From a virus (Duplodnaviria > Caudoviricetes), in IMG/VR virus record IMGVR_UViG_3300037520_000413, positions 1 through 27,817 of that record: a stretch of DNA of 27,817 nucleotides, one strand, 5' to 3'. Shown in pieces: positions 1 to 27,817 of this stretch. The notes under the pieces are model-generated. The model was not told the origin of the DNA and did no database searches. It was given only the letters and a program-made list of their open reading frames with translations. A program made the translations under genes and the position numbers. Position 1 is the first letter of the stretch. Every line of letters begins with the position of its first letter.

Positions 1-471
1 GTTTGTACCGCCGTTGGCAATGCCCAAGGTGCCTGCAAGCGTCACAGCGCCCGTGGTGGCCGCTGCGGGGGTTAGGCCAGTAGTGCCGCCTGCAAACGAC
101 AGCACGCCCGTGTTGGCTATTGTGACGTTGCCAGTTGCACCAGACACTGATATGCCAGTGCCCGCGATGTTGGACAGCACGCCCGTGTTGGCAACGGTAA
201 TTGTTCCAGCCCCATTGGTGACTGAGATGCCAGCGCCAAAACCAAGTGTGTTAAGGGTATAGCCTGTGCCATTGCCAATTAGCAGTTGGCCGTTAGTGGG
301 GATAGTCCCTAGCCCCGTGCCACCATTAACAACTGGCGTGATGCCAAGCGCCCCGCCGGTAATGTTGTAAATGTTGTAAAACCAGCGATACCACTCACGC
401 GAAACCGCCCCCGTGCGCTCATCAGTAAGCGGCACGCGAGGCGGCGTGATTTGGGTATTAAGGTTAGGCAT
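1..471 (-). CDS. Tail needle/fibre-like virion protein following the gp10-like gene (3' end truncated by window edge)
   Basis: Read manually: ATG at 471 overlaps the gp10-like stop (ATGCCTAA) and the frame is open to base 1. Translation MPNLNTQITPPRVPLTDERTGAVSREWYRWFYN... is followed by Gly/Thr-rich fibre-like repeats (NGGTG, ANTGVLS twice). It occupies the position of P22 gp26. Confidence 0.7.
   Translation of the reverse strand, partial: MPNLNTQITPPRVPLTDERTGAVSREWYRWFYNIYNITGGALGITPVVNGGTGLGTIPTNGQLLIGNGTGYTLNTLGFGAGISVTNGAGTITVANTGVLSNIAGTGISVSGATGNVTIANTGVLSFAGGTTGLTPAAATTGAVTLAGTLGIANGGTN
98..192. repeat. 20-bp direct repeat GACAGCACGCCCGTGTTGGC at 98-117 and 173-192
   Basis: Exact copies 75 bp (25 codons) apart, encoding the ANTGVLS unit of the fibre ORF. 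Confidence 0.85.
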
Positions 472-2107
472 TGGTTGGGCTTATGATCAATTCCGCACCC
501 ACAATGGCAATTTTTACCGGATCAGTGCCTGAAAGTTCATAGACCCTATCGCGCAGCTTTAAGGTCATGCCCAGCCTACGCCAAAAAGTTCGGTGCCCAT
601 ACGCGCCAAGTTTTCCAATTGATGACCAGTGTTCGTTTGAATATGTGTGGCCGCCGTCATCTGACCAGCGCAACATGACCTCGGGGTTGTAGCCAGGTGC
701 CGCAGGATAAGAATTAGTCACCAAGTTGTAGCCGCTAATGTCTTCATCTGACAACTCGTACTGCCCAAGCGGCTCAAAACCATCGCCTGCCTCGGTGGTC
801 AGGGTGTCGCCTGCTTGCGTGGCTAAAAACGTCTGCACGTATTCGGCTACAAGGTCTAACCCCGCCTCAGTGTCAATATTTTCACTGTCATACGCAGGGT
901 ACAAATTCAAGCCAACGCCGGTTTCGCAGTCCAATTGCAAGCTGTGCTGCGCGGTGCGCTTAAGGTTGTTCTGGCCGGTAGGCAGCGCCCGCCATGACCG
1001 CAACCACTTTTGGATGCCGCCATTGTCAGCGTACACATCCAAGTCAAACGTGTAGATGTTGCCGTTTTGAAAATCGCCAACAATGATGTTGCCGCCAAAG
1101 TTGCACTGGCAATTGCTGCGGTGCCGCATAAACGCGCCGCTGTCAAGGCCAGCGCGTTCGTGCCAAGCTTGCGTGGCTACGTCATACACCCACGTGGCGT
1201 TGCCGCTTGGAAAAGTTAGCACATAAAAAGCGTGGCCTTCCTGCTGATAGGTGTAGGCGATGGCATCCGAAATGTTGCCGTACTGAGCAATGGCGTATTC
1301 TATTGCATGGGTAGAAATACGAACGCCAGTGTAGCCATTGGCGCGGTAGACAATACCCTGCCCACGGGCATCTGTGCCCAGCCAAAACAGACCGTTGTCC
1401 ATCTTGGCAATGGTGTACGCCGACACGCAGCCAATCTCGTTAAACGCGCCTTGAATGCGGGTCAAAGGAAAATCAGCCGCACCAGAGTTGTACCAAACTT
1501 CAACCGAATCAGTGCCGAACACCCACAGTTCGCGGTGGTCAGCAATAAGGCCCACCACTCCGTCTGGAGAGCCTTCAGCGCTTGCAAAGTCCAAAGGATC
1601 AACGGATGTGCCATCCAGCAGTTGCGACACCCAGATGAATTGGCTGTTGGGCTGGTTAAAAACAAAGTAGCCGTCAAGATACGCCACCGTCACCGCGCCT
1701 GGAAAGTCAGGGTCAGCGATCTGGGCAAATACGTTGGTGACTTCGTTGTAGATGTAGCTTGGCCCGTTGGCCGCAAGAAATATCTGCGTGCCGTTGTCTG
1801 CAATGGACACGGGGCCGGTGCCAGCCACGGTGCCTAGCAATGTGGGCGTTGCGTTCAGACCGGAAAGTTTATAAAACTGATTGCCAGAGACAACAAAAAA
1901 GTCGCTGCCGTTGGTCTGGTGCGCCCACAAAGCGCGGATCGGGCCGGTGCCTACAGTCTGAAGAAAGTTTAGGCCAGGGGCGCGGTTAAGAAACGCCGCC
2001 TCTTTGCCACCCTCGGGAATGACTTCTGGAAACAGATTGACCATGCGGTTATCCGCAGCATTGACGCTGCGGGCAACATAGGCTGATCCAAGAATCGGTG
2101 TTTTCAT
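464..2107 (-). CDS. Tail hub / packaged-DNA stabilization protein, P22 gp10-like
   Basis: 547 aa, beta-propeller-like, with motifs (AEGSPDG, WVFG..S.EVW, TWVYD....WHER, LRWSDDGG.T.S, WRRLG) typical of the gp10 family. It lies downstream of the gp4-like gene. Confidence 0.85.
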   Translation of the reverse strand: MKTPILGSAYVARSVNAADNRMVNLFPEVIPEGGKEAAFLNRAPGLNFLQTVGTGPIRALWAHQTNGSDFFVVSGNQFYKLSGLNATPTLLGTVAGTGPVSIADNGTQIFLAANGPSYIYNEVTNVFAQIADPDFPGAVTVAYLDGYFVFNQPNSQFIWVSQLLDGTSVDPLDFASAEGSPDGVVGLIADHRELWVFGTDSVEVWYNSGAADFPLTRIQGAFNEIGCVSAYTIAKMDNGLFWLGTDARGQGIVYRANGYTGVRISTHAIEYAIAQYGNISDAIAYTYQQEGHAFYVLTFPSGNATWVYDVATQAWHERAGLDSGAFMRHRSNCQCNFGGNIIVGDFQNGNIYTFDLDVYADNGGIQKWLRSWRALPTGQNNLKRTAQHSLQLDCETGVGLNLYPAYDSENIDTEAGLDLVAEYVQTFLATQAGDTLTTEAGDGFEPLGQYELSDEDISGYNLVTNSYPAAPGYNPEVMLRWSDDGGHTYSNEHWSSIGKLGAYGHRTFWRRLGMTLKLRDRVYELSGTDPVKIAIVGAELIISPTNA

Positions 2108-2152
2108 GTTAGACGTGGATTGGAATACCGCTTTGTTGCTATTACATCAGTT

Positions 2153-2305
2153 CTACCAACCCATTGCTGTAATGTCTAACAGTCTGTCTGGATAATCAGC
2201 AATATATTGATCTTTTGTTAATTCGTCATATTCTTTTTTTGTGCCATCTTCAAATGTCACAATTAATTTTTGTTCGGCAAAGTTTAGTGTGTATGAATCA
2301 ATCAT
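2153..2305 (-). CDS. Small hypothetical protein (50 aa), possible partner or chaperone of the upstream fibre
   Basis: Read manually: MIDSYTLNFAEQKLIVTFEDGTKKEYDELTKDQYIADYPDRLLDITAMGW. The ATG directly abuts the upstream TAA and the ORF is AT-rich. Confidence 0.65.
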   Translation of the reverse strand: MIDSYTLNFAEQKLIVTFEDGTKKEYDELTKDQYIADYPDRLLDITAMGW

Positions 2306-3022
2306 TTAGATCACCTGATATGTGAATGAAAAGTTGTAAGCCAAGGAAGTGTCAACACTAGGCCGCAATCGAACTTCGACACCATTGTTTGCGGTGTCTG
2401 CCACACACACAAGGCTGTTGGCTGCAAAAGGTGTTGTAGCGGATGCGCCGACACCACCTAATTGTCTTGTCGATGAAAAAACAGTAGCCACAGGAAGGCT
2501 CATTCTTACAATGGTGTCGGTTGTTGCTGTTGTTGCATCAATAACAAGTTGACCACTAACAGTCACCGTGTTGCCAACTTGCAAATGTTGACAAGCCGAA
2601 AACGTCACCGAGTCCACGTTTGTGTTTGTGCTAAGTTGAGTAGGTGTGTAAGTGTTGCTAAACACGTTACCGCTAGTGCCAGAAACTGTTAAGTCAGAAA
2701 TGGTCGGGGCTGTTGCAAATACAGCAGAGCCTGTGCCAGTTTCGTCAGTCAAGGCGGTTCGCAAATTAGCGCTGCTTGGCGTTGCCAAGAAAGTAGCCAC
2801 ACCAGTGCCTAAGTTGCTTATGCCAGTCGCCACAGGCAAGCCAGTGCAGTTTGTCAATGTTCCAGAAGTCGGCGTGCCAAGCGCAGGAGTTACCAGTGTT
2901 GAATTGGTGAACAGCAGCGCATTAGTGACTTGTTTTGTTGTGCCCCCCTGCACGATTGGCAAAACGTCTGTTGTAGCCGCAGCCGTAGCTACAGGAAGGG
3001 CTGAAATTGCAATGGTGGCCAT
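2306..3022 (-). CDS. Short tail fibre-like protein (238 aa)
   Basis: Start reassigned to MATIAISALP (AGGA upstream, right after the gp4-like stop). It has a Thr/Gly-rich shaft (LTDETGTGSAVFAT), a C-terminal beta-rich knob ending FSFTYQVI, and an N-terminus shared with 8640-9584. Confidence 0.7.
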   Translation of the reverse strand: MATIAISALPVATAAATTDVLPIVQGGTTKQVTNALLFTNSTLVTPALGTPTSGTLTNCTGLPVATGISNLGTGVATFLATPSSANLRTALTDETGTGSAVFATAPTISDLTVSGTSGNVFSNTYTPTQLSTNTNVDSVTFSACQHLQVGNTVTVSGQLVIDATTATTDTIVRMSLPVATVFSSTRQLGGVGASATTPFAANSLVCVADTANNGVEVRLRPSVDTSLAYNFSFTYQVI

Positions 3023-3023
3023 A

Positions 3024-3740
3024 TTAGTAGTTTCCTGCGTAAATGTTAAAGCGTTGACGAGTGGCGACAATAGCGTAAGGCATAGACATCACATCATCTG
3101 GGTTGTTGATGCGTTTCAGGTTGCGTTTGCTAGTCATAGCAATGCGCTGCACTTGGGGGCTTGGCTCAACGCCAAACTCGGGCGCTATCTCCATTGCCAG
3201 ATTGTAGGTAAACGCCCGCAAGTAGCCTGGCGGGAAGAACAAGTCAGTCGCCAAGGTGGCGGGGTTGCTCAGTTCTTGAACCGAAATAAAGTGCCACTCC
3301 AAGTCCCGTGTGGGGCGCGGGTAGATGGACATCGTAACGTCAGGAAACCCCATGTTCACAAAAATTACTTGGGGGTAGGTGCTGGTTACGGTCTTGACCG
3401 CAATGCCGTTGTACTGCTGTTGGTTGATGAACTTGATGCCAAATGACACGTTCGTGCCGGGGTCACGGAAGTAAGTCGCCTCATCCAACAGCACGGGCCG
3501 CAGGCCAATAAAATTGCCAGTAGGGCCGAGCGTGCGGATGTACTCGCCAGCAGGCCATGTAAAGACTTGATCTTGTGTGCAAAAGACAGACAGACGCTCT
3601 GTATTCCACGAGTCAATCATCTGGTTCATCGCCATCAGGCTGTCTTGCGACACTGACGCAGAGGTTGTTTCACCTTCGGCCAACACGCCAAGCAAACGAA
3701 GTGCCCGATTGATTTGATCGCCAGCAGTGTAAACGGCCAT
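3024..3740 (-). CDS. Head-tail adaptor, P22 gp4-like
   Basis: N-terminal TAGDQINRALRLLGV...MNQMIDSW and C-terminal YNLAMEIAPEFG resemble gp4-type adaptors. It lies between the coat block and the gp10-like gene. Confidence 0.75.
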   Translation of the reverse strand: MAVYTAGDQINRALRLLGVLAEGETTSASVSQDSLMAMNQMIDSWNTERLSVFCTQDQVFTWPAGEYIRTLGPTGNFIGLRPVLLDEATYFRDPGTNVSFGIKFINQQQYNGIAVKTVTSTYPQVIFVNMGFPDVTMSIYPRPTRDLEWHFISVQELSNPATLATDLFFPPGYLRAFTYNLAMEIAPEFGVEPSPQVQRIAMTSKRNLKRINNPDDVMSMPYAIVATRQRFNIYAGNY

Positions 3741-3741
3741 C

Positions 3742-3933
3742 TCAGACTCCTTCGGCTACAGCCTTACGTGTGTATTTGCGCTTAACTTCTAGCGCGTTCA
3801 CCACTACTTCAGGTTCTGATGTAGGTGCTTCTGGATTGTAGCGCGTCCAGCCGTGTGTTTCATCATAAACGGCCTCAAGTTCCATAGTGGCAACTTTACG
3901 ACCGTGGACGGGGTGAGAAAGATAAATGTTCAT
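3742..3933 (-). CDS. Hypothetical protein (63 aa)
   Basis: Tightly packed in the operon, with a basic C-terminus (KRKYTRK). Confidence 0.6.
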   Translation of the reverse strand: MNIYLSHPVHGRKVATMELEAVYDETHGWTRYNPEAPTSEPEVVVNALEVKRKYTRKAVAEGV

Positions 3934-3958
3934 AAGAAAACGGGGGCCGAAGCCCCCG
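3934..3958 (-). terminator. Rho-independent terminator with cUUCGg loop
   Basis: Minus strand reads CGGGGGC-TTCG-GCCCCCG-TTTTCTT. Confidence 0.8.
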
Positions 3959-3962
3959 CTTT

Positions 3963-4289
3963 TTAGTTAGATGCAATTAAACCGACAGTTTCAAGGCGTG
4001 CTTCAACTTGAGCAAGACGGGCTTGCAAGTTGGCAATCACAGCCAAAACAGTGTTACCTTCGTCTTTGGTTACAAATCCGAAAGGGGTAGTCTGCGTCAG
4101 GTCTTGAATTGCAAAATCAGCCGTGCTTGGCGCAGTGCTGGTAATTGAGGTCAACTGAGTAGTCAAGGCAGCACCTTGAACCACAGGGGTTGTACCGTAA
4201 AAACCAGCAGTGCCGCCAGCTTTGCCCATGATTGCGCCGTCTAGTTGTGCGTCTTCAAACGCAACGCCTACAGCTTTTGTATTTGGCAT
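3963..4289 (-). CDS. Putative head fibre/decoration protein (108 aa)
   Basis: Located downstream of the coat gene. It has a GFYGTTP motif and a C-terminal coiled coil ending LETVGLIASN. The N-terminus is shared with 13248-13652. Confidence 0.6.
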   Translation of the reverse strand: MPNTKAVGVAFEDAQLDGAIMGKAGGTAGFYGTTPVVQGAALTTQLTSITSTAPSTADFAIQDLTQTTPFGFVTKDEGNTVLAVIANLQARLAQVEARLETVGLIASN

Positions 4290-4307
4290 GATTTTTCCCT
4301 TTAGGAA

Positions 4308-4327
4308 GACGGGGCCGAAGCCCCATC
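4308..4327 (-). terminator. cUUCGg hairpin, weak terminator or mRNA stabiliser
   Basis: Minus strand reads GATGGGGC-TTCG-GCCCCGTC, followed by only TTCC (poor U-tract). Confidence 0.6.
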
Positions 4328-4331
4328 AGAT

Positions 4332-4760
4332 TTAGGCAACGCGATAGATTGAATACGCTGCGTCACCTGTTTTGCGGAAACGGAACGTGCCAGATGTGTT
4401 GCTGGTTTTAGTCAGCGAATCCTGGATCGTGTCGTTACCAACAAGGGTGTTGCCCGTGCCAGCGGTGAAAACTACGTCATTTGCTGCATTGTCACCAATG
4501 TTGATGAACGAGCAGTCAAATGTCGAGCCAACTTTAAGGCTAGAAAACGCCGCATCAAGCAATGCGCCTGTTGGGAACACATAGGCGCCAGCATCTGTGC
4601 CGCCCGAGTCCATAGTACACACACCAGCAGCCAAGTTGTCTGCGGTGATAGTGACAGACGCGCCAGCCAATGCAACGGGTGCGCTAGTGTTAGAAAAACT
4701 GATTTCGCCAAGATTGCCGTCACCAACTTGGTAACCGCTTGCGCCGTTTGGAAGTGCCAT
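4332..4760 (-). CDS. Putative capsid decoration/cement protein (142 aa)
   Basis: Start reassigned to MALPNG (GAAGGA RBS). It is beta-rich, sits immediately after the coat gene and ends YSIYRVA. Confidence 0.6.
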   Translation of the reverse strand: MALPNGASGYQVGDGNLGEISFSNTSAPVALAGASVTITADNLAAGVCTMDSGGTDAGAYVFPTGALLDAAFSSLKVGSTFDCSFINIGDNAANDVVFTAGTGNTLVGNDTIQDSLTKTSNTSGTFRFRKTGDAAYSIYRVA

Positions 4761-4783
4761 GATAATTTCCTTCAAAAAGATTT

Positions 4784-4806
4784 AAAAAACGCCCCCGAAG
4801 GGGCAT
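4784..4806 (-). terminator. Terminator after the coat gene, cUUCGg loop
   Basis: Minus strand reads ATGCCCC-TTCG-GGGGCG-TTTTTT. Confidence 0.8.
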
Positions 4807-4811
4807 TAGGT

Positions 4812-6023
4812 TTAGCCCCAGATGCGGCAAGCCATTTGTGGACGGATGGTACTGAAACCATACAGAACGTCAATACGGCAAGGCATACGGTCGTTGTTGA
4901 TGTCGTACTGACGAACAACGCGCAGGCTGATACCGTTGTGAACGGCACGAGCAGCCATGTCAACGCCTTGTGGCAGCAACAGGTCAGCAGTGGCGAACGT
5001 GATGGCATCCTTGTGGTAGACCAAGTTCTGAGCGTACTGAGTAGAAGCAGTGCCCACGAAGGTCACAGTTCCACCAGTTGCAGGCAGCACATCAACAGTA
5101 GCCAGAGCGTGGTTGGCCGAGTACATCGGGGCAACAGTCACAGTCCAAGTACCAGACGAAGCGGTGGCATCAGCCAGAGCAACGAACTGGAACAGCGAAC
5201 CAGTGGACTCACGGGTCTGTGGGTTGACAGCATTGCAAGCACTGACCGTGAACACGTCACCAGCTTTGATGGTGGTAGACACAGAGCCTTGTTCCAACAG
5301 AATGGTAGAAGCGCCTTCGGCAGTAACGCCTGGGGTCTTAACCAGTGTAGAAGCGGTTGCGCTACGTGAACCAGTGGTGTGCTGCTTGATCGACTGAGAC
5401 ATGTTGATCTCGTCAAAGCCCAACACGCCAGTGCCCATCATGCCGTTTTTGAACTGCTTGGAGATAGTGTCGGTCGGATTGAACAGACCTTTCATACCTT
5501 CAACCAGACCGGCGTTGGCCGCTGGGTTAACAGTAGCGTAACGTGGCGACATCACAGCAGCGTTTTCGTTCAGCTTCTGTTGGGCTTGGAGCAGCACCAG
5601 CGAAGTCGAAGGAGTTGTGCCAGGCGTGCCAACGGTGTTACCGATGGTTTTGTACGCATTGGCAACGTCAGCATCAATGCTGGAGGCCAACTGGCTGATA
5701 CGCGGCTTGAGAACACGCTCTGCGAAGTCGTCCAATTGCATGGTCAATTCAGCAGATGTGAAGTTGACACCAATGTGCTTTTGGGTAGAAACAGCCAGAG
5801 TGGTGAACTGCTCGTTGTCGTCCTGAACTTGCAGGGCGGCGCCGTCAGTAACCAGAGCGCGGTCAGGCAGACGGATACGCAGTGTGGAGCCAATTTTAGC
5901 GCCTTCAACAGCAAAGCTGTCGTCGTACTGGCGATTGACGTTACGGGTGAGCACCAGGTTGTTCTCAAGAATTTCGAGAGCTTTCCGAGTGATCATGTCG
6001 ATGGTAAGAATCGAGTTTGACAT
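4812..6023 (-). CDS. Major capsid protein, P22 coat (gp5) family
   Basis: 403 aa. It starts MSNSILTIDMITRKALEILENNL, contains AKIGSTLRIRLP and ends RIDVLYG..IRPQMACRIWG. It follows the scaffold gene. Confidence 0.92.
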   Translation of the reverse strand: MSNSILTIDMITRKALEILENNLVLTRNVNRQYDDSFAVEGAKIGSTLRIRLPDRALVTDGAALQVQDDNEQFTTLAVSTQKHIGVNFTSAELTMQLDDFAERVLKPRISQLASSIDADVANAYKTIGNTVGTPGTTPSTSLVLLQAQQKLNENAAVMSPRYATVNPAANAGLVEGMKGLFNPTDTISKQFKNGMMGTGVLGFDEINMSQSIKQHTTGSRSATASTLVKTPGVTAEGASTILLEQGSVSTTIKAGDVFTVSACNAVNPQTRESTGSLFQFVALADATASSGTWTVTVAPMYSANHALATVDVLPATGGTVTFVGTASTQYAQNLVYHKDAITFATADLLLPQGVDMAARAVHNGISLRVVRQYDINNDRMPCRIDVLYGFSTIRPQMACRIWG

Positions 6024-6044
6024 TTGTAAATTTCCTAAAAAAAG

Positions 6045-6815
6045 TTAGCGGATACGTTGTGCTTCCCACTTCTTCATCTGGCGTGCCCTATCAGCTTCAA
6101 TCCACTGCGAGGCCGTCATGCTCTTAATGGAGCGTGGGTCTGTAGTGTCAAGTGCTGGCGAGCCAGAGGCTCGGGCAGTAACAGGCGAAATCGGCGTTGG
6201 CGCTGACGTTGTTCGTTTGACCGGGGGTTCTGCGGCCAATTTGGCCTCAATCTTCCCAATCTCTTTTGCCTGACCGAGTGGCGTCATACGTGCGATGCGT
6301 TCCGCGTCTTTGGGGTTAGAGCCGAGATAGTAAGCTAACTCAGGCCCAATGTCCGAAGACTGGATCGTTTCAGCCATCACGTTCGTGATCGGCAGTTTTG
6401 GGTTGTAGGCGACTTGTTCAAAGTCATCGTACTTGTCCCGCGCTGCTTCTTCGCGTTCCTGATAACTTTCGAGAATAGCAGAGTGCTGCTTGGCAGCTTC
6501 ACGCTTTGCAATCAGTTCTTCAGCCTTTTGTAGCGCCAACGCTTCCGTGTACGCTTCGGTAGACTCAAACTGATCAGCGGATGCTGTTGGTGCGGCCCTC
6601 AACGTCTGTTGTTCAGACTGACGCTGTGCTTGATCTCGTTCCCACTTACGTTGCTCTCTTGCAAGGCGTTTGCCAATTGCTGCATCAAGTTCCTCTTGCG
6701 AGAATGTCTTGGCTACTGCTTCTGGCGTTTCCGGCGTTTGAACATCAGTCGCAGGCGCAGCCGTTGCTTCCTGTTCTGGCACGGGTAGTGACTCCGCTGG
6801 TACTTCTTCTAACAT
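6045..6815 (-). CDS. Capsid scaffolding protein
   Basis: Acidic N-terminus, coiled coil (FSQEELDAAIGKRLARE), GPELAYYLG motif and Pro-rich tail. It lies directly before the coat gene. Confidence 0.85.
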   Translation of the reverse strand: MLEEVPAESLPVPEQEATAAPATDVQTPETPEAVAKTFSQEELDAAIGKRLAREQRKWERDQAQRQSEQQTLRAAPTASADQFESTEAYTEALALQKAEELIAKREAAKQHSAILESYQEREEAARDKYDDFEQVAYNPKLPITNVMAETIQSSDIGPELAYYLGSNPKDAERIARMTPLGQAKEIGKIEAKLAAEPPVKRTTSAPTPISPVTARASGSPALDTTDPRSIKSMTASQWIEADRARQMKKWEAQRIR

Positions 6816-6867
6816 TTATGAATCCTTGGATTCCTCGGTCAACCTGGCCGATACGGTTTTGTCAGCA

Positions 6868-7221
6868 TTATGCTGGAATTTTGGCCCACGGTAAAGCAGG
6901 CTCAATTTTTTCTTGCGCTAATTGGCGTTCAATTTGCCCCGCTACTTGCGCTTCACCTTCATCTTTTAGGTGCTTGGTAATGGTTTGTTCTGCGCCATTT
7001 GTCCCCACCAAAGTAATAGTTTCGGGCGCAAAACACCACGCTAAAACTTGCTGTTCAGTTAAGAATTCGTATGGCACAAAACTATCCCCACGGGTAAATG
7101 TGCGGGAATAAGCGGCAGATGCAGATTTATCGCCATCAGTACCCGTAACCGTCAATTCAGCCTTAACAATAAGATTGTCTTCGGCCACTTGAACTTTATC
7201 AATGACCCAGTTGTATTCCAT
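6868..7221 (-). CDS. Hypothetical protein, possible tail-fibre assembly chaperone (117 aa)
   Basis: Follows the tailspike. The FVPYEFLTEQQVLAW...LPW pattern resembles small fibre-associated phage proteins. Confidence 0.55.
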   Translation of the reverse strand: MEYNWVIDKVQVAEDNLIVKAELTVTGTDGDKSASAAYSRTFTRGDSFVPYEFLTEQQVLAWCFAPETITLVGTNGAEQTITKHLKDEGEAQVAGQIERQLAQEKIEPALPWAKIPA

Positions 7222-7236
7222 GATGTTTCCTTTGAC

Positions 7237-8625
7237 TTAAACAAGCGTAGGCGAAGCAACGGCTCTAAAAACAGCAGACGCTAAAGTTTTAGATGATCCG
7301 GTGTTATTTGTTACAACAACAGTAACATTGTTTGCGGCGTTTACATAGCCTGATATTGTCATCCCTTGCAAATCAACGCTGCAAGACGCAGTTACTGTAT
7401 TTCCGAGCACTGCATTTGGCACTGTGATTGACGCGGTATTAGAAGCGCCATTTGTAATAGTTCCTAGTGTTGCAGTAGCAGTAGAAGCATAAAATGGCCC
7501 AATATAACTATTGGCGTTAGTTGATGAATTTAATACTTGACCTAACTTATTTCCGTCTAAATTATTTACGCCCATATAGGCGTTAGAAATACTTGCCCCA
7601 ACTACTATTCCATATTGTTGAGTGCCCGAAGCACCCGCATTATCAAAGCAACGATTTCCTACCAATACAGAATTATTGGCGTTATAAGTAGCAGTTGAAT
7701 AGGCAAGTGTAATCCCGCCAGATGGCGTTTCTGTGGTGTAGGTATTGTTGTCATATATAATATTGCCTTCAAGTATAGAATTTTGCCCACCAATAAATAT
7801 GCCTGGCCCACTAGCGCCGTGGATAATATTGTTGCAAATTCGGTTGGAACTACCCCAACACTCAATACCTTTTACAGAAAAACCATCACTGTCCACACCT
7901 GTGTAGTTTCCAAAAATATGATTTCCAGATAATATATTAAACGCAGTAGATGCTGTTTGTGCTATACCAATGCCTGCGCCGTATCTCCAGTTAGAAATTG
8001 TATTGTTATCTATAAATAAATACCCGCCTTGCAATATTGTCCCCGAATTTACAAGCACATTGTTTTGAATCCACCCATACTGATTAGTTTGTGAACCTGT
8101 TTCAGTTGTTAAAATACATTCGTTAACACCTTGGGCATCAGGTGTTGTGCGTTCAATGTAACAATCTTGAACCCAAAAATAACGGCAGGAATTAAAACCA
8201 ATTCCAAGTTTGTTAAATTTGACCACTTTGCAATTTCGTATCGCCACAAAATTACTGTTTAAAAAACCAAATGCAGAAGTGGCTGAAACTGAAGATATAT
8301 CTGCAAAGTCAATTTGCAAATCTTGCACTGTTACATTGTTTGTTGAAGTGCCTGATACAAAACTTCCCACATTTGTTCCGTTTGAACAAATGATTGTGTT
8401 GTTTTGTCCGGCGCCAACAAGTGTAAGGTTGGCAACCAATGATAGCGTTGAACAAAGATAAACACCGGCGGGCAAATACAATACGCCGCCCGTGCTGGCA
8501 TTTATTGCGGCCTGTAAAGCGGACGTGTCGTTGGTTGCGCCGTCACCAACAACCCCAAAGTCCAAAGCATTGTTAAATTGCTTTCCTTGCTGGATCATTG
8601 AAAATGAAGTTTTTGTGAGCGCCAT
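7237..8625 (-). CDS. Tailspike / right-handed beta-helix polysaccharide depolymerase
   Basis: NALDFGVVGDGATNDTSALQAAINA...LYLPAGVY pectate-lyase-superfamily start and Asn/Gly-rich beta-helix repeats. The N-terminus is very short (MALTKTSFSMI). Confidence 0.85.
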   Translation of the reverse strand: MALTKTSFSMIQQGKQFNNALDFGVVGDGATNDTSALQAAINASTGGVLYLPAGVYLCSTLSLVANLTLVGAGQNNTIICSNGTNVGSFVSGTSTNNVTVQDLQIDFADISSVSATSAFGFLNSNFVAIRNCKVVKFNKLGIGFNSCRYFWVQDCYIERTTPDAQGVNECILTTETGSQTNQYGWIQNNVLVNSGTILQGGYLFIDNNTISNWRYGAGIGIAQTASTAFNILSGNHIFGNYTGVDSDGFSVKGIECWGSSNRICNNIIHGASGPGIFIGGQNSILEGNIIYDNNTYTTETPSGGITLAYSTATYNANNSVLVGNRCFDNAGASGTQQYGIVVGASISNAYMGVNNLDGNKLGQVLNSSTNANSYIGPFYASTATATLGTITNGASNTASITVPNAVLGNTVTASCSVDLQGMTISGYVNAANNVTVVVTNNTGSSKTLASAVFRAVASPTLV

Positions 8626-8639
8626 GATTTTCCTTTAGG

Positions 8640-9584
8640 CTAACGTGATTCAAGAGCATTAATGCGCTCGGTTAGGGATTCAATAGTTACAAGTGCTTTT
8701 TGTAAAGATATGACAACCACCGCTAAAACCGAACGGTCATAATAACCCCACGGTTTTGTTGTGGAAATTTCTGCGCCATCGTTTGTTGTTTCAATTGTTG
8801 TTTCGGGAACAGGTGCGGCTTCAGGGCCGATGGCAGCATTTACGTTTTGTGCGTAAAAACCCAATTGCCTTTCAGCCCCAAAAATTTGTTTTTTCTCATC
8901 GTTGTAGTACCAGTATCCTGGCTTTAATTTCATAAGCATGGAATCGGCGTCAACGGGGACGCCATCTTTAATTTTCCACGTTTCATCAGAAACAGACGAA
9001 ATTACACCCGCCGCCGAAAATGTTGCCGCACCAGCACCATAAGCACTCATGGTAACAATGCCAGTAGAGGATATGCGCTGGCGCTCTGTAACAGTGCCGC
9101 CAGATGTAGATGTAGAGAATGTCAGATAGCCAGAAAAATTTGACGCTGTTGCGTTATCTTTTAACCCTGCTATTGCACAGAATCCATAAGGGTCAAATCC
9201 TACTGCGCCGCTTACGCCGCCAAAAGATATTCTTCCACCCTTGTCTGCGCTTATAGCATCTGTCGAAAATATATTTAATTGACTACTGCCAGAAGTTAAT
9301 CCAGGCGTCCCCCCAGAAATTGTTTGGTCGCCCGTAAACGATTGCGCCGCGTCCGTTCTGGCGGCTGTAAAGTTTGCATCCGGCACTGTCACAGTTCTTG
9401 TAGTGCCTGTTGTTGGCCCAGACACTTGCAAAATGCCTGTTGTTGCCGCAGCGCGTAAATTACGAACAGTTAAATCATCAGTTGCTACTTTAACAGTTGC
9501 GCCTGATTGAACAATCGGCAAAACTTCTGTCCCAGCTAGAGGTGTAGTTGCGCCAGTTAGCGCGGAGATTTTTTTGTCTGCCAT
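8640..9584 (-). CDS. Fibre protein with C-terminal intramolecular chaperone (peptidase S74-like)
   Basis: SDETWK...LKP..W.Y...LGFYAQNV...YYD followed by a terminal coiled coil (IESLTERINALE) matches the S74 auto-cleaving chaperone pattern. Confidence 0.8.
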   Translation of the reverse strand: MADKKISALTGATTPLAGTEVLPIVQSGATVKVATDDLTVRNLRAAATTGILQVSGPTTGTTRTVTVPDANFTAARTDAAQSFTGDQTISGGTPGLTSGSSQLNIFSTDAISADKGGRISFGGVSGAVGFDPYGFCAIAGLKDNATASNFSGYLTFSTSTSGGTVTERQRISSTGIVTMSAYGAGAATFSAAGVISSVSDETWKIKDGVPVDADSMLMKLKPGYWYYNDEKKQIFGAERQLGFYAQNVNAAIGPEAAPVPETTIETTNDGAEISTTKPWGYYDRSVLAVVVISLQKALVTIESLTERINALESR

Positions 9585-9596
9585 AATTTACCTCGA

Positions 9597-10097
9597 TTAG
9601 TTAAACATTACTTCAATTTTTGAAGTAATAGGTGGTGCTTCTGAAAATGTAAGTGTTGTGCTTGCCACAGCATAAGTGTTTTTGTTTTGGTACACACCGT
9701 TAATGTACACAAAAGTAAAATTTTCGCCCAACGATGCAGAACTTAACGTAAACGCAATTTGCGATCCTGTGCCCGTAAAGTTTTGAACTTGAAATTCGGA
9801 CGCGCCGCTCCCCGAAACATTGTCGTAAGTGGCGATAAGAACATCGGCAGACGTATTTAAAGTAAACTTGTACGGGCCTGCCGTTAACCAAATTTCACCG
9901 CCTGGCACTCGGCCAGCAGAATCCAAAATAATTGGATTGGTATGGGCGGTGACTCCAGATGAACTGGTATATGTAGCTTTGGGTGTTGTTGTCCCCGCAG
10001 CATAAGAGTACAGCTTGCCGCCAGCTAAAGGGACACCGCTATTAGTAAAAAACTGAGCCGCTACGCCGCCCACTGGAGAGAGAAAAACGATAGCCAT
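9597..10097 (-). CDS. Tailspike adaptor: P22-type head-binding domain plus one small beta-sandwich, no catalytic domain
   Basis: QFF..SG.PLAGGKLY.Y.AGTTTP...NPIILDSAGR resembles the P22 gp9 virion-binding domain. It is followed by FTGTGSQIAFTL...YINGVYQ...LTFSEAPP...IEV and a stop at 166 aa. Confidence 0.65.
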   Translation of the reverse strand: MAIVFLSPVGGVAAQFFTNSGVPLAGGKLYSYAAGTTTPKATYTSSSGVTAHTNPIILDSAGRVPGGEIWLTAGPYKFTLNTSADVLIATYDNVSGSGASEFQVQNFTGTGSQIAFTLSSASLGENFTFVYINGVYQNKNTYAVASTTLTFSEAPPITSKIEVMFN

Positions 10098-10102
10098 TTA
10101 AA

Positions 10103-10264
10103 TCACTCCAAAAGAATCAAGCCACCGTCTTCTTGGACAAGGTTGTCGCTAGATTCGGTGAGAAGGTTGCTTTGCGCTTGTTCGCTTCCACGGCCACCAA
10201 AAAGCGAAATAACACCGCCTAGGCCAAGACCTACTGCATTGCGAAAAGCTACACCGAAGCTCAT
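10103..10264 (-). CDS. 53-aa linker-like virion peptide (GLGLG N-terminus, acidic LLTE..NL..EDG..ILLE C-terminus)
   Basis: Read manually: MSFGVAFRNAVGLGLGGVISLFGGRGSEQAQSNLLTESSDNLVQEDGGLILLE. It has an ATGA overlap with the upstream gene and fills the gap to the next gene. Confidence 0.75.
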   Translation of the reverse strand: MSFGVAFRNAVGLGLGGVISLFGGRGSEQAQSNLLTESSDNLVQEDGGLILLE

Positions 10265-10569
10265 TGTTTGTTGATGGGTTTGGAATACGCGGTGCCATCA
10301 GTGCTGCCAATTCGCAACACGCTGACGCGCCAAGGAGCGCCGGTAGAATTGATTGGCACAACAAACGGGATGGGCGTAAAAGCTGGAATTGGTGTGCTGG
10401 CGCTGGTAGCCACGGCCCCAACACCCACTTCAACATAGCAAGGCTGGTCGCACCAGACTACTACGCCTTGTGGGCCAGGGGGCCATGCAGTCGTATTTCC
10501 AGCGCTAGCACCGGCAGTTGCAGTGTAGGCGGGGTAATCCGCTTTGCTCATCGGGTTTAGAAGTTCCAT
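10261..10569 (-). CDS. Small beta-rich virion protein, possible head-spike base (102 aa)
   Basis: AAGGA RBS, operon position and predicted all-beta composition. It is translationally coupled to the GLGLG peptide. Confidence 0.55.
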   Translation of the reverse strand: MELLNPMSKADYPAYTATAGASAGNTTAWPPGPQGVVVWCDQPCYVEVGVGAVATSASTPIPAFTPIPFVVPINSTGAPWRVSVLRIGSTDGTAYSKPINKQ

Positions 10570-10578
10570 GATGTTTCC

Positions 10579-10941
10579 TTATGCCAAGAATTTCAATTTG
10601 TACAAAGTCCGCAGATAAATCTCAACGATATTATCTATCAACTGTTGTAGCGATGAGTCTGATTTATCACAGACATTGTACCGAGCACCTTCAATCTCAG
10701 CCAACGAGTCTTCTAAGAACTCAATCACGTTGCTGGTCTTCTTTGCTGAGTGCAGGGTGATCGGGCCGATTAAACCGTGACGGCCTTGGTAGGCTTCGGC
10801 AAAATCATCAGCCGCACCAACGATGCGGTCATAGAAAATGTTGAGCGCTTGGTGCTTGCTAAAACTGCGAGTGTTCAAGTGAACGCTGTGCGTCACATCA
10901 CGGGCTAGAAATAGCAAGCCTAAAAAATCAGCGGGTTTCAT
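10579..10941 (-). CDS. Dps/ferritin-like four-helix protein (DUF5856-like)
   Basis: H-LNT-SFSKH.AL..FY......D.FAE pattern parallels the Dps ferroxidase ligands. It has an ATGA overlap with the portal stop. Confidence 0.7.
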   Translation of the reverse strand: MKPADFLGLLFLARDVTHSVHLNTRSFSKHQALNIFYDRIVGAADDFAEAYQGRHGLIGPITLHSAKKTSNVIEFLEDSLAEIEGARYNVCDKSDSSLQQLIDNIVEIYLRTLYKLKFLA

Positions 10942-13112
10942 TGTGGCATTCCTTCAGGTGGCATCATTTCCATAGGCATGGATTCATCACGCATTTCAGG
11001 CATCTGGTTCATCATGCTCTGCGACTCCATCGCCGCAGCAACCACGCCCATCGCAATGTCCTGAATCTGCTGCTCAGTCATGCCAGCTTGCACAGCGGCA
11101 ATGCGCTTGGTTTCGGCATCGTACACTTTGACTTGGGCTTCAAGGTCTTTGCGCTGCATGTCTTGCATCTCAATGGACTTGCCCACGTTCTGGATCATCT
11201 GGTGCATCTGCTCCATCTCTTGGCCCATCGCTTGCATCTGCTGCTGCGCGGCTTGCAGTTCTGGATTGTCCTCGCCGTCTGACATGAGCTTAGGATCAAT
11301 GGTCTTGGCAAAGCGTTTAGCCATTTCCTGAGCGCCAGGCCAGTCCATGTTCTTGACAAACAGATCGCCGGCTACCGCCCACAGTTGCGGGTTGCCTTGC
11401 AACAGTTGGGCCATTGCCTCAAGAGCCTCTTGGCGCTTGGTCGCGTAGCCTGGGCCGGTGGTAGCCACGACATCGTACTTGCCAACGCCAGGGTTGTAGA
11501 TTTTCTCCATCACAATGCCGCGCTCGTCAACGATCTTGTTGACTGGCTGATCTTGGTCAGGGTTGATCTTGACCATCTTTGTCTCGCCATCTTCACCGAT
11601 GATGCGAGCAATGCGCTGGGTGTCGTAAATTTTCGGGATCAAGTCCACAAGCTGGCGGGCCACGTGCCGAACGCCACGGGCCAAGTTGTCGCCGTAGTGG
11701 TAGGTGCCCACATCGCCCTCGCGCTGACGCGCAAGAATTGCTTTGCCGCTTCTCTCATTGCTGCCCATGCCCAAAGATGCGTTGTATTGGCCGGTTGTGG
11801 ACTTAATGTCCTCAGAAGCGCCCGCTTTGGCTTGCAGCAGGCCGCTAGAGGCCATCGGTGGCTGTGCCCTAGACGGTAGCGGCAAAACAGCGCCTTGGCC
11901 GTCTGTGACGTCTGGGTTGACCTCCAGATACGGCCAGTTGGTCGTATTTGCGGTCTTCCACTTGTCTTCGTAGCCTTCAAACTGCCCGCCGTAGCCAATA
12001 AATGGCGCTTTCGGGGCCAAGGCTAGCATTTCAGCTTCTTGCGAAACCCAGTAGTTGTACATGCGCTGGGCATCCTTGGCGTTACGCACCAAGCCCGACA
12101 CATACAAGCGGCCATCGACTTCAAACTCGTTGCCAACGATGCGAATGACGGGGATGTATTTGCCCGCCCAATCGCGCTTCTCAAGGATTTCGTAGCCGTT
12201 GATCTTGCAGTACTTGACCTTTTGGCGGTCAGCCTCGCGGCTGCGCTTGGGCTTGCCGTAGATGGCTTTTAGCTGCTTGTCTTCGGGTGTGCCCTCAAAG
12301 GCGGTAATGTTGCCAGGGTACAGGTTCAGCGTAGCGCGGTCGTAGTCGATGTAGTAGTAGTCTGCAACGCGAATCGTGTCTTCGTTGAGCCAGTTGCTGA
12401 TCGACTGGTCGCCCACGCCTAGCGATTGCAGCGTGGTGATGGGCGCTGCGTCTGGGTACTGGCGCTCGTACTCTGCACGGGTCAGGTCTTCAGTGATGAA
12501 GCAATACTTTGCGTCCGCGCCGGTCGGGTCTTGGATCATCGGGTCCATGTAGACCGAGAACGAGTTGCGGATGCGGCCAATCTTGATGTCTTGGTCAAAG
12601 GTGTTGTCGTCGCAATACTCGGTGAGCAGGCGCAAGTAGCCTTCGCCGTAGGACACTTGGTTTTCGCAGGCCGTGTCGTAGGCCACATCAGCATCCGAGA
12701 TGTACTCGATGTGCCGGATCATGCCATTGAAAATGTCGGCGACTTCCACATCGGCGTTGTCGTCCACGGGGATGACTTTGGCGCCTGGGCGGTTTTGCCG
12801 CTGGTCGTTTGTCACCTGACGCACATGCTGCGGCAGCTTGTTGATTGTTAGGCAGGGCCGTGCGTTGATCGTCTGCCCTTGCACCGCGCCGCGAGTCGCC
12901 AGCACATCGGCAGGCCACTGCCAGTGGTTGTCGGGCGAGCCAGCGTAGAACTTCAGGTCATCGACTTCATCTTCACGCGACTCAGACAGCGCCGAAACAG
13001 CCATGTCCAAACGCGAACGTGCCGTTGCCAACACATCCGCATCGCTTTTGTCTTTGGCCGAACCACCAACAGCAACGGCTGCGGCGGCGACTATGCCTGT
13101 TGGGTCTGCCAT
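10938..13112 (-). CDS. Portal protein, P22 gp1-like
   Basis: 724 aa. It contains RPCLTINKL, GLVRNAKDAQRMYNYW and SGKAILARQ motifs, and a Gln/Met-rich C-terminal helical barrel. Confidence 0.93.
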   Translation of the reverse strand: MADPTGIVAAAAVAVGGSAKDKSDADVLATARSRLDMAVSALSESREDEVDDLKFYAGSPDNHWQWPADVLATRGAVQGQTINARPCLTINKLPQHVRQVTNDQRQNRPGAKVIPVDDNADVEVADIFNGMIRHIEYISDADVAYDTACENQVSYGEGYLRLLTEYCDDNTFDQDIKIGRIRNSFSVYMDPMIQDPTGADAKYCFITEDLTRAEYERQYPDAAPITTLQSLGVGDQSISNWLNEDTIRVADYYYIDYDRATLNLYPGNITAFEGTPEDKQLKAIYGKPKRSREADRQKVKYCKINGYEILEKRDWAGKYIPVIRIVGNEFEVDGRLYVSGLVRNAKDAQRMYNYWVSQEAEMLALAPKAPFIGYGGQFEGYEDKWKTANTTNWPYLEVNPDVTDGQGAVLPLPSRAQPPMASSGLLQAKAGASEDIKSTTGQYNASLGMGSNERSGKAILARQREGDVGTYHYGDNLARGVRHVARQLVDLIPKIYDTQRIARIIGEDGETKMVKINPDQDQPVNKIVDERGIVMEKIYNPGVGKYDVVATTGPGYATKRQEALEAMAQLLQGNPQLWAVAGDLFVKNMDWPGAQEMAKRFAKTIDPKLMSDGEDNPELQAAQQQMQAMGQEMEQMHQMIQNVGKSIEMQDMQRKDLEAQVKVYDAETKRIAAVQAGMTEQQIQDIAMGVVAAAMESQSMMNQMPEMRDESMPMEMMPPEGMPQ

Positions 13113-13246
13113 TATTTTTTCTTTTCTGCTTTACGCTTGACCGAGTAAGCAATCGCCACGGCCTGCTTTACAGGCTTGCCAGCAGCCACTTCGGCCTTGA
13201 CGTTTTTGCGAAAAGCCTCGGGTGTTTTTGACTTGACAAGCGGCAT
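13112..13246 (-). CDS. Small basic protein (44 aa)
   Basis: Read manually: MPLVKSKTPEAFRKNVKAEVAAGKPVKQAVAIAYSVKRKAEKKK. It has a TAATG overlap with the portal start. Confidence 0.75.
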   Translation of the reverse strand: MPLVKSKTPEAFRKNVKAEVAAGKPVKQAVAIAYSVKRKAEKKK

Positions 13247-13247
13247 G

Positions 13248-13652
13248 TTAAGACGCTCCGTGAATGATTGCAAAGTTGATTACAACCGCTTCGGATAAAT
13301 TTCCACCACTGATGTTTCTCAGTGTAATCGTACAAGTGCCCGCGCTCATGCTGCTAATCCAGCAGTTGTACGCGCCCGATGTAGCACCAGAACTTACGTT
13401 CAAAATAATCACATCTTTAACGCTGATCAAACTGTTGGTCAGTGTGAAAGTTACATTGGTCAACGTGTTGAGCGTTGCGCCGTTCGTTGTAATTCGGCCC
13501 ATGCTTGCATTAAGCGTGACGCCAGTTGACTTGCTTGTCTCTTGAGTTACCGCGCCTTGTCCAGCAAGGGCGTAGCCAATTTCTTCACTGGCATAACAAG
13601 TGGTGAACTCTGGGTCTAGGTATGCAACGCCAGTTGCTTTGGTGTTAGACAT
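13248..13652 (-). CDS. Putative head decoration/spike protein (134 aa)
   Basis: Beta-rich (VTQ.TSKSTGVTLN...G.IT). The N-terminus MSNTKATGVAYLD is shared with 3963-4289. Confidence 0.55.
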   Translation of the reverse strand: MSNTKATGVAYLDPEFTTCYASEEIGYALAGQGAVTQETSKSTGVTLNASMGRITTNGATLNTLTNVTFTLTNSLISVKDVIILNVSSGATSGAYNCWISSMSAGTCTITLRNISGGNLSEAVVINFAIIHGAS

Positions 13653-13804
13653 TATTTTTTCTTTGCAGTTTTAGCCGACTTTATAAAGTCTTGCTTGGTC
13701 GGCGCAGCTTTACTGCCAACCTTATTCATTTTTTCGCCAGAACCGGCTTTGATACGAGCCTGTTTTGCGTGAATGTTTGCGTAGAGGCCAGGTTTTGTTG
13801 CCAT
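13652..13804 (-). CDS. Small basic protein (50 aa)
   Basis: Read manually: MATKPGLYANIHAKQARIKAGSGEKMNKVGSKAAPTKQDFIKSAKTAKKK. It has a TAATG overlap with the next gene. Confidence 0.75.
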   Translation of the reverse strand: MATKPGLYANIHAKQARIKAGSGEKMNKVGSKAAPTKQDFIKSAKTAKKK

Positions 13805-13806
13805 GA

Positions 13807-14067
13807 TCAGCACTTCCATCGTTTAAGGGCTGCTTTAGCGCGTTCGCCGTCTTTGGCGTTGGCCGCTACGGCACCCATTCTTGCACAAAATGAATCCTTG
13901 CGGCCTTGATCTGCCTTGGTCTTGGGGTTTGGGGCCGGCGCCTTGAGGTTTGAGCCAGTCGCAGCGTTGTACTTGGCTCTACCCTTCTCGGTCAGGCCAG
14001 CGCCCTTAGATACGGGCAGTTTTTCACCGCGTCCGACAGACAAAGAAACAGTTTTTTTCGTTGCCAT
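13807..14067 (-). CDS. Small basic protein (86 aa)
   Basis: Lys/Arg-rich, with GLTEKGRAKYN...SFCARM...ALKRWKC. It abuts the terL stop. Confidence 0.75.
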   Translation of the reverse strand: MATKKTVSLSVGRGEKLPVSKGAGLTEKGRAKYNAATGSNLKAPAPNPKTKADQGRKDSFCARMGAVAANAKDGERAKAALKRWKC

Positions 14068-15597
14068 CTAGCTTCCCATCCAAGATGTGTTGGCCGAAGT
14101 GTCTGAATACGTCCGGCGGGTGGTTGTGCGCGCATTGTACTCGCCCCGATGGGCCACGGGAAAGGCAAACGTCACTGCAATAGCGTCCGCAGCGTCTGGC
14201 GAGGCTAAACCGCGTGATTTCATGTCTTTTTTCGACTCCAAAAAGATTGTTCCACGTGAATCAGGCTTCATCATAGGCGAAATCAAGTCCGTCTTCAAGA
14301 ACCTGTCGTTCGGAATACTGGCCGTCTTGAGCCATTCCCGCATGTCGCCCCACATTTGCGCCCTCATGTTGCCGTACATGATCGGGTTTTTGGACTTGTT
14401 GCCAAAATTTACGCCCTTGATCTTGTAGCGCTGCTCTTTGAGCCTGTCCACAATGCCCGCCCCCAGCCCGCCCTCGTCAATGACGACCAGCGTGGGCTTG
14501 TATTCCTCAATGGCGTCAATCACATACCCCACCACGGTCATGGTGTCGTCGCCTCGGTGCCTGATGATCTTCACGATGTCGCGCCCCTGCCGCACGGCAA
14601 TGACTGTCGCGTCCGCACCGAACCGCGCCGGATCGACACCGATCACAATGGGCGCGCTCATGTCTTGGTATTTGACCCGCTTCATGGCCTCGTCGACCGT
14701 ATTGGCGCCGATGAACTGATCATCGCCCGCGCTTGGAAACTGGCCGTACACCTCGACGTGCGCCTGGGCTGAGTCCGGCCCGTACTCGTCGATGATCTGC
14801 TGGTAGACCGCCTTGTCTGTTCCTTCGACCGTGCGGGCGTCCACCACCTTGGTGTTCCAAAAGTCGCGCTTGGAGTGGAACGTCTCGTAGAAGTACCCCG
14901 TGTTGCGGCGGGGGTTGGAGAACGCAAACCAGAACCTGTTGGGCGTGTTCTCCGTAAAGAAACCTGCAGTCACCGCCCAGATGGCGTCATCAATACCACT
15001 GGCCTCGTCGAAGATGACCAGCACGCCGTCCATGTTGTGCACACCCGCAAACGCGTCTGGATTCTCAGCCGACCAGAGCCGGCCCTCAACGCCCCAGTAC
15101 CTGGTGCCCTTACGCAAATCGCGCTCAACCAACTCGGTCAGCCACTTGGCCGGTTGCAGGCTGGTGGCGCTGACCTCAAACCAGTGGCTGTTCAGCCCCA
15201 TCGCCAGCCACTTGGTAATCTCGGCCCAGGTCACCTTACGCAGCTGCGACTCGCTGTTGGCCGACACGATGGTTGTTGAGCCGATCCGCGTGGACAGCAT
15301 CCAGATAACCAGCCATGAGACTAGCGCCGACTTGCCAATACCACGGCCTGACGCGACCGCTTCGCGCAGGGTATCGAAGTCAATCTTGCCGCCGTTTTGC
15401 TTGATGTGCGCCGCGATGTCTTGCAACACCTCGCGCTGCCATTTGCGCGGGCCACTGAAATGTTCCAGCGGCGTGCCCTTGACGCCCCACGGGAACAGCA
15501 GCATCACGAACGCCAGCGGGTTGTCCTTGATTTGGGGCGACCACAGCCGCGCCATCAACTCTTGTTCGTCTTCAGCGCTGTACTTGGTGGACTGCAT
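14068..15597 (-). CDS. terL: Terminase large subunit
   Basis: Walker A ASGRGIGKS, Walker B LVIFDEASG, coupling motif SNP, and RNase H-fold IGVDPARFGAD and SPDAADA. Confidence 0.95.
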   Translation of the reverse strand: MQSTKYSAEDEQELMARLWSPQIKDNPLAFVMLLFPWGVKGTPLEHFSGPRKWQREVLQDIAAHIKQNGGKIDFDTLREAVASGRGIGKSALVSWLVIWMLSTRIGSTTIVSANSESQLRKVTWAEITKWLAMGLNSHWFEVSATSLQPAKWLTELVERDLRKGTRYWGVEGRLWSAENPDAFAGVHNMDGVLVIFDEASGIDDAIWAVTAGFFTENTPNRFWFAFSNPRRNTGYFYETFHSKRDFWNTKVVDARTVEGTDKAVYQQIIDEYGPDSAQAHVEVYGQFPSAGDDQFIGANTVDEAMKRVKYQDMSAPIVIGVDPARFGADATVIAVRQGRDIVKIIRHRGDDTMTVVGYVIDAIEEYKPTLVVIDEGGLGAGIVDRLKEQRYKIKGVNFGNKSKNPIMYGNMRAQMWGDMREWLKTASIPNDRFLKTDLISPMMKPDSRGTIFLESKKDMKSRGLASPDAADAIAVTFAFPVAHRGEYNARTTTRRTYSDTSANTSWMGS

Positions 15598-16018
15598 CTA
15601 GTTGTGGCGTGAGGTATTCACTTGGGTTGTTCTCAATAACGTCCATGACGCGCCGCTCGGCTTCGGCCAAGGCGGCGGTGATTGAGATGCGCTGATCCAC
15701 GTCGATGGTAATGGCCTGCTTGGCGACCCAACCGTGGACGTGTTGCAGAATTGCCAGGCTGGCTTTGGCGTCCCCCTCGGCGGCGGCTTTGTGCAGTTGG
15801 CGTGAGGCTTCTATCTCGCCATCAGCCTTGCCCTTTAACGCGGCAACTTCGGCGATCGGGTCAAGCTGGCACAGTTGGCGGTACTCGGTAGGCAACATGC
15901 CCGCAGCCATAGCCAAGCTGTCGCCTTTGAGGCCCAACTTGGCAGCATCGTAGATTCGGTTTAAGCGCGCCTCTGTCGCTTCGACTTTGCGCGCCTCAAA
16001 TGGAAGCGAGTAAAACAT
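15572..16018 (-). CDS. terS: Terminase small subunit (putative)
   Basis: Start reassigned to MFYSLP (GGAG RBS). It is a 148-aa helical protein with an N-terminal HTH-like segment and overlaps the terL start. Confidence 0.7.
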   Translation of the reverse strand: MFYSLPFEARKVEATEARLNRIYDAAKLGLKGDSLAMAAGMLPTEYRQLCQLDPIAEVAALKGKADGEIEASRQLHKAAAEGDAKASLAILQHVHGWVAKQAITIDVDQRISITAALAEAERRVMDVIENNPSEYLTPQLDAVHQVQR

Positions 16019-16130
16019 GGATTCTCCAGCCACTGGTACGTGTGCGCGGATTTTATACTAAAAAAAATTTTGTTTGTAGCCCCTCCGTTACCGGCTGGCC
16101 CTGCCGCTCGGCCCTACCCCCACCCCCTAA

Positions 16131-16257
16131 GTTAGTAAGCGCTTACTTACAGCCTGGTATGTGAGCACTTACTAACATGCACCGCCCCAGTTAGCACTCA
16201 CTTACAACCTGGTGAGTGAGTGCTGACTAACATCCTGGTTAGTGGGCGCTCACGCCA
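16131..16257. repeat. Array of five 20-bp imperfect palindromes, SlmA-binding-site-like
   Basis: GTTAGTAAGCGCTTACTTAC (16131), GTATGTGAGCACTTACTAAC (16157), CCCAGTTAGCACTCACTTAC (16186), GTGAGTGAGTGCTGACTAAC (16212), GTTAGTGGGCGCTCACGCCA (16238). The spacers are AGCCTG, a 9-bp spacer, AACCTG and ATCCTG. Confidence 0.9.
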
Positions 16258-16263
16258 GATCGC

Positions 16264-16619
16264 ATGGGTCATTTAGGCTAACCCAAACAGGTTGACAGCT
16301 TGCAACATGCGAGCCGGCCATGCGGCCACATAGCATGGGTCATTTGGGTCATGGCCTACATGTTGACCCATGTGGCACATGCGAGGGCTTTTGGCGCTCT
16401 CTGGGGGCTTTGGCGCGATGGGTCATTTGGGTCATTTAGCCATCAAATTTAAGTCGCTGCCTTATAACATTGCCACTGTATATATATACAGTATATTGAT
16501 AACTTCATAATTCAACTTATCAATGACCCAAATGACCCAAACAATAGGCTTTTCATTGGGGGCGCGCATGTGTCAAACGCCCCTAATCTGGCGTCAAACT
16601 TTTAGCACAAATGACCCAA
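16264..16619. repeat. TGGGTCATT iteron-like repeats in convergent orientation around an AT-rich core; candidate replication origin
   Basis: Forward copies at about 16265, 16336+16345 and 16419+16428. Inverted copies at about 16364, 16522+16531 and 16610. The segment 16440-16520 is AT-rich. Confidence 0.75.
16474..16493. promoter_or_regulatory. LexA (SOS) box
   Basis: CACTGTATATATATACAGTA is a 19/20 match to the E. coli-type consensus TACTGTATATATATACAGTA. Confidence 0.85.
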
Positions 16620-16624
16620 GTTTT

Positions 16625-16763
16625 TGTAAGCAATTCCATTACATAGGGTTTTGGAGGGGTCTTGTAAATCAATCACTTACAGCAACTGGCACGATTCTTC
16701 CCTGCTATATAGGTGAGAGGGTAGTAAAAATAAGCCCGTTCAAGTGCAAGAGAATCTGTTACA
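16625..16763. promoter_or_regulatory. Three operator-like palindromes TGYAA-N9-TTACA
   Basis: TGTAAgcaattccaTTACA (16625-16643), TGTAAatcaatcacTTACA (16663-16681) and TGCAAgagaatctgTTACA (16745-16763). Confidence 0.7.
16667..16701 (+). promoter_or_regulatory. IHF consensus site plus sigma54-like -24 element
   Basis: AATCAATCACTTA (16667-16679) matches WATCAANNNNTTR. CTGGCACGATTCTTCC (16686-16701) differs from YTGGCACGNNNNTTGC by one base, in the -12 GC. Confidence 0.5.
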
Positions 16764-16782
16764 GTAGAGACTTCAACAACCA

Positions 16783-16999
16783 AAGGAGCTAGCAACATGA
16801 CCAAATCAGAGCAACGCGAAATAGACCGAATCAAAGCCGCTGCACCCGTTCTAGGGTTTGACTACACGGCTCGCGCATTGTCCGCACTGTATCGCGCGGC
16901 ACGCACAGCTAAAAGCCGCGATGAAATTTACAGCGTAGTTTATGCATATGGTGCTTACAAATCAACCGAATTCATCATCTAAGGAGCTAGCAACATGAC
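16783..16999 (+). repeat. 19-bp direct repeat AAGGAGCTAGCAACATGAC (RBS plus start) at 16783-16801 and 16981-16999
   Basis: Exact copies form the translation starts of two consecutive, unrelated ORFs. Confidence 0.9.
16797..16982 (+). CDS. Hypothetical early protein (61 aa)
   Basis: Strong AAGGAG RBS; first gene of the plus-strand cluster. Confidence 0.75.
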   Translation: MTKSEQREIDRIKAAAPVLGFDYTARALSALYRAARTAKSRDEIYSVVYAYGAYKSTEFII

Positions 17000-17186
17000 T
17001 TCATTAAATTACATTGACCGCGTATTCACAGAGAACACGGGAGGCGGCACGATGGTTGACTTTGTACAGCTAAAAGATGGCCGCATTCTAGGCATCAACG
17101 ACGAATATGTCGTGCTCTATGAAAGCCTTGAGGCGTTCTATGAGTGCTTACCCATCAACCGCGAATCCATCAACCTAATAGGCTAA
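16995..17186 (+). CDS. Hypothetical early protein (63 aa)
   Basis: AAGGAG RBS; contains ENTGGGTMVD..QLKDGRILGI. Confidence 0.75.
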   Translation: MTSLNYIDRVFTENTGGGTMVDFVQLKDGRILGINDEYVVLYESLEAFYECLPINRESINLIG

Positions 17187-17189
17187 ATC

Positions 17190-17318
17190 ATGACCCGCTA
17201 TATCTTTACCCGCCGCCATGCCATGCGCGCCGCTATTTTGAACGCCGCCGGCGCTCTGGCGTTAATCGCCGGCGCCGTCGCGCTGATGCTTGCATATTTT
17301 GATGTTTTAGTTAAATAA
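17190..17318 (+). CDS. Small single-pass membrane protein (42 aa)
   Basis: Read manually: MTRYIFTRRHAMRAAILNAAGALALIAGAVALMLAYFDVLVK. It has a basic N-terminus and a hydrophobic helix, and fills the intergenic gap. Confidence 0.65.
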   Translation: MTRYIFTRRHAMRAAILNAAGALALIAGAVALMLAYFDVLVK

Positions 17319-17330
17319 AGGAAAACCGCC

Positions 17331-17669
17331 ATGCTACGCTCACCATCAATCAAAACCCTAAAAATCATTTTTGGCGACAATGCCGCTCGCGCAAAAGCAA
17401 TTTTGCTTATGAATCGTGAGCAATTGCTAAGAACGCCAGCCGGCGCCGCACGCGCTGCTGAGTGCTATAACCCGCCCACTACGCAAGATATCCGCATGGA
17501 ATGCCTGAACGAACTAGGCGATTTTCATGGCGTTGAATATTTCGACACTAAACAAGGCGGGTGCATGTACTTGAACGCCGGCGACACTTACGCGCCCACA
17601 TTGGTGCGGCATAACGGGGTTTATCGGGTTAGTTCATGGGGCGATATCGCTGAACGCCACGCCGCCTGA
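17331..17669 (+). CDS. Hypothetical early protein (112 aa)
   Basis: AAGGA RBS; contains HGVE...YLNAGDTYAPT...VSSWGDIAE. Confidence 0.8.
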   Translation: MLRSPSIKTLKIIFGDNAARAKAILLMNREQLLRTPAGAARAAECYNPPTTQDIRMECLNELGDFHGVEYFDTKQGGCMYLNAGDTYAPTLVRHNGVYRVSSWGDIAERHAA

Positions 17670-17721
17670 CAATGCCAGCTTATGCGCCTTATGTAGGGCG
17701 CATAGGCGGGAAATTGTCCCG
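17668..17721 (+). other. Long imperfect intergenic RNA hairpin
   Basis: GACAAT g CC a GCTTATGCGCCTT atgt AGGGCGCATAGGC g GG aa ATTGTC, with no U-tract. Confidence 0.6.
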
Positions 17722-17739
17722 ATAACAGTGGAGTAAATT

Positions 17740-18057
17740 ATGATCCAGACAATCAATGTTTCAGACTTCCGCGATGCCTTTCGCGCGTATGGCCGGCATG
17801 AGCAATTCAGTTATGAGGGGCTTGGCGCTCTGTTTGACTATTTAGAAGACGCCGCGCCGTCCTATGAACTTGATGTCATAGCGCTTTGCTGCGACTACTC
17901 AGAAGATACAGTCGAGCAGATCGCAGAAGCCTATGGGCTGGAATTGCCGCCAAATGAAACAGAGGAGGAGCACCAGGCGGCCGTGCGCGATTACTTGGAC
18001 GACCGAACCCAAATTGTGGCCGAATTAGACGGCCGGTTTTTGTACTCTCAATTTTAA
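17740..18057 (+). CDS. Acidic early protein (105 aa)
   Basis: GGAG RBS. By hand count it has 24 D/E, 6 R and no K. Contains FSYEGL..LFDYLE...ELDVIALCCDYSE. Confidence 0.8.
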   Translation: MIQTINVSDFRDAFRAYGRHEQFSYEGLGALFDYLEDAAPSYELDVIALCCDYSEDTVEQIAEAYGLELPPNETEEEHQAAVRDYLDDRTQIVAELDGRFLYSQF

Positions 18058-18069
18058 GGAAACCACGCC

Positions 18070-18345
18070 ATGAACACAATCACTATCGGGCGCACTACTT
18101 ACAAACTGCGCGACACATCAACCATTTTTGCAGACCATGCCAAGTGCACCGGTAAGCATAAAAAAGTTAAGGTAAAGGCTGATAAACCGCGTTTTTACCC
18201 GCCACAAGGCGCCAGCATGAGCACCGCCGATTATGTGCGCGCTTATGAGAACATGAACAGCAAAATCATGCCTTGGGACTGGCAACCATTGACCGAACAC
18301 ATCAGCCAAGTTCAAGGCGAAGACACTTTTGAGGTGGAAGCATGA
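18070..18345 (+). CDS. Hypothetical protein (91 aa)
   Basis: AAGGA RBS; ATGA overlap with the next gene. Confidence 0.75.
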   Translation: MNTITIGRTTYKLRDTSTIFADHAKCTGKHKKVKVKADKPRFYPPQGASMSTADYVRAYENMNSKIMPWDWQPLTEHISQVQGEDTFEVEA

Positions 18346-18578
18346 AACAAGCAGACTACAACAGGCTCGAAGCCATGCTAGGCCGCGCGCAAGAATTGGC
18401 CGCGCAAGTGCTGAACGGGGAAGCGCCTGAAAGCGCCCTCGCTGAAGAAGTGTCTGGCGAATGTGCCGAATTGCTAGCGCTCATGGATGGCGACATGGCC
18501 GCGTTTAGTGAGCCTGATCTTATCGATCCCGAATTGCTGGCTTTGGCCGGCGCGTTACAGCCGGAGGTGCAAGTATGA
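18342..18578 (+). CDS. Acidic helical hypothetical protein (78 aa)
   Basis: GAGG RBS and ATGA coupling at both ends. By hand count it has 16 D/E and 3 K/R. Confidence 0.7.
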   Translation: MKQADYNRLEAMLGRAQELAAQVLNGEAPESALAEEVSGECAELLALMDGDMAAFSEPDLIDPELLALAGALQPEVQV

Positions 18579-18724
18579 TAGATATGCGAGTTCCATCCTA
18601 CGGGTTAGTTCTGCAACTACTGAACGCCGCCCTTTGCGAGTTAACGCATGGGGAGACTGAAGAGGCCATTGCCACTATTGAACAAGCGCGCTCACTGTTG
18701 GAAAGTCTAGGGGTTGACGCATGA
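18575..18724 (+). CDS. Hypothetical protein (49 aa)
   Basis: Read manually: MIDMRVPSYGLVLQLLNAALCELTHGETEEAIATIEQARSLLESLGVDA. GGAGG RBS and ATGA overlaps at both ends. Confidence 0.7.
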   Translation: MIDMRVPSYGLVLQLLNAALCELTHGETEEAIATIEQARSLLESLGVDA

Positions 18725-18924
18725 AAGGCGTACCCTACACAGTGCGAGGGCTGGCCCTCGAATGCGAATTTGAATTTGAAGCCGGCGAACCGCGGACGCT
18801 GGACGATCCAGGATGGCCGGACATTTACACTTTAACCGGTGCATGGCTGAACGGCGTTAGTGTCATGCCGATCATTGACCCTGCGGTTGTGCAAGAGTTA
18901 GAAGAACGCGCCCGATGGCCGTAG
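18721..18924 (+). CDS. Hypothetical protein (67 aa)
   Basis: ATGA-coupled; contains EAGEPRTLDDPGWP. Confidence 0.7.
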   Translation: MKGVPYTVRGLALECEFEFEAGEPRTLDDPGWPDIYTLTGAWLNGVSVMPIIDPAVVQELEERARWP

Positions 18925-18974
18925 TGTTGGCGGTCTTAGCTGCCGCATTACTTGCCATCATTCTGAAACTTTAA
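18915..18974 (+). CDS. Possible 19-aa hydrophobic peptide
   Basis: MAVVLAVLAAALLAIILKL. It overlaps the previous stop and ends at the terminator. Confidence 0.4.
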   Translation: MAVVLAVLAAALLAIILKL

Positions 18975-18995
18975 AGCCCCTCACGGGGCTTTTTT
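18973..18995 (+). terminator. Terminator between the convergent early cluster and primase gene (possibly bidirectional)
   Basis: AAAGCCCC-TCAC-GGGGCTTT-TTT. Confidence 0.85.
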
Positions 18996-21276
18996 ATTTG
19001 ACCCTGACCAGCGCTGCCGCTGGCGCATCCTCTACAAGTCGGCGTAAATTGGACTTGTTACCGCCGGCCATGTCGGGCGCACAATACAGGTGCTTTTTGC
19101 TTGGGTAGTCTGATGACGCCACACGGCCAAGGTCAACCCAACCGGCTTCTTTGAACGCATGCAACAGCGCCTGCTGCGGCACTTTAACGCCTGCCGGTGC
19201 TGACCCTGCCAGCCTGTCGCAGACAGCGTGAAAGGGGCTACCAATGACGCCTTTGCTGAACTCGCCTACTTTCAAGCGCATGGCCTCGACTAAATATGAT
19301 TCTGCTATCGAAAGGCCATGCTCAACCAGGTTCAATTTGAATTCGGTCATCATTGGCGCTGCGCCAGGGTTGAACGCCGACACATCCCGCGCTGCAAGCC
19401 ATGCCCCGATTGCTGCAAAGCCACCGGCCTTGTACCAGGCCCACATCTTGGCGGCGGCGTCTGGGGTCATTCTGGGGGCATGTGACCACACGCAAAACCA
19501 GCGTCTATCCTGCGAATCTAGGCTGATGGGCACGGGGTCATTGCTGAACGCCAGCACAAAGACGCGGTTTGCCATCGCGTATGGGTGTAAACCCTTACGG
19601 TTGATCGTGAGCATCTCGGGCGGCGCTGCGATGATAGGCTTCAGGCGGTTTGCCAGCGCGCGGCGCTCCTTTGCGTCTGGCTCTTTCAACTCGTTCAGAA
19701 TCAGAATCTCAGACTCCAAGGCGTAGCCAAACTGGCTGCTCATGGTGTCGTTGTCCAGCAAGCCCCTGTTCTTGAGGTGCGCGCCACAGACTGACCAGAT
19801 GAAGGGGGCCCACATGGTGTCTTTGCCTGACCCCTGATCGCCGCCATGCAGAATCGCGTGATTGACTTTGATCTCGGGGTGCTGCAACTTGAACGCCATC
19901 ACATCCAGGATATGCTCTAACTCTTTGGCCTCGGGCACCAGCAGCCGGCAGTGTTCCAGCCAAGGCGTCACATCACCGGCTGCGGTTGCTGGCCGCGCAT
20001 CGCGCCAGCGGTTGCCGTAGATGTCGCCGTCTCGGGTCACTAGCACCGACTCGCCTGCGGCGTAGGTGATGCCGACCAGCGCCTTAGCGCCCTTGGCCTG
20101 CCTGTTCTCGTCATAGCAGATTGACGCTTCGATCTTGCGTCCGGTGTGAATTGACTTGCACGAAATGTGCCTGAACAGGGCATTGAAGGTCTGGCGGGAG
20201 ACTTCGCGGCGGTCTTGCATGTCGAAATACGACTCATCGTCTTGTATATACGCAAACCGCTCGTACCAGTCGGCCTTCTCGATGCGGCCTAATTCCTTGC
20301 GCTCGACCTCGGCAATGCGCTCGGCGGCGGCGTCTGTGAATACATCGTTCGGCGTCAGCTTGGCAAGCGCGCCCTCCATCGCAGCGGTGAACAGTTCTTC
20401 ACGCAGCCCAGGCGTATGCTTTGGGCCACCATTCTCGGCCACCCAATCTAGGAAGGTGCGGGAATCCAGATCAACGCAGTGCCCGTGAAGGCAGCAGTAC
20501 GCCCGATTGGCGGGCATGTAGCGGCCCTCTGGGTTGCCATCGCTATGCTGCTCACTGTTGGGGCAGATCACGCCGGCCCAGCCCTCTTGGTTCGGTTTGG
20601 ACAGCAGCAGCCCCTGCGCTGACAGCCACGCCAGCACATCGTCAGCGCCATCATCACTGATGCGGATCGGGCGCAGGGTCAGGCTGTCGGCGGCGGCTGG
20701 CGTCACGCCCAGAGCGGCGCATATCTCGGGCAGGCTGTAGTCGCGCTCTGGGTGGAACTCCACCAAACGGGCTTCAAAGTTATCGCGCCCAGGCTTCAGG
20801 TTGACTGAGCCAGGCAGACGGAAATTGCGAACGGCATTGATGGCGCCAGGGTCTGTATAGCCAGCGTCTGCGATGGCCTTGATGGCCGCGCTGAACTCGC
20901 CCTTGGTGGGCTGCTCGTTGAAGGCGTAGCCCCACTGAAACGAGCCGGCTGATGTCTCCATGATCCATGTCGGCGGCAGGGGCGGCGTCTTGCTCTTGGT
21001 GCCTATGTCGTCCAGCATCATTACCAGGATGTACTCGCAGTTCGCTGCGCTGGCGCTGACATGACCGTCCTTGAAGCGCTCCACGATAAAGCTGGCGGTG
21101 TTGCCATACCATGACTCGCCGGCCTTGGTTCTATGGCTGGGCAAGAACGCCGGCCAGGTGGCTTTGACAGCCCCATCGGCGTGAAAATCCAACGCTCCGT
21201 CTTTTAATTTGGGTTTTTGCCTGACTATCAGGGCTGTTTCGCCCTCTGGGGCCAAAGATGCTATAAACTCGATCAT
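18994..21276 (-). CDS. Primase-helicase fusion (RepB/AEP-type primase, Cys/His Zn motif, C-terminal P-loop helicase of DUF5906/D5 type)
   Basis: Primase motifs MLDDIG, ETSAGSFQW and RNFRLPGS; CP...H...C.H.HC; Walker A GDQGSGKDT; DRRWF. AAGGAG RBS. Confidence 0.88.
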   Translation of the reverse strand: MIEFIASLAPEGETALIVRQKPKLKDGALDFHADGAVKATWPAFLPSHRTKAGESWYGNTASFIVERFKDGHVSASAANCEYILVMMLDDIGTKSKTPPLPPTWIMETSAGSFQWGYAFNEQPTKGEFSAAIKAIADAGYTDPGAINAVRNFRLPGSVNLKPGRDNFEARLVEFHPERDYSLPEICAALGVTPAAADSLTLRPIRISDDGADDVLAWLSAQGLLLSKPNQEGWAGVICPNSEQHSDGNPEGRYMPANRAYCCLHGHCVDLDSRTFLDWVAENGGPKHTPGLREELFTAAMEGALAKLTPNDVFTDAAAERIAEVERKELGRIEKADWYERFAYIQDDESYFDMQDRREVSRQTFNALFRHISCKSIHTGRKIEASICYDENRQAKGAKALVGITYAAGESVLVTRDGDIYGNRWRDARPATAAGDVTPWLEHCRLLVPEAKELEHILDVMAFKLQHPEIKVNHAILHGGDQGSGKDTMWAPFIWSVCGAHLKNRGLLDNDTMSSQFGYALESEILILNELKEPDAKERRALANRLKPIIAAPPEMLTINRKGLHPYAMANRVFVLAFSNDPVPISLDSQDRRWFCVWSHAPRMTPDAAAKMWAWYKAGGFAAIGAWLAARDVSAFNPGAAPMMTEFKLNLVEHGLSIAESYLVEAMRLKVGEFSKGVIGSPFHAVCDRLAGSAPAGVKVPQQALLHAFKEAGWVDLGRVASSDYPSKKHLYCAPDMAGGNKSNLRRLVEDAPAAALVRVK

Positions 21277-21301
21277 GTTGTTCTCTCCTTGAAGTTGAGT
21301 T

Positions 21302-21332
21302 AGCCCCCGTCTAATCCACGGGGGCTTTTTTT
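21302..21332 (+). terminator. Terminator-like hairpin with U-tract on the + (antisense) strand
   Basis: AGCCCCCGT-CTAATCC-ACGGGGGCT-TTTTTT, lying between two minus-strand genes. Confidence 0.65.
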
Positions 21333-21333
21333 A

Positions 21334-22035
21334 TTACAGTGAACAGACGCGGCAAGTCGCCACACTCCCGTCACCGCGAATCTTGCGGCCACTTTCAAAC
21401 TCTAAGGCCAACTCTTTAAGCGATGCCGGCCAAGTGTCGCGCTGCGGCGACCGGAAGGTGTGCCCCAGCTTCTCCTCCACGGCCACGCCCTTAGCGTATT
21501 CTTCTGGGTAGTCACGCCACAAGTCACGCCACTCGCCTAGACGCTGATAGGGGCACACGGCGCAGTCAGTGCGGCGCGGTATCGACACGCCGCGCTCGGC
21601 CAAGTACGCCCAAACCTTTGCTTCGTTCCAGCCCCACTCACGCATCGGAAACCTGATTTTCATGTCTTCGCCGTAGATGCCGCGCCTGGCTTCTTCGTCA
21701 GCGCGCAGGCCCACATACAAGACCGAACCTTCAGGCAGCGATTCAAAATACTCAATAGTCGGTTCGATCTTGAGGATGCGCGTACACCATCTGGCGCGAA
21801 AGTTTGGCAGCATCTGCATCTCGTCAATCAGGCCGTACAGGTCTGTCTTGTGACCAACTTTTTTAATCGGCAGGCCCAGCATCTGCTCCAGTTTGGCCCA
21901 GTGGTCAACCATCTCAGGCAACTCGTTGCCAGTGGCGTTGCAGATCAACTCGTACTCACGCGGCTCGACTTCCATCAGCCGCAGCGCCAAGGCGGTCGAG
22001 TCTTTGCCGCCGCTTAAACCAATGACATGTTTCAT
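21334..22035 (-). CDS. PAPS-reductase-family / PP-loop adenine nucleotide hydrolase protein
   Basis: PP-loop SGGKDS, RWCTRILKIEP, GLRADEEARR, RTDCAVCP and C-terminal CRVC. ATGA-coupled to the polymerase. Confidence 0.85.
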   Translation of the reverse strand: MKHVIGLSGGKDSTALALRLMEVEPREYELICNATGNELPEMVDHWAKLEQMLGLPIKKVGHKTDLYGLIDEMQMLPNFRARWCTRILKIEPTIEYFESLPEGSVLYVGLRADEEARRGIYGEDMKIRFPMREWGWNEAKVWAYLAERGVSIPRRTDCAVCPYQRLGEWRDLWRDYPEEYAKGVAVEEKLGHTFRSPQRDTWPASLKELALEFESGRKIRGDGSVATCRVCSL

Positions 22036-23948
22036 GAATACCTTGTTGTGATCACACCTTCAGCCGCCAGCGGCAGGCCATCGGCCCAAGCTGGTGGTTC
22101 GCACATGACGCGGTGCATGCGCGCGCCGACTGCCTCGGCCTGATCGGCTGGGCACTCGACAACGATCTCATCATGTACATGTAGAACGACATCATCTATT
22201 TGGCGCAGGGAATGGCGCAAGATGTCATGGGCTGCGGCCTGCGTTATGTTCTCGCAAGCCAAGCCGCGCCATAAACGGGCGCGCGGCCATTCTTTGGCAT
22301 CGGCGGCGGGTTTCCAAGCAGCTTTGGTGTAGGTCACATTGCCTTCGTCATCGAATTTGGCGTTGGGATAGCACAGCACCCTGCCGGAAGGAAGACTGTA
22401 CCAGAGCATCTGGCCGTCAAACATGTAGGTAACCCGACCCGCGCTAAATTCATGGTTTTTATTTCGCATGGCGCGCATGTATGCGCCCTCCAAGGCGCTG
22501 CCGTGCTGCATGGCCCAAGGGTTTGCCCTACGCCAGCCGTCCACGGCGCGCTGGACTTCTGAGCCGGACAGGTGTATGCCGTAGGCGCGCCCGAACACCT
22601 CAAAGGCGCCAGCCCCACCTAGAAAGCCAAGGGCCAACTCTTGCACCTTGCCGACCTGGCGCTGATCGCCGGACACCTCGGCGTAAGGCACACGAAAGGT
22701 GGCCGTGGCATTGACTTTGTACGGGTCAAGGCCGGAGCGGAACACGTCCAGCTTGGCCTCGCCGGCGGCGCACTTGGACAGCCACGGATGCACACGGCCT
22801 TCGATGGCCGACCAGTCGTAGGCGATCAGCACATGCCCAGGCTTGGCTATCAGTGAGGGCCGGAGCATTCCCTTGAGAACATCCGTAATGCGTCTTCCAA
22901 ATCTTGGTGTGATTGTGTGTCCGCGCACCATAGCGTTGCGTACTTCATCAGGGTCTTTGGCGCATTTGCGGGTAAAGTTGTGAACCTGTGCGCCATAGCT
23001 TGATGCACGTCCGGTGGCAGACCCTCCAGCAAAAACGAAAGCGCCTCGGACTCGGTGATCCTCCTCATCGGCAAGCTGTTCAAGGCGACTGAATTTCGCA
23101 ACCGAAGACGCCCAGAGGTCGTCCGCGCATTGAATAACGTCCGCAACATGGGCCGGAATCTCATCGTGGTTCTCCATCGCAAGCAAGTTAGCCCGCACAG
23201 TCTTGTCAATCGAATATTTCTCGCCAGTCCACATCAGCTTCTTGGCCTCTGGGCCTACGCGCTCAAGCACCCACTCGCGCATCTTAGGCGAGCGCACGCT
23301 GGTGATCTGGCCCTCGGTCACCTCGGCCACGATCTGCTGGATTTCTTCTGTCTCAGCGGCGGCAAAGCGCACGGCAGCGGCGCACAGCGGGGCGTCTACC
23401 AGCACGCCCCTGTCGTTGATGCGCTCGTTGACGTGGTAGTCAGACAGTTCTTGCTCTGACAGTGGCCGCATGGCTTGGCTGATGGCACGCATGGCGCGCA
23501 CGTCCTGTTCGCAGTAGGCCACCATCTCGGCCATCAGGGCGGCGTCCTCGCGGAACGGCGGCACGCACAGCAGCCGGATCAACTGACTTCCACGATGGTC
23601 TTTCTTCATGCTAGCGCCAGCGAACCGGCCAGCGTCTTCTAGGCTACCAGGCGCACAGTTGGCACGGGCCTGCGAGGCGGTGCAGTAGAACTGCTCCAGC
23701 TTGAAGTCGATCTGTAGAACATACCAGAAGATCAAGCGCTCGAAGGCCGCGTTGTGGGCGTAGATCAGGCCGGTGTACTGGCGCACTTCATCGGGGAAGG
23801 GTTGGCTGGGTAGCCATGTCTGCACCTCGCCATCGTCAAAGGCGTAGGACATGCACAGCACCTCGGTGCTAGCGTGTTGGGCGTAGTTGTAGACGCCGTG
23901 CTTTTTAAGGTCACAGTGGCTGCGGGTTTCGAAGTCTAGGTAGAGCAT
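22032..23948 (-). CDS. polA: DNA polymerase, family A, with 3'-5' exonuclease
   Basis: Start reassigned to MLYLDFETRS (638 aa). ExoI DFE, ExoII HNAAFE, ExoIII YCEQD; motif A DWSAIEGR, motif B RQVGKVQELALGF, motif C HVHDE. Confidence 0.93.
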   Translation of the reverse strand: MLYLDFETRSHCDLKKHGVYNYAQHASTEVLCMSYAFDDGEVQTWLPSQPFPDEVRQYTGLIYAHNAAFERLIFWYVLQIDFKLEQFYCTASQARANCAPGSLEDAGRFAGASMKKDHRGSQLIRLLCVPPFREDAALMAEMVAYCEQDVRAMRAISQAMRPLSEQELSDYHVNERINDRGVLVDAPLCAAAVRFAAAETEEIQQIVAEVTEGQITSVRSPKMREWVLERVGPEAKKLMWTGEKYSIDKTVRANLLAMENHDEIPAHVADVIQCADDLWASSVAKFSRLEQLADEEDHRVRGAFVFAGGSATGRASSYGAQVHNFTRKCAKDPDEVRNAMVRGHTITPRFGRRITDVLKGMLRPSLIAKPGHVLIAYDWSAIEGRVHPWLSKCAAGEAKLDVFRSGLDPYKVNATATFRVPYAEVSGDQRQVGKVQELALGFLGGAGAFEVFGRAYGIHLSGSEVQRAVDGWRRANPWAMQHGSALEGAYMRAMRNKNHEFSAGRVTYMFDGQMLWYSLPSGRVLCYPNAKFDDEGNVTYTKAAWKPAADAKEWPRARLWRGLACENITQAAAHDILRHSLRQIDDVVLHVHDEIVVECPADQAEAVGARMHRVMCEPPAWADGLPLAAEGVITTRYS

Positions 23949-23985
23949 TTTCCAATGCCCACTCTTGCGAATGGGCATCAGGAAA
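23949..23985 (-). promoter_or_regulatory. GNRA-loop hairpin ending directly at the polymerase start codon
   Basis: Minus strand reads TTTCC tg ATGCCCATTC-GCAA-GAGTGGGCAT t GGAAA, then ATG. Confidence 0.65.
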
Positions 23986-23988
23986 GGC

Positions 23989-24636
23989 TTACGCTGCGCG
24001 GCGGCGGCGTCCGGCTGGTGCTGGCGCTTCATCAGCGGGTACAGCTTCAGCCTCTGCGGGCTTTTCATCCGCATCCATACCAACCCACTCAACCACGCTA
24101 AACACTGGCGTGTAAATCTTGCCGTAGCTTTTGTGCGCGTAGTGGTCTTTCTTCAGCTTGATGATAGCCACTGGCTTGGTCTGATCCTTCTCGACTTGCT
24201 CGGCCAAGGCGACTGCCAAGGCTTGCACGGCGCGCTTGCCGCCCACGCTGGTGGTGGTGAACCGCGCTTCCATGCCCTTGTCTTCACCAGACAAGCACTT
24301 GAGCGACATGCCGACTTGCGTCTCCCAGCCCTTCTTGGCGCTAGGCGGTGCAATGTCAAGTTCAGGCAGTGGCTGGCTTACGCTTGCCATCTTCTCGCCT
24401 AACACTTCACCGTCACCCCAAGCGATAAAGCCGTGGACAAACGAGAAAGGATTGACGGCCCAGGTGGCTTCATCTTCGACTTCGGTCTGATCAGCGCCGA
24501 ACACCCAATGGCCGGTCTTGTCCATCTTGAGGATGACAACGCCGGCTGGGCCAACATCAGTGGCGATAGAACGCAGGGAAGTAGCGAGGGAGGAGACTGC
24601 TGGAAGGCCAGCGGATTTGAAAACTGTCAGTGACAT
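23989..24636 (-). CDS. Putative single-stranded DNA-binding protein
   Basis: Aromatic-rich beta domain with an acidic, Ala/Pro-rich tail. It sits in the usual position between the Cas4-like nuclease and PolA. Confidence 0.6.
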   Translation of the reverse strand: MSLTVFKSAGLPAVSSLATSLRSIATDVGPAGVVILKMDKTGHWVFGADQTEVEDEATWAVNPFSFVHGFIAWGDGEVLGEKMASVSQPLPELDIAPPSAKKGWETQVGMSLKCLSGEDKGMEARFTTTSVGGKRAVQALAVALAEQVEKDQTKPVAIIKLKKDHYAHKSYGKIYTPVFSVVEWVGMDADEKPAEAEAVPADEAPAPAGRRRRAA

Positions 24637-24646
24637 GATTTTACCT

Positions 24647-25765
24647 TTACATTATTTTAGAAAGAGCGGCGTTTAACTGCTGCCCGATTAGTACAACTGC
24701 TGGCCGAGGATCGCTCTCCGGTGCAATTGTGTTACCCGAACTGATCGCTACTGTCAGCCCGTCAGGCAGCTTGAGTTTCTGCGCTTTAAGCAGCTTCTCG
24801 GCAGCAGCCGGACTGACCAACTTCGTCTCGATCACTTCAGATTCTTTGAGGTGCTGGAGCAGCGCCGCCTTGGCGTCCTCCTCCTTCACCCACGATCTTG
24901 TGGCCCGCTTGGGCACCATCTTCCAGCCCGTAACGGGCTTGCCCTTCTTCATCATCTCCTCGGCCAAAGCGCGAAGGTCTTTGATCCACGTTTCCAAGAG
25001 GTCTGCATTGTGTAGATACGCGCCGATCTTGTCAACGTCTATCTTATCCATCTTGATCGCAACAGCGCGGTCAACGGCGCCGGTCATTATCGGGCACACC
25101 GGCTTGGCAGCGCACCAGCGGCAGTGGTCGCCGTTCTTCAGGGGCGCGTCAGCCAGACCGGCTGCGGTGACCGCCTTGACCAGATCACGCTCAAACTGTT
25201 CGATACGGGCGCGTGTGGTCGTCCAGCGTTTGATCTCTGGCGGCTGGATGATGATCAGTTCGATCTCTGTTGCGCCGTCAAACACCCACTGCGCCTCGGG
25301 GGTACGCATGCTGGCGGCGGCGTAGAACATCAGTTGTTCGTTTTCTTCAGCCGACACGGCAACGCCAGTGCCAAACTTCCAATCCAAAATGATCGCCTTG
25401 CTGCCGATGCGGCCCATCAGGTCGGTCGAGCCAAAGACACCAGGCAGCAGATCACCAAAGCCGACACGCGTCTCGACTTCGTACTCCATTGTCTTTTCAG
25501 GGTCTACTTCATCGAGCAACGACAGGCCCACCATGATCTTCTCGTCGTAGAGGTCTTGCGTCAGCACTTGGTCTTTGTATTGCGTGCCGATCACGTCGAC
25601 GCTTTGGTCTTCCAAGATGGCGCTGATGGCGTTGTGTAGCAGCGTGCCTTGGTCGGCGTGGCTGTTGCTGGGCTTGGGTGGCATCTTCTGCACCAAGGCT
25701 ACTGAGCCTGGGCAGGCCATTACGCGCTTGGCTGACGAGCCGCCTACGATGTTACTGTGCTGCAT
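24647..25765 (-). CDS. Cas4-like PD-(D/E)xK exonuclease (DUF2800-like)
   Basis: Start reassigned to MQHSNIVGGSS. Contains CPGS, GTLLH, GSTD...DWKFG, QLMFYA and CRWC.....CP (four Fe-S-type cysteines). Confidence 0.85.
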   Translation of the reverse strand: MQHSNIVGGSSAKRVMACPGSVALVQKMPPKPSNSHADQGTLLHNAISAILEDQSVDVIGTQYKDQVLTQDLYDEKIMVGLSLLDEVDPEKTMEYEVETRVGFGDLLPGVFGSTDLMGRIGSKAIILDWKFGTGVAVSAEENEQLMFYAAASMRTPEAQWVFDGATEIELIIIQPPEIKRWTTTRARIEQFERDLVKAVTAAGLADAPLKNGDHCRWCAAKPVCPIMTGAVDRAVAIKMDKIDVDKIGAYLHNADLLETWIKDLRALAEEMMKKGKPVTGWKMVPKRATRSWVKEEDAKAALLQHLKESEVIETKLVSPAAAEKLLKAQKLKLPDGLTVAISSGNTIAPESDPRPAVVLIGQQLNAALSKIM

Positions 25766-25907
25766 CTTCTTCTCTCGTAATGATGACAACAGTTTCAGGC
25801 AAATAAATAGCGTCTTGAATGAACGCTAACTTTGCGTAGGGCGCGATGTCGTTAACGTGATCCAAGATGATCTTAACGATCTCGGCGCGGGTGAACTCTA
25901 GCTTCAT
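25752..25907 (-). CDS. Hypothetical protein (51 aa)
   Basis: Start reassigned to MKLEFTRAEI (GGAGG RBS). Confidence 0.6.
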   Translation of the reverse strand: MKLEFTRAEIVKIILDHVNDIAPYAKLAFIQDAIYLPETVVIITREEDAAQ

Positions 25908-25909
25908 TT

Positions 25910-26110
25910 TTACTTGCCTCCAATCTTTAACATGCAATCAATCTGCACGTTCTGCGATTTAAATACGTCAATGAGCTTGTCAAACGCTTTAGCGTTAGCA
26001 AGCAAACCATCAGCAACGGTTTGTACGGCTTCCGTTGCTGCCGCGTCCCATTTGACGCCATAAAACTGGCAGTTTTGTACGGTTGTGGGGGCTTGAGGTT
26101 TGGCTTTCAT
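25910..26110 (-). CDS. Hypothetical protein (66 aa)
   Basis: GGAG RBS; first gene of the leftward replication operon. Confidence 0.65.
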   Translation of the reverse strand: MKAKPQAPTTVQNCQFYGVKWDAAATEAVQTVADGLLANAKAFDKLIDVFKSQNVQIDCMLKIGGK

Positions 26111-26140
26111 GTTGACTCCAATTTAGTTGATGAGGCGTTC

Positions 26141-26180
26141 AGTGTAGCATAAAAAATAAAAGTGTGCTAAACTTTTTTAC
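26141..26180. promoter_or_regulatory. Overlapping divergent sigma70-like promoters
   Basis: Rightward TAGCAT-N17-TAAACT with an extended TG. Leftward TAGCAC-N17-TACACT. The two share an A-tract spacer. Confidence 0.55.
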
Positions 26181-26456
26181 ATGCTTGAAAAACAAATCGA
26201 ACGCTACCTTGTTGATCGTGTCAAAGCGGTTGGCGGTGTGGCCTACAAATTCACCAGCCCCGCGCACCGTGGTGTGGCTGACCGTATCGTCTGCTTTCCC
26301 AACGGCCAGACATGGTTCGTTGAGGTCAAGACCGAAAGCGGCAGGCTGTCGCCCTTGCAGAAGGTTTTCATGTCGGACATGGCACGCATGAAACAGAACT
26401 ACGTATGCCTGTGGAACAAGGATCAGATCAATGGGTGGCTTAATGAAGTTGCGTGA
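26181..26456 (+). CDS. VRR-NUC domain nuclease (probable Holliday junction resolvase)
   Basis: EKQIE...GVADR...FVEVK...GRLSPLQ. Confidence 0.9.
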   Translation: MLEKQIERYLVDRVKAVGGVAYKFTSPAHRGVADRIVCFPNGQTWFVEVKTESGRLSPLQKVFMSDMARMKQNYVCLWNKDQINGWLNEVA

Positions 26457-27720
26457 TTACCAAGAACAGGCCGTTGACTTCCTGTATGAACACGACCGCG
26501 CCATGATCTTGGCGCCCGTGGGCGCAGGCAAGACGGCCATCACGCTGACAGCCATGCAGGCGATGCTGGCCGACCGCGTGGTCGAGCGCTTCTTAGTGCT
26601 AGCGCCCAAGCGCGTCTGCACGGACGTGTGGCCGATCGAGCAGCCCAAGTGGGCGCCGAGTCTGACGCTGGCCGTGGCGGTGGGCACGCCTGCACAGCGC
26701 AAGGCGGCGCTTGGCGGCGGCGCGCAGATCATCGTGACCAACTACGACAACATACAGTGGCTAGCGACACAGAACCTAGCGCACATTGACGGCATCGTCT
26801 ACGACGAGTTGACCAAGCTGAAGAACCCGTCCGGCGCTAGGTTCAAGGCGCTGAACAAGGTCATCGACAAGATCAACATCCGCTGGGGCTTGACCGGCAG
26901 CTTTACCAGCAACGGGCTGGAGGATGTGTTCGGCCAGTGCAAGATTGTTGATCAGTCGCTGCTTGGCCGCAGCAAAGGCGCGTTCCAGCAGCAGTACTTC
27001 ATCCTGATCAACAAAGAGTACGGCGATTGGGCACCGCGCCCTGGCTCACTGGCGCAAGTCATGGAGCGCATCAAGCCGGCCACCTACCTACTGGAGCCAG
27101 GCGACTACAAAGACACGCTGCCGCCGCTGTACACGGTCGAGTTGCGCTGCGACATGGACATGACGGACTACAACACCATGAAGAAAGACTTTGTGCTGAA
27201 TGATGTGGTGGCGGTCAACGCGGCTGTCGTGACGCAGAAGCTGCAACAGATGGCAAGCGGGTTCCTGTACACCGACAATGGCCCCGTCTGGCTATCTAGC
27301 CATAAATTTGACCGCCTTGAGGAATTGCTTGATGAAAACCAACACACCAACACCATCCTTGTCTATCAATACCAAGAAGAACTCGCCGAGATTAAGCGAC
27401 GTTTTACCGTTACGACCCTTGATGACGTGGGCGCAATTGAGCGATGGAATGACGGCAAAGTCAGACTACTCGCAGTCCACCCAAAGTCAGCCGGACACGG
27501 CCTCAACCTCCAGCACGGCGGGCACCACATCGTGTTCTTGTCGCTGCCGTGGTCGCTGGAACTCTACGAGCAGACCATCGGGCGGCTGCACCGCAGCGGC
27601 CAGAAGAATGCGGTCTGGTGCTACGTCATGCTGACGCACAAGACGGTTGACGAGAAGATTTGGGGCGCGCTACACGACAAGCGCACATTGTCGGACATTG
27701 CATTGGAGGCTTTGAAATGA
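26443..27720 (+). CDS. SNF2-like superfamily 2 helicase
   Basis: Start reassigned to MKLRDYQ. Motifs GAGKT, YDELT, LTGS, SAGHGLNLQ and QTIGRLHRSGQ. Confidence 0.9.
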   Translation: MKLRDYQEQAVDFLYEHDRAMILAPVGAGKTAITLTAMQAMLADRVVERFLVLAPKRVCTDVWPIEQPKWAPSLTLAVAVGTPAQRKAALGGGAQIIVTNYDNIQWLATQNLAHIDGIVYDELTKLKNPSGARFKALNKVIDKINIRWGLTGSFTSNGLEDVFGQCKIVDQSLLGRSKGAFQQQYFILINKEYGDWAPRPGSLAQVMERIKPATYLLEPGDYKDTLPPLYTVELRCDMDMTDYNTMKKDFVLNDVVAVNAAVVTQKLQQMASGFLYTDNGPVWLSSHKFDRLEELLDENQHTNTILVYQYQEELAEIKRRFTVTTLDDVGAIERWNDGKVRLLAVHPKSAGHGLNLQHGGHHIVFLSLPWSLELYEQTIGRLHRSGQKNAVWCYVMLTHKTVDEKIWGALHDKRTLSDIALEALK

Positions 27721-27817
27721 GACGGATTGATTTATGGAAGGCGCAGCTAAAGGCGGCGCTGGCTGAGATGAAGATACGGCAGAGGGAGGCAAACGCGGCA
27801 ACGCGCACTGTCGCCAG
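27717..27817 (+). CDS. Hypothetical protein (truncated by window edge)
   Basis: GGAGG RBS and ATGA overlap with the helicase stop. Translation MRRIDLWKAQLKAALAEMKIRQRE... is open to the end of the window. Confidence 0.65.
   Translation, partial: MRRIDLWKAQLKAALAEMKIRQREANAATRTVA

Follow-up and report, generated by a model that had tools for sequence, protein, structure and literature searches.

Natural tandem arrays of palindromes of the SlmA-binding-site (SBS) type are carried by phages, among them a lake phage with five such sites ahead of its terminase genes. SlmA is a bacterial protein that keeps cells from dividing across their DNA. The SBS itself and the effect of placing it on multicopy plasmids were already known; the natural arrays appear to be new. 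The sequence-only reading knew of no description of such a system in phages, and the literature searched, consisting mostly of open-access main texts, yielded no description of natural arrays on phage DNA. The array was located in a window of 27,817 nt, the whole stretch of DNA analysed here, which makes up most of a podovirus-type phage. Judged from motif and genome comparisons, SlmA of the host is the probable binder of the sites; that its capture by the array stalls host division is put forward more tentatively, as a reading held at somewhat below an even chance.

Five SBS-type sites ahead of terS

The 127-bp array consists of five imperfect 20-bp palindromes starting at 16131, 16157, 16186, 16212 and 16238, with periods of 26, 29, 26 and 26 and with spacers that read, in order, AGCCTG, ATGCACCGC, AACCTG and ATCCTG. 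From site 1 to site 5 the 12-bp cores differ from GTGAGTACTCAC at 4, 2, 2, 2 and 3 positions. All of these features (palindromes, periods, three ANCCTG spacers and core differences) had been described from the letters alone and were re-derived exactly from the window. The departures from GTGAGTACTCAC fall mostly at positions that SlmA tolerates under the experimental half-site rule of Tonthat 2011, by which positions 1, 2, 4 and 5 are reported to require G, T, A and G, position 3 a purine and position 6 a pyrimidine (PMC3020112). Core mismatches to this rule number 0, 0, 1, 1 and 1, such that each site retains the G-T-purine-A-G-pyrimidine palindrome with at most one mismatch, while mismatches to the degenerate 20-mer GTWAGTRAGYRCTYACTWAC number 0, 1, 4, 2 and 5. 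Site 1 (16131..16150; GTTAGTAAGCGCTTACTTAC) is the best of the five and has 3 mismatches to the published E. coli consensus. The extended GTWA/TWAC flanks are present in site 1, site 2 (16157..16176) and site 4 (16212..16231); site 3 (16186..16205) and site 5 (16238..16257), because of their 4 and 5 mismatches to the 20-mer, each have one good flank only, the other being degenerate. None of the five is assigned to a strand.

The window contained 10 strand-matches to the motif as against a shuffle mean of 0.30, and none of 7640 simulated windows held three or more sites inside 130 bp. Beyond the array, the window had no additional site at up to 5 mismatches. The array was covered without differences by overlapping contigs from lake metagenome runs X1, X2 and X3, with a variant in X6, and was identical in IMG/VR contigs L001 and L002. 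Since independent lake metagenome contigs carry it, the array is not an assembly artefact. All 24 of the records listed as holding the sequence are lake-water metagenomes, with no RNA datasets among the listed holders.

The window encodes P22-like portal, coat and tail proteins together with a family A polymerase, a primase, an exonuclease and a SNF2 helicase. The polymerase and primase genes have a PAPS-reductase-family gene (21334-22035, minus strand) between them, and the portal gene is followed by a DUF5856 gene that is Dps-like by PHROG (10579-10941, minus strand). The terminase large subunit gene, terL, occupies 14068..15597 on the minus strand (phrog_2, E 8e-44). The putative small subunit gene, terS (15572..16033, minus strand; likely start ATG at 16018), is named for its position before terL. 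Its product gave no match in Pfam or PHROG; among its neighbours in the Atlas is a cluster of terminase small subunits, at 0.95, and the gene is kept in all but one of 16 family genomes.

Towards terS, the intergenic region presents in order an early promoter that carries a LexA-type box, a set of iteron-like repeats, the array, 3 bp, a G-run, a GC stretch and an A/T tract. The promoter is sigma-70-like (16470..16497, plus strand) and is overlapped by the box CTGTATATATATACAG at 16476-16491, named after what we take to be the LexA consensus. It precedes a small early gene cluster (16797..18924, plus strand) that reads away from the array and encodes no TetR protein or member of another recognised DNA-binding family. 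Iteron-like repeats of the sequence TGACCCA/TGGGTCA, nine in all and in both direct and inverted order (16264..16620, no strand assigned), form a possible replication origin. In close relatives these 7 to 9 bp repeats, upstream of terS at the corresponding place and likewise in direct and inverted clusters, change type among TGACCCA, TGTCCAC, TGCCCAC and TGCCAAC (window 16264-16620; L009-L013, L023, L063, L076), and the switching repeats may represent an origin with changing specificity. The G-run, GC stretch and A/T tract (16060..16127, minus strand), 3 bp from site 1, are conserved, a single regular expression matching 42 of 53 relatives, and were found in relatives with and without the array. 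By analogy, this G-run element is presumed to be a packaging-start (pac-like) and/or late-promoter element.

An optional cassette in relatives and unrelated phages

Of 80 TerL relatives, 53 had enough upstream DNA to be scored. At up to 4 mismatches, three or more sites were present in 21 of these and one site in seven, with no site in the remaining 25; an equal-length stretch of terL, used as control, gave sites in 0 of 53. The array was without counterpart in L008 despite 98% TerL identity. On a TerL tree of 47 tips the array changed state at least 6 times, as compared with a mean of 14.6 and a minimum of 8 in shuffles, from which the array appears to be inherited yet optional. Recognition by the terminase (pac/cos) would place the sites wherever the terminase is, and their absence from L008 and from the 25 site-free relatives speaks against it; the conserved part of the locus is the neighbouring G-run element, not the array.

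Other palindromes were found in the same region of the relatives, namely LexA-type boxes in 14 of 53, AGGGTWWACCCT in 9 and TAAAGTAYTACA in 7, each absent from the terL control (0/53). Clusters of LexA-box-like CTGT-N8-ACAG variants occupy the slot in L054, L056, L057, L070, L076 and L080, where any SlmA-type site is weak and none of these phages has more than one. The AGGGTWWACCCT palindrome was seen in this region across several phage lineages (L014, L055, L078, L220, L226, L281, L365).

Among viruses at large, the two-site tandem pattern was estimated to occur in about 370 stretches (119 were retrieved) versus 7 for the complemented control, and the three-site pattern occurred in 67; the control, though equally palindromic, was thus about 50-fold rarer than the two-site SlmA-type pattern. 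Arrays hold from 1 to 9 sites, at varying spacing, and the loci that bear them span at least five terS families. Conservation upstream of terS, raised earlier as a point to examine, was thus observed both as retention in relatives and as recurrence in unrelated phages. Of 79 loci with flanks, 59 had a terminase gene downstream of the array, at a distance of no more than 1.2 kb in 55 cases; in 17 loci the flank contained no recognised terminase, and in 3 there was terS upstream only. These counts are not independent, since many of the loci are close kin. In cultured phages, BLAST of two arrays gave chance-level matches only, RpY1, P26218, MW202898 and Vibrio phage Her had no site at up to 3 mismatches, and DSL-LC05 and MW202483 had no array.

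Several loci showed further features. Other lineages (L226, L228, L256, L261, L365; L220, L241, L251) have, within or next to their SlmA-type arrays, boxes that by eye are NtrC-like (TGCACCA-N3-TGGTGCA), PhaR-like (TGTTGCA-N-TGCAACA) and Fur-like (ATGAGAATCATT); these were found in none of the 53 relatives in the phage's own family. In one lineage (L217, L266, L278, L282, L285) a pair of sites lies between terS and terL, not upstream of terS. A metagenome contig (L497:1492-2217) holds 18 SBS-like cores in a complex array of ~100-bp repeats, and the contig L252 (1-90) opens with an inverted repeat around two sites, closing in the G-run, possibly an artefact of assembly where a genome ends.

SlmA of the host as candidate binder

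A position matrix built from 304 distinct phage sites gave flank frequencies of G 0.75, T 0.74, W 0.90 and A 0.90. The proposal that the phage palindromes match the SlmA site, GTWA/TWAC flanks included, gains from this, since the flanks emerged though the search pattern did not force them. The phage flank consensus agrees with the E. coli 20-mer GTAAGTGAGCGCTCACTTAC, as given in PMC7468209, and the third commonest phage flank, CGAA (37 of 608 half sites), is the flank reported for natural SBS12 (PMC4117426). A scan of E. coli MG1655 with the phage 20-mer returned 13 sites versus 2 for the control; none lay between 0.1 and 2.6 Mb, and one was SBS17, indicating that the motif marks Ter-excluded sites in an organism where SlmA is proven. 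The phage sites accordingly resemble the chromosomal SBSs of E. coli and V. cholerae in core rule, in 20-bp flanks and in the E. coli sites they retrieve (PMC3020112, PMC3573117). They differ in that the chromosomal SBSs are described as 24 to 52 dispersed, degenerate sites (PMC3573117), whereas the phage sites are near-consensus, arranged head to tail and placed by terminase genes. The SlmA nucleoid-occlusion system, moreover, relies on dispersed single chromosomal sites and not on a single tandem phage array, and SlmA binding is known for E. coli and V. cholerae, whereas the host here is probably betaproteobacterial. No gene for a binder of this type was found in the phage, and therefore it is likely that host SlmA occupies the array.

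The host is probably an slmA-positive Burkholderiales bacterium. Pointers to this order were the LexA-type box, the nearest cultured TerL relatives, which are Ralstonia phages at 49% identity, and a Betaproteobacteria bin in which a 72% TerL and a fragment of an array occur, each on a short contig of its own, which may reflect co-binning. For phage DSL-LC05 the predicted host is given as Gammaproteobacteria (PMC10611076). No host name was obtained from the protein clusters of the phage. The sequence TGCTCCTTAATCGATAGC, presumably a Comamonadaceae chromosomal repeat, was also tried for host assignment and was dropped after yielding 12 scattered matches in 151 genomes.

Within the likely host order, that of the Betaproteobacteria bin, slmA was found over cut-off in 109 of 151 genomes. 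The best 30 of the 109 proteins by score were aligned together with L203. Residues T31, S42, E43, A44, A45, Y47, R48, H49 and K53 were identical in 31 of 31, and the DNA-reading residues of Vibrio SlmA, among which T31 and E43 are named (bioRxiv 10.1101/141812), were kept in all 31. The surface that contacts FtsZ was less uniform, with F65 kept in 30 of 31 and N102 in 31 of 31, R73 replaced by leucine in 28 of 31 and R101 by lysine in 30 of 31. The one FtsZ inspected ends in DIPAFLRRQAD.

The number of chromosomal sites in the 151 genomes was not enriched (191 vs 283 for the control). In 13 near-complete slmA-positive chromosomes, the half containing dnaA held 21 of 22 sites as compared with 10 of 21 for the control (p 7e-5), with dnaA serving as origin proxy, seven lengths rounded and one counted site apparently in a prophage; these 13 remained from 24 genomes after removal of six that were fragmented and five without a site of either pattern. 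The bias persisted without G145 (14 of 15 sites, p 0.002), a genome in which 27 of 36 core sites lie within 320 kb of dnaA. When the 12-mer core was scanned, two of three genomes, G024 and the listed part of G153, had no origin cluster. Of 20 sites chosen for context, with translations read, six lie in or beside rsmG in the mnmG-rsmG-parA locus, and another three are close to hemE, priA or rep; rsmG- or hemE/priA-linked sites were seen on chromosomes of the order in L425, L428, L431, L432, L433 and L440. On another slmA-positive chromosome (L438; G054:C1, about 21,885) a 2-mismatch site lies between portal/head-like genes of an apparent prophage. Because the chromosomal sites are origin-biased, betaproteobacterial SlmA may bind DNA in the same way as its E. 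coli and Vibrio counterparts, and the comparison suggests that it has an SBS set of its own. Of the expectation that the host lineage would have slmA and a Ter-depleted motif, the gene and the positional bias were seen in the likely order, and an excess of sites was not. No study of betaproteobacterial SlmA was found in the literature searched.

These observations allow a model in which the array captures host SlmA and FtsZ is antagonised as phage DNA multiplies, so that host division stalls. The array would act as an accessory cassette inserted between the iteron-like repeats and the conserved G-run ahead of terS. SlmA of an slmA-positive Burkholderiales host would bind it as two dimers per site, following the E. 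coli and Vibrio precedent, giving up to ten dimers per genome; replication would then lift the number of phage sites over that of the few strong chromosomal sites, and DNA-bound SlmA would antagonise FtsZ throughout the cell. A pUC plasmid bearing two SBSs is reported to turn SlmA of E. coli into a lethal, cell-wide Z-ring inhibitor at about 4-fold SlmA, in cells that otherwise have about 500 SlmA dimers for their 24 to 52 sites (PMC3573117). The laboratory plasmids pHC534 and p2SBSK likewise carry tandem SBSs on high-copy DNA, as described in PMC3573117 and PMC4117426, but are engineered and were used with mildly overproduced SlmA, whereas the phage cassette is natural and has been repeatedly gained or lost. 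The outcome proposed for the array, a block of FtsZ during infection, is that of lambda Kil, Qin DicB and DicF and the T7 FtsZ inhibitor, and DicB in particular is described as recruiting a host inhibitor, MinC; these division inhibitors are proteins or RNA, with Kil reported to be SlmA-independent, whereas the array would express nothing (PMC3961180).

The model is supported by the sites themselves, by their agreement with the SlmA motif, by the way they recur in unrelated phages and by the lack of a TetR gene among those found in the phage. The variation in site number and spacing is more in keeping with an effect of dose than with an exact architectural function. Counting against a division block are the replacement of the FtsZ-contact residue R73 by leucine in most of the aligned proteins, a probable host inferred from pointers, the relatives that are site-free, the unenriched Burkholderiales chromosomes, the reading of the same motif by other TetR repressors, its presence in a Rhizobium phage-plasmid (below) whose host lineage appears to lack slmA, the lack of such an array in the cultured phages searched, and the pUC plasmid and raised SlmA level used for the laboratory effect.

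SlmA might instead bind the array and act locally, capping or shaping DNA by the packaging start, protecting the origin-bearing end after the terminase cut or tuning a late terS promoter 70 to 200 bp away, an alternative that we consider doubtful though well worth retaining. In 56 of 79 viral loci the array had a G-run no more than 60 nt away, versus 5% at random. Of the 55 loci whose downstream terminase gene was within 1.2 kb, 51 had the G-run this near, and its distance past the last core was often 6 to 7 nt. This adjacency supports a local role, since an effect of copy number does not need it, as do the other palindromes that relatives place in the same slot and the finding that Vibrio SlmA is a position-dependent transcription activator, as reported in bioRxiv 10.1101/141812. 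The slot, on the other hand, may simply be the sole free non-coding space, the number and spacing of sites vary, contig breaks and read ends gave no position for the genome end and showed no pile-up of ends next to the array, and the cassette is dispensable on the TerL tree while the G-run element stays. A host protein that shapes DNA at a packaging site has a precedent in IHF at lambda cos, where host-protein sites also adjoin the terminase recognition region; those are fixed, single architectural sites, whereas the phage cassette is optional, multimeric and exchangeable.

Other binders of the same motif

The 20-bp motif is not private to SlmA but is a general operator of a TetR clade in many phyla. 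Of 120 exact chromosomal 20-mers, 76 lay within 300 bp of a non-SlmA tetR gene, in many phyla, and these neighbouring genes encode a recognition helix of the type seen in SlmA. Across GTDB, slmA-positive taxa showed no enrichment for the full 20-mer, most matches being tetR operators. The array might then be a decoy for another host TetR repressor with this helix, so that the genes it controls, such as those of an efflux or lipid operon, would be derepressed; we regard this as improbable. Operators of this kind, autoregulatory for TetR repressors with an SE(A/G)xL(Y/F)RHF helix, share the palindrome and are sometimes paired about 27 bp apart, and 10 of 80 metagenome tandem loci proved to be tetR operator pairs; in 9 of those 10, however, there were two sites beside their own gene, whereas the phage arrays reach nine sites with no tetR, and no cognate tetR was found adjacent to the array or on the same replicon. 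Further SlmA-like TetR proteins (E below 1e-20) were found in 7 of 151 Burkholderiales-order genomes, as against 109 with slmA, and the phage flanks mirror natural SBS variants. More favourable to a decoy is the cultured Rhizobium phage-plasmid B1VFA (MT770738.1, W04), which has 29 genome-wide matches to the 20-mer (for example L374:1450-1520 and 2467-2490). Its host lineage gave no slmA over cut-off in 61 genomes, these being of a Rhizobiales-type order, the order of a Devosia bin.

The B1VFA sites inspected are intergenic, ahead of capsid-region genes, and resemble the dispersed operators that a phage-encoded regulator would have; a search of that genome gave no TetR gene, and the paper describing it does not mention the motif but notes a predicted DNA-binding protein (PMC12509600). 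Together with the position of the array between the iteron-like repeats and terS, this would favour a phage protein (TerS, primase-helicase or a small HTH protein) that recognises the sites, whether these serve as operators or as signals for packaging or replication, a reading that we judge slightly more improbable than a decoy. The sequence-only reading saw no TetR-like gene that could own the sites, and its observation held well beyond the window: TetR_N was over cut-off in 0 of 36 phage records, a set with array-bearing relatives and with 14 virus records of 90% completeness or more, gave no match in G155, a 98% complete copy of the phage, and had a best E of 1.1 among 16,995 viral ORFs. 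No ORF family occurred in each of the 9 array-positive genomes of the phage's family while missing from all 7 array-negative ones, and none was common to the unrelated, array-bearing G163, G164 and G167 and the family of the window phage. The small HTH protein was found in array-negative genomes only. The same motif, moreover, stands beside unrelated terS families, and near-identical terminases occur without it.

That the array is a secondary structure of DNA or RNA (hairpins, cruciforms) or a slippage-expanded repeat with no binder is the least probable reading of all and very unlikely, for although neighbouring sites pair as hairpins (z -4.8) and the arrays of L223 and L232 are perfect tandem expansions, any tandem palindrome would fold likewise, it is one specific 20-mer and not palindromy that is kept across unrelated phages, with the control pattern so much rarer, and Rfam gave 0 matches in 15900-16900 at E up to 1.

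Taken together, the relatives and the unrelated loci raise the wider and more speculative proposal, to which we give slightly less credence than to the division-block model itself, that by the packaging start numerous unrelated phages of fresh water maintain a slot with interchangeable contents, filled by arrays of host-protein sites. In the SlmA version the replicating genome would be the division inhibitor, a takeover by DNA only, and LexA-type and other-box versions would likewise titrate or recruit other host regulators. If the arrays recruit and activate SlmA, they would be a natural counterpart, widespread in lake phages, of the laboratory effect of multicopy SBSs. Non-coding phage DNA would then have to be read as a host-takeover module, whereas the familiar phage blockers of division are proteins or RNAs. 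The arrays also offer near-perfect natural sites with which to ask whether betaproteobacterial SlmA carries out nucleoid occlusion.
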